Source: an uncultured delta proteobacterium (lineage in GTDB: Bacteria > Desulfobacterota > RBG-13-43-22). Taken from it: a stretch of DNA of 64,000 nucleotides. The notes under the pieces are model-generated. The model was not told the origin of the DNA and made no database searches. It was given only the letters and a program-made list of their open reading frames with translations. Of this stretch, positions 1 through 64,000 are shown one piece after another (the first letter of the stretch is position 1; every line of letters begins with the position of its first letter). A program made the position numbers and the translations under genes. The stretch is from positions 160,001 to 224,000 of the forward strand of contig CAWBOS010000015.1 of NCBI GenBank assembly GCA_963790475.1, given 5' to 3'.

Positions 1-429
1 TTCATCGGTGAAGCCTTCCAGATAAGGATGATCGACCACATATACCCGATCAGCCCCGTGTTCAATCAGGCGGTTGGCGGAGGCGGAGACTTCTTTCCCC
101 AGCAAAACCGCCGATAGAGATACCTTCAGCGTATCCGCCAATTCCCGGCCCTTATGCAGCAACTCATAAGCCACTTCAGCTATCTTCCCCAGGCGTTGTT
201 CGGCAAAAATCATGACCCCGGAATAGTCCCGGGAACCTTCACCTTTTTCCAGCACAGGGACGACTATGGCCCCTGTCGGACATCCGTCCGCACAGGCCCC
301 GCATAGAGTGCACTGATCATTGACCGAGGCCTTTCCCTCCTTCATTTCCAAGGCATCGAAAGGGCAGACCGAGACGCAAGCTTCACAGCCGGTACATTTT
401 TCTAAATCAATCTGGGTTTGAAGTGGCAT
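1..429 (-). CDS. etfA: Electron transfer flavoprotein alpha subunit with N-terminal 2x[4Fe-4S] ferredoxin domain (partial, runs off the window start)
   Basis: Manual translation from ATG 429: MPLQTQIDLEKCTGCEACVSVCPFDA...QCTLCGACADGCPTGA, then ETF-alpha-like GVMIFAEQRLGKIAEVAYELL...GADRVYVVDHP; directly downstream of etfB. Confidence 0.9.
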   Translation of the reverse strand, partial: MPLQTQIDLEKCTGCEACVSVCPFDALEMKEGKASVNDQCTLCGACADGCPTGAIVVPVLEKGEGSRDYSGVMIFAEQRLGKIAEVAYELLHKGRELADTLKVSLSAVLLGKEVSASANRLIEHGADRVYVVDHPYLEGFTDE

Positions 430-468
430 CTTCCTTTGCTTCTTTGCTACAAGCTGTCTGTTTAATAT

Positions 469-551
469 TGAATTCAGAATTCAGGAGTCAGAATCCAAAA
501 TGAATAAAATTTTTCCTGTCTTCCGGCTTCTGAATTCTGGATTCTGAATTT
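469..551. repeat. Imperfect inverted repeat built from 7-mer tandem units (ATTCAGA/ATTCAGG/AGTCAGA vs TTCTGAA/TTCTGGA)
   Basis: Seen directly in the etfB-etfA intergenic region. Confidence 0.7.
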
Positions 552-560
552 ATTATTTAT

Positions 561-1349
561 TCACGGTATCAATTTCAAGATTTTCAACTTGTCCAGTATC
601 TGAATCACCTGTTCTCCGGCTGTTCCCTCAATCCATTCCCTTTCTTTCAGTCTGGGTGGAGGAAAAACTTTAATGACCTGTGTGGCCGACCCCTGCAAAC
701 CCACCCGGTCAGGATCCGCTGCCAACTCCTTAGTTCCAAAGACTTCGACCTTTTGGGATTTGGCCCTCATTTTTCCCTTCAGGGAAGGAACCCGGGGTTC
801 ATTGATTTCCTTTACTACAGTGAGCAAAGCCGGCAAGGGCAGTTCCAACCGATCGTAACCGTCGTCCATCAGACGTTGGACACGAATCAGTCCGCCTCCG
901 ATCTCTTCGATTTTGCGCACCCAGGTCACATAGGGAATAGACAATCTTTCGGCAATCCCCGGTCCTACCTGGGCCGTATCGCCGTCTACGGCCTGCTTTC
1001 CGCAGAGGATTAAGTCAAAGGTCCCAATCCTTTCAATCCCCTTGGCCAGGGTATAAGAGGTCGCCCAGGTATCAGCCCCGGCAAAGGCCCGATCGGATAG
1101 TAAAACCGCCTCATCGGCCCCGTAGGAGATGGCCTCTCGCAAAGAGGATTCGGCTTGAGGGGGTCCCATGGAACAGACTGTCACCTTCCCTCCCAACCGG
1201 TCCTTCAGGCGCAATCCTTCCTCCAGGGCATACATGTCGAAAGGATTGATGATACTTTCCACCCCTTCCCGGATCAAGGTATGGGTCTTTTCATCCAGAC
1301 GAATCTGCCGGGTATCCGGAACTTGTTTGATACAGACGATGATGTGCAT
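561..1349 (-). CDS. etfB: Electron transfer flavoprotein beta subunit
   Basis: MHIIVCIKQVPD, INPFD, DRAFAGADTWAT, GKQAVDGDTAQVGP motifs. Confidence 0.95.
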   Translation of the reverse strand: MHIIVCIKQVPDTRQIRLDEKTHTLIREGVESIINPFDMYALEEGLRLKDRLGGKVTVCSMGPPQAESSLREAISYGADEAVLLSDRAFAGADTWATSYTLAKGIERIGTFDLILCGKQAVDGDTAQVGPGIAERLSIPYVTWVRKIEEIGGGLIRVQRLMDDGYDRLELPLPALLTVVKEINEPRVPSLKGKMRAKSQKVEVFGTKELAADPDRVGLQGSATQVIKVFPPPRLKEREWIEGTAGEQVIQILDKLKILKLIP

Positions 1350-1357
1350 TATTTATA

Positions 1358-1428
1358 AAGGGTCCAAGGTTTCAAGGGGTAAAGAGGTTCGATCAGTCTT
1401 TACCCTTAAACCTTGGACCTTAAACCCT
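1358..1428. repeat. Octamer-tandem inverted repeat element, copy 1 (GGGTCCAA/GGTTTCAA/GGGGTAAA arms)
   Basis: Self-complementary arms; related to elements at 35080 and 38480. Confidence 0.7.
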
Positions 1429-2588
1429 TAACCTTTCTTCCGTCCCCCTTCTTTATTGAGTTCCTGGCCGATGATATTTCGCTGAACCTGATTGGTGCCT
1501 TCATAGATCTGGAGGATCTTGGCGTCGCGCATCATTTTCTCCACCGGATAGTCTCTCATGTAGCCGGTTCCTCCTAAAACCTGGACGGCATCAGTGGTCA
1601 CCTTCATCGCCGCATCACTGGCAAAAACCTTGGCCATGGCTGAGATCTTGGAGACATCTTTGGCCCCGCTGTCAATAAAGCGGGCCGCCGAATAAACCAG
1701 GGCCCGGGCGGCTTCCGTCAATGTCGCCATATCGGCCAGCATATGTTGAACAGCCTGAAAAGTGATAATCGGTTTTCCGAACTGTATCCGGGTCCGGGCG
1801 AAGGAAACCGCCTCGTCCAACGCCCCCTGGGCCAGGCCGACCGCCTGGGCCCCGACACCGGGACGTGACTGATCAAAGGTTTTCATGGCTACAATGAATC
1901 CCATCCCCTCCCGGGCGATGATCCGGTCTTTGGGGATACGACATTGATTGAAAATCAGTTCCCCGGTGGTTGAAGCCCGGATGCCCATCTTACTTTCTTT
2001 TTTGCCGAAACCGAAACCCGGGTCCCCTTTTTCGACAATAAAGGCGCTCGCCCCCCGGGGGCCTTTACTACGGTCGGTAATAGCAATGACCGAGTAGAGG
2101 TCAGCTTCCCCGGCATTAGTGATCCACTGCTTGGTCCCATTCAGGACATATTCGCTACCTTTCAACTCGGCCATGGTCATGATACCCCCGGCATCACTGC
2201 CGGCTGTTGATTCGGTCAAGGCAAAGGCCGCTAATTTTCGTCCGGAGGCAATCTCAGTCAGGTATTTCTTTTTTTGTTCTTCACTTCCATAGAGGAGGAT
2301 GGGATATGCTCCCAGACCGCTGGCCGCAAAACTGGTGGAAACCCCCAGGCAGGCCCTGCTCAATTCTTCCACGGCCAAACAGTTTTCAAAAGAGCCGCCC
2401 CCGAACCCGCCGTATTCCTGCGGGATACAAACCCCGAACAGATCCGATTGGGCAATCACTTTCAATAACTCGCGGGGGAATTCTTCTTTTTCGTCCAATT
2501 CGGCCCGGACTGGTTTGATCTTCTCGTCGGCGATCTTCTGAGCAATCTCCTTGATCATCTGCTGTTCTTCAGTAAGAAAATAGTCCAT
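1428..2588 (-). CDS. Acyl-CoA dehydrogenase (butyryl-CoA dehydrogenase-like)
   Basis: FALTESTAGSD, LNGTKQWITN, KMGIRAS, QIYEGTNQVQR (catalytic Glu) motifs; in operon with etfBA. Confidence 0.93.
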   Translation of the reverse strand: MDYFLTEEQQMIKEIAQKIADEKIKPVRAELDEKEEFPRELLKVIAQSDLFGVCIPQEYGGFGGGSFENCLAVEELSRACLGVSTSFAASGLGAYPILLYGSEEQKKKYLTEIASGRKLAAFALTESTAGSDAGGIMTMAELKGSEYVLNGTKQWITNAGEADLYSVIAITDRSKGPRGASAFIVEKGDPGFGFGKKESKMGIRASTTGELIFNQCRIPKDRIIAREGMGFIVAMKTFDQSRPGVGAQAVGLAQGALDEAVSFARTRIQFGKPIITFQAVQHMLADMATLTEAARALVYSAARFIDSGAKDVSKISAMAKVFASDAAMKVTTDAVQVLGGTGYMRDYPVEKMMRDAKILQIYEGTNQVQRNIIGQELNKEGGRKKG

Positions 2589-2754
2589 CTCCTGCCCTTT
2601 CCCTATTGAATAATTTTTTTATCAACCGAACCGGGTCTGACCTATATAAGGTTTTGTTCTCCATAGTAAGAAAGATCAACAAACATTTATTTTGATCTTT
2701 AACGTTGCCTTTCGCCTTTTGAACTTGAGGCCATAAGTTCTTAGCCCCGCCGGC

Positions 2755-3813
2755 TCAGGAACTTATCTTCTTCTTGATGGAATCCCAAAAACGATGAGGT
2801 TTGCGATAGTAGGCTTCGTTATTTTTCAGTCCTTCCAGGACATGTTCGGTCATCCGGTTTTGAACCGCCTGGCCCGCTACCCGAATGGCATTCATGATTG
2901 CCCTCGGATTGGAAGCCCCATGACTGACCACCACCACCCCATCGACGCCTAACAGGGGAACCCCTCCGTATTCGGCATAGTCCACCCTTTTCGAAAAGCG
3001 TTTAAAGGCCGGTTTCATGAAGAGGAACCCGATCTTGGAGCCCAGGCTGGAACTTATTTCTTCTTTTAACATAACCTTTACGGTTTCAGCCAGACCTTCG
3101 CTTAACTTCAGACAGATATTACCGACAAATCCATCACAAACAATAACATCAACCTTCCCGCTGAAAATGTCCCTTCCTTCCACATTGCCGATGAAATTCA
3201 AGGGGGTCTTTTTCAAAATATCCGCCGTCTGATGAACCAGATCATTTCCTTTGGATTCTTCTTCACCGATACTCATGATCCCCACCCTGGGGTTAGGACG
3301 TTTCATGATGTACCGGGCCAACGGCTCGGCCATAATAGCGAACTGGACCAACTGGGAGGCCGTGCAATCCACATTGGCCCCCACATCGATCACCAGGGTT
3401 GAAGAGGATTGGGAAGGAAGAATGGCCCCCAGGGCCGGTCTTTCCACGCCGTGCAGTTTTCCTAAAACTACCACCCCTAAGGCCATGGTCGCTCCTGAAT
3501 TACCGGCACTCACGACACCATCGGCCTCTCCCTTCTTGACCAGTTCCAAGGCCACTCTGATAGAGGCATCCTTTTTCCTGCGGATGACATCAATGGGGGA
3601 TTCACCCATTCCGGCCACTTCGGTGCAATGCCGAACGGTGATCAGGTTTGGATTATAGGTCAACCCGGTCAGTTCCTTGGCGATGACATCCTGGTTTCCC
3701 ACCAGGATCAAGGGGATTCCCAATTCCCTGGCAGCCAAAACCGCCCCATTCACCACCGCGGCAGGGGCGTAGTCGCCACCCATGGCATCAACAGCTATCG
3801 TAATAGACTTCAA
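2755..3813 (-). CDS. plsX: Phosphate acyltransferase PlsX
   Basis: IAVDAMGGDYAP, VSAGNSGA, DVGANVD, GNVEGRD, CDGFVGN motifs; follows rpmF. Confidence 0.96.
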   Translation of the reverse strand: MKSITIAVDAMGGDYAPAAVVNGAVLAARELGIPLILVGNQDVIAKELTGLTYNPNLITVRHCTEVAGMGESPIDVIRRKKDASIRVALELVKKGEADGVVSAGNSGATMALGVVVLGKLHGVERPALGAILPSQSSSTLVIDVGANVDCTASQLVQFAIMAEPLARYIMKRPNPRVGIMSIGEEESKGNDLVHQTADILKKTPLNFIGNVEGRDIFSGKVDVIVCDGFVGNICLKLSEGLAETVKVMLKEEISSSLGSKIGFLFMKPAFKRFSKRVDYAEYGGVPLLGVDGVVVVSHGASNPRAIMNAIRVAGQAVQNRMTEHVLEGLKNNEAYYRKPHRFWDSIKKKISS

Positions 3814-3884
3814 AGGATACCATCCACTAAAATTGTCTAAAGAATTGAAATTTATTAACCCTGCAACAAATAAACTTAAAATCC

Positions 3885-4012
3885 AAACGGCTTTGCAAAA
3901 AGCTCCAGAGGCGAGGCGCGCAAATTCTGAGGAGTGAAGCGTACTAACTACTACACTGCAAAAATGAAGAATTCAGCGCAACAAAGCCTTTGGATTTTTT
4001 ATGAAGCCATTT
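3885..4012. mobile_element. ~128-bp MITE-like element with imperfect terminal inverted repeats
   Basis: AAACGGCTTTGCAAAAAGCTCCA ... TGGATTTTTTATGAAGCCATTT; non-coding; abuts the rpmF stop codon. Confidence 0.6.
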
Positions 4013-4201
4013 CTAGGATTTTTCTTCTTCAAGGATTGTGACCTGGCGACCCCGATAAGTCCCACAGGAAGGACAGGCAAAATGGGGCAACTTAGGTTCA
4101 TGACATTGCGGACAACGGGAAACCGAAGGGGCTGTCAGGGCATCATGAGCCCTTCGTTTCCCTGCGCGGGCTCTGGAATGTCTTCTCTTTGGTAAAGGCA
4201 T
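4013..4201 (-). CDS. rpmF: 50S ribosomal protein L32
   Basis: MPLPKRRHSRAR...CPQC...PHFACPSCGTY zinc-ribbon; yceD-rpmF-plsX synteny. Confidence 0.97.
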   Translation of the reverse strand: MPLPKRRHSRARAGKRRAHDALTAPSVSRCPQCHEPKLPHFACPSCGTYRGRQVTILEEEKS

Positions 4202-4361
4202 CGAATTTCCTCCAATTAGCTTGTTACTATCTTAGGATCTTAAAAACAAAATTTTTATCACGCTTAACCGCTTCCTGAAAAATACCGAAAGCCGGCATTC
4301 TTCATCCCGGCACCGCTCGGATCAAGCTTGCAGCCGGCCGGGTGACGACTTGACCTTTTTT

Positions 4362-4904
4362 TCAAACATTAAAATTTCTCAAGGCTGAAAAAGGGCTGTT
4401 CTCTTCTTTGGATTTGCAATCGCAGGGATTCACATTTCTGTCCTCCCCGCAGATCGGACAGAGACCCAGGCAAGATTCCCGGCATAAAGGTTTTATGGGA
4501 ATGGCCAGGATCATCTCTTCCAAAATCCTTTCGGACAGGTCCAGGACCCCCTCTTGGACCAGGCCGGTTTCCAGATCTTCGACTTGTAAGCTTGAATCTT
4601 TTTCTTTGTCCGAAGACTTCAGAGGGGCCGAAATCAGACGCCATTCCAACCCAATGGGTTCATCAAGGGTTTTCAGGAACGGTTCCAGGCACCGGCTGCA
4701 ATGAAGCTTGATCTTCCCCTTGACCCTCCCTCGAAACAGAATCCCCTGACCGGTTTTGGTCAATTCCCCCTGAACCTCCGCTGGACCTGAGGGAGCAAAC
4801 CCAAGGGACCTTTCCTGAGCAATTTCCTTGAACCAGGCGGGCTCCAAAAGGAAATCGATAGAAAGCCCTTCAACCGGAATGGTATCTACTTTAATTGGTT
4901 TCAT
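4362..4904 (-). CDS. yceD: YceD/DUF177 family protein
   Basis: CSRCL, PIKPLCRESCLGLCPICG motifs; upstream of rpmF. Confidence 0.92.
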   Translation of the reverse strand: MKPIKVDTIPVEGLSIDFLLEPAWFKEIAQERSLGFAPSGPAEVQGELTKTGQGILFRGRVKGKIKLHCSRCLEPFLKTLDEPIGLEWRLISAPLKSSDKEKDSSLQVEDLETGLVQEGVLDLSERILEEMILAIPIKPLCRESCLGLCPICGEDRNVNPCDCKSKEENSPFSALRNFNV

Positions 4905-5030
4905 TTCTTATAAGGTAAGGGTTCCTTACCATTAGCAAAATAAACCATTAACTATAGTAAAAGTTATAATTTTGTCAAGAAAATTCGCCTTTGGGTTGCC
5001 TTTGGAAGAGAATTATGATAGATAGCGGCC

Positions 5031-6431
5031 ATGAACAAAATAAGAACCCGCTTTCCACCAAGCCCCACCGGCTATCTACACATCGGCGGGGCCAGAACCG
5101 CCCTATTTAATTGGCTTTTCGCCAGGCAGCAGGGAGGGGTTTTTGTCCTGCGAATAGAAGATACCGACCAGGCCCGCTCCACCGATGAGGCCACCCGGGC
5201 CATTCTGGAAGGCCTGAAATGGCTGGGGCTCGATTGGGATGAAGGTCCTTTTTTTCAGTCTCAACGTACTGAAATATATCGACAATTTATTTTAGACCTT
5301 CTGAACCAGGGCAAGGCCTACTACTGCAATTGTTCCGCGGAACTGCTGGAAAATAAAAGGGAAATCGCCCGGGCGGCAGGACAGAAACCCAAATATGACG
5401 GGACCTGCCGGGAAAAAAAATTAGGTCCAGGCCCCCAGACAGTGGTCCGGCTAAAGAACCCCCAGACCGGGACTACCGGTTTTGATGATCTGATCCGGGG
5501 ACCCATCGTTTTTCCCAATGAGGAATTGGATGATCTGATCCTGGCCCGCAGCGACGGCTCTCCCACCTATCATCTGGCCGTTGTTGTTGATGACATAACG
5601 ATGGAAATCACTCATATCATTCGAGGAGACGACCATCTCAACAATACGCCACGGCAAATCCAAATTTATCAGGCCCTGGGCCGGCCTCTGCCCCGTTTTG
5701 GACATGTGCCCATGATTTTGGGACCGGACAAGACCCGTCTCAGTAAACGTCATGGGGCCACATCGGTCCTGGCCTATAAGGATCTGGGCTTTCTGCCTCA
5801 GGCCTTGATCAACTATCTGGTTCGCCTGGGCTGGGCCCATGGCGACGAGGAGATCTTCAGCCGGCAAGAAATGATCGATAGATTTTCTCTGGCCCAGGTG
5901 GGGAAATCAGCCGGGGTTTTCAACCAGGAAAAACTCCTGTGGCTAAACAGCCATTATATCAAGGAGTCCAACGATCAGGAACTAGCCGTTTTGCTGGCCC
6001 CTTTTCTTGAGGTAAAAGGCTTCCAGAATCTGGATTTGGACTATATCGCCAAGTGTGCCGCAACCTTGAAAATGCGTTCCAAGACCCTGGTAGAAATGGC
6101 AGATGCCGCGGATTTTTATCTTAAGGAAGAGGCGAACTATCAGCCTGAAGCAGCAAAAAAATTCTTTTCTCCTGAAACCATCCCCTGGATGGAGATAGTG
6201 ACCGAATCCTTTTCCAATCTGACCGATTGGAATGAATCTGCCCTGGAATCGGCCTTCAGCCGGATCCTCGAACGGACCGGGACGACCATGAAACAGATTG
6301 CCCCGCCCCTGCGTCTGGCCCTGACCGGTAAGACAGCCAGCCCCGGTCTCTTTGAGGTTATGGCCGCCATGGGTAAAGAAAGGACTTTGACTCGTTTAAA
6401 CAGGGCACTTAATTTTATCAAAGGTCTGTAA
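5031..6431 (+). CDS. gltX: Glutamate--tRNA ligase
   Basis: RFPPSPTGYLHIGG (HIGH), LRIEDTD, RLSKRHG (KMSKS-like). Confidence 0.97.
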   Translation: MNKIRTRFPPSPTGYLHIGGARTALFNWLFARQQGGVFVLRIEDTDQARSTDEATRAILEGLKWLGLDWDEGPFFQSQRTEIYRQFILDLLNQGKAYYCNCSAELLENKREIARAAGQKPKYDGTCREKKLGPGPQTVVRLKNPQTGTTGFDDLIRGPIVFPNEELDDLILARSDGSPTYHLAVVVDDITMEITHIIRGDDHLNNTPRQIQIYQALGRPLPRFGHVPMILGPDKTRLSKRHGATSVLAYKDLGFLPQALINYLVRLGWAHGDEEIFSRQEMIDRFSLAQVGKSAGVFNQEKLLWLNSHYIKESNDQELAVLLAPFLEVKGFQNLDLDYIAKCAATLKMRSKTLVEMADAADFYLKEEANYQPEAAKKFFSPETIPWMEIVTESFSNLTDWNESALESAFSRILERTGTTMKQIAPPLRLALTGKTASPGLFEVMAAMGKERTLTRLNRALNFIKGL

Positions 6432-6598
6432 GAGAACACAAAAGCGCTTGATTTTTTTTGATTCTTATTCTATCTTAAAATTAACTTAAAGCACTCGGCG
6501 TTCAATTTAGGTCATGCTCCCTGACTAGACATTTTTTTCGCCGAACGCCCCTGCCCATCGCAGGCACTTTACGACAAACATTTTCTCTTTTTTACAAC

Positions 6599-6672
6599 TG
6601 GGGGATCGTCTAACGGCAAGACTGTAGACTCTGGATCTACCTATCGGGGTTCGAATCCCTGTCCCCCAGCCA
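6599..6672 (+). tRNA. tRNA-Gln(CTG)
   Basis: Acceptor stem TGGGGGA/TCCCCCA, anticodon arm GTAGA-CTCTGGA-TCTAC, T-loop TTCGAAT, encoded CCA. Confidence 0.95.
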
Positions 6673-6776
6673 TTTTTTTTGAGGTCAAACTGAATTGAAA
6701 CAATAAAGTCAGAGTTTAGATTTTGACTTCTGACGCCGAACACCGAACGCCCAACCCCGAACTTCTTTTTCTACAG

Positions 6777-6852
6777 GGTCCCATCGTCTAGTGGCCTAGG
6801 ACACCGGCCTCTCACGCCGGTAACACGGGTTCGAACCCCGTTGGGACCACCA
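6777..6852 (+). tRNA. tRNA-Glu(CTC)
   Basis: Acceptor stem GGTCCCA/TGGGACC, anticodon arm CCGGC-CTCTCAC-GCCGG, T-loop TTCGAAC, encoded CCA. Confidence 0.95.
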
Positions 6853-7000
6853 AAAAAATAAAATTAAATTGATTTCTTACTTAACCGCTTCCAAGGCCGT
6901 TTTATCAGAATTCCTTAATGAAGGCTCCGCTAATGGTCAAGATGCCTTCCTCCCCGTTAATTGGCCAAGGGCCAAATCCGGGATTTGAGCTGTTGAGAGA

Positions 7001-7234
7001 TTAACGCCGGGCTGAAATTTTTTCTTCAACATATTCGGCGATCAGGCGAATGGTCTTTAATTTGGGATAATCGTCCTCATCGATTGCAATCTTGTATTCA
7101 TCCTGCAAGACCAAGGCTACCGTGGCCAAGTCCATGCTATCAATCCCAAGTTCATCAATCAGGTCCAAATCGGGATTGAATGTCTCTACCGTCACATCTT
7201 CCAGCTTGAGTTCAAAAATAGGGAAAATAAGCAT
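7001..7234 (-). CDS. Acyl carrier protein (N-terminus possibly shortened)
   Basis: DELGIDSMD phosphopantetheine site; small acidic protein. Confidence 0.85.
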   Translation of the reverse strand: MLIFPIFELKLEDVTVETFNPDLDLIDELGIDSMDLATVALVLQDEYKIAIDEDDYPKLKTIRLIAEYVEEKISARR

Positions 7235-7492
7235 ATTATTTATTTAATATTGACAACGTCAATGGTTATGGATAGGATTTTTTCAATCATATCCTGAATC
7301 AAAAATTGGGGGTCCTCTTAGTATTAATAATAACGACGGCAAATCGTAAGACGTTGTTTTGGACAGCGTTGACGCTTGGTAATGGTTCGCCGCTTCGGAA
7401 TTCGGGATCGGTCCACCTGGGAGCATAAAAAATTTCAAAGAGATCAGAACTGTCCGACCTGTTAAACTAGGTGATGTGGAATTTTAGATCAT

Positions 7493-7930
7493 ATGTCTAC
7501 CTCCCCGGATGATTGGCTACCTCTTCAGAAACCCTGGATTACCCCCGAAGGGCGGTGGGAATCCCGGGTACGATTTGAACCCGATTCGGAGTGGTTTTCC
7601 GGGCACTTCGAAAAAATCCCCTTGCTGCCCGGTGTGGCCCTCCTGGCCTTGGTCTCCGAAATGGTGAAAAGACAAGGCCTGGAAAACGGACGGCTTCTTG
7701 AGGTTGTCGGTTTTTCCAGGGTTAGGTTCAAACTCTTGGTTCTCCCGGGTAAAGAATTGTACATTTCCGTAGCGGCCATGCCAAGCGATCCTGAAGCTAA
7801 ACTGGATTTTAAGATAACCTGTCAGGACGAACTCGTTGTCCAGGGTTTCTTGAAAGCCCGGGCAGGAGGTGCCTCCCGGTCAGGAAGCGATGAGACCGCA
7901 CCTGCCAGAGCCCGGATCAAAGAGCGGTAA
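7493..7930 (+). CDS. FabA/FabZ-like hotdog-fold dehydratase (ApeI-like)
   Basis: WFSGHFEKIPLLPGVA motif, VRFKLLVLPG. Confidence 0.8.
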   Translation: MSTSPDDWLPLQKPWITPEGRWESRVRFEPDSEWFSGHFEKIPLLPGVALLALVSEMVKRQGLENGRLLEVVGFSRVRFKLLVLPGKELYISVAAMPSDPEAKLDFKITCQDELVVQGFLKARAGGASRSGSDETAPARARIKER

Positions 7931-8177
7931 AGACATCCGACTCAAACATAGGATACCGGGGCCTAAGACCAACCTTTTTTGGTGATACCCGTCGTATCAT
8001 TGTCAGCCTTTTTTCAGATGGAGCACGGAAGATAGGGGTAGTCAGAAGGTCCAAAGACCAGGTGAAATTTGCCGTTCTCCCAAACAATCAGCGAGGGGGC
8101 GGTTCCTCTGGGGAAGTCTGATAAGCTTGGCCTCATCTCTTGAACAATATGGATTGAGTTGATGGGGGAGAAAAAAA

Positions 8178-8639
8178 ATGGACCCGAACGAATTTTTTCC
8201 GGCTGGACCTCTGATCCCGCACCGGCGTCGCATGAGTCTCTTGGAATGGGTAAAGAGACCCATAAAGAAAACCCTGGTGGCAGAAGCCACTGTAAACCCT
8301 GACTGGCCTCTTCACCAGGATGGAATAGTGAGTTCCGTGATCAGTATCGAACTTGTGACCCAAGCTATCGCTGCCCTGAGAACATGGGATTTAGGAAAAG
8401 GGGCCGAAGCGCGACCTGGGTTCCTGGTTGGGGTCAAAGAGGCCACCTTCTCTTCTTCCAGCTTTCCTGTGGGGAAAAGGCTCGTTATCCAAATTGCAGA
8501 ACTTCACCATCTCGATGAATATGCCATATATGAAGGTCAAGTCAGCTCCGAGCCGGACTTCTTCTGCAAAACCACGATCCAGGTCATGGAAGCCGGGAAG
8601 GAAATCCTTTCCACTCTTAAGCCACAACAGAGGATCTGA
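8178..8639 (+). CDS. Hotdog-fold 3-hydroxyacyl-ACP dehydratase (ApeP-like)
   Basis: LIPHRRRMSLL, IELVTQAIA, PGFLVGVK motifs. Confidence 0.8.
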   Translation: MDPNEFFPAGPLIPHRRRMSLLEWVKRPIKKTLVAEATVNPDWPLHQDGIVSSVISIELVTQAIAALRTWDLGKGAEARPGFLVGVKEATFSSSSFPVGKRLVIQIAELHHLDEYAIYEGQVSSEPDFFCKTTIQVMEAGKEILSTLKPQQRI

Positions 8640-8662
8640 CTCAGGGAGAAAGAGATTTAGAC

Positions 8663-9400
8663 ATGAAACCTTTATTGCCAATGCAGGTCGCCCTGGTTAC
8701 GGGCGGGAGCCGGGGAATCGGACGGGCCATCTGTCTGGAACTGGCCGGGAACGGCCATTATGTGATTGTCAATTATCACTCCAACTCCAAGGCGGCTGAA
8801 GAGACCCTGGCCCTGATTCACCAAGCCGGAGGGAAGGGAGAGACCGTCTGTTTCGATGTGGCCGACAAAGAAGAGATCGAAAAAAGCCTGGAGACCCTTT
8901 TAACCCGCCACGAAGCCATTGATATCCTGATAAACAATGCCGGCGCGGCTGCTGACAGTCTTTTTGTCCTCATGTCCCCCGAAGAATGGACCAGGGTTAT
9001 TAACATCTCCTTAAATGGGTTTTACAATGTCACCCAGCCCATCCTCAAAAAGATGGTCACCCGGAAGCATGGCCACATTGTGATCATCTCTTCCGTATCG
9101 GCCAAACTCGGCCATCGCGGTCAGACCAACTATTCGGCCGCCAAGGCCGGACTCGAAGGGGCCTGTCGATCCCTGGCTTCGGAAGTGGCCCGTCTGGGTA
9201 TCCGGGTCAACTGTGTGGCCCCCGGTCTGATCGAGACGGAGATGATTCAGGCCGTTCCCAGGGACTTGATTAAACAGATCGTCCCTATGGGCCGTGTGGG
9301 ACTTCCTGAAGAAGTGGCCAAAGTGGTCCGGTTTCTCTGTTCCGCGGATGCCTCCTATATTACCGGCCAGGTCATCTCGGTTAATGGGGGCATGTTTTAA
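8663..9400 (+). CDS. fabG: 3-oxoacyl-ACP reductase (FabG family)
   Basis: TGGSRGIG, NNAG, YSAAK, YITGQVISVNGG. Confidence 0.9.
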   Translation: MKPLLPMQVALVTGGSRGIGRAICLELAGNGHYVIVNYHSNSKAAEETLALIHQAGGKGETVCFDVADKEEIEKSLETLLTRHEAIDILINNAGAAADSLFVLMSPEEWTRVINISLNGFYNVTQPILKKMVTRKHGHIVIISSVSAKLGHRGQTNYSAAKAGLEGACRSLASEVARLGIRVNCVAPGLIETEMIQAVPRDLIKQIVPMGRVGLPEEVAKVVRFLCSADASYITGQVISVNGGMF

Positions 9401-9564
9401 AAATTGCTTCTCGTCCATGTCCGGGAATGAATCCGGCACCAAGACCAAAAGCCATCGAAATTGAGATCAATTCTGAGTTCATGAATTAAGGGGTAGAAAT
9501 TTGAGTAACATTGTGGTAAATGAAAGCCGGAAGCAAAAAAATTAACAAGACTAGGTTCACTATT

Positions 9565-9819
9565 ATGACACGGGAAGAGCTACAGAAGGAAATATTAAAA
9601 ATTCTATCCAGAGAATTTGAAATCGAAAATCCAGATTTGGATGACAATTTAAGAGAGAAGTATGAGTTTGACAGTGTCGACGCCATAGAGCTTTTGATAG
9701 CGATTGAAGAATTATTAAAAACGGAACTGACTCAGGAAGAAAAAAAGCAGGCGATGGATATTCGAACGATTAATCATATTTGCGATTATGTGGAGGCTTT
9801 GGCTAAGACAAGAGCCTGA
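9565..9819 (+). CDS. Acyl carrier protein
   Basis: YEFDSVDAIEL Ser motif; ATG 9565 preferred over 9520 on ACP length. Confidence 0.88.
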   Translation: MTREELQKEILKILSREFEIENPDLDDNLREKYEFDSVDAIELLIAIEELLKTELTQEEKKQAMDIRTINHICDYVEALAKTRA

Positions 9820-9833
9820 AATGTGAATCCATT

Positions 9834-11078
9834 ATGGAAAGAAGAGTCGTCATAACAGCCTGTTCCGCAATTACTCCTATTGGCCATTCCAAAGAAGAAA
9901 TTGTCAATAGCCTGGTCAGTGGAATTTCCGGAGTAAAACCATTACGTCAGGATGATCTGCTGGCAAAGTATATCCATTCCAAAGTTTTCGGAACAGTAGA
10001 TTATCCGCTTGAGTATGATTTCAAACGCATACATCGCAAGACGATGGGGCCGGTTGCCTATTATGCCTGTCAGGTGGCCAAGGAAGTTATTGAGGCCTCC
10101 GGGTTAGATAATGAGTTTATCACCTCCGGACGATTAGGCGTGGCCTTTGGATCAACCCATGGCAGCCCTACGGTTCAGAGGGAAATATATAAAATCTTTT
10201 TCGGGGGCTCTTCTTCCGAATATGCAAAAATCGGCGCGGTAGAATACCTGAAGTCCATGGTCCATACGACAGCCGTGAATATCACCAAGATGTTTGGTAT
10301 TACGGGCCGGGTCATTTCTTCCTCTACGGCCTGCACCACCGGAAGCCAGTCCCTCGGTTATGGATATGAATCGATCAAGTTCGGGATGCAGGACGCCATG
10401 CTTTGCGGCGGGGCCGACGAATATGACACCACCACCGTTGCCGTTTTCGATAATCTGTTGGCCTGTTCAACCGCCTTTAATGAAACCCCGCATCTCACCC
10501 CCCGTCCCTTTGACTCCAGAAGAGACGGTCTTGTAGTTGGAGAAGGCGCCGGGGCAGTTTTGTTGGAAGAATATGAACACGCCCGGAAGCGGGGGGGCAA
10601 TATTCTGGCCGAAGTCATTGGGTTTGCCTGTAACAATAACGGCGGAGATTTGATTTTGCCCAACCTGGAGGGCATCACCCAGACCCTTCGCCTTGGCCTG
10701 GAGAATGCCAGGATTTCCCCGGATCAGGTTGATTTCGTGAGCGCTCATGCCACGGGAACCAAAATGGGAGACATTATCGAGGCCCAGGCTATTCATAAGG
10801 TCTATGGGAATTCACCCTGGGTCACCGGTTTAAAAAGCTATATGGGGCATACGATGGGGTCCTGCGGTGCCATTGAAACGATCCTCTGCACTTACATGAT
10901 GGAAGCAGGATTCATCGCTCCGACTTTGAATCTGGAGGTCGTTGATGACCGATGTGCCATGATTCGGCATTCGCTGAAACTTCAGGAAGGAAAAATCCGA
11001 ATCGCCGCTATTCAAAATTTTGCCTTTGGGGGAGTTAATACCTGCCTGATTATCAAAAATCCAGCCGAAGCTATTTGA
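9834..11078 (+). CDS. Beta-ketoacyl-ACP synthase (FabB/F family)
   Basis: STACTTG (Cys), SAHATGT (His), KSYMGHT (His), NFAFGG; catalytic triad intact. Confidence 0.93.
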   Translation: MERRVVITACSAITPIGHSKEEIVNSLVSGISGVKPLRQDDLLAKYIHSKVFGTVDYPLEYDFKRIHRKTMGPVAYYACQVAKEVIEASGLDNEFITSGRLGVAFGSTHGSPTVQREIYKIFFGGSSSEYAKIGAVEYLKSMVHTTAVNITKMFGITGRVISSSTACTTGSQSLGYGYESIKFGMQDAMLCGGADEYDTTTVAVFDNLLACSTAFNETPHLTPRPFDSRRDGLVVGEGAGAVLLEEYEHARKRGGNILAEVIGFACNNNGGDLILPNLEGITQTLRLGLENARISPDQVDFVSAHATGTKMGDIIEAQAIHKVYGNSPWVTGLKSYMGHTMGSCGAIETILCTYMMEAGFIAPTLNLEVVDDRCAMIRHSLKLQEGKIRIAAIQNFAFGGVNTCLIIKNPAEAI

Positions 11079-11132
11079 TACACAGTTAGAGATAAATTCT
11101 CAGATTAATGGTGCAAGCCTCTAAAATAGAAA

Positions 11133-11897
11133 ATGACCATTCCCAAATGGATTAAACGTTCCATTGATTTTATTGTCACCCTTACTTTATGGTTTTATTT
11201 TACCTTAGGCTATTTTATCTTATTCTCCCCCTTTTACTTCTTTTCCTTCTTTTTTTCTAACAACCGCGAAAATTCTTTCCAAAAATTGAATCAACGATAT
11301 TTCAAGTCGTTTTTTAGGGTTCTGCAAATCATCACTCCCGGTTTAAATATACATATCGACCATGACGTTTATTCCATCCGTTGTTCAGTTATTGTGTGTA
11401 ATCATATTTCCTACTTTGACCCGATTCTTCTGCTTTCGCTGTTTGAAAAACAAAAAACAGTAGTTAAAAGAACATTTCTGAAGGTGCCTATTCTGGGATG
11501 GCTGTTGAAAACATCCGGGTATTGGTTTACAACGACAGATGAGACTTTCACCTCTTTCATGGAAGGTGTTGAGAACCTGAACGATTATCTGTTATCGGGT
11601 GGAAATATATTTATCTTTCCGGAAGGTACCAGAAGCCGGGATGGGAAAATTGGGCGCCTGAACAAGGGAGCCTTTACCATTGCCAAACGATGTCGGGCTC
11701 CGATTCAGGTGTTGATGGTCAAGAATACGAATAGGTTGTATGCGCCGGGGAAATTGTTGGTTAATACCTGTATTCCCAATACGATTGAAGTAAAACGGAT
11801 TTTAAGCCTCCATCCGGAATACACCGGCGATACTTTTTCGATTCATACACTGATGGAGCAAGTCAGGCAAGCCTATGAACGCCAAAGCGAGACCTAA
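11133..11897 (+). CDS. Lysophospholipid acyltransferase (PlsC family)
   Basis: CNHISYFD (HX4D), FPEGTRS; hydrophobic N-terminus. Confidence 0.9.
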   Translation: MTIPKWIKRSIDFIVTLTLWFYFTLGYFILFSPFYFFSFFFSNNRENSFQKLNQRYFKSFFRVLQIITPGLNIHIDHDVYSIRCSVIVCNHISYFDPILLLSLFEKQKTVVKRTFLKVPILGWLLKTSGYWFTTTDETFTSFMEGVENLNDYLLSGGNIFIFPEGTRSRDGKIGRLNKGAFTIAKRCRAPIQVLMVKNTNRLYAPGKLLVNTCIPNTIEVKRILSLHPEYTGDTFSIHTLMEQVRQAYERQSET

Positions 11898-12034
11898 GGC
11901 CCAGGGGCTGGAGATTCCTCCCCTAGCCTGACTCATCGAACCCCGGTCATCGCTTCATTGGAAACAAAACGGTTTAATCGGTCGGTTATGCACACCCGAC
12001 CTTCCAGGGAAGTTTTATAGAAAGGGAGCAATTA

Positions 12035-13522
12035 ATGTTTACCCCTGAAGAGGGCAAGGAAAAAGTCCTGGTCATCGGCTCCGGCATCGGCGGCCTGAGC
12101 ACGGGCATCATTTTAGCCAAGCTCGGTTTTGAGGTCACCGTCATCGAGAAGAATCGACAGCCCGGCGGGTTGATGCGTAGCTATGCTCGCCGGGGAGTGC
12201 AGTGTAACGTCGGTCTGCATTACCTGGGGGGATTGGATCAGGGCCAGATTCTGCGCCGCTGTTTCGATTTTCTGGACATTACGGATCAGCTTCCACTTAT
12301 TCGGATGGGGGTCGACGGGCCAGTGGATCGGTATCTTTTCGCCGACAACCATCTTGGGATCGACGGTTTTGATGTGCCCACCGGCTTTGAAGCTTACCAA
12401 GCGGGTCTGAACGCCGCCTTTCCAGCCCAAAGAAACCAGGTGGCCGCTTTGATGACCAGGTTACGCCGCAGCGCCGATCAATTAGACCGGCTGTCTTTTC
12501 TATATTCCGAACAGGTGACGGAGCACTGGTTTGATCAAGCCGAGCCGCTGGGGACGATTTTCGACCGGCTTGGCTGTTCCCCCGGTCTGCGGGCGGTCTT
12601 CGGCCTGCCATCGGTCTTGATTGGTGTGCCACACGAGGTGTGTCCCCAGTTCTATCACACCATGACCCTGGCCAGCTACCTGTTGTCGGCCTGGCGACTA
12701 AAAGGACCGGGAGCGACTATGGCCGACGTCTGCGCTCAACGACTGACATCCCTGGGAGGAGGCTTGCGTACCGGAGAGGCGGTAACCGCCATTCGAACGG
12801 CTGATGGCCGCGTCCGGGGTGTAACCCTGGATTCGGGTGAAACCCTGGACGCCTCCCTCGTTGTCGGCACCATCCATCCCAGAGGGATGATCGAGTTACT
12901 GGGGCCTGACGTCCTTAAAGCTTCCTATCGTCGGCGGATCATGGGGTTAAAAAATACACCCGGTATGATGGCGGTGCATGCCCTGGTGCCGGCCGAGAGG
13001 CACCCCGAAATTTTGCATAATCTCTACGCGATACAGGCCGATCCCAACGGCGGGCTTCGAGACCTGATCTTCCTGCAATTGCGTTCCAGCGACCTAACGG
13101 GGCAAAACCTGCTGACACTGATCACTTCCGGTCATGATGAAATATGGCAGACCTGGCAGCAGACCCGCTCCGGCCAGCGTGGTCCGAATTACATCAAAAA
13201 GAAGATGGAATTGGCCCAGGAGATCATTGGAAGGGCGGAAAAGATTATGGGCCCCTTCCATGGGCTACAGATCCTCGACATCTTTACCCCTTTAACCATC
13301 CGGGATTGGGTCAACAGCCCCGAAGGTTCTGCCTACGGGGTGATGCGCTCGGCCGAACAGATGCTTTCGGCCGCGCTTTTGAATCGCACCTCGTTGCGGG
13401 GTCTCTTTTTGGCCGGCCAGAGTGTGTTGTCCCCAGGAATTTTGGGAACCATTTTGGGTTCTTTCACCACTGTGAAATATATCGTGGGTTCAGAGCGATT
13501 CCGGCGGGAGGTGCGGATCTAG
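12035..13522 (+). CDS. Phytoene desaturase-like FAD-dependent oxidoreductase
   Basis: VIGSGIGG...EK..PGG FAD fold; TPLTIRDW..SPEGSAYG; GLFLAGQS. Confidence 0.85.
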   Translation: MFTPEEGKEKVLVIGSGIGGLSTGIILAKLGFEVTVIEKNRQPGGLMRSYARRGVQCNVGLHYLGGLDQGQILRRCFDFLDITDQLPLIRMGVDGPVDRYLFADNHLGIDGFDVPTGFEAYQAGLNAAFPAQRNQVAALMTRLRRSADQLDRLSFLYSEQVTEHWFDQAEPLGTIFDRLGCSPGLRAVFGLPSVLIGVPHEVCPQFYHTMTLASYLLSAWRLKGPGATMADVCAQRLTSLGGGLRTGEAVTAIRTADGRVRGVTLDSGETLDASLVVGTIHPRGMIELLGPDVLKASYRRRIMGLKNTPGMMAVHALVPAERHPEILHNLYAIQADPNGGLRDLIFLQLRSSDLTGQNLLTLITSGHDEIWQTWQQTRSGQRGPNYIKKKMELAQEIIGRAEKIMGPFHGLQILDIFTPLTIRDWVNSPEGSAYGVMRSAEQMLSAALLNRTSLRGLFLAGQSVLSPGILGTILGSFTTVKYIVGSERFRREVRI

Positions 13523-13767
13523 TCTCTTAGGGAAAATCGTACCCAGGCCATCAACTTTGGTCATTCTACCTGACAAAACTTTGCTTCCAATAATCACTTA
13601 AAATAAGAAGTCGGATAGTCCCTTCTCTTATAATATATTTCAATTAAAAAAGGATCTTATCAGGAATATCTCTTCTGGCTTGATATCAGGCAGATGAAGA
13701 AATATAATTGATACCGCCAATCCTGAAAGGTTAGCCTCACCCTCTTAACCTGAACAAGAGGTCGTTT

Positions 13768-14035
13768 GTGAAAGACGAATTACTCTTGAGTCAACTTGAA
13801 GACCTGGCGTATAAGTTGGGAATAACCATTCGCCATTTCAAGTTCATCCGTTATGAATCATCCGGTCGAGGAGGGCTTTGCCGGATACGGGGGGAATATG
13901 TTTTGTTTGTTGACTCTCAGGCAACAACAAAAGAAAAAATATTGGTCACGATAGAGGCCCTTAAAACAGTTCGACCTTGGTGACCTTCATCTCCTGCCGG
14001 ATATCCGGGGCCTCTTGGAGGGGTCCAAAAAATAA
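13768..14035 (+). pseudogene. Small conserved hypothetical protein with an apparent frameshift near 13963
   Basis: GGLCRIRGE core; removing one A from CTTAAAACAG extends the frame to KQFDLGDLHLLPDIRGLLEGSKK*. Confidence 0.55.
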
Positions 14036-14067
14036 CTTGGGAAATTAGGGAATGGAGGCAGACGGAT

Positions 14068-14529
14068 ATGAAATCACAGAAACCAATCTTTAGGATTCTA
14101 CCGAGTTTCTCACTGGTATTAATACTCTTAACTGGATTAAGCGGCCTGGCAGTCGGAAAGTCACCGCTGGATGATGGTGCCATAAAGGGGTACGACACCG
14201 TCGCCTATTTCCAGGCCGGCCAAGCACAAAGGGGCAACGAGTCCTTTTCATTCCAGTGGCATGGTATGACCTGGTATTTCTCAACCAAAGAGAACAAGGA
14301 TCTGTTCACGACCAATCCTGAGAAATACGCTCCGCAATATGACGGTTATTGTGCCTGGGCCATGTCGGAAGGACGGAAAGCCCAAGCCGATCCTGAAGTA
14401 TGGAAGATTGTTAACGGAAAGCTTTACCTGAATTGTAGCCCGACGGCCTATGAAAAATGGAGTAGGGATATTCCCGGTAACATCAAAAAGGCCGATACGG
14501 ACTGGCTAAAATTTTCCGGTAGAAATTGA
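14068..14529 (+). CDS. Secreted YHS-domain protein
   Basis: Signal peptide; GYDTVAYF, PEKYAPQYDGYCAWAM, WKIVNGKLYLN. Confidence 0.88.
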   Translation: MKSQKPIFRILPSFSLVLILLTGLSGLAVGKSPLDDGAIKGYDTVAYFQAGQAQRGNESFSFQWHGMTWYFSTKENKDLFTTNPEKYAPQYDGYCAWAMSEGRKAQADPEVWKIVNGKLYLNCSPTAYEKWSRDIPGNIKKADTDWLKFSGRN

Positions 14530-14611
14530 TCGTCTGACATCCATATCAATGGTTCCTGATAACCATACTGATGGCAATGCTTGAGCGGGGCTGGACCCCG
14601 GTAATGACTAT

Positions 14612-14806
14612 CTACGTCCTGGACCAGGTGTTCCGGATGGGTGAATGATATCCTTGAAGTAAGGATGATAACCCTTCCCCGGTATATCCGGTTATCCGAC
14701 AAAACGCCTCATTGACCTTGGTGAAGCGGAAGTCCGGGCTTGCTATACACATTCCGAGAGGGCCTTCCTCGAAAACCCTGCGGAAACATTCTTCGTTCTC
14801 CCTCAA
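14612..14806 (-). pseudogene. PAS domain fragment
   Basis: EECFRRVFEEGPLGM...VNEAFCRITGY; frame breaks before the expected DIxHP motif; no output domain. Confidence 0.7.
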
Positions 14807-15030
14807 GGCCTGTTCGTTGTATCGGGATTTAGACTCTATTTCTTCCCAATGGGCTCTCTTTACAGAAACGGGGTTTATTAATCCTTCGACACTCCTTCTT
14901 TAAGGGTTGTCAGCAATGAAACGGGTTATTAAATTTCATTCCCTGGGGGCAATGGGCCATGGGTTGTCCGCCGAAAATAATGCGGAGAATTTATCAACCC
15001 ATTGTCCATAGCTTATTGTCCCGGTAGAAC

Positions 15031-15897
15031 TTATTTCTTGTGATTGTACCAGCCGGCCCCGGTCTTACGACCCAGGCGGTTGGCCCGGATCATGGTTTTA
15101 TGCAGATTGGGAACTACCCACTTATTCTCTTTGTTCAGTTCATTGTAAAAATAATCAGCCACATCTTTGGCGATATCCAGACCGGTCAGGTCCATCAGTT
15201 CAAAAGGTCCCATGGGGTAGTTGAGCCCCAGTTTGACGGCCTTATCCACGTCTTCCGGTGTAGCAATGCCTTCCTCAACAATTTTGACCGCTTCGATAAA
15301 ATGGGGGATCATTACCCGGTTGACCACGAATCCCGGCGTATCCTTTTTGACCTCGATTGTTTCCTTGCCCATCTTTTTAGCCAAACCGGTCGTAACCTGA
15401 ACGGTTTCATCACTGGTCTGATAGGCCCGAATAATCTCCACCAAGCGCATCAAGGGAACGGGGTTAAAAAAATGCATACCCACCACCCTGTCCGGCCGCT
15501 GAGTGGCTACGGCGATCTCGGTGATCGACATGGAAGAGGTATTGGTGGCCAGGATGACCTCGGGCCGGCAAATGCCGTCCAATTCTTTAAAAACCGCCTT
15601 CTTTAAGTTGAGGTCTTCGAGAACGGCCTCGATCACAAAATCCACATCCTTGAGGTCAGACATACTGGTGGTCCCTTTGATCCGCCCCAGAATTTCCTTT
15701 TTCTGGTCTTCAGTCATCTTGCCCTTTTCAACACTTTTACCCAAAAAACCGGTAATGTTTTTAAGGCCCTTTTCCACAAACCGGTCCTCCAGGTCGCGCA
15801 TCACTACCGAACATCCGATCTGGGCCGCTAACTGGGCGATTCCGTTGCCCATGGTACCCGCGCCGACCACACCAATCTTTTTTATCTCCATAAACAA
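15031..15897 (-). CDS. hbd: 3-hydroxybutyryl-CoA (3-hydroxyacyl-CoA) dehydrogenase
   Basis: GAGTMGNGIA, ATNTSS, GMHFFNP, PGFVVNR, PMGPFEL, LGRKTG. Confidence 0.93.
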   Translation of the reverse strand: MFMEIKKIGVVGAGTMGNGIAQLAAQIGCSVVMRDLEDRFVEKGLKNITGFLGKSVEKGKMTEDQKKEILGRIKGTTSMSDLKDVDFVIEAVLEDLNLKKAVFKELDGICRPEVILATNTSSMSITEIAVATQRPDRVVGMHFFNPVPLMRLVEIIRAYQTSDETVQVTTGLAKKMGKETIEVKKDTPGFVVNRVMIPHFIEAVKIVEEGIATPEDVDKAVKLGLNYPMGPFELMDLTGLDIAKDVADYFYNELNKENKWVVPNLHKTMIRANRLGRKTGAGWYNHKK

Positions 15898-16053
15898 ACC
15901 TCCTTTAACGACTGATATTTTTGTTGAGACTATATCTTCTATTGCCCGTTTGTCAATTGTGAAAGGCGATAAGGAATCGGCTCGGAAGAAGACCCCCTCA
16001 TCTGAAAAGTAATACCCATCCGCGCCGCCACTCCCTTTATACTAAACTTCTTC

Positions 16054-16082
16054 TTGACAGGAAAATCGAAATAACATAAATT
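16054..16082 (+). promoter_or_regulatory. Sigma70 promoter TTGACA-17-TAAATT
   Basis: Hexamers at 16054-16059 and 16077-16082; ATG 7 nt downstream. Confidence 0.65.
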
Positions 16083-16089
16083 TCAGGCC

Positions 16090-16233
16090 ATGGAAACCAA
16101 AGATCAAAAAATCAAACCCGACACTTCCCAGGACTGGATGATTATTTCCATTGTTTTCTGGATTGTCTTTGTTCTGATCGTCACCATCGGGTATTTGGTC
16201 AACCCCAATTATGTACCCCCTATCAAACCATAA
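16090..16233 (+). CDS. 47-aa single-pass membrane protein (below the ORF-track cutoff)
   Basis: METKDQKIKPDTSQDWMIISIVFWIVFVLIVTIGYLVNPNYVPPIKP*; one clear TM helix; promoter directly upstream. Confidence 0.6.
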   Translation: METKDQKIKPDTSQDWMIISIVFWIVFVLIVTIGYLVNPNYVPPIKP

Positions 16234-16305
16234 ATTTCGGATTTCGGAATTTAGACTTGGAGCCCCGGCCGCTCATTACTATTATCCATGATCCGGCCTT
16301 GACCC

Positions 16306-17751
16306 TCAAAGGCCTAATCTGCTTTTAGCCCATTCCAGGGCCTTTTCCCGACTTGAAATCTTTCCTTCCAATTGTTCTTCCTGGAGTTCCGACAGTAAAG
16401 TTTTGAATAATGGGCCGGGGGTAAAGCCCAGTTCTATCAGATCTCTTCCGAAAATAAGAGGGGAGATTCCCCCCAGGGGACGATTGATTTCGTCCCTGGC
16501 GGAAAGGGTGTCGCGCCACAAATCTTTAAGCCGGTCTTCCAGGTCTTTTGGTTTTTCTATACCCTGGGCGGCCAGGCTGTCGGCCAGGGCCAATAAGAAT
16601 ATCCCGTTTAGTTCGCCTCCGATTTCTCTCACGAACCGGATCACGGCCCGGCGGGTCAGGGATTTGTTTATCATTTCTTGAACCAGACTCAGGGGTCGCA
16701 TGTGCCGGCCGATCATCCGATCGATAAAAATTTTTTCACGGTTGCCGAGACGATATCGTTCGGCAATAGAACCGAACCGATCCCGAGAAACCTCGGGATG
16801 CCCGTAAAAGGTCCTATGCCCTGCCCTTTCAGCCCCGGTTGCCGCCTTCCCCAGGTCGTGCAGCAGGGCCGCCCATTTTAGCCAGGCTGCTTTTTTGTCT
16901 TCTTTCAGATAAGAAACCATTTCCGCATCCAGGTTTTCCGGCAAGGGAATGACCTTTTGAATCAGACCTTCCAAACATCGAAGGGTAAGCAGACTGTGCT
17001 GGTAAACGTCAAGGTGATGATACCGATCCTGAATCATCCCTTTTAAATGTCCTATCTCCGGAAAAAGAACTTCCAACAGGCCGGAGGGCTCCATTCCTTG
17101 AATAGAAACAAAACTCGAGGACTGGGAGAGCAATCCCAACCACTCCTGGTGAATACGTTCCGGAGCACTTCGGGTCAGGATTGGAGCTGATTTTTGAATG
17201 GCCTGCCCGGTATCAGGATCAATGGTCATACCCAGTTGAGCCGACAAACGGAAGGCCCGAAGCATTCGCAAAGGATCTTGTTCAAAACAATCCGGGGCGG
17301 CCATGCGCAGAACCCTGTCCTGCAAGTCCCGTATCCCATTTAAAGGATCATAAGGGACCCATTCCCTTTGGACAAAGGCCTGCGCCAAAGGAAGGCCGAT
17401 GGCATTAACCGTGAAATCCCGTCTCCTCAGGTCCGTTTCCAGGTCAGGACCTCGAAATCCGGCGAAATCGAAGGTGCGGCCCTGAAGGACCACCCGGGCC
17501 ATCTCCCCTTCTTTACGAAGTAAAACAAAAGTCCCGCCTGTCCTGTCGGCAAATATTCGGGCGGTTTTCAGAGATTCTTTAGAAAGGGTTATATCCACAT
17601 CCCGGGTGCCCCTGGTGAGCAGACGGTCTCGTACCAAGCCGCCGACCAGGAAAATCTCTGCACCAACTTCCTGTGAGATTCTAAGGAGCAGGCTGAATTC
17701 GGGTTGATCGACCACCCACTGGCGCAGTTTTTTTATTTGCTCTGTTTCCAT
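16306..17751 (-). CDS. Class II tRNA nucleotidyltransferase with HD domain (probably CC-adding type)
   Basis: VGGLVRD..DVD, RRDFTVNA, DPLRMLRAFR, LLHDLGK. Confidence 0.88.
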   Translation of the reverse strand: METEQIKKLRQWVVDQPEFSLLLRISQEVGAEIFLVGGLVRDRLLTRGTRDVDITLSKESLKTARIFADRTGGTFVLLRKEGEMARVVLQGRTFDFAGFRGPDLETDLRRRDFTVNAIGLPLAQAFVQREWVPYDPLNGIRDLQDRVLRMAAPDCFEQDPLRMLRAFRLSAQLGMTIDPDTGQAIQKSAPILTRSAPERIHQEWLGLLSQSSSFVSIQGMEPSGLLEVLFPEIGHLKGMIQDRYHHLDVYQHSLLTLRCLEGLIQKVIPLPENLDAEMVSYLKEDKKAAWLKWAALLHDLGKAATGAERAGHRTFYGHPEVSRDRFGSIAERYRLGNREKIFIDRMIGRHMRPLSLVQEMINKSLTRRAVIRFVREIGGELNGIFLLALADSLAAQGIEKPKDLEDRLKDLWRDTLSARDEINRPLGGISPLIFGRDLIELGFTPGPLFKTLLSELQEEQLEGKISSREKALEWAKSRLGL

Positions 17752-17771
17752 GGCTTCAGGTATATACAGTT

Positions 17772-17940
17772 AAAATCAAAAGTCAAAGTTCGAAATGTTA
17801 AATTTCAAATTGCAGGATTTTTAATGATGTTTAATGAATTTGATCGCTTTCAACTTTGAACCTCATCTATTGCCCTTTACGTTTTAATCTTTAATTTGAG
17901 CTTTGAACTTTTAATTTCTAATTTTTCAGTTTCAACTTTG
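17772..17940. repeat. Degenerate AT-rich 7-mer tandem inverted repeats
   Basis: AAAATCA/AAAGTCA/AAGTTCG arm vs TTTTAAT/CTTTAAT/TTTGAAC arm in a divergent intergenic region. Confidence 0.55.
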
Positions 17941-17944
17941 CCCT

Positions 17945-19288
17945 ATGACGCCTTTCCCTGACATCCTCCTGATCAATCCCTATATCTGGGATTTTACCGC
18001 ATATGATCTCTGGGCCAAACCTCTGGGGTTGCTCTATCTGGCCGGGAGTCTGCGGGCCAATGGGTATCAGGTCCATCTGTTGGACTGTTTGGATATCCAT
18101 TTCCAAAGCACGGGGTCTGTGGGTCCTTTACCGCCCCGCAAAGCCTTCGGCACCGGGAAATATTTCCGTCAGCGTCTGGCCAAGCCTCCGGTCTTGCAGG
18201 ATATCCCCAAATATTACTATCGTTATGGGGTCCCTCCGTCCTATTTTCTTCAAGCCTTAAAAAAACTCCCCCCACCCCGGGCCGTTTTGATTACTTCTTC
18301 CATGACCTATTGGTATGAGGGGCTTGTTGAGACCAAGGAACTGGTTCGATCGGTTTTTCCTGAGACCCCGATCATCCTGGGCGGTATTTACGCCTCCTTG
18401 ATGCCCGATCATGCCCACAAGACCGTGCGCCCGGATCATCTTATCACCGGACCAGGGGAAGGGGCAATTTTAAAGTTGTTGGACTCCATAACAGGTCATG
18501 ACTCCACGCACCAACCGGGTCTTGAAGACTTGGATGCCTATCCCCTGCCGGCCTTTGATTTGTATCCCTGTCTGGATTATGTCTGCCTGCTGACTTCCCG
18601 GGGTTGTCCCTTTTCCTGCCCTTATTGCGCCTCTAAAATCCTTCAACCCGGGTTTCGCCGTCGTTCCGCAGAAGGGGTTGCCGATGAAATGGCCTACTGG
18701 AAGCGGACGAAAGGGATTTTGGATTTTGCCTTCTATGATGATGCCTTGCTGATCGGGTTTGAGAATCATCTGGGACCGGTACTGGAGACTATTCTTCGGC
18801 AAAACCTGGCCCTCCGCTTTCATACCCCCAACGCCGTTCATGTACGGGAGATTACCTTGGAGAGGGCGCGTCTCCTTTATAAGGCCGGTTTCAAAAACTT
18901 GCGACTGGGGTTGGAAACGACCAATTGGGAGCGGCAAAAGGCCTGGGGAGGCAAGATGGATAAAGCGGATCTTGACCGGGCTATCGCCTCGTTACGAAAA
19001 GGCGGGTTTGCACCTAATCAAATCGAGGCCTATTTGCTGATTGGTCTGCCGGGTCAAACGCTTCCGGAAATAGAACAGACCATCCGGGAGGTAAAGACCC
19101 TGGGTATCCGCCCCAGACTGGCCGAATATTCCCCCCTACCCCGAACGGTGCTCTGGCCTGAGGCCTGCCGGTCCTCCAGGTTCCCTTTGGCCGAAGATCC
19201 GGTTTTTCACAATAATTCTCTGGTTCCCTGTTTAAACCCTTTTTCCTGGAAAGCGGTCCAAGCCCTGAAGGACCTGGCCAGGGGTTAA
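17945..19288 (+). CDS. B12-binding domain radical SAM protein
   Basis: KPLGLLYLA, LGGIYAS, GPGE, SRGCPFSCPYC (CxxxCxxC), FYDD. Confidence 0.9.
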   Translation: MTPFPDILLINPYIWDFTAYDLWAKPLGLLYLAGSLRANGYQVHLLDCLDIHFQSTGSVGPLPPRKAFGTGKYFRQRLAKPPVLQDIPKYYYRYGVPPSYFLQALKKLPPPRAVLITSSMTYWYEGLVETKELVRSVFPETPIILGGIYASLMPDHAHKTVRPDHLITGPGEGAILKLLDSITGHDSTHQPGLEDLDAYPLPAFDLYPCLDYVCLLTSRGCPFSCPYCASKILQPGFRRRSAEGVADEMAYWKRTKGILDFAFYDDALLIGFENHLGPVLETILRQNLALRFHTPNAVHVREITLERARLLYKAGFKNLRLGLETTNWERQKAWGGKMDKADLDRAIASLRKGGFAPNQIEAYLLIGLPGQTLPEIEQTIREVKTLGIRPRLAEYSPLPRTVLWPEACRSSRFPLAEDPVFHNNSLVPCLNPFSWKAVQALKDLARG

Positions 19289-19635
19289 GGAACGTCGGAA
19301 GAAGACAGGAAGGAGTGGGGGCATTAGTAAGTTCAATCGGGATTGGTTGAAAAATTTTAAGATTGCCCTGAAACCTGAAAGCCGAAGGAAGATCAATCTT
19401 AGAGTTGGCGTTGAGCCGTTATAGGTATAATAAAAAGATATCTCTATTCTTTTTTTGGTCTACCTGCCCAATCATAAGTATCCCGGAAATAAACCTTTTA
19501 TTGGTAAAAACAAGACAAATTTTGTCCAATCATGGAAGTTAAAACCTGCCATTCATTCTATTCGCAACCCTCAAAGATTCCCTCTTAAGCCTTAACTTGT
19601 TAAAGAAATTGTAATTTCGCCACTTGATCAATTAA

Positions 19636-19651
19636 TGGCCTAATAATTGCA
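19636..19651 (+). promoter_or_regulatory. Sigma54 -24/-12 promoter
   Basis: TGGCCTAATAATTGCA = GG-N10-GC; palindrome GACAAATTTTGTC about 110 bp upstream as a candidate enhancer site. Confidence 0.65.
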
Positions 19652-19717
19652 GTTTAGAATAACTGGAATTAACTGGGAATATAAGCTTTTCAGTTTTTAC
19701 CGGAAAAAGGAATTTCT

Positions 19718-19921
19718 ATGAGACAATTTAGGGATAGTGTTCTCAAAGCGGATGAAATATCGGAATGGTTGAGGATTCCCAAATCGACCATTTATAAGCT
19801 CTGCCTGGAAGGGCAGATTCCCGGGACAAAAATCGGCCGGCACTGGCGGTTTGACCGTAACGATATTGAGATTTGGTTCAAGAATAGAATTAAAAATGGA
19901 AACCGGGAGGTTAGCCGATGA
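19718..19921 (+). CDS. Excisionase-like helix-turn-helix protein (HTH_17)
   Basis: EISEWLRIPKSTIYKL...IPGTKIGRHWRF. Confidence 0.85.
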   Translation: MRQFRDSVLKADEISEWLRIPKSTIYKLCLEGQIPGTKIGRHWRFDRNDIEIWFKNRIKNGNREVSR

Positions 19922-20180
19922 CAACCTGTTGTTCATACAAGGTCCTTCTGACGGGCTCAAATTTTTTTGCAGGAAGCCCATTGAAGATTGAATTCAAAAT
20001 AGAAATCGACGCAACCCCTCACCTAGGAAGGCAGGGACGAAATCATCCTATAGAGTATACTTTATTCTTTTGAAAGCAAATACTGGAGATCAAGGTTTAT
20101 AGCACTCTGATAAATTTTTTATTCAAAAAGATCGAGGCGGTTGTTGAAACCAAAGAAGCCGTCTGATCGAGGAGGATATA

Positions 20181-21308
20181 GTGAAAATTGCCGTAATCGG
20201 ATGCGGTTATTGGGGTCCCAATTTAATAAGAAACTTTTCCCAGTTAAATAAAGTTGACGAGTTATATTGTTGCGACCAAGACTGGAAGAATCTGGATAGG
20301 GTAATGAACCTTTTCCCATCGGTCAAAGGAGTAAGAGATTACAGGGAACTGCTGAAAATGCCGGATCTGGATGGGGTGGCTATTGCCACGCCGGTTTACA
20401 GTCATTTCCCCTTAGCCAAGGAATTCCTGGAACAGGGGAAGCATGTCTTGGTGGAAAAACCGCTGGCCCATTCCCTGGAGGCCTGCATGGAATTGATTAA
20501 AGTGGCCGAAGAAAAAAATCGGATCATCATGGTAGGGCATACCTTCGAATATGCGGCTGCAGTGCATAAGATCAAAGAAATTGTAGAGAGCGGAGAATTG
20601 GGGAAAATCCTATATATAAGTTGTACCCGGGTCAATTTGGGACTTTTTCAAAATGACATCAATGTGGTTTGGGATCTCGCCCCCCACGATATATCCATTA
20701 TTCTTTATGTCCTGAGTGAATTCCCGTTTTCGGTAAACTGCCAGGGGAAAGCCCATTTTAAATCAGAGCTTGAGGATGTGGCCACCACTACTCTGAATTT
20801 TAAGAGCGGCCTGATCGCTTTTATACACAACAGTTGGCTTGATCCGAAAAAGATTCGAAAAATAACCATTGTCGGAACAAGAAAAATGCTGGCCTATGAT
20901 GATATCGAGGCCCAAGAAAAGATTAAGATATATGATAAGGGATTGGAAATTCCGCCTTATTATGACACCTTTGCCGAGTTTCATTATTCGTATCGCTCAG
21001 GAGATACCTATAGCCCGAGGATTGACGAATATGAACCCCTCAGGAAACAATGTGGTACCTTTTTGGAATGTATAAAAACAGAAATGTACCCCCCAACCGA
21101 TGGCCATAACGGAATGAGGGTGGTGGCCATCCTGGAAGCATCCTCCAAATCATTAAGGCAAGCGGGCAGGGAAATACCCTTGCGTCTGCCCAAAGAGAAG
21201 AAACCCATCCGGAACAATGGATATGGATACCCTATTTTTTCAAAGGTCCCCTTGAAGAATAAGATGGAGACCCCGTTAAAGGTTATACAAAAAAAGGGGG
21301 CGGCTTAG
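20181..21308 (+). CDS. Gfo/Idh/MocA oxidoreductase (polysaccharide-biosynthesis type)
   Basis: GCGYWGPNL, LVEKPL, WDLAPHDIS. Confidence 0.9.
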   Translation: MKIAVIGCGYWGPNLIRNFSQLNKVDELYCCDQDWKNLDRVMNLFPSVKGVRDYRELLKMPDLDGVAIATPVYSHFPLAKEFLEQGKHVLVEKPLAHSLEACMELIKVAEEKNRIIMVGHTFEYAAAVHKIKEIVESGELGKILYISCTRVNLGLFQNDINVVWDLAPHDISIILYVLSEFPFSVNCQGKAHFKSELEDVATTTLNFKSGLIAFIHNSWLDPKKIRKITIVGTRKMLAYDDIEAQEKIKIYDKGLEIPPYYDTFAEFHYSYRSGDTYSPRIDEYEPLRKQCGTFLECIKTEMYPPTDGHNGMRVVAILEASSKSLRQAGREIPLRLPKEKKPIRNNGYGYPIFSKVPLKNKMETPLKVIQKKGAA

Positions 21309-21651
21309 ATAAAGCTGTCTGTCTTGGCCGGAAAGGAACCCTTATGAAAAAAATAATATTTTCATTGATCGGTTTATTTTTGTTGGGTTGGAGTCTGCCT
21401 GTTTTCGCTGTTCCGTTTTTACAACTGGACATCGGGGGAGGGTATTATAATCCAGCATCTAATGATCCTGGTTATAATCCTCGCTATGATCCTGAGACAA
21501 TAGTAGCTCCTGGAAATAGTTTCACCCTTTATGCCCTTATGAAGGAAGGTAAAAAAACTTCTGTAAATGATACTTATTATTTAAGTATGGCCTTTTATCC
21601 AGGCCTTGAAAAAGCATCCCCAGACCCCAACTTCGGGTCTTTTATTATTAA

Positions 21652-23101
21652 GCCGCATCCGGCATTTTCATGGGTATCCCCAATATGTTGTGGTTATTGA
21701 GGTTTGAATCTTAATGTTGGACAAGTTGGCTGTAGGGGAAATAAATTCAATCCACCACAATGAAAATATATTGCTGTTCGGTAGTGGGATCGATTTCGAA
21801 ATCCACAGGCCAATCGCTTGACCTTTTCTATTTTAGCATTGATACTTTCTCCCAGAGCATTGGTGATTCGATGTCTGGCATAAGTGACGATATTGTCGAT
21901 ATGAGTTTTTAGAGTATTGGCTGCTTTGATGACAGGGGCTAACCGTGAATGGGTTGCCCAAAAATACCATCGCTGAAAATAATGACGCATATGCGCCTCA
22001 TAACGGTAATCCCACAAATGTCGAATGTTTTCTTTAATAGCCCAAGCTCGGCAAACGCGCAGATCTTTTGTCCGAAGCGTTTCAAATTCTTCTCTTCTCC
22101 ATTCCGGAATATTCTCTTGACTCCACAACCACAGATACTTGGTCCCCTTCAGGACGGCCTCTCCTTGCTCAGAAAGCAATCGATGTTCAATCTTTCTCAC
22201 TTTATCCACGGCTTCAAGAACGTACTTCATGATGTGAAAACGATCAAAGACGATCTTTTTTTCCGCTCCAGGAATATAGGCCTTGGTGGCCGCAATATAG
22301 GGATCCCACATGTCCATAGCCACGGCCTGGACTCCGGCCAACTCCTCATGGCTAAACTGCTGATAATAGCTTTCCAGACTTTCCTGTTTCCGATCATCAA
22401 TAACGTACTCAACCGTTCCGTTGTCCAGGTCATATACCAAGGATTCATATTTATGTCCTCGGGCAATAGCCTTTTCATCCACCCCAATACGGGACGGTAT
22501 GCGATGCTCTTTCCGGGACAATCCCCTGATAACAGCTCGTTCCAATGTATTCCAGCTCTGATCCCAGCTCAGACTGCACAGCCTGCCGGTAGCCTCAATA
22601 CTGCATTCTCGGGCTATTCGAATAACAAGGCTTTCAAAGGCATAGGTCATTTCCGAACCATTTTCTCCGAGTTCAGAAGTAATCTGTTTAACTCCATGAT
22701 CAGGACAATTAACCCGAGGCGTCCGAACATGAATATAGGTGGCCATCTGGCAGGTGTCCAGATGCCGATAAATTCTTTCCGGACTATGATCATAAACCCC
22801 ATAAAACTGATCACACTCCGGGCATCTTACTTGTATGTCCTTTTCATGATCAAGATAGATGTCCACCCGTTGCTCCGCTTCATTAAGAATCACCCTGGTG
22901 ATCATCCAGGGGGGATGCAGTCCCAGCAGTTTGTAAAAAAAGGTCTTGTCGTCCATCCCTCTTTCTTTGCTAAAGTCTTTATGTTTTATTTTTTAATAAA
23001 AAAGCGGCTGCGAGAATGGGCCCCTAAACGGCTCGTCGGAGCAGCTGTCTTCCATTGTACCACAACATGTTGGGGGTACCCATGAAAAACCCTGGAGCCC
23101 C
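21652..23101 (-). mobile_element. ISL3-family insertion sequence (1450 bp)
   Basis: ~40-bp imperfect TIRs (..TTTTCATGGGTA.CCCCAA.ATGTTGTGGT); 8-bp TSD ATTATTAA at 21644-21651 and 23102-23109. Confidence 0.92.
21694..22956 (-). CDS. ISL3 family transposase
   Basis: CPEC zinc finger, RHLD, IGVDEK, AMDMWDPY, VFDRFH, TNALGESINAKI. Confidence 0.95.
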   Translation of the reverse strand: MDDKTFFYKLLGLHPPWMITRVILNEAEQRVDIYLDHEKDIQVRCPECDQFYGVYDHSPERIYRHLDTCQMATYIHVRTPRVNCPDHGVKQITSELGENGSEMTYAFESLVIRIARECSIEATGRLCSLSWDQSWNTLERAVIRGLSRKEHRIPSRIGVDEKAIARGHKYESLVYDLDNGTVEYVIDDRKQESLESYYQQFSHEELAGVQAVAMDMWDPYIAATKAYIPGAEKKIVFDRFHIMKYVLEAVDKVRKIEHRLLSEQGEAVLKGTKYLWLWSQENIPEWRREEFETLRTKDLRVCRAWAIKENIRHLWDYRYEAHMRHYFQRWYFWATHSRLAPVIKAANTLKTHIDNIVTYARHRITNALGESINAKIEKVKRLACGFRNRSHYRTAIYFHCGGLNLFPLQPTCPTLRFKPQ

Positions 23102-23574
23102 ATTATTAATAAAACGTTTCAGGGTACCCAAGACATGGAATATGGCAATCCGGGAATCCCCGACCATGGTGTATTCGATACCTATTTCATGTCGTATCCA
23201 TTTAAGTTTGATTCCAATAATCAGGTAGGTTCCTATAACACGCAAGACAACCCTGGTCAATTCAGCGACTATCTTCCGGGAACTGGTTTATACTGTGCTG
23301 CCTTTAATTTTGATACCACCAACTTGAGTGGTGATGTTACCATTCATTTTGATCTTTATAATAATGAAGTTTTTGCTCCTTTTTCTCACGACGCCCAAAG
23401 TGATCCTCCTCCTGAAGGAGTCCCCGAACCGGGGACCCTGCTGTTTTTTAGCCTTGGTTTAGCGAGTTTAATCGGGCTGAGAAGGAAATGGAAAAAATAA
23501 GTTTGGTCCCCATTCTCAAAGACTGAAGGTGAGGGTCAGAAAAACGGTGACCCTTTTTTGCTCAAGCCCGCTAT

Positions 23575-24570
23575 ATGGAAAACCCAGATCCCAACCAATT
23601 CCATTTCCGAGACCTTCACCCTGACATTTACCTGGGAACGACCTCCGATCGTTATGCCGGATGGATCGACCAGATTTATTCAAGGGAGCGCTATGTCGGG
23701 AGGATAAATCGCCGGACAAATGTCTTGGGGGGAAAAAAGTTTATTGAAGAGGTCCTTCCCATAGACAGTGTCGAGGAATATTTTGACCATTTTGGGGTTC
23801 TGGGAATCGACTATACCTTTTACCGCCCACTCACTGAGAAAGATGGAACCCCAACCCAAAACTATCATCTATTAAAGAGATACCATCAGTATATCAAAGA
23901 TGGGGATCGTTTCATTCTGAAGGTCCCCCAAATAATATCTGCCCAAAAGTTCCATAGGGGCAAAGGATATATCCCCAATGAGGACTACCTGAACCCTGAA
24001 ATATTCACCAACCAATTTTACAAACCGGCCTTAGAGGTATTGGGAGAATCACTTACTGGCTTTATTTTTGAACAGGAGTATCAGAAACTTAAAGACCGGC
24101 CTTCCGAAAATAAAATGGCCGAATCGCTCGATGTTTTTTTTGAGGCCATCCCCAAAGATCAACGTTACCATATTGAACTTCGTACCGAATCCTATTTAAC
24201 CCCACCTGTCTTCCGGGTTCTTGAAAAATATGGAGTTGGCCAGGTCCTTTCCCATTGGACCTGGCTCCCCCCCCTTCGAAGACAGTTCGCTAAAGCCGGT
24301 GGGAAGGTTTTTAATACCGCCCAAGAGCTGATTGTCCGGCTGGTTACTCCCATCGATATGCGCTATGAGATTGCCTACCAAAAAGCTCATCCCTTTGATA
24401 AAATGGTCGAGGGAATGCTTCAGCCGAAAATGATCGAAGAAACAGCTCAATTAATGCATAAAGGGTTAGAAATAGGGGCCAAAGTAAATGTCCTGGTTAA
24501 TAATCGAACCGGGGGAAATGCCCCGCTTATCTCCCAAATGATTGCCGAGAAATTCCTTCACCAAGATTAG
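23575..24570 (+). CDS. DUF72 (YecE family) protein
   Basis: LGTTSDRYAGW, IDYTFYRP, ILKVPQ, IELR, VNNRTGGNAP. Confidence 0.85.
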   Translation: MENPDPNQFHFRDLHPDIYLGTTSDRYAGWIDQIYSRERYVGRINRRTNVLGGKKFIEEVLPIDSVEEYFDHFGVLGIDYTFYRPLTEKDGTPTQNYHLLKRYHQYIKDGDRFILKVPQIISAQKFHRGKGYIPNEDYLNPEIFTNQFYKPALEVLGESLTGFIFEQEYQKLKDRPSENKMAESLDVFFEAIPKDQRYHIELRTESYLTPPVFRVLEKYGVGQVLSHWTWLPPLRRQFAKAGGKVFNTAQELIVRLVTPIDMRYEIAYQKAHPFDKMVEGMLQPKMIEETAQLMHKGLEIGAKVNVLVNNRTGGNAPLISQMIAEKFLHQD

Positions 24571-24718
24571 AAAACTGGATTGGTCGGTAAGGGGGAGCGA
24601 AATAATTATTGGGAAATATTTAGACAAAACACCTGCGCTCGGGATAGTGATTACAAACCCATCGCTCCAAGGAAGCTTTCTTATTCAGGAGGGCACGGGA
24701 AGGCCATTTTGGGCTATT

Positions 24719-25327
24719 TTAAGGTATACCCTCTGGCATCAAGGCAGGCACCGATCGCGCCCTTACATAGTCCGCGCTATTTTCAATTCTCTGAGCATCT
24801 GGGGCGCCCTCGGGTGGTTTTTTCGGATCGAAGCCTGTCTGATCAACAGCCCAGTCATGGCACTCGTCAAAATCCATGGCCTGTTTCTCTTCGCTTTGAC
24901 CCTGGCGGGGGTAGATGAACATCCGGTTTTCCGATTCCTGGCTTGCCGCGGGGGGCTCCTGACTTCCCTCGTCCGGAGGTGGATAATAAAATTCCGGGGG
25001 GTAATAGTAAGGTCCCAGGTCCCATCCTAAGACACCGCCGATAAATAATCCGGGTAAGAGTCCGCCATGCCCACGAAATCCTCTATGCCCTCTAAACCCT
25101 CGAAATCCTTCTCGGCTTCCACGAAATCTTTCACGCTCCCGATCTCCTCGAAATCCCTCATGTCCTCGATCTCCGCGGAATCTTTCATGCCCTCCAGATC
25201 CACGAAATCCTTCACGGCCCCCAGATCCATGAAACCCTCCACCCCCCCGGGCAGCCTTAGCTTGTTTAGACGGCACAAACAGGGTTAACAAAAAAAGGAT
25301 GCTTAATAAACCAATGAGTTTTTTCAT
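24719..25327 (-). CDS. Secreted protein with Gly/Arg/Phe-rich repeats and a C-terminal IYPxxGQS..DECH.WA domain; frameshift near the C-terminus
   Basis: Signal peptide; (G/R)xE(G/R)FRG repeats; a 2-bp shift restores VRAIGACLDARGYTLK*. Confidence 0.7.
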   Translation of the reverse strand: MKKLIGLLSILFLLTLFVPSKQAKAARGGGGFHGSGGREGFRGSGGHERFRGDRGHEGFRGDRERERFRGSREGFRGFRGHRGFRGHGGLLPGLFIGGVLGWDLGPYYYPPEFYYPPPDEGSQEPPAASQESENRMFIYPRQGQSEEKQAMDFDECHDWAVDQTGFDPKKPPEGAPDAQRIENSADYVRARSVPALMPEGIP

Positions 25328-25561
25328 GTCCTTCCCCCCGGCCGGTCTGGAACAGAGAACCGGTTCAAGCTTTTTTTAAGTAGGACTTAAGAAGAACAAA
25401 AAAGTTAAAAATAATCAACAAGACTGATTATGCCCTGACTAAGACTATATTTAATAATGGCTTGTAACACTTTATCAAGAAGAATCAAATCTGAAAAGGG
25501 AAGGAGTAAAGTAACAAAGTTAATAAAACTAAAATTATTCTGACTTAGTTCAATTTTTTTA

Positions 25562-25591
25562 TTGACACTGTACAAATGAACAGTATACCAT
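25562..25591 (+). promoter_or_regulatory. lexA promoter (TTGACA-18-TACCAT) with an SOS box in the spacer
   Basis: CTGTACAAATGAACAG at 25568-25583 = CTGT-N8-ACAG; ATG at 25598 with no SD. Confidence 0.85.
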
Positions 25592-25597
25592 AGAATC

Positions 25598-26206
25598 ATG
25601 AAACCTCTCACAGCCAGACAGAATGAAATTTTGGCTTTAATCAGAGAGTACCAAAACAAACACGGCTACCCTCCCTCTCTTCGGGAGCTGGCCGGCCACT
25701 TCAAGGTCTACCCGAATTCAATCCAAGATCATCTCAAGGCCCTGATCAAGAAGGGATATTTAAGGCGAGAGCCCAACCGCTCCCGTGGGGTAAGTCTGAC
25801 CCGGTCTTCCGGCCAGCTCCGAACCATCCCTCTTTATGGGGCCATCTCAGCGGGAGGACCCCTTTCGATAGAAGAGGACGTGGAGGACTATGTAACCCTT
25901 CCCGAGGGATGGACTAAAGGAGAAGAGGTCTTCCTTCTCCGGGTTCGGGGAGAGAGCATGAGCCCCTTTATCCTCCCTGGAGACCAGGTAATCGTTCGCC
26001 GTCAACAGAGAATCCCTGAAGGAGTAGTCGGGGTTTTCCGCCTGGATAATGAGGTTACCCTCAAGCGTTACTATCGACAAAATGATCAAGTGATTTTGAA
26101 GGGGGATAACCCGGAAATGAAACCCCTGATTATAAAAAAGCAGGACCTGTCCTCTTTTTCGATCCTGGGGAAAGTCATCGGGGTTTATCGCCCTTTAAAC
26201 CTTTGA
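25598..26206 (+). CDS. lexA: SOS repressor LexA
   Basis: LTARQ..IL, PPSLRELA wHTH, SAG cleavage site, GESM (Ser), TLKR (Lys). Confidence 0.95.
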   Translation: MKPLTARQNEILALIREYQNKHGYPPSLRELAGHFKVYPNSIQDHLKALIKKGYLRREPNRSRGVSLTRSSGQLRTIPLYGAISAGGPLSIEEDVEDYVTLPEGWTKGEEVFLLRVRGESMSPFILPGDQVIVRRQQRIPEGVVGVFRLDNEVTLKRYYRQNDQVILKGDNPEMKPLIIKKQDLSSFSILGKVIGVYRPLNL

Positions 26207-26225
26207 GCAAATAAGTATTACCAAT

Positions 26226-28442
26226 ATGACTGCTCGCGGATGGCTTATTGATCTCTATGTCCGGGAAGATATCATAGTCCTCTGGTTCCGTCTTCAATCG
26301 GGGACGCTCCTTTGCCTGACCGATTCTTTCCCATACTGCTTTTATGCCCAAGGTCGCCCAAGGGACTTACTCACTCTTGAAAAAAATCTCTCATACCTAA
26401 TCCGCCGGACAAACTGGACTAAACGCAGGAACTTTTGGACTGGAAAGCTCATTTCCGTTCTGGAACTCGAAGCGATTTCCTTTAAGAAATTATTTGAAAT
26501 CCAAAAGGTTCTCTCCCGCTCCCTTGAAGCCATCAGTTTTTATAACATTGATCTGGCTATCCCCCAGTATTACGCCTATCAAAAAGGTCTCTTCCCTTTA
26601 TGTTATTGCCAACTCGATTGGGAAGAAAAAAGGCTTCTCGGTTTCAAGCTCCTGGACTCTCCCTGGAACCCGGATGCCTTGCTTCCCCCCTTCAAGACGA
26701 TTGAACTTGGTTTAACCCAGGACCCCCAAATCCCGCTGGATCGGGGAAACAGTCTCGAAGTAATTGATGAGGGTAGATCTTTTGAACTGGGCGGGTCGAG
26801 AACGGCCGAGCTTTTAGAAAAGCTCAATACCTATTTGGTGGATCTCAATCCGGATTTAATTATCTCTCGAAAGGGGGATGATCGGATCCTGCCCATACTT
26901 TGGAATTGGTCTCAAAAAGAAAAAATTCCCCTGGCCCTTGACCGGGACCCCCATCCCCCCTTGAGACGATCTACCGGCCAGTGGAGGTCTTACTTCAGCT
27001 ATGGTCAGATTATCTATCAGAGTTCAATCTTCCCCTTATACGGAAGGTTCCATATCGATCAAAGCAACTCCTTCTTTTTTGGCCATGGGGAGTGCGGTTT
27101 GAAAGGGGTATTCTTCTTGTCCCGTCTGACTAAAATTCCCGTTCAAACCATGGCCAGGTCCACCCCTGGGACAGCCATTACTTCGATGCAGCTAAATCGG
27201 GCCGTCCGGAAGGGAATCCTCATTCCCTGGAAAAAAGGAAGACCCGAGGATTTTAAAACCGCCTGGGACCTTTTGGTGGCCGATAAAGGGGGGCTGGTTT
27301 TTCAACCCCCCATAGGACTCAGGGAAAATGTCGCTGAAATCGACTTTGCCTCCATGTACCCGAACATTATGCTCCAGCACAACATTTCCCCGGAGACCAT
27401 GCTCTGTTCCTGTTGTCCGGGGCCGGTAGTCCCTGAAGTGGGATACAATATCTGTCAAAAAAGGGAAGGTTTGATCCCGGAAACCCTGAGACCAATTTTA
27501 GGTCTCAGAGCTGAACTCAAAGCCCGGATCAAGGCCAACCATCCACTGAAGGAAAACTACCAGTCGCTTCAAAAGGCCCTTAAATGGGTTCTGGTTACCT
27601 GCTTCGGGTATACCGGGTATAAGAATGCCCGATTTGGTCGTATTGAGGCCCATGAGGCCATAACGGCCTTTGGTCGGGACAAACTCTTCTTGGCCAAGGA
27701 ACTTGCCGAAGACAGAGGCTTCAGGGTACTTCATGGTCTTACCGACTGCCTCTGGATTGAAGGGCCTGGACTCAACGAGTCCAGCATCAAGGCCCTTCTG
27801 GCTGAGATTGGAACCAAAAGCAAAGTGCCCATAAACCTGGAAGGGATCTACTACTGGATTATCTTTCTCCCTTCGAAGGTCAATGCCAATCGTCCGGTTG
27901 CCAATCGATATTTCGGCCTATTTCAAGACGGGACAATCAAAACCCGCGGGATTGCCTGTTGCCGTCATGATATTCCCATTTTTATTCGAGAGGCTCAGAC
28001 AGACCTTCTGCGGGTTATGGGCACGGCTCATGATCGAAAATCCCTGGAGAACAAAGTGCCGGAAATCATGGACCATTTGGGGGATTTTGTGGCTCGGCTC
28101 AAAGAGGGCCGGGTTGAGACCCAAGAACTGGTTATTACTCGTCGTCTTACCCAAACCCTGGAAGAATACCGGGTCAAGACCCCATCGGCTATGGCCCTTG
28201 AGCAATTTGAGTCAATGGGGTTGACCATCCATCCTGGACAAATGGTGGCTTATCTTCTCCGGGATAGTGGTCTTTCCGGTGAGGATAAAAGAATCCTTCC
28301 CGCCCCTTTCCTCGAAGGGGGAGAAGACTATGACCAAAAAAAGTATCTGGAAATACTGCTAAAGGCTGCTGCCGAATTATTAGTGACCTTTGGATTGGAT
28401 TACAAGGATCTATTTAGTTCCTTCGGGTCAAAAAAAATATAA
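26226..28442 (+). CDS. Family B DNA polymerase, PolB2 (Dpo2-like) subgroup
   Basis: Motif A EIDFASMYPNIM, motif B ALKWVLVTCFGYTG, motif C LHGLTDCLW; no recognisable Exo I/II/III acidic motifs. Confidence 0.88.
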   Translation: MTARGWLIDLYVREDIIVLWFRLQSGTLLCLTDSFPYCFYAQGRPRDLLTLEKNLSYLIRRTNWTKRRNFWTGKLISVLELEAISFKKLFEIQKVLSRSLEAISFYNIDLAIPQYYAYQKGLFPLCYCQLDWEEKRLLGFKLLDSPWNPDALLPPFKTIELGLTQDPQIPLDRGNSLEVIDEGRSFELGGSRTAELLEKLNTYLVDLNPDLIISRKGDDRILPILWNWSQKEKIPLALDRDPHPPLRRSTGQWRSYFSYGQIIYQSSIFPLYGRFHIDQSNSFFFGHGECGLKGVFFLSRLTKIPVQTMARSTPGTAITSMQLNRAVRKGILIPWKKGRPEDFKTAWDLLVADKGGLVFQPPIGLRENVAEIDFASMYPNIMLQHNISPETMLCSCCPGPVVPEVGYNICQKREGLIPETLRPILGLRAELKARIKANHPLKENYQSLQKALKWVLVTCFGYTGYKNARFGRIEAHEAITAFGRDKLFLAKELAEDRGFRVLHGLTDCLWIEGPGLNESSIKALLAEIGTKSKVPINLEGIYYWIIFLPSKVNANRPVANRYFGLFQDGTIKTRGIACCRHDIPIFIREAQTDLLRVMGTAHDRKSLENKVPEIMDHLGDFVARLKEGRVETQELVITRRLTQTLEEYRVKTPSAMALEQFESMGLTIHPGQMVAYLLRDSGLSGEDKRILPAPFLEGGEDYDQKKYLEILLKAAAELLVTFGLDYKDLFSSFGSKKI

Positions 28443-28694
28443 GGTCTTAGATAAAAAATCGGAGGAAGTGCCAGGATAACACTATCCGCTTGCACAAGAC
28501 TCGTCGTCCAAAAAACTCCGGTGTCTGATATGGAAACAAGCGGCCCAAAAGATTGAGGGTGGTTCCTTCCGGCTTGACATTCACTATTAACCGAAAGAGG
28601 CTCGTGGAAAAGAACTTGCCTTTTTAACTTTTAAATAAGGGGGAAATGGGGGGAAGGAGCAATAAACAGAGAAGGATGGGGGAAAAAGGAATGC

Positions 28695-28723
28695 TTGACT
28701 TATCTGAATATAAGTCTTATCTT
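28695..28723 (+). promoter_or_regulatory. Sigma70 promoter of the csp gene (TTGACT-17-TATCTT)
   Basis: Hexamers at 28695-28700 and 28718-28723; implies a ~155-nt 5' UTR. Confidence 0.65.
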
Positions 28724-28800
28724 AAGTATTAAGAAATCCGTTGTTGAACCCGTAGGGTGTGAATGACGGTCGAAGTTGGTGAACAATTCGATGAGTACGG

Positions 28801-28834
28801 GCATCGGAGGATTTATCTTCGATGCTTTTTTTTT
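28801..28834 (+). terminator. Terminator-like hairpin within the csp leader
   Basis: GCATCGGAGGAT..ATCTTCGATGC followed by T9. Confidence 0.65.
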
Positions 28835-28885
28835 AGGCATGTCGTATCCCAACTTGAGAAATAATCCAAGAGGAGGGATAAGATC

Positions 28886-29089
28886 ATGGCAGAAGGAAGT
28901 GTAAAGTGGTTTAACGAAAACAAAGGTTTTGGCTTTATTGATGTAGACGGTCAGGATAAAGACGTTTTTATTCACCATTCAGCTATCAGTATGGCGGGAT
29001 TTAGAACCTTGCAAGAAGGCCAGCGGGTAAGCTTTGATATTGAGCAGGGCGCAAAAGGTCCAGCCGCAGTCAATGTTACAATCCTATAA
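28886..29089 (+). CDS. Cold-shock protein (CspA family)
   Basis: [13 protein letters not shown] (RNP1), VFIHHSAI (RNP2). Confidence 0.97.
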
Positions 29090-29112
29090 GCTTTAGTTAA
29101 TCACCAAAAATC

Positions 29113-29146
29113 AAGGGGCGCGAATGCGAATTCACGCCCCTTTTTT
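29113..29146 (+). terminator. Intrinsic terminator after csp
   Basis: AAGGGGCG..CGCCCCTT stem plus T6. Confidence 0.85.
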
Positions 29147-29744
29147 ATTAAAGCTGCCTGCTCTGCTGGGTTGGAAAACTCTCATCTTCCATGGGGGCGG
29201 CCCCCATCTACCTTAGTCCGGATCACTTCATAGAAATCTTTGGCTTTTTACCCTATTTCCATAATCTCCCGATCAACCAGCCATCCTACTCGCAAGTAAG
29301 GGTCACCGGGATAGACAATTACGAGTCAAGACCGGTTTAATCTGGTTTTTTTTAAATGGGACTTTCGAAGGACAAAGAAGTTAAAAAAAACCAACCGATG
29401 TGCTATTCAGGCCCTCTGGCCTAGGCCTACTGATGATATTTTGTGACAACCTGTTAAGAGGGATCATTATAGGAAAAGGGATGGGAAAAGAATGCGCCGA
29501 TGATCCAAGCGCTGAGGGGGGGGCATCCACATGGAGCAAACATCACTTCTTTGCGCGATTACAAATCCGTCAAAGCTGAGGTGGTCCCAAAAACCGGACA
29601 AGGTGATAATCTCTAAGTCAGCGAAATGGAAGGAGTTGCCCCCAAGAAAAAACGCAAACAACACTCCCCGAATTCTAGAGGAGTTAAATGGGCGAGGGGC
29701 TCTCTCACGAAGATAAAGTTTTTGGATAGTCCCCGGGTTGGGAC

Positions 29745-30032
29745 CTAAGGGGAGGCATCTTCTCCGCTTAACTCTTTCCAGGCCTGTCGAAGGGTGGAAG
29801 TCCACGGTTTTCTACTTGATCTTAGACTAAAAAAAATCCATCCAATTAATCCAAAAAGAAACATACCCATAAAGATTATATTTTGTATGTTGAAATACCA
29901 ATCTGGGGCGGTGTCTTTCCAACCGATTACTTCGGCCAGAAAAAAATGCCAAGAAAAATTTAACAGAATTCCTCCTACGATCCCTTGGATTGTTACTACA
30001 GGGATCATGATAATCTTTTTTATAATAGTCAT
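29745..30032 (-). CDS. Hypothetical two-TM membrane protein
   Basis: Two hydrophobic segments; AT-rich; no family recognised. Confidence 0.45.
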   Translation of the reverse strand: MTIIKKIIMIPVVTIQGIVGGILLNFSWHFFLAEVIGWKDTAPDWYFNIQNIIFMGMFLFGLIGWIFFSLRSSRKPWTSTLRQAWKELSGEDASP

Positions 30033-30382
30033 TGATGGCCTGGGGAATCTGCTTTTTTAATGATATTGTTTCTCAGACAGCTTTTATTGTGCCTTTTGAA
30101 TATCTATCCAACCCCTAATCTGAAACAAATTTTTTAGAATAGGTTGCCTCAAACGGGGACAGAAAGAAATAATGGGAGGACCTTATTTATGGGAAAAAAA
30201 TGTTATATTTTTGAGGTAGAGGATAATACATTAGGGTAGTCCCCAAGAACTGGACAATGGGATAAGCTCCGAATCAACCTGAGGTTTTTTGTTCGAGGAC
30301 AAAAAATAAAGCAGTCCCTTAAATAGGTCCGCATTAATTTTTATGTATTTTCACTATGATGTCCTATTAAAGAGGGCTGTAG

Positions 30383-30412
30383 AAAAAAAAGGCCCGACTG
30401 GGGAGCCGGGCC
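30383..30412 (-). terminator. Intrinsic terminator
   Basis: GGCCCG..CGGGCC stem with an A8 run on the + strand, just past the 30421 stop. Confidence 0.75.
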
Positions 30413-30420
30413 GGAAAGAG

Positions 30421-30633
30421 TTATCTAGATGTGTCACTTTTCGATTGGGGAAATTTGAGTTTCCCTTCACCGGGCACACTTTTGGGATTTACAAGCCTTG
30501 AGGCATCATCCACACAATTCTTTTTTTCCTCATCACTCAATGAATTTGGATCCCGCAGTGCCTCCCAGGGACAGAAAAATCTATTTCCCGCCTTGTCCTT
30601 TACCCATACTAAGGGTTCCGTCTTTAAAGCCAT
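30421..30633 (-). CDS. Small hypothetical protein
   Basis: Strong SD (AAAGGAGG) and its own terminator; WVKDKAGNRFFCP..ALRDP. Confidence 0.75.
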   Translation of the reverse strand: MALKTEPLVWVKDKAGNRFFCPWEALRDPNSLSDEEKKNCVDDASRLVNPKSVPGEGKLKFPQSKSDTSR

Positions 30634-31275
30634 AGTCCTCCTTTCTGTCGAGCAGAATGAATTGCCCTTTTAATGAGATCAGTTGCCAACTTTGTTGCTA
30701 TTATTATTTACAACGAAATCAAACGCAATAATGTGAAACCAGTATTTATCATCTAATCACCTCCTCCCCTTAAGTACAGTGAAGCTTCCGCGGGAGAGTT
30801 GGGGGAAAACCTCCTTCTTGACAATGAAACCCTCTCCAGGGCCTTTGTTAGGCTCACAGATAGCAATGCTGGGTGTTCAATGGTTTTTCTTCGGAGGTAA
30901 TTTTATTTTCGGTTGCATCGCTGCTGGCACTGTTGTTTATGGTATTATCAGGGAGTTCCCTCGGTCTTGGCGCCTGACAATCCCGGGGGAAAAAAATGAT
31001 TGAGCCTATCATTCGGCGGAGTTCAAATGTGCCTTTGGAAAAACAATTTTAATTGGGATAGAATAAAATTCAGGATGCCTAGAATCCCTTTTCATTCAGG
31101 GAAATACTCTTTGAGGCGTCTCATCTTCAGATAGCGCAATATATTGAGTTCAAAGAGCAATCTTCAACTTTCCTGGCCCACCGCGGATTCAAAGAATTCG
31201 CAGATGTGCCTCCCTTCCAAGCTTATTATGACACTGCCGGTCTACTCAAGTAATGGCCTGGACAAATTTAGTTGG

Positions 31276-31551
31276 TCAGGGTTTTAAGGTAACCAGGGTT
31301 GCCCCCCAGCCTCCGGCCTCGTCACCGGCCGACTGAAAAAAGCTTACTTCGGGGATTCGTTCAAGGATGGCCTGGACCGTTCGTCTCAAAGTCCCACTGC
31401 CTTTGCCATGAATTATGCGCACCTGAAGGATACCTTCCTCTCGACAGGCCGCTAAGTATTCGGGAATGAGGTCCTTGACTTCGTTAGGGCGAAAGGTGTG
31501 CAGGTCCAGGATACCGTCAATAGGTAATTTAATAGGGTCGTTTTGGACCAT
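31276..31551 (-). CDS. Smr domain protein
   Basis: LDLHTF, IIHGKGSG, GGWGAT. Confidence 0.92.
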   Translation of the reverse strand: MVQNDPIKLPIDGILDLHTFRPNEVKDLIPEYLAACREEGILQVRIIHGKGSGTLRRTVQAILERIPEVSFFQSAGDEAGGWGATLVTLKP

Positions 31552-31553
31552 AA

Positions 31554-32672
31554 TTATTCAAATAATAAAGGCAGGCGGTCGGCCACCAGAAAGCCCTTCA
31601 ATGTCGGAACAAGATGGCTGCCAGTTATCGTCGCCCAATCATTGTTGAGGAATTTTGGCAAAATTTTTCCCAGGTTCAGCTTGTCACCTAACCGATTAAG
31701 ATCCAACCCGGACTGTGTCCTTAACCCCAGACTGATCCATTCCATTAGGACCTGTTCCTCATCAAGCTCTTCCTGTCCCTCTATCGGGGCCAGTCCTTCT
31801 TCCAGGGTCCGGCAATATTGATTAATAGACCGGACATTCCACCAGCGACGGTTTTCCTTAAAGGAATGAGCCGAAGGCCCCAACCCCAGATAGGGGAGCC
31901 GCTGCCAATATTTTTGATTGTGCCTGGAAAAGTATTTTTCGTCCCGGGCGAAATTGGAAATTTCATAGTGGATATACCCGCGGTCTTCCAGAAACCGGGC
32001 GGTGGTCAGGAAAAAAGTCTCTTCCATCGCCTCGCTGATGGATCTAAGGTTTCCTTTTTCTTTCATCCCCCAGAAAAGGGTTCCTTTGGCGATGGTCAAT
32101 TGATAACAGGACAGGTGTTCGGGATTAAAAGCCAGGGCCTTATTCAGACCGGCCAACCATTCCTCCTTCTCCTGTCCCGGAAGACCGTAGATAAGGTCTA
32201 TTCCAAGGTTAGTAAAACCAGCTTCCCGAATCCAGTCTATTGCTTTTTCTGCCTCACTTGCGGTATGTCGTCTTCTTAGAAATAACAACTCCTGTTGGTC
32301 AAAAGATTGAACTCCCAGACTGATCCGGTTGACCCCCAAATCGCGATACGTTTTTAATTTAGAAGGATTCAAATCATTGGGATTGGCTTCGAGGGTGATC
32401 TCCGAGCCGGGATCAAGAGAATACCTTTCCCGGATTAGGTTTAGGAGGCTCCCGATCTGTTGTTCGGAAAGTCCTGACGGGCTCCCCCCGCCCAAATAGA
32501 GGGTATCAAAGACGCGGAATCGGTCTTGATATATTTCAAATTCCTTTTTAAGGGCATCCAGCCAGCGAGGAATCAAAGAATGATCCGTATGAGAATAAAA
32601 ATCACAATAGGGGCATTTGCTCTGGCAGAAGGGGACATGAAGGTAAAGTCCTGAGGGGATATCGCCTGTCAT
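31554..32672 (-). CDS. hemW: Radical SAM heme chaperone HemW (HemN-like)
   Basis: LYLHVPFCQSKCPYCDF, YLGGGSPS, EANP, YEISNF, HNQKYW; start reassigned to ATG 32672. Confidence 0.9.
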   Translation of the reverse strand: MTGDIPSGLYLHVPFCQSKCPYCDFYSHTDHSLIPRWLDALKKEFEIYQDRFRVFDTLYLGGGSPSGLSEQQIGSLLNLIRERYSLDPGSEITLEANPNDLNPSKLKTYRDLGVNRISLGVQSFDQQELLFLRRRHTASEAEKAIDWIREAGFTNLGIDLIYGLPGQEKEEWLAGLNKALAFNPEHLSCYQLTIAKGTLFWGMKEKGNLRSISEAMEETFFLTTARFLEDRGYIHYEISNFARDEKYFSRHNQKYWQRLPYLGLGPSAHSFKENRRWWNVRSINQYCRTLEEGLAPIEGQEELDEEQVLMEWISLGLRTQSGLDLNRLGDKLNLGKILPKFLNNDWATITGSHLVPTLKGFLVADRLPLLFE

Positions 32673-32718
32673 TGTGGTTTCAGAAAAAGGTCTCAAGACA
32701 ACTTGTAACCTGAAGTTT

Positions 32719-33165
32719 TTAAACCAATCTACTCGATTTTTTGTAAAACCTTTTTTCAAGGTAACAGGTAATGGCCATTCGACTGGCCTCAAAATGCGGG
32801 CTTGGCAGGTGCGTTGGATCCACCCACACCCACCCTTCACATTTTTCCGGCTCCATGATTTTTAGCTCACCGGAAAATTCCTGAACAAGTAATATAATCG
32901 AAATATAATGTAACCCCTCGTTGCGATAAGTCTCCAAATTATTAGTGACCGTGATTACTTTCGGATTTTTAATATCAAGATCCGTTTCTTCCTTGATTTC
33001 TCTTTTCGCTCCGGCCTCGAATGTTTCACCCATGTCAAGATTTCCACCTGGGATGGAATAGTAGGGTGCGTGGCTGCCTTTTCTTTTGCCTGTCAGGACC
33101 TTTCCGTCGTGGTTTACGATAATAACGCCTATTCCAACTCTCGGTCTGTGTTTTGAGTCTGACAT
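32719..33165 (-). CDS. NUDIX hydrolase (MutT/NUDT15-like)
   Basis: PGGNLDMGETFEAGAKREIKEETDL Nudix box; EPEKCEGW. Confidence 0.9.
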   Translation of the reverse strand: MSDSKHRPRVGIGVIIVNHDGKVLTGKRKGSHAPYYSIPGGNLDMGETFEAGAKREIKEETDLDIKNPKVITVTNNLETYRNEGLHYISIILLVQEFSGELKIMEPEKCEGWVWVDPTHLPSPHFEASRMAITCYLEKRFYKKSSRLV

Positions 33166-33273
33166 ATGGTGATAAATTTTACTTAAAAGTTTTCGTATAA
33201 CGTTTCCCTAAGGAGGCACTCGGGCAACAGCGACCAAGCCTTAAAGGTACAACATTACGATAACAATAATACA

Positions 33274-35070
33274 TCAATCCGTATCCGATTTTAAGACGGC
33301 TACAAAGGCGCCCTGGGGGATTTCCACCGAGCCGACCATCTTCATCCGCTGTTTACCTTTTTTCTGTTTTTCGAGGAGCTTTCGCTTTCGGGTGATATCC
33401 CCGCCGTAACATTTGGCAGTGACGTCTTTCCGAAAGGCGGAGATGGTTGAACGGGCGATGATGGTCCCGCCGATGGCCCCCTGAATGGGGATCTTGAACA
33501 TCTGCCGGGGAATTTCATCCTTCAGCCGGTCGCAGATCTGCACCGCCCGGGTCCGGGCCCGGTCTCGGTGGACCATCAATGATAGGGCATCCACTTTCTC
33601 GCCGTTGACTAAGATATCCAGTTTCACCAGATCGCTGGTCCGATATCCGATCAGCTCGTAATCAAAAGAGCCGTATCCCCGGGTCAGACTTTTCAATTTG
33701 TCGTAAAAATCATAAATGACTTCGGCCAGGGGCAGGTCGTATTTGAGTTCCACCCGGCCCGGTGTGGGATAGTGCATCTGGGGGTTGGTCCCCCGGCGTT
33801 CCCGGCACAGGCTCATGATATTGCCCAGATAGGTATCGGGGATCATAATGGTGGCCCGGATAAAAGGTTCTTCGGAGTAGTCGATGGTCATGGGGTCGGG
33901 ATAGTATTGGGGGTTGTCGACAATGACCGTTTCCCCGTCCTTGAGGTGATAGCGGTACTGGACACTGGGCACGGTCATAATGATAGACTGGTTATATTCC
34001 CGTTCCAGACGCTCCTGGACGATTTCCAGATGGAGCAGCCCGAGGAAACCGCAGCGAAATCCCTGCCCCAGGGCAGCGGAAGAATCCTTTTGATAGATCA
34101 GGGCCGCATCATTGAGCTTATATTTTTCCAGGGCCTCAGTCAGCGATTGATAATCCTCGGAGGAAATAGGATAGATGGAGGAAAAGACCACCGGTTTGAC
34201 TTCTTTGAACCCGTGTAAAGGGGCTGGGGCCGGATTATTGTCCAGGGTAATGGTGTCGCCGATCCGGGTGTCGCTGACGGTTTTAATGCCGGCGATTAGA
34301 TACCCCACCTCGCCGGCGGAAAGCGCCTTCCTCGGTTCGCGAACCAATCGGAAAAGCCCCACCTCTTCCACCAGGTAGGTGGCTCCAAAAAACATCAAGC
34401 GGATGGTGTCCCCCGGATGGACTGATCCATTGAATATCCGGCAACTGACTATAGTCCCGCGGAAGGGGTCATAATGGGCATCAAAGATCAGGGCAGTCAA
34501 GGGGACATCGGGGTCCCCTGTGGGCGGGGGAATCCGCTCAGTGATGGCTTCCAGGATCTCCTCGATCCCGATCCCTTCCTTGGCCGAACACAGAAGGGCC
34601 GAATCGGAATCCAGGCCCAGATCGATTTCAATCTCTTCCTTGACCCGTTCGATATCCGCCGAAGGCAGATCGATCTTATTTATTACCGGAATGATGGTCA
34701 GGTCCTGTTCCACGGCGGCATACATATTGGCCAGGGTCTGGGCCTGCACCCCCTGGGCGGCATCGATTAACAGCAGCACCCCTTCGCAGGAGGCCAGGGC
34801 CCTGGAAACCTCATAGGAAAAATCCACATGCCCCGGTGTGTCGATCAGGTTCAGATCGAATTCTTCCCCTTTTTTGTTGATATAGGGAAGGGTAACGGTG
34901 TTGCTCTTGATGGTGATGCCCCGTTCCCGTTCGATGTCCATGGTATCCAGGATCTGGTCGCGGAACCCCCGCTGATCCACCAGACCGGCGTATTGAATCA
35001 AACGGTCGGCCAGGGTGGACTTACCGTGATCGATATGGGCGATAATGCTGAAATTACGTATCTGTTTCAT
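33274..35070 (-). CDS. lepA: Translation elongation factor 4 (LepA)
   Basis: [46 protein letters not shown]. Confidence 0.98.
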
Positions 35071-35079
35071 AAGGTTGAA

Positions 35080-35177
35080 AAGGGTTCGAGGATTCGAGGG
35101 GTCAGGGGTTCAAGTTTTTTTGATTTCTTTTCACTCCGCCTTGCGGTCCTTGAAACCTCGACCCCATGACCCCTGAA
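35080..35177. repeat. Octamer-tandem inverted repeat element, copy 2
   Basis: GGGTTCGA GGATTCGA GGGGTCAG GGGTTCAA ... CCTTGAAA CCTCGACC CCATGACC CCTG. Confidence 0.75.
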
Positions 35178-35178
35178 T

Positions 35179-35622
35179 TTAAGGGTTTAAAAGTTTGAAT
35201 CCCAGGTCCGATTCCAATTTACGCAGGGCCGTGGTCTCCAACAGTTCTATAAGCACAACTTCGGCTATCTGCCAGACCTTTACCCCGGTTCGGACACAAC
35301 CGGTTATGGTGACATCTTTCCGGCCTCCGGCCACATGCATATGCAGCATCGGTTTTCCCTCGTCATCCGGAAACAGGGTCCCGGTCCCGACGATCTCATG
35401 AACATCATTCAGTTCATAGGTCATGGGATTCACCGGTGTGGCCCGCCCGTCTTCCGGGCCGACCACTAGGCGGCTTTGCCTGTCGGCCCCGCCGAGAACG
35501 ATCATAAATGCGGCCTTGATTCCCTGACCGGCGGCAAAGTGTTCAAGAGTTTCGTGGAGTATTTCCCCGTCTTCCAGCCGAATGACAAAAATGCGTCCTT
35601 GTTTGGCCTGTGAATATTTCAA
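35179..35622 (-). CDS. PPC/DUF296 domain protein
   Basis: GRIFVIRLEDGE, HEIVGTGT, LHMHV. Confidence 0.88.
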   Translation of the reverse strand: MKYSQAKQGRIFVIRLEDGEILHETLEHFAAGQGIKAAFMIVLGGADRQSRLVVGPEDGRATPVNPMTYELNDVHEIVGTGTLFPDDEGKPMLHMHVAGGRKDVTITGCVRTGVKVWQIAEVVLIELLETTALRKLESDLGFKLLNP

Positions 35623-35779
35623 GTTTAATTACCTTAAAGATTAAAATCGGGGATGAACTCAGAAGGAACAGCCGCTTGGAAGTAAGATACTACAAATAGG
35701 TGAAAAACGAAAGAATTAATTTTCTCCAAGTATTGTTTTTCCCTTGAACTTTTCATGATGGGGCTTTTTAATGGAACTT

Positions 35780-35843
35780 GTCTGACAAGAAATTCAAAAA
35801 GGAGGGGCAAAAGGCCGCCGCGCCCCTTGTCTTTCTGTTAGCC
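35780..35843 (+). mobile_element. Degenerate integron attC site
   Basis: GTCTGAC...GGGGC..GCCCC...GTTAGCC, 64 bp, imperfect palindrome ending in a GTT core. Confidence 0.55.
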
Positions 35844-35855
35844 GAGCAAATCGAT

Positions 35856-35902
35856 TTGACTTACATAGTGATGTGGATTAGAATAGCTATAAAAACCCAC
35901 AT
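35856..35902 (+). promoter_or_regulatory. TA operon promoter (TTGACT-17-TAGAAT) with inverted-repeat operator
   Basis: ATGTGGAT (35871) ... ACCCACAT (35902) flanking the -10 element. Confidence 0.75.
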
Positions 35903-35919
35903 TATTATAGAGGTGCCCT

Positions 35920-36153
35920 ATGAGAACCATTCAGATGACCCTTGACGATGATCTTGTCAAAGCGGTCGACCGCGTTTCAAAGGAACTCCGCACCAGCCGC
36001 TCTGCCTTCGCCAGAAAGGCGCTTCGTGACGCGCTTGCCCGTTATAGTCGTGACCAACTGGAACGTAAACATCGTCGGGGGTATGAACGGTACCCGGTTA
36101 CTGCCGATGAGTTCTCTGTTTGGGAGAGTGAGCAAGCTTGGGGTGATGAATGA
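35920..36153 (+). CDS. Ribbon-helix-helix antitoxin
   Basis: MRTIQMTLDDDL..VD...SRSAFARKAL; ATGA overlap with the toxin. Confidence 0.88.
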   Translation: MRTIQMTLDDDLVKAVDRVSKELRTSRSAFARKALRDALARYSRDQLERKHRRGYERYPVTADEFSVWESEQAWGDE

Positions 36154-36461
36154 AACACGGTGAAATACGGTGGTACAAATTTATATCTCCGGATAAGAAA
36201 AGGCCGGCTCTCATCCTAACACGAGATTCCGTTATAGAATATCTTGGTGAGGTGACTATCGCCCCCATTACAACTACAATCCGTAATATACCGTCTGAAG
36301 TGTTTCTCTCAAAAGCCGAGGGCATGCTTCAAGAATGCGCTGTCAATTGTGACCACTTGCAAACAATTTCGAAGGGGAAAATTGGGGCATTGATCACTAC
36401 CTTAACGCCCGGGAAAATGGCTGATGTCGGCCGTGCAATCCGCTTTGCCCTCAATATCTGA
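36150..36461 (+). CDS. PemK/MazF family toxin
   Basis: GEIRW, KKRPALIL, TIAPITT, VNCDHLQTISK. Confidence 0.92.
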   Translation: MKHGEIRWYKFISPDKKRPALILTRDSVIEYLGEVTIAPITTTIRNIPSEVFLSKAEGMLQECAVNCDHLQTISKGKIGALITTLTPGKMADVGRAIRFALNI

Positions 36462-36469
36462 CCAGGAGC

Positions 36470-36525
36470 GGCCAACAAGGCGCTGACACAGATTGGTCCG
36501 AATACGGAGGCTCTAAGATTTGGCC
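36470..36525 (+). mobile_element. Degenerate attC site after mazF
   Basis: GGCCAACAAGGCGCTG start, 9 bp after the stop, near-complementary to the cassette start GTTAGCC; ends TTTGGCC. Confidence 0.5.
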
Positions 36526-37012
36526 GATCGACAATTAACCCATACGGGCGAAAGATTTCCATGGCTTTTCTTGGGACTGACTTATGGACTTTCTTGGCCT
36601 ATTTGGGTTCCCTTCATACTATCCGGCAAAACAGTAAACAGTCCGGTTCCTTCTCTGATTATTGCCTGCTCCGTACCGAGCCTGGTAGGAATTCTACTAA
36701 CCTATTTAACTTCTGACAGCGCCGGTAGAGTTGATTCCTGGAAACGCGTTGTCAGCTTCAAGTTAATTGGGTTAAGGTGGTACGCTGTTATTTTCTAATA
36801 CGCATCGCAGCATCTTATCGGCGGTCTTCATGCATTTCATGTTCAATTCAACCTATGGAATCATTCAGCAAGATGGCCAACCGATACCGTCGAGCACATT
36901 TGCGGCCAACACGATAATTATTGCCTTAACCGCCGGGATTGTTATCAGCCTGTGGGGATGCAAAACCATGATGTTCTGTGGTGACGGCCGGGAAGACGTG
37001 AAGGACGCCTAA
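36520..37012 (+). pseudogene. Internally deleted CPBP (CAAX protease/Abi-like) membrane protein
   Basis: N-terminal FLGLTYGLSW..PSLVGI..RWY and C-terminal MHFMFN fragments; EExxxR core missing. Confidence 0.6.
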
Positions 37013-37081
37013 TAAACCATCAAATTCAAGAGGAGACTTGAGTGAAATAGGGACCAAGCCCTATAGAAGAACGATATGAAT

Positions 37082-37142
37082 TCCTAATAAAGTGCTCAAG
37101 ATACCGGTTAAAAAGCGCTGCCCCTTTAGCTTTCCGTTAGAT
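37082..37142 (+). mobile_element. Integron attC site
   Basis: TCCTAAT-AAAGT-GCTCAAG ... TTTAGC-TTTCC-GTTAGAT, 61 bp, L boxes with an extrahelical base. Confidence 0.65.
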
Positions 37143-37195
37143 GTATTTGACAATAAGTGAGTTTGTAAGAATTTTTATAAGAAGGATTTATCCTC

Positions 37196-37614
37196 ATGAA
37201 ACCGGAAGAAATAAATTATAAAGGCTATCTGATCAGCAATAATAAAAATTTGTTATCGCTCGAAAGAATTCATGAGTTTTTATCGCGCTCATACTGGGCC
37301 GGTCAAAGATCAAAAAAGAAATTGCAGAATCAATCAAAAATTCAGAATGTTTTGGAATATATCTCAAAAATGACCAGGTGGGATTTGCCCGGATTGTTAC
37401 CGACTATTCCGTTATGTATTGGTTATGTGATGTGTTTATAGATGAAAACCACAGAAAACAGGGATTAGGGAAAAAACTGATAGAAACAATCGTAAATCAA
37501 GAGGAATTTAAGAACCTGACAGGCTTTCTGGGGACTTTGGATGCTCATCGGCTATATGAAAAGTTTGGCTTTCAAAAAGATCCGGATAGACTCATGAGGA
37601 TAAAAATTAATTAA
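37196..37614 (+). pseudogene. GNAT acetyltransferase split by a -1 frameshift at 37312-37318
   Basis: HEFLSRSYWA ... GFARIVTDY..WLCDVFI..RKQGLGK; adding one A joins the two ORFs. Confidence 0.8.
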
Positions 37615-37857
37615 ATACTATTAACTGCGGGACGATGAGCCTGGACCCCGGCTTCCGCCGGGGAGACGGCTATAAGAAGTTTGGGGTTTTGTTCCGGCGA
37701 CGTCGTAAACCCAAAGGAGGATAATTTTGATTCTGGGGGAGGATGAAAAACAGGTTCTTTTGGAAATGATTAGAAAGCTAAACAACATATAATTGTGACA
37801 TTTAGAAAACAATCATGGCGGAATAAATAAGAGAAAAAAAGAATAACGGGGAGTCCT

Positions 37858-38463
37858 TTAGCCCACAGCAAGGTTGTCCCGCAGATGGGCCGTTTCGTTC
37901 AGGCTGGCCACCGAACGCTGCCCTTTTCCGGAAGCCAAAAACCGATTGATGCTGGTATATTCCGGGGCGAAAAACAAGTTAGGTCTACTAAGGCCGAGGA
38001 CATGGGCGGCCCACAGATTGATAACCCCGCCGTGGCAAACTACAGCCACCCGATTTCCGCTGTTTTGAGAAATGATTTGTTCAAGGCTGGCCACCACTTT
38101 TTTTTGAAAGTCTTTCAGGTCATATAGGGCTCCGAAACCACCATCCACCAATTTCCGCCAGCTTTCATAATCTTTGGATCTTAGTTCTTCCAGAGGGATA
38201 TAGACCGAGGATCGATTGTCGAATTCCATAACCCCCGGTTCGATGCGGATTTCGATTCCTTTGACATTGGCCAGGGCCTGGGCAGTCATTTTGGCCCGAT
38301 TCAAGGGACTGCTGTAAAGGACATCCAGGTGTTCCGATTCCATCCAACGCGCCAGTTTCCGGGCCTGTTCGATTCCTGTTTCGCTTAATCCCGGATCGGC
38401 TGGGCTGCCGTCCTGTTTTTCGACCCTTAAGGGTAAGGCATGACGAATTAATATGAGTTCCAT
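37858..38463 (-). CDS. Histidine phosphatase family protein
   Basis: LIRHA, SSPLNRA, VCHGGVI, LNETAHL; SD before ATG 38463. Confidence 0.9.
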   Translation of the reverse strand: MELILIRHALPLRVEKQDGSPADPGLSETGIEQARKLARWMESEHLDVLYSSPLNRAKMTAQALANVKGIEIRIEPGVMEFDNRSSVYIPLEELRSKDYESWRKLVDGGFGALYDLKDFQKKVVASLEQIISQNSGNRVAVVCHGGVINLWAAHVLGLSRPNLFFAPEYTSINRFLASGKGQRSVASLNETAHLRDNLAVG

Positions 38464-38479
38464 ACTATCTCCCTTTAAA

Positions 38480-38563
38480 AAGGGTTCAAGGAGACAAGGG
38501 GTCAAGTGAAAGGCGTAGAAATAAAACCCTTGAACCCTCGAATCCTTGAACCCTTGACCCCTG
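38480..38563. repeat. Octamer-tandem inverted repeat element, copy 3
   Basis: GGGTTCAA GGAGACAA GGGGTCAA ... CCTTGAAC CCTCGAAT CCTTGAAC CCTTGACC. Confidence 0.75.
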
Positions 38564-38569
38564 CTTTTT

Positions 38570-40084
38570 TTACATCAACCCTTCCCAGACCGCCCTCTCC
38601 TGGCCGTAAGGATCATCATTCACTGTAATCTCTTTATCGAAAATGACAGTCGCCCTTTTGTTAACTGAGTAAGGGGACAAGGCCGGAATAGCCGGATTGT
38701 TTGGATTTCCGGTTCTGGCAAAAGCGATCCAGGTATCCATCATGGCCCCGCTGAGAGTTTCAGTTTCCGCGTCCCGTTTGGGAAAGATTCCCACTTCGGT
38801 ATTCAATAGGACACCGAAAACAAACCCCAGTTCCAGGGCGTGCATGGCCCCGTATTTACCCCCCCTGAATGGGCTTTGCCAGGTAAACAGATACATATAG
38901 GTATTTTTTTGATGCTGGCTTTGGGCCTCAGCAAGACGGACGGAGGGGATTCGAAAGGTGTAATCAGTGGTGATGGCGTCCATAATCTCTCTGGAGGTTT
39001 CTTTATTGCCCCGGTAAATTTCAAGGAGCTTTTCATTCCATTGCTCCTCTTTCCCAATCAAAGTAACCAGTTCTTTTAGGCCTTTCCTCAGACCGGCTTC
39101 ATCCATTTTTTCAGCTTCGGGATTTAACAAATTCCAAAGTTTCGTTTCGTTGAGATTGGACCCGGCGAAAACGGAGATCTCTTTGGCATACCCTTTTCTT
39201 AGGACCTCTAAAGGATGATCCGGTAATACTTGTTTATCAACAACCGGCCCTAAGCGTAACGGCCGGTCTTCTGTAAATCCCCCCGAAGCAGGCATAATGG
39301 CTGTCTGGGCTTTCAGTAATGCATCAACGGAAATCCGTCGCAGGGTCTTGAGATCCCCTTTTCGGAGGGCTAAGATTTTGATCAGATTTTCATGGGCCCG
39401 CATCGCCGCCTCCGGATTCATCCCCAGGGGATGAGCCGCTCCCGATTGCAAAATAGCCCGGTGGAATAAACCTTTGGCCGAAGGCATGGCCAGCAGGGCA
39501 GCTATGGCAAATCCACCGGCCGATTCCCCAAAGATGGTAATGTTATCCGGGTCTCCTCCAAAATGAAAAATGTTCTTTTTCACGAACCGAAGGGCGGCCG
39601 CCATATCCAACAATCCAACGTTTGAACTCGCTTCCGGCTCGTCGGGCCAATATAGAAACCCAAGGACCCCCAGCCGATAGTTGATGCTTACCACCACCAC
39701 GTCCCCTCTCAAGGCCAACCGGGAACCGTCAAGGGAAGCTCCCGTACCGGTAACAAATGCCCCGCCGTGAATGAAAAATAGAACCGGGCGTTTTGAGGAG
39801 TCAACAGCAGGGGTCCAGATATTCAGGGTCAGGCATTCCGCCTCGTTTTGGGCCCTCTGCCCTCCGAACAAGGCTTCCAGATTAGAAGGGGCTTGCGGCG
39901 CTATCGAGCCGTATTCCAAGGCATCCCGCACACCGGTCCAGGGTACCACGGGAGCCGGAGGGTTGAAACGGAGATGTCTAACCGGGGGTGCGGCGTAGGG
40001 AATTCCTTTAAATTTGATGATGCCTCTTCGACCGTAACCCCGAACTTTACCGTTTGAAGTTTCAACAACAGGTTCTTTTTCCAT
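38570..40084 (-). CDS. Type B carboxylesterase
   Basis: FKGIPYA, ECLTLNIW, IHGGAF, FGESAGG, GAMHALEL. Confidence 0.93.
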   Translation of the reverse strand: MEKEPVVETSNGKVRGYGRRGIIKFKGIPYAAPPVRHLRFNPPAPVVPWTGVRDALEYGSIAPQAPSNLEALFGGQRAQNEAECLTLNIWTPAVDSSKRPVLFFIHGGAFVTGTGASLDGSRLALRGDVVVVSINYRLGVLGFLYWPDEPEASSNVGLLDMAAALRFVKKNIFHFGGDPDNITIFGESAGGFAIAALLAMPSAKGLFHRAILQSGAAHPLGMNPEAAMRAHENLIKILALRKGDLKTLRRISVDALLKAQTAIMPASGGFTEDRPLRLGPVVDKQVLPDHPLEVLRKGYAKEISVFAGSNLNETKLWNLLNPEAEKMDEAGLRKGLKELVTLIGKEEQWNEKLLEIYRGNKETSREIMDAITTDYTFRIPSVRLAEAQSQHQKNTYMYLFTWQSPFRGGKYGAMHALELGFVFGVLLNTEVGIFPKRDAETETLSGAMMDTWIAFARTGNPNNPAIPALSPYSVNKRATVIFDKEITVNDDPYGQERAVWEGLM

Positions 40085-40208
40085 AGGCGATTCCTCTCCT
40101 TTTATCAACTTTCCAGGTCCTGTCATTAATGGATTTTAAAAAGACCAATACCAACCCCGGTTGCAGGAGTGGAATGCCCCCGGAACCGGGAGGAGAAAGA
40201 TGAATGGA

Positions 40209-40430
40209 TTAGGATTTGTGGCGGAAGACAATCAGTCCATGAGAAAGGTCATATAAAGAAACACCCACAGTCACTTTATCCCCCTCGATCACCCGGATTT
40301 TAAAACGCTTCATCGTGCCGCAGAGTTTGGCGGTGATGGTGGTTCCGTTTTCCAAGGTTATCAAGTAGTTTCCCCCCCCGGTGGCTTTACTGACTTTGCC
40401 TTCGAATTTGGCTAGGTCGTCTTTAGACAA
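40209..40430 (-). CDS. infA: Translation initiation factor IF-1
   Basis: EGKV, GTMKRFKIRVIEGDKVTV..SLYDLSHGLIVFR. Confidence 0.9.
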   Translation of the reverse strand: MSKDDLAKFEGKVSKATGGGNYLITLENGTTITAKLCGTMKRFKIRVIEGDKVTVGVSLYDLSHGLIVFRHKS

Positions 40431-40566
40431 TAATTCCAACTCCTTTGTTGAACCCAGATATTTGATGGACTTATAAAAAGGCCATCAACAGGGTCCCGGT
40501 CCTGTTTCGTAAAAAATCGTTTTTTTATTTTTTACAAAATATCAGGTTTATACTCGGTTAGAATGC

Positions 40567-40601
40567 AAAAAGCCTGCAACCGGTTAGCCGGTTAGCAGGC
40601 T
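40567..40601 (-). terminator. Intrinsic terminator between the RRM gene and infA
   Basis: AGCCTGC-AACCGG..CCGGTT-A-GCAGGCT stem with a U-run on the minus strand. Confidence 0.7.
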
Positions 40602-40642
40602 AATTGCAGATTTTTAACAGTGTTTTTCAAGACAAGAAAGGA

Positions 40643-41011
40643 CTACCAGCGGCTTCGGCCTTGCGAACCGCCGCTACGGCCCCCTCCTCCGCCGCGGCCA
40701 CCCTTGCCTTTACCACCACCGCCACCCGGACCCCCGCGGAAACCTCCTCCGCCTTCACGAGGCACTTGGGGACGGGCCTTGGAAACGGTTAGGGTACGCC
40801 CTTCGTATCCGCTGCCATTCAAGTTTTTTATGGCTTCGTTCGCTTCTTGTTCACTGGCCATTTCCACGAACCCGAATCCTTTGCTGAGACCGGTTTCCCG
40901 ATCGGTTATCACCTTGGCGGATTCAACCGTTCCGTAAGGTGTAAAAATCTGGGAAAGGATTTCATCGTTCACAGAATAAGGGAGACTACCTACATACAAT
41001 TTGTTGGACAT
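40643..41011 (-). CDS. RRM RNA-binding protein with a glycine-rich tail
   Basis: LYVGSL (RNP2), KGFGFVEM (RNP1), RGG tail. Confidence 0.95.
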   Translation of the reverse strand: MSNKLYVGSLPYSVNDEILSQIFTPYGTVESAKVITDRETGLSKGFGFVEMASEQEANEAIKNLNGSGYEGRTLTVSKARPQVPREGGGGFRGGPGGGGGKGKGGRGGGGGRSGGSQGRSRW

Positions 41012-41262
41012 GGGACCTCCTTAAAGGTTTATGTCCCTTAAAGAGGTCTTAAGCTTCATGGCCGGGAACTCTTTAAAGGCGGGGTAAATTTTTACCTTAT
41101 TTATACCATATTTTGTTTTCCGATACAACCCTTTTATTAGAACAGTCTCCCGGGTCTCAAGATGGGGGGCCAAAACAAATATTCCTGATAACCGCGAAGG
41201 GCATTACGAACCATACGGAATTCACTTCCATATATCCGTTGTTTATAAAGAGTATCTGGGGT

Positions 41263-42762
41263 TTATTTTTTCGCCGGTTTGCTTAAGGCCTCGCGGTCCC
41301 CGCCGCTCATCCCGGCAATGTACTTGACCAGTTTCTTACGGGATTCAATGTCATATTGGGTGGTAATGGCAATCTGTTCCATGATCGGAGAGCCGCCGCC
41401 ATGGTAGGCCCCCATTCTTTGCACTCCGCCGGCCGATGAGCACAGTACATCACCCAGGTACCGCCAGAACTGAGCCTGGTCCTCCACCGGCATCTTCGGA
41501 TTCCTTTTGGTGTATTTAAGAAGCAGATCTTTAATATCTTTATTCATGAAATCCTTTTCATGGGGGAAGGTGGCTACCACACCGCCGGAGAGATCGCAAA
41601 GGATTTCCGCTTCACGGAATACCGCCTCTCCCGTCAGACAGCGGCCGACATTACAATAAATCGAATGGGGAATGTAGGAACCGGGACCGTAGGGAACAAA
41701 TCCTACGCCGGGCATGTAAACCTCGGCTTTTCCCATACTGGAAGCCGTATATCCGGCAGCGTAGCCCAATTCGGTGATCATGATCACCTCGGCCAGCTTT
41801 TCCCGGACATGGGAGGCCTTATGAATGTTGTTCACCTCGGCCGCCAGGGCCGCGGTCCCCAACAGGATATCACCGAGACCCGGTTTGCAGCCCGAATAGG
41901 AATGCCGATGGAACAAGGCAAACAACAGGGCCATCGTACCTCCATGCTGCCATTCTCCGGCTAAAAATACCCTTTCCCAGGGCACAAAGCAATTGTCAAA
42001 GATCAGATAGGAATCGGTGGCTCCCTGGGAAAAGCCGCGGGGGAAATTATCCCTCTTCCTGAAGTTGCGGACGGTGACGACTTGTTTCATTCCATCCCAG
42101 TCAGCGGGAACGGCGAAGGAAACGGCATAGTCCTTATCTTCGGGGCGTAAGGCTCGGGTGGGAACCACCAGTACTTCATCAGCCACTGAAGCCTCTGAAA
42201 TGTGCAGCTTGCATCCGCTGACCACGATCCCGTCTCTCCGTTTTTCCATGATCCGCAGATAGGCTTCTTTGTTCTCCTGATCGGCAGGCCTGGCCAACCG
42301 GTCGCCCTTGACGTCCGTCTGGGCGCAGCAACCTACCAAATCTTCGGTCTGGAAGCGGGTCAACCATTTTTTGAAATTCTCATGATATTGGGTGGCGCCG
42401 TTGTTTTGTTTGTCCGCCTCATAGGAGACATTGTAAATCGAATTAGTGGCATCAATGCCCATGCAGCGTTGGATGCACCCTCCCACCTTGCCGCAAAGCA
42501 AACGGGTCATATCCTGTTTCTTGTGCAGGTCATCGGTATTCTGATGGATGTGGGTAAATCGGCTGATCCGCTCCCCTGTCAGATGAGAGACGGCGGTCAA
42601 CAAATCCTGGTTTTCAGGCTTTAATGTCTCATCAAAAGTGGTGCCGATGGTATTGAGACAGTCCTGCTGCTTCTCATCCAGCCGGTCGATCAATTCGCCG
42701 TCGCAATAGATATTTCGTTTCAGCTTGCTCAAGCCTTGGAAATACAGTTCCTTGGTTCTCAT
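41263..42762 (-). CDS. 4-hydroxybutyryl-CoA dehydratase (AbfD)-like protein of the HpaB superfamily
   Basis: CIQRC and HRHSYSGCK Fe-S ligand motifs, QTDVKGDR, HGGGSP. Confidence 0.82.
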   Translation of the reverse strand: MRTKELYFQGLSKLKRNIYCDGELIDRLDEKQQDCLNTIGTTFDETLKPENQDLLTAVSHLTGERISRFTHIHQNTDDLHKKQDMTRLLCGKVGGCIQRCMGIDATNSIYNVSYEADKQNNGATQYHENFKKWLTRFQTEDLVGCCAQTDVKGDRLARPADQENKEAYLRIMEKRRDGIVVSGCKLHISEASVADEVLVVPTRALRPEDKDYAVSFAVPADWDGMKQVVTVRNFRKRDNFPRGFSQGATDSYLIFDNCFVPWERVFLAGEWQHGGTMALLFALFHRHSYSGCKPGLGDILLGTAALAAEVNNIHKASHVREKLAEVIMITELGYAAGYTASSMGKAEVYMPGVGFVPYGPGSYIPHSIYCNVGRCLTGEAVFREAEILCDLSGGVVATFPHEKDFMNKDIKDLLLKYTKRNPKMPVEDQAQFWRYLGDVLCSSAGGVQRMGAYHGGGSPIMEQIAITTQYDIESRKKLVKYIAGMSGGDREALSKPAKK

Positions 42763-42900
42763 TTTTTCTTCCTCCTTCTTTTAGCCCTTAGAATAATTAT
42801 AAAAATAATGGGTGATGATGGATAATGTCAAGGAAAACCTTCAGGGCGATCTCTTAAGGTAATGGACTCTCTATTGAGCCAGTTGAGAGTCCTTTTTTTC

Positions 42901-42986
42901 TTAACAGGTCAGTCCCGCCTGGCGGGATTGCCTTAGCTTGAAATCAGTTGAGGTCAGTCAGGCCCCGGGCGGGACTGACCTGTTAA
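42901..42986. repeat. 86-bp palindromic element with 19-bp perfect terminal inverted repeats ending in TTAA
   Basis: TTAACAGGTCAGTCCCGCC ... GGCGGGACTGACCTGTTAA. Confidence 0.8.
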
Positions 42987-43037
42987 ATGAGGAATTCGAT
43001 TTGGCTGAACTTTGGCCAGATGATCCGTTTTCGCTGA

Positions 43038-43361
43038 TCAAAATAAAGTCTGGAGCCATTGTTTCACTTCGGGCGTCAAAGGATAAACACCTTTGGCGTG
43101 ATTGCAGCAGACCCAGAATTGCCGGGGGAGTTCAAGCTCATAAAGGTTTTCCGCCCCGTCTTTGGTCATCTTTTGCAAACGGACCTTATAAGGTTCCTGC
43201 CAGGTATCAATCGAAAAATAATAAGTTTCCTTTTCCGGATCGCCGTACCTTCCCGAATATCCGGTGTTCCCCCATTCCAGATAGCAGGCCACGGCATCGG
43301 CCGGCCCCATGTCCCAGTCAATCGAAATATCTTTAAACCTGGATAATTCAGCCACCTTCAC
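43038..43361 (-). CDS. DVU0772-like conserved deltaproteobacterial protein
   Basis: IDWDM.P.DAV..YLEWGN, YFSIDTW, GVYPL...VKQWL. Confidence 0.7.
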   Translation of the reverse strand: MKVAELSRFKDISIDWDMGPADAVACYLEWGNTGYSGRYGDPEKETYYFSIDTWQEPYKVRLQKMTKDGAENLYELELPRQFWVCCNHAKGVYPLTPEVKQWLQTLF

Positions 43362-43367
43362 TCTCCT

Positions 43368-43811
43368 TCAATACTTTAATTCCCTGGATCCCAGGGACCG
43401 ATTCTCCTTCACCCGACCTCGCCTTTTCTTTTCAGCGATTCTTTCTTCCTGAACCCTTCGGGGAATCCGGGTCTTTTTTCTAAACCGTGGTTTGATCAAT
43501 GATTGGGCCAGCAATTCGACAAAACGTTGTAAGGCCAATTCCCGATTGACGGCCTGACTCCTGGTTTGTTGAGCGTTGACCCAAAGGACACCCGCTTTAT
43601 TAATGCGGGTGGACAGTTTCTTAAGGATCTGCTGTTTCTCTTCTTCTGAAAGACTGGGGGAGTTAAGGATATCAAACCAGAGGGTGATCCGGGTACTGAC
43701 CTTGTTGACGTTCTGCCCCCCGGCCCCGCTGCTTCGGGAAGCGGTAAAATATAGTTCGTCTTCGGGGATAGAAAGCCCTTCGGTAATTTTGACGGTCGGT
43801 TGTCTATTCAT
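43368..43811 (-). CDS. arfB: Alternative ribosome rescue factor ArfB (YaeJ)
   Basis: RSSGAGGQNVNKV, RSQ..N, basic C-terminal tail. Confidence 0.95.
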   Translation of the reverse strand: MNRQPTVKITEGLSIPEDELYFTASRSSGAGGQNVNKVSTRITLWFDILNSPSLSEEEKQQILKKLSTRINKAGVLWVNAQQTRSQAVNRELALQRFVELLAQSLIKPRFRKKTRIPRRVQEERIAEKKRRGRVKENRSLGSRELKY

Positions 43812-44036
43812 CGTCTATCTGCGGATTCAGGCCATTAACAATCTCGAACCTGTACCGGACCTTAAACGGCCTGTCGGGAATAAGGCCAATCATTCAAAAA
43901 AGGCTTATTCCTGAAAGAGAAAACAGTTAACCTGACCTTGCCCGACAGACCTATTTCAAAAAACAGCCCATGAAAATATCTTTTGACAATCTCTATCCTA
44001 ATCTATTAATAAATATTACTTCAATATAAAAATAAT

Positions 44037-45245
44037 TTGAGCTTCCCTTCCATATATAAAGGAGCCTTTATGTTTATTGTTTGTCAAGAAAAATCCGGGA
44101 ACCTTAATAAAATGCTCAAAGGTAGTTTCCTGGCCCTTATGGTTCTCTCTACCTTGGGTCTCCAGGCTTGTTCCGACAAGAACAACGAGGCTTCCAAAGC
44201 CAGAAAAGAAAGGGTGGTGCCGGTTATGGTAACCACCGTAGAAGAGAAAACAGTTCCGGTACAGCTCACGGCTATCGGCAATGTGGAGGCCTATTCAACG
44301 GTGGCCATCAAATCTCGGGTCACCGGGGAGCTGAAGAAGGTCCATTTTCAAGAAGGCCAGGACGTGATCCGCGGGGCCTTGCTCTTTACTATCGATTCCG
44401 AGCCTTTTGTAGCCGATCTAAGAAAGGCTCAGGCCAATTTGGCTCGAAATATAGCCTTGGCCAAAAAGGCCGAAGAGGATCTCCGGCGCTATGCGGATCT
44501 CGTTAAGAAAGAATATGTCAGTCAGGAACAATATGATCAGGTGGCCACCAATCTGGACGCCCTGAAGGCCCAGATCAAGGCCGACCAGGCGACAGTGGAG
44601 ACTGCCCGTCTGCAAGTCAGTTACTGTTCCATTCAGGCCCCCATATCCGGCCGCACCGGTGCCTTGTTGGTCAACCAAGGGAATCAAGTTAAGGCCAATG
44701 ATGACACCAAGAATCTGGTCGTCATTAATCAGGTGCAGCCGGTCTATGTTACTTTTTCCCTACCGGAACAGGCCCTATCAGAAATTAAGAAATATTCGGT
44801 CGGCGGAAAGCTGAAAATAAAAGCCCTTCTTTCCAAGGAAGAGCAACCCGAAGAAGGCCTGCTGACTTTCATCGATAATACTGTGGATAAGACAACCGGT
44901 ACCATCCGCTTGCGGGGGACCTTCCCCAATAAGGAAAAAAGATTGTGGCCAGGGCAATTCGTCAATCTAATTCTGGGCCTGACCTCCCAACCCAATACCC
45001 TGGTCGTTCCTTCCCAGTCGGTCCAGACGGGAATGGACGGACAATACGTCTTTGTGATCAAACCGGACCTGAAAGCCGAAAATCGTCCGGTGACTGTCGG
45101 ACGAAGCCTGGACGGCTTTATGGTCATTGAAAAAGGGCTGAAAGCCGGAGAGATGGTGGTGACCGACGGTCAATTCCAATTGGTTTCCGGAACCAAGGTC
45201 CAGATCAAAAAGGGACTGGATCAAAAAGGGGCGGCCCGTCCATGA
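44037..45245 (+). CDS. RND efflux periplasmic adaptor (MdtA-like)
   Basis: GNVEAYSTV, IQAPISGRTG, IDNTVD.TTGT, LWPGQFV; start uncertain. Confidence 0.92.
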   Translation: MSFPSIYKGAFMFIVCQEKSGNLNKMLKGSFLALMVLSTLGLQACSDKNNEASKARKERVVPVMVTTVEEKTVPVQLTAIGNVEAYSTVAIKSRVTGELKKVHFQEGQDVIRGALLFTIDSEPFVADLRKAQANLARNIALAKKAEEDLRRYADLVKKEYVSQEQYDQVATNLDALKAQIKADQATVETARLQVSYCSIQAPISGRTGALLVNQGNQVKANDDTKNLVVINQVQPVYVTFSLPEQALSEIKKYSVGGKLKIKALLSKEEQPEEGLLTFIDNTVDKTTGTIRLRGTFPNKEKRLWPGQFVNLILGLTSQPNTLVVPSQSVQTGMDGQYVFVIKPDLKAENRPVTVGRSLDGFMVIEKGLKAGEMVVTDGQFQLVSGTKVQIKKGLDQKGAARP

Positions 45246-48200
45246 ATATCGCCGAAACTTTTATACGCCGCCCGGTCATGACCACCCTGGTCATGATGGG
45301 GATCTTGATTTTCGGGATTATGAGCTATCGGTTGCTGCCGGTAAACGATCTGCCCAATGTGGATTTTCCGACCATCCTGGTCTATGCCGGCCTGCCCGGA
45401 GCCAGTCCGGAGACCATGGCCGCAGCCGTTGCCACCCCCCTGGAAAAGGAATTTTCAACCATTGCCGGTCTGGATTCCATGTCCTCCAGCAATGGCCAGG
45501 GCGTTTCCCAAATCACCCTGCAATTCAATTTGGAAAGAAATATCGATGCGGCGGCCCAGGATGTCCAGTCGGCCATGGCCAAGGCCGCCCGACAACTTCC
45601 TCCTGGTATGCCCGTCCCGCCCTGGTTTCGAAAGGTGAATCCGGCCGATCAGCCGGTGTTGTTTTTGAATTTAAAGTCTTCCCTGGTTCCTCTTTCGGTG
45701 GTTGATGAGTACGCCCAGACCGTCGTTGCCCAACGGATTTCCATGATCAGCGGTGTGGCCCAGGTTACGGTTTACGGCTCCCAAAAATATGCGGTCCGCA
45801 TCCAGCTCGACCCCAAGGCCCTGGCCTCCCGGGGCCTTGGCATTGATGAGGTGTCCAATGCTATTATTAACGGAAATGTCAACCTGCCTACAGGAGCCCT
45901 TTCCGGCAAGCACCAGGCCCTGACCATACTGGCCTCCGGCCAGCTCTACGATGCCGAGGCCTACCGGCCCATGATCGTGGCCTATCGCCAGGGCGCCCCG
46001 GTCCGTCTGGATCAGATAGGCCGGGTCCTCAACAGCGTCGAAAACGACAAGGTGGCCGGCTGGTATATTGATCAGCGCTCCATCGGCCTGGCCATCCAGC
46101 GTCAGCCCGGGACCAATACTATTGAAGTGGTGGACAATATCAAAAAACTTCTACCCTCTTTCCGGTCCCAGTTGCCGGCCTCGGTGGAGCTGATCACCAT
46201 GTTTGACCGATCGGAATCCATCCGTGACTCGGTCAATGATGTCAAGTTGACCTTGATCCTGACCATTTTCCTCGTCGTCTTTGTGATTTTTTTCTTTCTG
46301 CGCAATCTGTCGGCCACGATTATCCCCAGTCTGGCCCTACCCATGTCCATCGTCGGGACTTTCTCCGTGATGTATTTTATGAACTTCAGTTTGAATAACC
46401 TGTCCCTGATGGCCCTGATTCTGTGTGTCGGGTTCGTGGTCGATGATGCGATTGTCATGCTCGAAAATATCGTCCGCCACATGGAAGGAGGGGAACCTCC
46501 CCATGAGGCCTCTCTGACCGGATCCAAGGAGATCAGTTTCACCATCCTTTCCATGACCCTTTCTCTGGCCGCGGTGTTTATTCCGGTCCTTTTTATGAGC
46601 GGTATCCTGGGCCGGTTATTCCGGGAATTCGCCGTCACGATCATGGCGGCCATACTGGTCTCCGGTGTTGTTTCCTTAAGCCTGACCCCCATGCTCTGCA
46701 GCCGTTTCCTGCGTCCTCCCCAAAGCCAGCATCATAACCGGATTTATTGGGCCTCAGAACGTTTCTTTGCCGGTATGCTCAAGGTCTATGATTGGAGTCT
46801 CAAAAAGGTCTTGAATCATCGCCGGGCCACCATGATCGTAACCGCTCTTTTGCTCCTGGCCACCATTTATCTATTTTCAGTTTCTCCCAAAGGGTTTATC
46901 CCCAGCGAAGACACCGGCCAGATCAGCGGGATTACCGAGGCCGCCCAGGGGATTTCCTTTGATAGCATGGTCCTTCATCAAAAAGCCCTGGCCGATATCG
47001 TTCAAAAAGACCCCAATGTGGCCTCCTTCACTTCTTCCGCCGGGGCCGGCGGCCCCAGCGCCACCGGGAATGCCGGCCGAATGTTCATTCGTCTGAAACC
47101 AAGGGCGAAGCGTCTCTTGAACGCCGATGAGGTGATTCAATCCTTGCGGGCCAAATTGGCGGGTGTTCCCGGGATACAGATTTTTCTTCAAAACCCTCCC
47201 TTGATTCGGATCGGCGGGCGCTTGACCAAAGGGATGTATGAATTCACTCTGCAGTCTCCGAATACCCAGGAACTCTACCGCTCAGCCGTGCTTCTGGAAT
47301 CCAGGATGCGAACCCTGACTGAACTCCAGGATGTGTCCAGTGACCTGCAGATCAAAAACCCTCAGATCAATATGGACATAGACCGGGATAAGGCCACGGC
47401 CCTGGGGGTTACCGTGGCCCAGATTGAAGATGCCCTGTATTCGGCCTATGGCGACAGGCAGGTTTCCACGATCTATGCCCCCAATAATCAATACATGGTC
47501 ATCATGGAGCTGGAGCCACAGTACCAGATGGATCCGGCGGCCCTGTCTCTGCTTAATGTCCGCTCTAATACCGGTCAACTCGTTCAACTGGATTCTGTGG
47601 CCCGGATAAGCCGCAGTGTGGGTCCATTGGTGGTCAACCATTCGGGACAGCATCCTTCGGTGACCATCTCCTTTAACCTGAAACCCGGGGTGGCTATAGG
47701 TGACATCGTAGACAAAGTTGAAAAATTGGCCCGTAACGTCGTGCCCTCGGTCATCACCACCAGTTTTCAGGGATCGGCCCAGGCCTTTCAATCTTCCCTG
47801 AAAGGATTATGGCTCCTGCTGATTCTGGCCATTCTGGTCATCTATATCGTTTTGGGGATCCTCTATGAAAATTTTTTCCATCCCATAACTATTCTTTCCG
47901 GCCTGCCTTCAGCGGCCTTCGGGGCCTTACTGACCCTGCTCATCTTTAAGACCGAGTTGAGCATCTATGCCTTTGTCGGGATCATCATGCTCATCGGTAT
48001 CGTCAAAAAGAATGCCATCATGATGATCGATTTCGCCCTTGAAGCCCAGCGATCGGAAAGAAAGAGCCCGGCCGAGGCCATTTATCAGGGTTGTCTGATC
48101 CGTTTTCGTCCCATCATGATGACCTCTATGGCCGCCTTTATGGGCACCCTGCCGATTGCTCTCGGCTTCGGGGCCGGGGCCGAATCCCGACGTCCTCTCG

Positions 48201-48325
48201 GCCTGGCGGTGGTTGGGGGCTTGGTGTTCTCCCAACTTTTGACCCTCTACATCACCCCGGTTTTTTATCTTTACATGGAATCGTTTCAGGAAAGAATCAA
48301 AAAATGGAAGGGAAAGAAAGGATAG
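45242..48325 (+). CDS. RND efflux permease (MdtB/C-like)
   Basis: FIRRPV, GFVVDDAIVMLEN, GIVKKNAIMMIDFA, RFRPIMMT. Confidence 0.95.
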   Translation: MNIAETFIRRPVMTTLVMMGILIFGIMSYRLLPVNDLPNVDFPTILVYAGLPGASPETMAAAVATPLEKEFSTIAGLDSMSSSNGQGVSQITLQFNLERNIDAAAQDVQSAMAKAARQLPPGMPVPPWFRKVNPADQPVLFLNLKSSLVPLSVVDEYAQTVVAQRISMISGVAQVTVYGSQKYAVRIQLDPKALASRGLGIDEVSNAIINGNVNLPTGALSGKHQALTILASGQLYDAEAYRPMIVAYRQGAPVRLDQIGRVLNSVENDKVAGWYIDQRSIGLAIQRQPGTNTIEVVDNIKKLLPSFRSQLPASVELITMFDRSESIRDSVNDVKLTLILTIFLVVFVIFFFLRNLSATIIPSLALPMSIVGTFSVMYFMNFSLNNLSLMALILCVGFVVDDAIVMLENIVRHMEGGEPPHEASLTGSKEISFTILSMTLSLAAVFIPVLFMSGILGRLFREFAVTIMAAILVSGVVSLSLTPMLCSRFLRPPQSQHHNRIYWASERFFAGMLKVYDWSLKKVLNHRRATMIVTALLLLATIYLFSVSPKGFIPSEDTGQISGITEAAQGISFDSMVLHQKALADIVQKDPNVASFTSSAGAGGPSATGNAGRMFIRLKPRAKRLLNADEVIQSLRAKLAGVPGIQIFLQNPPLIRIGGRLTKGMYEFTLQSPNTQELYRSAVLLESRMRTLTELQDVSSDLQIKNPQINMDIDRDKATALGVTVAQIEDALYSAYGDRQVSTIYAPNNQYMVIMELEPQYQMDPAALSLLNVRSNTGQLVQLDSVARISRSVGPLVVNHSGQHPSVTISFNLKPGVAIGDIVDKVEKLARNVVPSVITTSFQGSAQAFQSSLKGLWLLLILAILVIYIVLGILYENFFHPITILSGLPSAAFGALLTLLIFKTELSIYAFVGIIMLIGIVKKNAIMMIDFALEAQRSERKSPAEAIYQGCLIRFRPIMMTSMAAFMGTLPIALGFGAGAESRRPLGLAVVGGLVFSQLLTLYITPVFYLYMESFQERIKKWKGKKG

Positions 48326-48716
48326 AAAAAGGAGCAAGGGAGGGACATACCGACGAGGAAACAAAATAAGATAAATCCTCAATCCCTGGATTATCGGCAT
48401 CAAAACTTACCTCAACAGACCCCAGGGTAAAAGGTTCGATGGGCCTTCAACGTTTGTAGAGTCTCCAGCCCGTATCAGTTGACCGCCTTCTCTCGCCTTA
48501 CTTTCCGGACGATATCCAAAGCCTGCTCATAGGTTATTTCCATTTCTGCCACAATAATAAATTGGAATAAGATTCAAGAGCAGACCTGCCTCCTTAATGC
48601 TATAAGGAAATGGTTCTTGGAGAGAAGACGCCAATTCTTGGTTGCCAATTCTTTGAAACCAAGTTATATTTAATCTGACAGTATTTGAGCTTATCGGACC
48701 TAATTGAGTTAATATT

Positions 48717-49151
48717 ATGATGAAAATTCTTGGTTTGGATTTGGGGAGCAAGACCATCGGGGTGGCCATCAGTGACGATCTGTTCCTCACCGCCCAGGTG
48801 TTGACTTCTATCAAAAGGACCACTCTGGAAAAAGACCTGGCGGTTATTGTGAGCCTGGTGGACGAATATGGGGTGGAGGAGATGGTGGTCGGCCTGCCGA
48901 TCAATATGGACGGAAGTAGCGGCGAATCGGCCCGCAAGGCCGAATCGTTCATCGACAAACTCCGGGAAACCCTCCCCATCAGGATCATCCCCTGGGATGA
49001 ACGCCTTTCTACCGTGGCCGCGGAACGGATCCTCCTGGAAGGAGACCTCAGCCGGAAAAAGCGACGCAAGGTGATCGACCGGCTATCGGCCGCCATCATT
49101 CTCCAGGGTTATCTGGACAGCCGGCCCCGGGAAAATGGACGGCCCCTTTGA
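48717..49151 (+). CDS. ruvX: RuvX/YqgF family nuclease
   Basis: LGLDLGSKTIGVA, VGLP, WDERLST, IDRLSAAIILQ. Confidence 0.95.
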   Translation: MMKILGLDLGSKTIGVAISDDLFLTAQVLTSIKRTTLEKDLAVIVSLVDEYGVEEMVVGLPINMDGSSGESARKAESFIDKLRETLPIRIIPWDERLSTVAAERILLEGDLSRKKRRKVIDRLSAAIILQGYLDSRPRENGRPL

Positions 49152-50155
49152 AAAGGTACGGGGTCCTTTTTCTTCTGGTTTTCCTCGTTTCGGGGACTCT
49201 CTTGTGGGACAGTTTTTCCCGATTCTTATCTCCCCCGCCGGTAAAAAGCCCCGCGGTTCAGACCATTCGAATCCTGCCCGGAATGAGCCTTCAAGCCATC
49301 GCCCTTCATCTGAATCGGGAAGGGATTATTCAGGACCCCTATAAATTCATGGTCCTGGCCTGGATCAAAGGTCAGGGTAAGAAAATCCAATGGGGAGATT
49401 TTGAATTTTATCCCGGGATACCCCCCAGGCTTCTCTTATATTATTTAACCACCGGCAAAACCATGTTGAAACGGGTAACGATCCCGGAAGGATTTACCCT
49501 GCAGCAAATCGCCAAGCGTATTTCGGAAGAAAATCTGGTGGAAGAAAAGACCTTTTTGGCTTCAGCCCATGACCCCCGATTTTTGGAGGAGCTGGGCATT
49601 GACGGGCAATCCCTGGAAGGTTATCTTTTCCCGGATACCTATATTTTTAAGCGTGGGATGAGTGCCCAGACCATCCAGAAAAAGATGGTCCATAGGTTCA
49701 AAGAAGTTTTTACTGAACTTCAAGACCGGGAGGGTTTTTCAAGCCCGAAGGATATGAAAAAGGCGGTTATCCTGGCCTCCATCGTGGAAAAAGAAAGCGG
49801 GCTTCAAAGCGAAAGGCCTTTAATCGCCTCGGTCTTTTATAACCGGCTTAAGAATGGAATGGCCCTGCAAAGTGATCCCACGGTTATTTACGGCATCAAA
49901 GATTTTAACGGCGACCTGACCAAAAAAAATCTGCAGACGCGAACAGTCTACAATACTTACCTCCAACCCGGTTTACCCCCCGGGCCTATTGCCAACCCGG
50001 GCAAGGATTCCCTGCGGGCAGTTCTATCACCGGCCAAAAGTGAATATTTTTATTTTGTCTCCAAGAATGACGGCAGCCATTATTTTTCAAAAAATCTGAA
50101 GGATCACAACCGGGCGGTTGCCCGATATCAGCTTTCAAGAAAAGAAACGCACTAA
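49148..50155 (+). CDS. mltG: Endolytic transglycosylase MltG
   Basis: TIPEG, LEGYLFPDTY, ASIVEKE, LQSDPTV, GLPPGPIANPG. Confidence 0.95.
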   Translation: MKRYGVLFLLVFLVSGTLLWDSFSRFLSPPPVKSPAVQTIRILPGMSLQAIALHLNREGIIQDPYKFMVLAWIKGQGKKIQWGDFEFYPGIPPRLLLYYLTTGKTMLKRVTIPEGFTLQQIAKRISEENLVEEKTFLASAHDPRFLEELGIDGQSLEGYLFPDTYIFKRGMSAQTIQKKMVHRFKEVFTELQDREGFSSPKDMKKAVILASIVEKESGLQSERPLIASVFYNRLKNGMALQSDPTVIYGIKDFNGDLTKKNLQTRTVYNTYLQPGLPPGPIANPGKDSLRAVLSPAKSEYFYFVSKNDGSHYFSKNLKDHNRAVARYQLSRKETH

Positions 50156-50215
50156 TCCTCCGGCAAAAAAAATCGAGCCAATCTTATTTGTGTCCTACAA
50201 GAAAGGAACCCTTCC

Positions 50216-50467
50216 ATGAATCCGGGAAATCATACCCACGATTTTGTCAATCAATATCAAGGGCTGGTCGGCTTCGGCCTGGACCGGGAAACCGACGAAA
50301 AATCCCTGATGGTTTACCTGCAAAAATTCTCTGATGATGAATTTTTGAAGACCCTGATTCCCCGACTGAAGGATGAAGAAATCCAGGAAATTTTAGAAAT
50401 CATATCCCGCCTCCTGAGAACCCATTTGAAAGAAAAAGAATATCACCGGCTGTTTCTCAAGGAGTGA
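50216..50467 (+). CDS. Small conserved hypothetical protein
   Basis: SD AAAGGA; FGLDRETDE..YLQKFSDD..EYHRLFLK. Confidence 0.75.
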   Translation: MNPGNHTHDFVNQYQGLVGFGLDRETDEKSLMVYLQKFSDDEFLKTLIPRLKDEEIQEILEIISRLLRTHLKEKEYHRLFLKE

Positions 50468-50470
50468 TAA

Positions 50471-50615
50471 CCTCGAAGTTGCATAAAAATTGATCTATGA
50501 AATATTACCAATAAAAAACAGTTTATTTTGATGAATTCAGAATCGGTGCCAAAACTCACACGAGGTGAAGGTAAATTTTACTAACAGATAGATCAACTTT
50601 AATGTCACCTCGAGG
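50471..50615. mobile_element. 145-bp MITE with 28-bp imperfect TIRs and 4-bp TSD ATAA
   Basis: CCTCGAAGTTGCATAAAAATTGATCTAT ... ATAGATCAACTTTAATGTCACCTCGAGG; ATAA on both sides. Confidence 0.8.
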
Positions 50616-50958
50616 ATAACCCCCCTTTTTCTTTGGCCCTTTCCATTGAAACAAACCCTACGGCCGGATCTGTTTTCTCAGGAGCGAAGAGGACATTTTT
50701 CCTTGCCCCCCTTCACTTTTAGATAAGGGGAAGGGAGAGAAGAGGTGGGAAGATGAAAAGGACGAAAGCGAGAAGAAAGGAGGAAGGCCCAAAGGAGAGG
50801 ATTTAAAGGGAAGTCGGTTAATTTATTAAGAACGGGAAGACGAGGGAGGGGGAATGAGAACCTGTATTAGGGAGAATACCAGACCGAGAGAAAAAGCTAT
50901 CCCCTGAGGTTTTAAGAAAATTAGGAAGATGAATCGGGGTAACCATAGGGGGAAAGGT

Positions 50959-52158
50959 TTAAGGGGGAGATACGATGGCAGCGATCAACCCTTGGCCAGA
51001 AAGAAGCTGTTGAATAACGGCTAAGACTTGTAAGCGGGCCTGGGAGGCGAACTTAGGCAAGGAAAGTTTTAAGATGCCAATAGAAAGGACGGAGAGTGTT
51101 CGAGTGGTGCCATGCCGAGCCGTTCGCCTGGGGATTTCCACAAAAGCCCTTACGAGTTGGCTGTCGGCGGTACTACCCAAAGCCAGACAAAGCAAATAAC
51201 TGAGAGAGAAGGCCAAGAGTAAACGAGTAAGGCGCGGAGCGGGATTATCATGAACAAAAACCATGCCCCGGATACCCAGGTGGGTTTTCCAATCCCGGAA
51301 GCCTTGTTCAATAGACATGCGTTTGGCGTAGAGGGCGACGATTTCTTCCGCAGACTCGGGCGTATTGGCCGGAACCAGGAGATACCAAGGTTCTTGATAG
51401 CCTTTCCCATAAAAGATGATTAGATCCAGCGGTTCCTTTTCTTTAGAATGATAGCGGATCGAGTAGCGTTGGATCTGACCGGGTTTGACCGAGAGCCGCC
51501 CGAGGGCGATAGGTTCCCCTTTTCGGTAAACCAGGACATTTTTTTGGGCTCGAACCAGGAAAGGGATTCCCTCCAAGCCCAGTTTCATTAAGAGACCAAT
51601 GCGAGCGTAGCCCCGGTCCATAATCAGCCAGGGGCGCTGCTTAGCCGGGAAACAGCTCATAACCGCTAAGATCAAGGCGTGTTCCAAGATGTTTTGGCTT
51701 TTTTGAATACGAGAATAAGTGAAGCAAGAAAAAGCTACGGGTATCACCCGCCCCTCAAAGACCAAACCGATCAGCAAGGTGGGAATGCCCCGGATAGAGG
51801 TCTGATCCAGGATGAGAGGGATCGGTCCGGGGAGATGGGTTCCATTGGCCAAGGCCACCAACAGGGGGATCATGACTTCCGGAGTAAATCTCGGATTGGC
51901 TAAAAATCGGTAGAGTCGCTGCTCTCGGGTTTTGGGGCCCAGGTCTAAGGGTAAGCATCGGGCTAAAGCGGCTTTGGAAAGCCAGCCATTAGAACCTCGT
52001 GCCCCGCTAAAAAGGGTCAAGATCGCATAGGTAACCAAGGCAATATTTTTAAGAATAGAGATCCGAATAATCCCTTGATAGGTCAATAGAAGGGTACAGA
52101 GTTTCAGGAGCAACTCATCGTGGACAATACGTTCCCGATTAGAGGCTTTATGGATCAC
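50959..52158 (-). CDS. IS4-superfamily DDE transposase
   Basis: ILDQT, MDRGY, EPWYL, YAKRMSIEQGFRDWK (YREK-like). Confidence 0.92.
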   Translation of the reverse strand: MIHKASNRERIVHDELLLKLCTLLLTYQGIIRISILKNIALVTYAILTLFSGARGSNGWLSKAALARCLPLDLGPKTREQRLYRFLANPRFTPEVMIPLLVALANGTHLPGPIPLILDQTSIRGIPTLLIGLVFEGRVIPVAFSCFTYSRIQKSQNILEHALILAVMSCFPAKQRPWLIMDRGYARIGLLMKLGLEGIPFLVRAQKNVLVYRKGEPIALGRLSVKPGQIQRYSIRYHSKEKEPLDLIIFYGKGYQEPWYLLVPANTPESAEEIVALYAKRMSIEQGFRDWKTHLGIRGMVFVHDNPAPRLTRLLLAFSLSYLLCLALGSTADSQLVRAFVEIPRRTARHGTTRTLSVLSIGILKLSLPKFASQARLQVLAVIQQLLSGQGLIAAIVSPP

Positions 52159-52484
52159 TTACTCGATACCTGAAAGGTGTTGGGGGCCGTACGTATCAAC
52201 CCCTGGTTCTGGTGGACTTTTTTAACCAAAGCGCTGACCAAAGATTCACGATCCAGCGTTACGCCGTGTTTGGCTTTAACCTGATTAATGATTTCGGAGA
52301 TATGAAGAGGTTGTTTGGCCTTTTGAAGTATGTCTATGGCCATATAGATATTAGACATACCTTGCCCCTGGTTGAGCTTAGTCTTTCCGGATTTTGGATT
52401 CTTGAATTGGCGAACTACACGAAGTTGGGCTGACAATATGGACTCAAAAAAGGAAAGGAATTCTTCGGGCAGTTTATTTTCCAT
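52155..52484 (-). CDS. Winged-helix (HARE-HTH-like) protein inside the IS
   Basis: AIDILQKAKQPLHISEII..LDRESLVSAL..RTAPNTF; SD AGGAGG before ATG 52484; GTGA overlap with the transposase. Confidence 0.75.
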   Translation of the reverse strand: MENKLPEEFLSFFESILSAQLRVVRQFKNPKSGKTKLNQGQGMSNIYMAIDILQKAKQPLHISEIINQVKAKHGVTLDRESLVSALVKKVHQNQGLIRTAPNTFQVSSK

Positions 52485-52513
52485 GGGCACCCTCCTGAGT
52501 TCAATTGAGCCAG

Positions 52514-52560
52514 AGCCTACCATGAATATATATGTATGTCAACTAAATAATAACATACAT
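52514..52560 (-). promoter_or_regulatory. IS-internal promoter (TTGACA-17-TAGGCT, extended -10) with inverted repeat ATGTATGT-N13-ACATACAT
   Basis: Read directly; the repeat overlaps the -35 element. Confidence 0.65.
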
Positions 52561-52666
52561 TAATTATTCTTGAAAAATAAGCCCTTATCTAAAAGTGAAG
52601 GGGGGCAAGGACATTTTTCCCCTTGACCTTCCCTCCTTTCCCGTTTTATACTCCCTGTCAACGCCC

Positions 52667-53632
52667 ATGTATCTCTATTTTCTTTTCCGGAAAATTGTTT
52701 TTTCCCTGATGGTGTTGATAGGAATCGGGGTAATCATCCTCCTGGTCCGGTTTTATTGGGGGACCTCTGAGGAACAGCCGGCTGCCAAATTTCCAGTTCA
52801 ATCGCCCACCCGGCAGGAAACAGGAAAACCTTCTTCCCTTTTAGAGGAAAAACCCGATTTTCTGAAAGATCAGGACTTGGCAAACAAAACCGAGCCGCCC
52901 CCCTCCGGGCCGGCTGAGGATTCCGAACGTCGGTTATCGGCCGTCCTTTCTACCAACACGGAGCCCAAACCGACGGGTCCACCTCCACCCATCGAAAAGA
53001 AGCCGCCCCCTCCTGCTCCGATGCCCGAAACCAAAGCCGTCGTCGCCCCCCCGCCTAAGGAGATTAAAAAAGAGCCTCAGGCCAAAGAGGTTAAGAAAGA
53101 GACCAGGCCCAAGGAGTCGGCTAAAAATACCAAACCTACTCCCCCGGATTTAAAAAATTCCGAGTCAAAGAACAGCGTTCAACAAGCCGACAAAAAAACC
53201 GTGATGGTGAAAGCCGGGGATTCTATCTATACCATCGCCGAGGAACACTATAAGGTGTCCAATACCTCGGTGGTGGACCGGATAATGGAATTGAATCCTA
53301 ATATAGCCAATCCCGACCTTTTGCCGGCCAACCAGAAAATCAGGCTGCCGGAAATTACCGAGGAATCCCTGGTCATCCAATCCTCAGATGCTTCGGTTAG
53401 AGTTCGACTAGGAACCTTCATGAAACCCGAATTCGCCTCTTTTTTAAAAAGGCACCCAGCTTTACAAGGAAAGGAGATTGAAATTAATCCCTGGAAGACC
53501 CCCTCCGGGCGGACCTTGTACCGGGCAACGGCCGGCAAATTTAACAGCCGGGAAGAAGGACTGGAAGTAATTCGCAAGTTAAAAGAGCAGGGGTTGTCCC
53601 CCTATTTTGAAGGATTCAAAAAGAGAAATTAG
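52667..53632 (+). CDS. Membrane-anchored LysM and SPOR-like domain protein
   Basis: N-terminal TM, Pro-rich linker, VKAGDSIYTIA..LNPNIANPDLL..QKIRLP; promoter TTGACC-18-TATACT at 52623-52652; the ORF-track start 52595 lies inside the IS TIR. Confidence 0.8.
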   Translation: MYLYFLFRKIVFSLMVLIGIGVIILLVRFYWGTSEEQPAAKFPVQSPTRQETGKPSSLLEEKPDFLKDQDLANKTEPPPSGPAEDSERRLSAVLSTNTEPKPTGPPPPIEKKPPPPAPMPETKAVVAPPPKEIKKEPQAKEVKKETRPKESAKNTKPTPPDLKNSESKNSVQQADKKTVMVKAGDSIYTIAEEHYKVSNTSVVDRIMELNPNIANPDLLPANQKIRLPEITEESLVIQSSDASVRVRLGTFMKPEFASFLKRHPALQGKEIEINPWKTPSGRTLYRATAGKFNSREEGLEVIRKLKEQGLSPYFEGFKKRN

Positions 53633-53895
53633 AACCTGAAAACACCGCCCCCCTGGAAGCCCACCGAAACCGTCGGCTGAAATTGATTGGCCGGGACAAC
53701 TGTCGCTTGATTATTATCTCCAGAAAATCATCCTGACCTCTATCCCCTCGAGAGCTCTGAAAAATGTTTAGTTTTGTTCAATATCAAGGAAGAAGAAAAT
53801 TTTAACCCCAGGAATACATCTAGTATTTCGAGGATTAAAATTTGAATCTGACGATGAGATTGGGAAAAAGGGGATGTTTTTCAAAGCTCTCGCCT

Positions 53896-54351
53896 ATGAT
53901 TGCCTATCAACTTTCCATTTTTGCGGAGAATAAACCAGGGGTGCTGGCCCGGATAACCGGCGTTTTGGCCAAAGCCAAGATCAGCATTCGGGCGACGACG
54001 ATATCGACTTCCGACACCTTTGGGGTCATCAACCTGATTGTGGATGATCCCCAAAGAGGGAAAGCCGTGCTGACCGAAGCTGGAATAACCGTGCATTTGC
54101 GCAACGTGCTGGCCGTTCTCATCCCCGACCGGCCAGGCGGTCTGGATAATTTGGCGCAGTTGCTTTATCACGAGGGCATCAATATCAACAATGCCTATGG
54201 CTTTGTTCTGGAATCCGCAGAAAAGGCCGTCTTTGTCGTGGAAGTTGAGGAGATTGACAAGACAGAAAAATTATTGGAAAAGAACGGATTCCAGACGCTG
54301 GATCGGACGCCTTATCAGCCATTGAGCCATTCCATTAGTTCTATTACATGA
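53896..54351 (+). CDS. Tandem ACT-domain protein (C-terminus possibly frameshifted)
   Basis: QLSIFAENKPGVLA, IPDRPGGL, ININNAYGF. Confidence 0.85.
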   Translation: MIAYQLSIFAENKPGVLARITGVLAKAKISIRATTISTSDTFGVINLIVDDPQRGKAVLTEAGITVHLRNVLAVLIPDRPGGLDNLAQLLYHEGININNAYGFVLESAEKAVFVVEVEEIDKTEKLLEKNGFQTLDRTPYQPLSHSISSIT

Positions 54352-54590
54352 AATACTGATCAGGCCGGTCCTGACCTATATACTTTTTCTGACAGAAAGT
54401 TCCAAAATCAATAGCGATCTGAATCCTCTAAAACCTACAAATCTTCCGAAAACATAGCCACACAAAACAAAGATTACCGTTGAAATCGCGCCACAAAGAT
54501 GCTCAGTTGACGTGGAGGCTCCCGCTGCCAATATATGAAGTTTAGCCGGCAATCTTTAAGGCTGAATTACACGCAGAGTCATTTCTCGGG

Positions 54591-56726
54591 CTAAGCGGCT
54601 GTTTTGTAAAGCACGGAGGCAACGATCTCCTGGATTTCCTTCGGAGTAGTGGCACTGAGGGCCTCCTTGGCCAGGGCTTCCGCCTGATCTATTGTGATCT
54701 GCCGGATGGCGTGACGCACGCCGGCAACTTGAAATGGATTCATACTAAGGGCCCTGACGCCCATTCCTACCAACAGGCAGGCTACCGCCGGATCGCTTGC
54801 GGTTTCCCCGCAGACGGATACCGCCACCCCTTGGTTCACCGCTGCTCGGACTATCTGCTCTGTTGCCCTTAGCACGGATGGATGAAAAAATGAAAGAACC
54901 CCGGGCTGCCAATGGGATCCACGGTCCATGGCCAAAATGGAGAGGGTGAGATCGTTAGTCCCAATGCAGACAAAATCCACGATTTGCAGAATTCCATGGA
55001 TATCAAAGGCCGCTGCAGGGGTCTCGATCATGGCCCCGATTGGCGGGCGCTTGGGGAATTGATCGCTTTGTAACATTTCTTCAACCAAGCAGCGCGCCTC
55101 ACTTAGGTCGGCCACGCCCATGACCATGGGGAACATGATTTTCACATTTCCCCCTTGGGCAGCTCGGAGGATTGCCAGGATCTGGGTGCGGAACATCGTT
55201 TTCTCAGAAAGAGAGTAGGCCAGACCGCGCAGGATTGGGCGCCAGGCCATATTTTTTGCAGCACGGTCAAAACGCGGTATCTTGTCCCCGCCGAGATCCA
55301 TCGTCCGGATGACAACCGGCAGCGGATCAAGCATGGCTGCCACCTCGGAATAGGCAGCAGTTTGAGCTTCCAGATTCGGCGGCTGTTCGGCCTCCAGAAA
55401 CAGAAATTCTGAGCGAAACAGGCCTATCCCGTCCAGGTTATACTCCAGAACTATGCCCGCCTCATCCGAGCGGCCGATATTCGCGTGCAACCCGATATTT
55501 ACTCCATCCATCGTTATACAGGGCAGAGCCTGCTTCCGCCCCTCTGCAGAGGCAATCAGGGCGGATTGCATCTTGCGCGTCGCAAAATGTGTCGCCTGGG
55601 CTACGGACGGAGCCACTGTGACAGTCCCCGTTTCCGCATCCACCAGCAAACGATCTCCAGAAGCCAGCAGCCTGGTTGCGTCCTCGATGTCGCAGACGGC
55701 CGGAATGTTTCTGGCCCGGGCCAGGATCGCGACATGTGACGCGGGACCCGTCCTCTCCGTGACAATGGCGGTTACATTGACCGAATTAATCAGTAAGGCA
55801 TCGGATAAAAGAAGTTCCTCGGCGACCAGAATGGTTCTGGGCGGGAGGTCGGTCAATCGGCTCGAGGTCCCTTCCCCTGAGGTTCTAAGGTTGCGCAGAA
55901 CCTGATGACCAAGGTCCTGCATGTCGGCACCGCGCTCCCGCATAAATTCCTGTTTCAACCCCTTGAGGCGCATTTCCATTTCTCGGACCTCTGCCAGAAC
56001 CGCATGTTCGACCCTGACCAGATCCTCTCCCACGCGCCGTTTGCATTTTTTCTGAAAGGAGGAATCATTGAGCATAGCCAAACGCATTTCCAGCAGACCG
56101 ATCTCAACGTCATCCTCTTGAGGCACAAACCGCTCCCGGATATTATTCAATTCTTGGATTGACGCCGCCAAAGCTCGGTCAAACCGGGCCACTTCTGAGT
56201 CCACATCCTCCTGAGAGATGCTTGGCTCCCCAACTGCGGATTCATGCCCGGATTGGTGGACAAAGGCCACTCCGTCCGCTAGGCCAGGGGAAATTCCCCT
56301 GCCTTGCAGTGTCGTGCCCACCAATCGGGTGAAGGCCCGGAGGTACTGCATCTCTTCGTCCTTTGTCGTAATGGCCTTCTTCATCTGTCGAGCCTCAGTA
56401 GCCTTTCGGCCTATCAGGTATACATACAAGGCTAAAGCGAGTACTTCGATTGCGGCATTGATGCTCTCAGTGGAAAGCAATTCATGTACATGCCAAAGAA
56501 TTTCAAAAGAGATTCTCAGCGTTGGAAGCAGAGCGGATAAGGCATAGGCCAGAATTTTTCTTTCCATCCAAGACGCCAGTCCGATCGGAACCAAATACAG
56601 GAGAGGAAAGTGGATATCTCGCCCTGTGGTAAAGTCAACAAACAATGTGACCAGAGCGATGAGTATGCAAATAGTCGATTGGTTTTTTTGAGTAACCTGG
56701 ACCACAAATCGCATAGCCCGTTTCAT
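54591..56726 (-). CDS. PEP-protein phosphotransferase (PTS Enzyme I family) with an N-terminal multi-TM domain
   Basis: GPASHVAILAR (phospho-His), GIGLFRSEFLF, RTMDLGGDK, MIETPAA, IGTNDL, VCGE; about 110 hydrophobic N-terminal residues; SD AGGAGG before ATG 56726. Confidence 0.88.
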   Translation of the reverse strand: MKRAMRFVVQVTQKNQSTICILIALVTLFVDFTTGRDIHFPLLYLVPIGLASWMERKILAYALSALLPTLRISFEILWHVHELLSTESINAAIEVLALALYVYLIGRKATEARQMKKAITTKDEEMQYLRAFTRLVGTTLQGRGISPGLADGVAFVHQSGHESAVGEPSISQEDVDSEVARFDRALAASIQELNNIRERFVPQEDDVEIGLLEMRLAMLNDSSFQKKCKRRVGEDLVRVEHAVLAEVREMEMRLKGLKQEFMRERGADMQDLGHQVLRNLRTSGEGTSSRLTDLPPRTILVAEELLLSDALLINSVNVTAIVTERTGPASHVAILARARNIPAVCDIEDATRLLASGDRLLVDAETGTVTVAPSVAQATHFATRKMQSALIASAEGRKQALPCITMDGVNIGLHANIGRSDEAGIVLEYNLDGIGLFRSEFLFLEAEQPPNLEAQTAAYSEVAAMLDPLPVVIRTMDLGGDKIPRFDRAAKNMAWRPILRGLAYSLSEKTMFRTQILAILRAAQGGNVKIMFPMVMGVADLSEARCLVEEMLQSDQFPKRPPIGAMIETPAAAFDIHGILQIVDFVCIGTNDLTLSILAMDRGSHWQPGVLSFFHPSVLRATEQIVRAAVNQGVAVSVCGETASDPAVACLLVGMGVRALSMNPFQVAGVRHAIRQITIDQAEALAKEALSATTPKEIQEIVASVLYKTAA

Positions 56727-56998
56727 GGGCGCACTCCTCCTAATACTGGTAGAAAACAACAAGAATCAAAGTAATCCACAAAAAATGCAAAATTTCCTTT
56801 TGTTTTATTGTCCACCTAATAAGCCTCTGGGAAAGGAACGGATGCCTGGTAATTTCTTAATCTTCCTACCAGGAAAATAGGAGGAGACGAAAGGATCATA
56901 GGGAATCCCCTCCGTCCTTTAAGGGAATCGATGACCATTGTTTTCGTTTATTGATGTAAGAGGCGAATAAATTAGAAAGGTTAAATCAAAAAAGTACC

Positions 56999-58081
56999 TC
57001 AACTCCTGGAATAGATGCCAGAGTCCTTATCGAACGCCTCAATAACCTCATCGGATAAGCTCGGACGAACTTCCTCCAAGATACGCCTAACGGTTTCCGT
57101 GGTAACGAAGTATTCCTGCTTGTTGGTCAGCTCCTGTTCAAAAGCAAACTGAGCGACTCGCTCAAAAAGATATTGGATGTCTGCCGGTGTAAAGCGGGCG
57201 ATTTGTCTGTTAATCTGATCCACATCAACATCGCCCTGATTCACTCTGGAGAGATAATATTGGAGGACGGTTTTTCTCTCATCCTCGGTCATCCCCCCCA
57301 CCGGAATGATGCAATCGAATCTTCCGGGACGAAGGAGTGCCGGATCCAAGTCTCGAATGTAATTAGTGGCACATACCAGCAAAGCCTTGTTCGCTCCGTT
57401 TTTAAAGAGCGCCACTTGTTTCAATAGTTCATTGGTTATGGATTTGTCAATTCGGTCTGCATTATCCCTGCTACCGGCAATCTCTTCGAATTCGTCAATG
57501 AAAATCACGGCTTCCTCCAGATCTCTGGCCTTCTCCATAATCATTCTCAAATTTGCACCCACTTTTTCCACTCCCTGGACCATAAGCATGCTGGGCACAA
57601 CTTCTATATACCACCAGGACAGGATACCGGCTATGGCTTTGACGAAATGAGTCTTCCCCGTGCCCGGAGGACCGAAGAATATAATGGTCTTGGGTGGAAC
57701 GACACCATGTTTTTTCGAAAGGTCACTCTGGGTAAGAGGGAGGATAATCCTCCTCTGGACAAGTTGTTTGGGCGGTTGCGAATCGGAGATGGTGTCCCAT
57801 ATTTCCCGACTGATAGTCAGTCCACCCATTTCTTTCAGCAGGTCCATTCGTTTGTAGTTCATGAATTCATTGAGTGCCTGTTCCTTGTTTTCCAGAAAGT
57901 CGATGCAGGCAACGCGCAAACCCACATCGCGCCCAAGTTTTTCAGAAAGGAGCCATTTATGCTGCAAGATCTTCGGCCACAGATCGAAAGCCAGCTCTGG
58001 CTCAAATTTTGCCCCGCTGATCTCAAAGATCTTGCTCATGCATTCCTCAGGCTCCATAGTTTGTTCGATGTCATGACTCAT
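56999..58081 (-). CDS. AAA+ ATPase with an N-terminal DUF4032-like domain
   Basis: GPPGTGKT, IFIDEFE, ATN..LDPALLRPGRFD; N-terminal ILQHKWLLSEKLGRDVG. Confidence 0.85.
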   Translation of the reverse strand: MSHDIEQTMEPEECMSKIFEISGAKFEPELAFDLWPKILQHKWLLSEKLGRDVGLRVACIDFLENKEQALNEFMNYKRMDLLKEMGGLTISREIWDTISDSQPPKQLVQRRIILPLTQSDLSKKHGVVPPKTIIFFGPPGTGKTHFVKAIAGILSWWYIEVVPSMLMVQGVEKVGANLRMIMEKARDLEEAVIFIDEFEEIAGSRDNADRIDKSITNELLKQVALFKNGANKALLVCATNYIRDLDPALLRPGRFDCIIPVGGMTEDERKTVLQYYLSRVNQGDVDVDQINRQIARFTPADIQYLFERVAQFAFEQELTNKQEYFVTTETVRRILEEVRPSLSDEVIEAFDKDSGIYSRS

Positions 58082-58371
58082 ATAACACCTCCTAACCCGA
58101 CACGACATTGTCGAGTTGTCCTCGAAATCCCACCGCCTTTAAACCGCTGCGTGTATCCTAAGTAATTTGTTTTTAAGGAATTTTCTTCGGACGGAAGTAG
58201 GATAAGCTTATTTGATCAGAAATTGGAATTTGATAGAAAAAATTATAAAACAAGGAAAAGACAATATCAAGAAGAAAAACAGTGACGAAGGGTAAGGGGA
58301 CATAAAGGGTCTTCTGACCGAAACGGGGTAGTGAAGGCATGGACGATAACGTTTAATGGTTGAAAAGATGA

Positions 58372-58403
58372 AAGAGGGGGATTAGCTCAAAATCCCCCCT
58401 CTT
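58372..58403 (-). terminator. Stem-loop terminator
   Basis: AAGAGGGGGGATT..AATCCCCCCTCTT downstream of the DUF2934 gene. Confidence 0.65.
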
Positions 58404-58422
58404 GTTTTCTCAGGGGGAAATA

Positions 58423-58761
58423 TTATTTCTTTTCCGCCGGAGCCGCAGGAGCTTCTTCTTTCTTGGGGCCAGCTTTTTTTGCCTTCTTTACTACCTTTTT
58501 CTTTTTGACCGGTTTCTTTTTCTGGCTCGTTTCTTTAACAGTGGTCTCTATTACATTTTTTGCTGGGTCTGTTTTCGCTGTCTTGGTCATTTTATCTTTC
58601 TTTATTACATTAACTGATTGATATGATAGGACAATTCTTTCCGCCTCAAGCCAATGGTCAAGATCATGGCCGTGGGAATAGCCGCTCTTCATAAAAATGT
58701 CATAAGCTACCTTGGCGATTTCTCTATGCAGATTTTTTCCGGGCACAAGAACACCTCCCAT
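58423..58761 (-). CDS. DUF2934 domain protein with a Lys/Ala-rich tail
   Basis: IAKVAYDIF..G..HGHDLDHWLEAE; KKKPVKKKKVVKKAKK tail. Confidence 0.8.
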   Translation of the reverse strand: MGGVLVPGKNLHREIAKVAYDIFMKSGYSHGHDLDHWLEAERIVLSYQSVNVIKKDKMTKTAKTDPAKNVIETTVKETSQKKKPVKKKKVVKKAKKAGPKKEEAPAAPAEKK

Positions 58762-58843
58762 TCTTTGAAATTTAAGAACATCTTGATTATATAGGAACCA
58801 TCGTTTTTTTTATGGCCATTAGAAAACCCGGATAAACGCTATT

Positions 58844-59041
58844 TTATTCTTTTTTATCAGTCTTGTCCTTTTCAATTTCTTTGGGTTCAGATGGTAATTC
58901 CTTTTCATGACCACTTAACCCATCTTTAAGTTCCTTTATTCCTTGTCCCAGACTTTTGCCAATTTCTGGCAATTTTTTGGACCCAAAGACAAGAGCGGCT
59001 ATGATCAAAACAACTAATAGATCCTGATCCAGACCAAGCAT
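58844..59041 (-). CDS. tatA: Twin-arginine translocase TatA/E subunit
   Basis: TM helix followed by FGSKKLPEIGKSLGQGIKELK. Confidence 0.9.
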   Translation of the reverse strand: MLGLDQDLLVVLIIAALVFGSKKLPEIGKSLGQGIKELKDGLSGHEKELPSEPKEIEKDKTDKKE

Positions 59042-59344
59042 AAATACCTGCCTTTTCTGACCTACTTTATGAAAAAAAGATTAATATAACTTCTTGTTTA
59101 TCTTCGAATAAGTATACCTATATGGCTTTGCACTCAACATTGATTACGTATGTAGTATACACCATTTTCAAACTTTTTGAAATGAGGCTTTAAGCAATCG
59201 GTGAGTATCTCCATTAACGGTTAAAGAATCATAGTATTCTAATTTCTTTTTAATGAAGCCACCGGGAGACTTTATGTGTCAGTGTATGCAGTGTATGCGG
59301 GGAGAAAGGAGGCGATCTTACAACGGAGAAAAGAGAAAAAACGA

Positions 59345-59374
59345 TTGACCTTGGAACGTAGGAAGCGATACAAT
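59345..59374 (+). promoter_or_regulatory. Sigma70 promoter TTGACC-18-TACAAT
   Basis: Hexamers at 59345-59350 and 59369-59374. Confidence 0.6.
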
Positions 59375-59508
59375 TTCAACCCAGGCAACAATAGCCCGGA
59401 TCAGCGTCAGGTTGCAAACTCAGCCTAGAGAAATTTGTCCATTTTGGCCTGACGACATTGATAGGCTTGTTTTGCTATTAACCACTAACAACGAAAGAGA
59501 GGCAGTCT

Positions 59509-60039
59509 ATGCGTTTCACAAAGATCTTCATCTTCTTAACTTTAAGTCTGGCCATTAGTTTTTGGGGTTGTACGAAGAATCAGAAGAGTGAGGCACCTAA
59601 ACAGCAACAGATTATTAAGAACCTGGTTCCACCTAAGGTGGAAATTAAGGGACCGATATTTGGGGTGGAAATCACTGATCTTGCAGTCACTATGACCGTA
59701 GACACCAATTCTAAAGAAGTCGTCGAGACCCCGAAGCTCGGGGGTCATATCAAGATCACCAATAAATCAGAAAATGTTTTGGACATCCAGGCGCTTACTC
59801 TCGAATATCTGGATGAAGCCGGAAAGGTCATTCCTTTTGGTTCTGGAGAGAAAATAGCGACAGTTAATCCGTTTTGGAAGGCCCTTCAGCCTGGAGAAGC
59901 TACCGAAGGGTCTTTGGACGCTACCATCCCAAGAAAAGCTGCCAAGGAAAAGGCCCTTGGAAAGGTGCAAGTCAACCTGGTCTATGTCCCCTCTCTTCTT
60001 AAACGAGAAACGCTGAGTTTGCCAGAAAAAGTTGAATAG
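59509..60039 (+). CDS. Hypothetical lipoprotein
   Basis: Signal peptide ending SFWGC; SD GAGG. Confidence 0.75.
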   Translation: MRFTKIFIFLTLSLAISFWGCTKNQKSEAPKQQQIIKNLVPPKVEIKGPIFGVEITDLAVTMTVDTNSKEVVETPKLGGHIKITNKSENVLDIQALTLEYLDEAGKVIPFGSGEKIATVNPFWKALQPGEATEGSLDATIPRKAAKEKALGKVQVNLVYVPSLLKRETLSLPEKVE

Positions 60040-60184
60040 CGCCAACCTTAATCCATGAGGCTAAAGAGGGAGGCCATTTTTACTGCCCAGAGGAATAGAT
60101 AGCTTCACTTACAATGGTGAAAACAAATAGACCCGAAAATCTTTGCTGCAGTGGTCCAGGGTCAAAAAAGAAACTCGCCCATTT

Positions 60185-60412
60185 TCAGCCTACCCAGGGC
60201 CACTGCCAGGCTTCGTAAAATACGGGTTCCCTGAATCCGGTTCGAAAGACGAGCCCCAATTGGGAGCCGACCATGACGCCAATGGCCAAAAAGTTCGTCT
60301 GGTGTATCCCATACGTCAAAATTCCGGTCAGGGCCATATTGGCCAGGATGAAATGAGGGGTGGCCGCAGCGATGTCGACAGGAAAACGGAGGAGATAAAC
60401 CAAAGCCGGCAC
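60185..60412 (-). pseudogene. TauE/SafE (TSUP) transporter fragment
   Basis: VPALVYLLRFPVDIAAAT.HFILA and LAIGVMVGSQLG segments, internally deleted; 5' part missing. Confidence 0.6.
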
Positions 60413-60426
60413 AAGAAGGTTAAATC

Positions 60427-60464
60427 TTAAACTAATCCACCGACAAGGTCGGTGGGTAGTTTAA
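60427..60464. repeat. IS200/IS605-end-like or REP-like hairpin
   Basis: TTAAACTAATCCACCGAC-AAG-GTCGGTGGGTAGTTTAA. Confidence 0.55.
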
Positions 60465-60495
60465 TAGCCAAATAATTTCAAGTCCCTTTTATTGA

Positions 60496-60805
60496 GTCGA
60501 GTAGCCCGGGGAAATTTCACCCCCAGGCACTCACAGATCCGGACGTGACAGTCTCCCGTCATCCGGCTCCTATCATCCAGTTGCCTTTTAAAGCAACTTT
60601 AGCTTGCTTCCTGGCTCCTCCCATCTCTGGTTGACCAAAAGGCAAGGACCGATGATCCAACCCCTTCGCTCCATTCCTATTACAGAGACTTCAACACTAC
60701 TACGAGTTGGTCGTCCCTGTGCCCCGCGTCGGTACTGTCATTCTCATGGTTTCCTCCACTTGAATTTCTCCCTTATCATCGGGACGACAGGTTCCCGCAT
60801 TCCGG
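60496..60805 (-). mobile_element. ORF-less, 5'-truncated group II intron remnant
   Basis: Domain V GAGCCGGATGACGGGAGACTGTCACGTCCGGATC (60569-60536, AGC triad); domain VI ending CTACTCGAC; upstream DI-DIII-like sequence; no RT ORF. Confidence 0.85.
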
Positions 60806-61181
60806 ATTTCAATCGGAAATTGATAGGATTGAAGATATACACTCGGGTTTCTCTCCATACCCGGTCGAGTTCCGGATATGTTTTATCAAGGGCTGAAACG
60901 CATTCTAAGTCGAAAATAAAAATTCTTAATATCATTATTTTAGCGTTCCAACTAGTTGCCTGGTCCGACCCTAAATCAAAATTCGATAAAATACTATAAG
61001 TTTCATTATAAAATACAGGAATGGCCTTATTTTTTTATCTTTTTGAAATTGAGATAATAGGAATATTTTCGAAGGGCAAGGTTTCGGGGCTCATTTGAAA
61101 AATCAAGACTAGCGCTGGATTCAGAGAACAACGGTTTCGTATTTTTCCCATTATTAAACCCAAAAATAGGAGAAAGTTATC

Positions 61182-62594
61182 TTGATCAACCGCAAATATT
61201 ATTACTCTATTTTGATCATGGTTGTTCTTTTTGGGGCAACCTCGATCACCCCGGCCTGGACCGCACAAAAACCCGTTGATTTAAGCACCGCCATTATCCA
61301 GGTAGCCAAAGAAAATCTTTCTAAGGTTGTCTATGTTGAAGTGAGTGAAAGCAGGGAAGTAACGAATCCTATGCTGCCTTTCCAAAATGACCCCTTCTTT
61401 CGTCACTTCTTTGGCGTTCCCAGAATGCCTAAGAAGTTCAAACAGGAAACCAAGGGGCTGGGATCGGGGATGATCATCGATTCCAAAGGCAACATTCTAA
61501 CCAACTACCATGTGGCCGGAGGGGCGACAAAAATCGAAGTTACCCTGGCCGATGGCAGTAAGTACCCGGCCCGTTTGGTGGGAGGGGATCCGAAGACCGA
61601 CCTGGCGGTAATCCATATCTCACCCAAGGAAAATCTCCCCTATGTCACTTTTGGGGATTCGGACCAGATGGAAGTAGGCGAATGGGTGGTGGCCATCGGC
61701 GCCCCTCGGGCCTTGGAGAAATCGGTAACCCAGGGGATTATCAGCGCCAAACATCGGACTGGAATATCGGATCCGACCAGTTATGAGGACTTTCTCCAAA
61801 CCGATGCCCCCATCAACCCGGGCAACAGTGGCGGACCCCTTCTCAATCTAAATGGTCAGGTCATCGGGGTGAACGCCGCCATAGCCACCGAGTCGGGTGG
61901 TTTTGAAGGAATCGGCTTCACCATTCCAGGTAATATGGCTCAATACGTTGCCAGAACTATTATAGCCCACGGAAAAGTGGAACGAGGTTGGCTGGGGGTA
62001 TCCATCCGTACTCTGACTCCGGAATTGGCCAAGTCTGTTCAAGCCAAGGGCCTGACAGGGGCGCTGGTAGTGGAAGCGACCAAAGGGGGACCGGCGGATA
62101 AGGCAGGGATAAAAAAGAACGATGTGATCATTGCCTATCGTGGGAAAGAGGTAACCGGCGTCAATGAATTCCGAAATAAGGTGGCCGAGACTCCCATCGG
62201 TACGGAAGCCAAGATTACGGTTCTCAGGGACGGAAGAAAAGAAGAATTAACGGTAAGAATCGGAAGTCTGGAGGAGTCCACAAAGCTCCTCTCTATCTCG
62301 GTCGAAGAGCGTTTAGGTATAGAGGTCAGATCTCCCCATTCCTCGGAGGTAACCAAATACGGCCTGAATGAAAATCAAGGGGTTGTCATTATTAAGGTTG
62401 ATCCGAAAAGCCCCCTTAAAGAGGCCGGTTTTGAGACGGGGGACATAATCCTGGCCATAGAAAATCAACCCATTCACAACCTGGAGGGCTTTGTTGATTT
62501 GGTAAGTCTTTTAAAACCAAAAGCGAAAATATCCATCCTCGGTCTTGATCACCGGACCGGCAATACGGGTGAGGTTCAGGTTACCGTTAGGTGA
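61182..62594 (+). CDS. DegP/DegQ (HtrA) serine protease with two PDZ domains
   Basis: GLGSG, TNYHV, TDLAV, QTDAPINPGNSGGPL, RGWLGV. Confidence 0.95.
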   Translation: MINRKYYYSILIMVVLFGATSITPAWTAQKPVDLSTAIIQVAKENLSKVVYVEVSESREVTNPMLPFQNDPFFRHFFGVPRMPKKFKQETKGLGSGMIIDSKGNILTNYHVAGGATKIEVTLADGSKYPARLVGGDPKTDLAVIHISPKENLPYVTFGDSDQMEVGEWVVAIGAPRALEKSVTQGIISAKHRTGISDPTSYEDFLQTDAPINPGNSGGPLLNLNGQVIGVNAAIATESGGFEGIGFTIPGNMAQYVARTIIAHGKVERGWLGVSIRTLTPELAKSVQAKGLTGALVVEATKGGPADKAGIKKNDVIIAYRGKEVTGVNEFRNKVAETPIGTEAKITVLRDGRKEELTVRIGSLEESTKLLSISVEERLGIEVRSPHSSEVTKYGLNENQGVVIIKVDPKSPLKEAGFETGDIILAIENQPIHNLEGFVDLVSLLKPKAKISILGLDHRTGNTGEVQVTVR

Positions 62595-62674
62595 TAGGTT
62601 TTGTTACAGGCAATGTTCGGGAGATCGCCCATTCCGAAATAAGGCAGGGGTATTGAAGCATCAGGAGAGAACTC

Positions 62675-64000
62675 GTGTATCTAAAAAAGATAATAAGCTT
62701 TTTTCTGGCTTTCTTTATTCTGGGCCTCTCTCCGATCGTGGTAAAAACAATTAATGGCCAAGACAAACCAAAGGAGAGGTCACGCCCGTCTGAAAAACCG
62801 ATGGGAAAAAAGGCGACTCCGGAACTTCCTCCTGAGCCGAAACTTTCGATTACTCATCACTTCATGGAGGTTAACGGCAAACCTCTGAGTTACACGACCA
62901 CCACAGGTTCCATCCAGTTAAAGGATGAGGCCGGAAAGGTCAAAGCACAGCTCTTTTTTATTGCTTATGTAAAGGATGGAGAACAAATCAAATCCGGGAG
63001 GCCTATTACCTTTGCTTTTAACGGAGGGCCGGGGGCGGCTTCGGTCTTTCTGCATCTTGGTGCTTTGGGCCCCAAACGTGTCCTCCTGGGAGATGATGAG
63101 GCCCTGCCGCCACCTTACCGATTGGTGCCGAATGAATACACCTGGCTGACTTTTACCGATCTTGTATTTATTGATCCTGTGGGTACTGGTTATAGCCGAG
63201 CCGCCTCGGGGGTTGACCCAAAGGAATTTTATGGACTGAAGGGAGATATTCAATCGGTTGGGGAAGTTATCCGGATTTATGTGACAAGATATAAACGGTG
63301 GTTGTCGCCGAAATTTATTGCCGGGGAAAGTTATGGCACAACGAGAGCAGCCGGCCTGTCCGGCTATCTCCAGAATAAAGTAGGTATGAATCTCAATGGC
63401 CTTATCCTCATTTCAGAAGTCCTGAACTTTCAAACGATCGCTTTCACTCCTGGAAATGACCTGCCTTATATCTTATACCTTCCTTCGTACGCACTGACCG
63501 CGCTCTATTATAGAAAATCTTCTCTTGTCTTGCCGACCGATTTAGTAAAATTCCGAGAAGAAGTGGAAAGGTATGCCCAGAGAGAATACTTGTTGGCCTT
63601 GGCTAAAGGAGATGGACTCTCGGATGAAGAGAAGGCCGAGGTGATTGACCGAATGTCAAATTTTACCGGCCTCCCGAAAAAATTTTTACAGAATTCCAAC
63701 TTACGTATCAGTAATGATGTCTTCGTTAGAGAACTGCTTCGAGATGAGAATAGGATTATCGGTGTTTTGGATTCGAGAATTAGCGGAAACTATCGAGTCC
63801 ATGACTTTGTGGAGGACCCCAGCGTTTTTTTAGTGATCGGCCCGTTAGTGGCTACCTGGAATGACTACGTGAGGAATGAATTAAAGTATGAGTCGGAAAT
63901 ACCCTATATGATTCTGTCCGAAAAGGTGAATGAGTCATGGGATTGGAGCCCCCCCGCTTCAAAAGGACCGGGTTATGTAGATGTCGCCAAGACTTTACGG
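62675..64000 (+). CDS. Peptidase S10 serine carboxypeptidase (partial, runs off the window end)
   Basis: Manual translation from GTG 62675 (SD AGGAG): signal peptide, FNGGPGAAS, DLVFIDPVGTGYS, GESYGT. Confidence 0.9.
   Translation, partial: MYLKKIISFFLAFFILGLSPIVVKTINGQDKPKERSRPSEKPMGKKATPELPPEPKLSITHHFMEVNGKPLSYTTTTGSIQLKDEAGKVKAQLFFIAYVKDGEQIKSGRPITFAFNGGPGAASVFLHLGALGPKRVLLGDDEALPPPYRLVPNEYTWLTFTDLVFIDPVGTGYSRAASGVDPKEFYGLKGDIQSVGEVIRIYVTRYKRWLSPKFIAGESYGTTRAAGLSGYLQNKVGMNLNGLILISEVLNFQTIAFTPGNDLPYILYLPSYALTALYYRKSSLVLPTDLVKFREEVERYAQREYLLALAKGDGLSDEEKAEVIDRMSNFTGLPKKFLQNSNLRISNDVFVRELLRDENRIIGVLDSRISGNYRVHDFVEDPSVFLVIGPLVATWNDYVRNELKYESEIPYMILSEKVNESWDWSPPASKGPGYVDVAKTLR

Follow-up and report, generated by a model that had tools for sequence, protein, structure and literature searches.

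A lexA-polB2 two-gene unit in an uncultured delta proteobacterium, with predicted polymerase partners encoded in trans

The lexA-polB2 locus and its promoter

The stretch of DNA analysed here (the window, 64,000 nucleotides of contig C15 from the assembly of an uncultured delta proteobacterium) carries on its forward strand an intact lexA gene (25598-26206, 202 aa; LexA1, the cassette paralogue), followed after 19 bp of spacer sequence (26207-26225) by polB2 (26226-28442). The latter encodes a 738-aa family-B polymerase of the PolB2/G2 group with an apparently decayed exonuclease lobe. Both genes were assigned with the ORF list, Pfam, NCBIfam and alignments, plus PDB alignment and trees for the polymerase, and the ORF coordinates confirmed the arrangement proposed in a previous sequence-only reading: an intact lexA, a 19-bp gap and a 738-aa family-B polymerase. 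The same junction was found in a diverged paralogue (C10:1588213-1590028) and also in G003 and G009, which are other genomes of the genus; thus, it is not a chance arrangement.

A consensus site scan of the 19-bp spacer found neither a promoter-like nor a terminator-like site, and the window ORFs include no partner gene between or beside lexA and polB2. A candidate terminator, by consensus match only, lies about 360 bp 3' of the polB2 stop on the same strand (28799-28827; a hairpin of 12 pairs, then the T run TTTTTTTAGG). Upstream, on the forward strand, a DUF72 gene (23575-24570; Pfam DUF72, 73.6 bits) is a member of the segment co-duplicated with the cassette, and such a gene stands upstream of each of the three lexA/polB2 copies in the assembly. 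DUF72 is described as enriched near polB2 in section 3.1 of PMC11791011. There is also an ISL3 element near the window cassette.

The window LexA passed the equivalog model TIGR00498 (191.9 bits, cut-off 110.95) and matched Pfam LexA_DNA_bind (PF01726) and Peptidase_S24 (PF00717). Read from the alignment to a solved E. coli-type LexA (7b5g_A), the Ala-Gly cleavage site (SAGG, aa 84-87) and the Ser/Lys dyad are intact, with Ser in GESMSP (aa 118-123) and Lys in TLKRY (aa 154-158).

The lexA promoter, identified from the sequence and the consensus site scan, has the -35 hexamer TTGACA (25562-25567, forward strand), found at the same position before lexA in nearly all family-f1 relatives. The putative LexA operator CTGTACAAATGAACAG (25568-25583, forward strand), a palindrome of the CTGT-N8-ACAG type, occupies the promoter spacer between the -35 and the -10. 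Two -10 candidates overlap at 25584-25591 on the forward strand: TATACC (25584-25589, 16-nt spacer) and TACCAT (25586-25591, 18-nt spacer), the second giving 10/12 consensus matches as TTGACA-18-TACCAT. Since the lexA ATG follows 6-8 nt past these candidates and a Shine-Dalgarno motif is absent, the lexA mRNA would be leaderless. The LexA linkage of polB2 claimed at the outset holds: polB2 sits 19 bp behind lexA, the lexA promoter contains an SOS-box-like palindrome, and the two genes are not separated by a terminator-like site. A look-up of RNA sequencing runs found none covering 25400-28600.

CTGTACAAATGAACAG has a single exact match within the 64-kb window, and across the genome it matches only the window site and a paralogous lexA promoter (C10:1588183). 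The cassette of G003 carries CTGTACAAAAGAACAG as putative operator, whereas the resident lexA has an operator of the CCAT-N8-ATGG type, as against CTGT-N8-ACAG in the cassette. Exact box matches genome-wide were confined to lexA promoters. Allowing one mismatch, we obtained 20 CTGT-type and 7 CCAT-type matches, to be read against a chance expectation of about 14 for a fully specified 12-base pattern (hand arithmetic); among them, the matches that look real are limited to the lexA promoters and the C10:1951620 copy of polB2. The one-mismatch box at C12:1178864 falls inside a coding region. Neither box type was found at up to two mismatches within 350 bp upstream of recA (C10:1024982) or within 250 bp upstream of the open frame of the only Y-family polymerase gene of the genome (C6:722861). 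For polB2 genes of relatives with no adjacent partner in the fetched flank, the 500 bp upstream held no box at up to two mismatches in 10 of 10 loci.

Polymerase group and operon context in relatives

The polymerase matched Pfam DNA_pol_B (PF00136) with 112.9 bits over aa 314-719. Motif A is DFASMYP (aa 373-379), and the motifs on which the PolB2 assignment was originally based, KWVLVTCFGY (motif B, aa 453-462) and HGLTDC (motif C, aa 503-508; 27732-27749, forward strand), are present as quoted. In motif C (LTD, aa 505-507), Leu replaces the first Asp of DxD and the second, D507, is retained and invariant in an alignment of 58 sequences. Most PolB2 proteins likewise have the first Asp substituted and the second kept (PMC11791011), and the motif C of the Sulfolobus islandicus enzyme, Dpo2, is IID, so both have a hydrophobic residue in place of the first Asp.

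Loss of the exonuclease motifs had also been proposed, and several observations support it. No Pfam family of the exonuclease domain was found at E <= 0.01. In the PDB sequence search, the divergent stretch SRKGDDRILP aligned opposite TYNGDSFDLP of Deep Vent polymerase at Exo II, a stretch that presumably contains catalytic residues. Moreover, query residues 260-298 (38 residues) stand against chain residues 254-333, which leaves the exonuclease lobe about 40 residues short. As judged from these alignments, the exonuclease active site appears lost and the domain decayed.

The claim that the enzyme is of PolB2 type and not of Pol II type also stood. NCBIfam NF004416 scored 421.8 bits against 45-63 bits for Pol II models, and the PDB sequence search gave E 1e-48 for Thermococcales PolB against 2.7e-10 for E. 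coli Pol II. NF004416 cannot by itself name the group, since its score lies below the cut-off of 516 here and was below cut-off in all 14 control genomes as well. The structure model (pLDDT 91.8) matched Pyrococcus abyssi PolB with Z 28.7 (rmsd 6.3, 649 aligned residues) and E. coli Pol II (1q8i) with Z 25.5.

In a tree with homologues from Methanomassiliicoccales iRadA-PPB2-polB2 operons as outgroup, the cassette clade (100/100) was nested in the family-f1 PolB2 clade (100/100). A larger tree, built with FastTree and with another polymerase (L038) as root, placed the Methanomassiliicoccales homologues as sister to all bacterial rows. In these trees, which sampled homologues of the window polymerase rather than named PolB1, PolB3, Dpo2 or Pol II references, it groups with operon-linked bacterial and Methanomassiliicoccales homologues. 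The window polymerase is assigned to the bacterial PolB2 (G2) group.

The architecture lexA-iRadA-PPB2-polB2 is published (Makarova, Krupovic & Koonin 2014, PMC4104785; Timinskas, Timinskas & Venclovas 2025, PMC11791011), with LFML04_0990-0993 of Leptospirillum ferriphilum given as an example of the operon in PMC4104785. The sequence-only reading was right that lexA-polB2 linkage had been noted in comparative genomics. Relatives with 59-66% identity, from the same bacterial family, lie in such operons or share a contig with them. By tblastn, the order lexA, 196-aa gene, 95-aa gene, polB2 was found at three loci (L024, L036, and L037), and the 196-aa and 95-aa genes stand immediately upstream of polB2 at two more (L027 and L028). 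Pfam gave no meaningful match for the 196-aa, 95-aa and Gly/Arg-rich proteins; the first two were identified as iRadA and PPB2, respectively, by synteny, the MGRT motif and fold.

We surveyed the neighbourhoods of 65 informative loci from diverse species with at least 2 kb available upstream. LexA-iRadA-PPB2-PolB2 was found in 26 and iRadA-PPB2-PolB2 in 30; PPB2 alone accompanied PolB2 once, none of the three genes was present at seven loci, and LexA immediately preceded PolB2 at a single one. Direct lexA-polB2 adjacency is thus rare. In at least five relatives, polB2 lies 6-11 kb away from lexA-iRadA. A scan with a single-protein query reached eight close relatives, and an alignment-based scan of species-representative genomes was needed for the wider set of at least 575 confirmed relatives. 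Of the best 80 among these, 78 were bacterial, so the view of PolB2 as mainly archaeal is outdated.

Within bacteria, only the order iRadA-PPB2-PolB2 is reported in PMC11791011, whose figure is limited to neighbourhoods with all three genes and whose supplementary tables may list partner-less cases. Because iRadA-PPB2 is not directly upstream of the window polB2, we consider the locus a derived variant and not a member of the operon. It shares with the bacterial PolB2 mutasome operon the polymerase group, the substituted first Asp of motif C, the decayed exonuclease, the FxxA/DK loop, lexA at the head and DUF72 nearby, and the full operon is found in close relatives of the same family. It differs in lacking iRadA and PPB2, with lexA adjoining polB2 at 19 bp, in occurring here in three copies plus fragments, and in having its partners behind another lexA without polB2, at a distance of about 1 Mb from the closest copy of the cassette or on a different contig.

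Partner genes elsewhere in the genome

When the whole assembly was searched by profile and by tblastn, exactly one iRadA and one PPB2 were retrieved (C10:971918-972795), directly behind lexA3, the second and resident lexA of the genome (C10:972 kb). PPB2 starts with MGRT, an N-terminus described as the hallmark of this protein (PMC11791011). The iRadA model (pLDDT 91.1) found its best folds in the ATPase cores of DMC1, RAD51 and RadA (E ~1e-9, TMq ~0.70), and the GK[ST] Walker A motif is absent from its sequence. This lexA3-iRadA-PPB2 locus has no polB2; an IS200-like transposase gene stands where relatives have it.

The window PolB2 keeps the candidate loop for binding such a partner (27252-27293, forward strand), which runs from FKTA (aa 343-346), a Rad51-like FxxA motif, through DKGG (aa 353-356). 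The published partner-binding loop (PMC11791011, section 3.3) is a D(K/R) loop with a Rad51-like motif before it. Residues F343, K344, T345, A346, D353, K354, G355, and G356 were invariant in six of six sequences; over 58 sequences, D353, G355, and G356 were invariant and K344 nearly so.

Complex prediction for the pair of PolB2 and iRadA scored 0.77, 0.76, and 0.77 over three runs, against 0.00 for the highest-scoring of three controls. Contacts agreed between runs at 95% or more, and the partner pLDDT was at least 79. Among solved complexes, 58 of 80 attained the mark used for such predictions, as did 2 of 110 mismatched pairs; these counts apply only roughly here given that our own alignments were used. 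On the PolB2 side, the predicted interface comprises residues 336-347, 349-350, and 353. According to this model, the window PolB2 is predicted to bind the trans-encoded iRadA via the FKTA/DK loop. Part of the score may stem from solved Rad51-FxxA complexes and not from the pair itself.

The sequence-only reading had described a minimal cassette without the usual RecA/ImuA-like partner. At the locus this is right; at the genome level it is not, with one iRadA and one PPB2 behind the other lexA and the loop kept in PolB2. The assembly is a metagenome bin with an estimated contamination of 9.68%, and C15, the contig of the window, and C10, with iRadA-PPB2, are joined by binning only. C10 itself holds another two copies of the cassette, and polB2 is intact in one of them.

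Function, alternatives and significance

We consider that the locus is probably a LexA-autoregulated two-gene unit for a Dpo2-like translesion polymerase, derived from lexA-iRadA-PPB2-polB2 and with its partners in trans. Gene content, motifs, the synteny of relatives, purifying selection and the predicted PolB2-iRadA interface are the results behind this reading. The unit would have originated by loss of the two middle genes from the bacterial operon. LexA1 would bind the CTGT-N8-ACAG palindrome in its own promoter spacer and keep a co-transcribed lexA-polB2 repressed; upon DNA damage, RecA-stimulated self-cleavage of LexA1 would lift this repression. We infer that PolB2 would then join in the cell with iRadA and a PPB2 trimer, both supplied by the resident lexA-iRadA-PPB2 operon that lacks its own polB2, and that the complex would extend primer ends opposite lesions, without proofreading. 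The polymerase and its partners may not be induced together, since the operators of the cassette and the resident lexA differ (CTGT vs. CCAT).

Published work on S. islandicus Dpo2 describes an archaeal enzyme, inducible by damage, that alone accounts for targeted mutagenesis (Feng 2020, PMC7390963), and an exonuclease-free extender polymerase active when purified alone (Feng 2022, PMC8764526). The window PolB2 would likewise be a damage-controlled family-B polymerase without proofreading, but Dpo2 is not LexA-controlled, and its activity is measured whereas that of the window enzyme is deduced. The label 'error-prone' given to the cassette needs qualification in this light: on undamaged DNA Dpo2 is reported to be accurate, its speciality being the extension of primer ends that are mismatched or lie opposite lesions (PMC8764526). 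E. coli Pol V (UmuD'2C-RecA) and imuA-imuB-dnaE2, an analogy drawn in PMC11791011, are also LexA-controlled multi-subunit mutagenic polymerases with a RecA-fold accessory protein; their polymerases belong to the Y and C families, and the window system has no UmuD-type subunit.

It is unlikely, in our judgement, that the locus is a minimal SOS cassette sufficient by itself, with PolB2 working alone or aided just by the beta clamp and with iRadA and PPB2 dispensable. In favour of such a cassette, lexA and polB2 have no partner gene between them or alongside, iRadA was not found in G003 (a 76% complete genome with the cassette), polB2 sits kilobases away from lexA-iRadA in the relatives mentioned above, and purified Dpo2 is active by itself (PMC8764526). 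Seven of the 65 informative loci, in other phyla, have polB2 and no partner in the fetched flank, so stand-alone use of PolB2 is conceivable. Nevertheless, the FKTA...DK loop is unchanged at a dN/dS of about 0.1, a single intact iRadA and PPB2 are kept despite the loss of their own polB2, and the predicted interface stands well apart from its controls (0.77 vs. 0.00).

Even less credit is due to the view of the locus as a relic: a piece of the mutasome operon that was duplicated and is turning into a pseudogene without present function. In this assembly the cassette is found as three copies and additional fragments that differ in their state of decay: one sister copy stops short at about aa 385, another carries a lexA with an internal deletion, and fragments lie on C15 and C1. 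In the genome G009, the cassette copy is broken into several frames with stop codons and has lost half of its operator. The nearby ISL3 element would also fit a relic. However, both window ORFs are intact, all 66 columns invariant over the 58 sequences are kept in the window protein (true by definition), and the intact promoter and operator match those of the C10 paralogue exactly. Moreover, dN/dS was 0.096 for lexA against the C10 paralogue, 0.116 for polB2 against the C10:1951826 copy and 0.10-0.12 between polB2 paralogues, at dS of 0.6-1.0. By these ratios (dN/dS ~0.1), the cassette lineage is old and under purifying selection. A recent intragenomic duplication of the resident polB2 of the genus was rejected: the cassette clade is one of three family-level lineages without resolved branching, and the dS of 0.6-1.0 between copies also speaks against it.

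A proofreading Pol II-type SOS polymerase, as E. coli polB, retains practically no plausibility: Pol II is likewise a single-gene, LexA-controlled family-B enzyme (PMC11791011, PMC12926913) with a similar fold (Z 25.5 to 1q8i), but it proofreads and belongs to another family-B group, and the NCBIfam and PDB search scores, the absent exonuclease-domain Pfam match, the lost first Asp of motif C and the close homologues in iRadA-PPB2 operons already contradict this reading.

Returning to the LexA-autoregulated unit with partners in trans, the two kinds of LexA also differ in the recognition helix. In the cassette LexA it reads YPN(S/A/T)IQDH, its Asn falling opposite the Pro-Asn of E. coli LexA in the alignment, and in the resident LexA it reads INLGTVQDH or YPGSVQDH. 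The cassette LexA might have switched operator specificity relative to the resident one, with lexA-polB2 spreading and duplicating as a self-regulated module that uses accessory proteins of the host; we regard this as a tentative idea that is rather doubtful at present. If true, the polymerase and iRadA/PPB2 would be under two separate SOS repressors, and mutasome assembly would need two independent de-repression events.

The two-gene unit is a stripped-down variant of the described four-gene operon and not a new kind of repair system. Our literature search found no experimental study of bacterial PolB2, which has so far been studied in silico only. This genome offers a natural dissection: polB2 is uncoupled from its predicted partners yet keeps the presumed binding loop, and the partner genes persist without a polymerase gene of their own. 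Thus, the published mutasome model becomes testable, both in whether PolB2 needs iRadA and PPB2 and in whether these can be supplied in trans. Finally, the pair of closely related LexAs, with operators that differ symmetrically in both half-sites, provides a compact system for the study of LexA specificity change.

A lexA gene followed by a PolB2-type polymerase

At the gene level, the window carries lexA (25598-26206, + strand, 202 aa) and, 19 bp further on the same strand, polB2 (26226-28442, + strand, 738-aa ORF); these coordinates agree with the spacing and polymerase length of the sequence-only reading. LexA passed its curated equivalog model (191.9 bits vs. a cut-off of 110.95), presented both LexA Pfam domains, and, when aligned to the solved E. 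coli-type LexA, retained the Ala-Gly cleavage site and the protease Ser and Lys. Judged from its residues and domains, the window LexA is complete.

The 738-aa protein is a family-B polymerase, as it matched Pfam DNA_pol_B at 112.9 bits, and the Pfam search displayed no exonuclease-domain match. Motif A is DFASMYP (aa 373-379), and the two other polymerase motifs previously reported were found: KWVLVTCFGY (aa 453-462) and HGLTDC (aa 503-508). The structure model (58-row alignment) reached a pLDDT of 91.8 and superposed on Thermococcales PolB with Z 28.7 over 649 residues, and more poorly on E. coli Pol II (Z 25.5). Sequence searches also put the polymerase far from Pol II, in line with the earlier placement: Pol II models of NCBIfam scored 45-63 bits vs. 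421.8 bits for NF004416 (itself under its cut-off), and the PDB sequence search gave 1e-48 for Thermococcales PolB vs. 2.7e-10 for E. coli Pol II.

Relatives of this polymerase run to thousands (5253 proteins at E ≤ 0.001 among 7999 candidates examined), with at least 575 confirmed relatives in species-representative genomes. The best 80 of these at least 575 comprised 78 bacterial sequences from many phyla and two from Methanomassiliicoccales archaea, which a FastTree phylogeny with a distant PolB (L038) as root placed as sister to all the bacterial ones. The bacterial group has been named G2/PolB2 and described as derived from archaeal PolB2 (PMC12926913; PMC11791011). Sulfolobus Dpo2 is reported to be damage-inducible and the sole agent of targeted mutagenesis (PMC7390963), and Dpo2 is described as an exonuclease-free extender of mismatched ends (PMC8764526).

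Elsewhere in the window, an ISL3-family element of 1450 bp (21652-23101; transposase ORF 21694-22956), whose other copy at C15:512548 on the same contig is 99% identical, appears to split one PEP-CTERM protein gene; the putative halves would be a signal-peptide part (21344-21700) and a PEP-CTERM part (23135-23500).

The cassette and the published operon

The iRadA-PPB2-PolB2 operon is described as conserved, and its bacterial versions often have lexA nearby and sometimes DUF72 or SRAP (Makarova et al. 2014, PMC4104785; Timinskas et al. 2025, PMC11791011). The lexA linkage is already in print, whereas in the window cassette lexA abuts polB2 without iRadA (RadA-like) and PPB2, the published partners of PolB2. 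We surveyed the neighborhoods of the best 80 of the at least 575 loci using profiles built from the proteins of the window's own genome; 65 of the 80 have at least 2 kb upstream, and the other 15 end too near polB2 for judging. Upstream of polB2, 26 of the 65 loci presented LexA-iRadA-PPB2, 30 iRadA-PPB2, one PPB2 only, and seven none of the three. LexA directly abutted polB2 in a single locus (L072), which belongs to the window's own genus. In the main texts covered by our literature search, we found neither a partner-less lexA-polB2 unit, nor such a unit alongside a polB2-less lexA-iRadA-PPB2 operon, nor two operator types for LexA ahead of these genes.

Among 20 other genomes of the window's family, polB2 was found in 17, iRadA in 18, and lexA in 19, and most of these 20 show a single lexA, directly ahead of iRadA. 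All four genes were present in loci L024, L036, and L037 (genomes G016, G022, and G031), and iRadA, PPB2, and polB2 in L027 (G005) and L028 (G010), with lexA just past the end of the fetched stretch. In G004 and G017-G020, 6-11 kb separate polB2 from lexA-iRadA-PPB2 on the same contig (L020-L023, L030, L048, L057-L059, L062), and no LexA box was found up to 500 bp from any of these polB2 genes. Judged by their translations, the genes immediately upstream of polB2 in two inspected loci (L001 and L004) resemble methyltransferase, kinase, and toxin-antitoxin genes.

The cassette type, in which the abutting lexA and polB2 are preceded by DUF72 and a gene for a Gly/Arg-rich secreted protein, has several copies in the genome. 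The window copy is intact; the one at C10:1584760-1590028 has an intact lexA with truncated DUF72 and polB2, and in the one at C10:1948491-1954033, DUF72 and polB2 are intact and an internal deletion has left just an N-terminal part of lexA. Fragments also lie on contigs C1 and C15. Since the copies are about 80% identical in DNA, they are not assembly duplicates, and a dN/dS of 0.10-0.13 at dS 0.6-1.0 between them indicates long purifying selection. The window ORF at 24719-25327 (- strand) has a signal peptide, a repetitive Gly/Arg-rich region with GFRG/ERFRG repeats, and no Pfam match; related stretches occur at no fewer than five other places in the genome, one of them next to a paralogous cassette.

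In the IQ-TREE phylogeny of 25 PolB2 sequences, the family clade (100/100) splits into three lineages whose mutual order was not settled: the cassette clade (100/100), genera g2 and g3 (100/100), and G016 with genus g1 (98/99). In the LexA tree, the cassette LexAs (window, C10 copy, G003, and G009; SH-aLRT 95) are nested within the family clade (100), and their nearest neighbor (support 87) is a lexA of G006 that remains upstream of an iRadA gene. Considering both trees, the cassette lexA and polB2 seem to come from a full operon that lost iRadA and PPB2, either as an old paralogue that arose in the family or through transfer between its members.

Partner proteins probably supplied from a resident locus

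The own assembly (6.34 Mb, 20 contigs, contamination estimate of 9.68%) contains three lexA genes and several polB2 loci. The resident locus (C10:971918-973412, within L046, 970805-973412) holds lexA3 followed by two genes whose products have 196 and 95 aa. This lexA3-iRadA-PPB2 operon lacks polB2: an IS200-like transposase gene (C10:971249-971788) and then a cupin gene lie downstream, at the position where relatives carry polB2. The 95-aa protein starts with MGRTVLPF, and MGRT is the published PPB2 hallmark (PMC11791011). For the 196-aa protein (model pLDDT of 91.1), the best folds were DMC1/RAD51/RadA ATPase cores (E about 1e-9, TMq about 0.70), and its sequence has no GK[ST] Walker A motif; a RadA-type fold lacking this motif fits iRadA. 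Profile and tblastn searches of the assembly found no second iRadA or PPB2. The iRadA C-termini are QPRLF or QLRLF in L106, L107, L110, L120, L125, L128, L140, and L142 (Chloroflexota, Terriglobia), in agreement with the beta-clamp motif reported for iRadA (Timinskas et al. 2025, PMC11791011), and the own-genome iRadA ends in KLYPSLFLPERKG, only loosely similar to them.

Timinskas et al. (2025, PMC11791011) model a PolB2 loop whose Rad51-like motif contacts iRadA and whose D(K/R) motif contacts PPB2. In the window PolB2 this loop is FKTA...DKGG (aa 343-356), invariant in a six-sequence alignment and largely so in 58. Predicted complexes of the window PolB2 with the C10 iRadA scored 0.77, 0.76, and 0.77, and the best of three controls 0.00; 58 of 80 solved complexes attained the score mark, as did 2 of 110 mismatched pairs, and both counts are only approximate because own alignments were used. 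At least 95% of contacts are shared between the PolB2-iRadA runs (partner pLDDT of at least 79), with a predicted interface of PolB2 residues 336-347, 349-350, and 353 and iRadA residues 73-83 and 85-90. The prediction supports, short of proof, PolB2-iRadA binding, and solved Rad51-FxxA complexes may add to the score through the predictor's memory.

The main rival to a partnered polymerase is a stand-alone PolB2 that needs no partner, consistent with the cassette genome G003, where iRadA was not detected (76% complete), and with Dpo2 being active when purified alone (PMC8764526). The most likely reading is that the cassette PolB2 would use iRadA and PPB2 supplied in trans.

Regulation and LexA boxes

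The window lexA promoter is ordered as TTGACA, CTGTACAAATGAACAG, TATACC, and the ATG 8 nt on; a consensus scan gave TTGACA-18-TACCAT (10/12 matches). Consensus scanning detected neither a promoter-like nor a terminator-like site within the 19-bp gap and located a hairpin with a T run downstream at 28799-28827, from which we infer lexA-polB2 co-transcription. At 25584-25600, the lexA ATG stands 6-8 nt past the -10 candidates with no Shine-Dalgarno motif, and the relatives' resident lexA genes share this short spacing, which suggests leaderless lexA mRNAs.

Putative LexA boxes lie at window 25568-25583, C10:973429-973444, C10:1951620-1951635, and in loci L046-L064. The exact box CCATACAAATGTATGG precedes the resident lexA in 14 genomes of the family at the same promoter position, and a CTGTAC-N4-xxACAG box precedes both cassette lexA genes of the own genome, the G003 cassette, and the G016 operon lexA. 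A recognition helix beginning YPN(S/A/T)IQDH pairs with the CTGT box, and one beginning INLG(T/S)xQDH, YPGSVQDH, or YPATIQDH with the CCAT box; the residue after Tyr-Pro (Asn vs. Gly or Ala), or an INLG start, tracks the box type. The Pro-Asn of the cassette LexA aligns with that of E. coli LexA, and the polB2 copy behind the internally deleted lexA bears CCATACAGACGTATAG and an INLGT-type remnant. This covariation is a lead, since it involves few evolutionary events in related genomes.

Finally, searches allowing up to two mismatches found neither box type upstream of recA (C10:1024982; 350 bp) or of the single Y-family polymerase open frame (C6:722861; 250 bp). LexA in this lineage may control little beyond the PolB2 genes.
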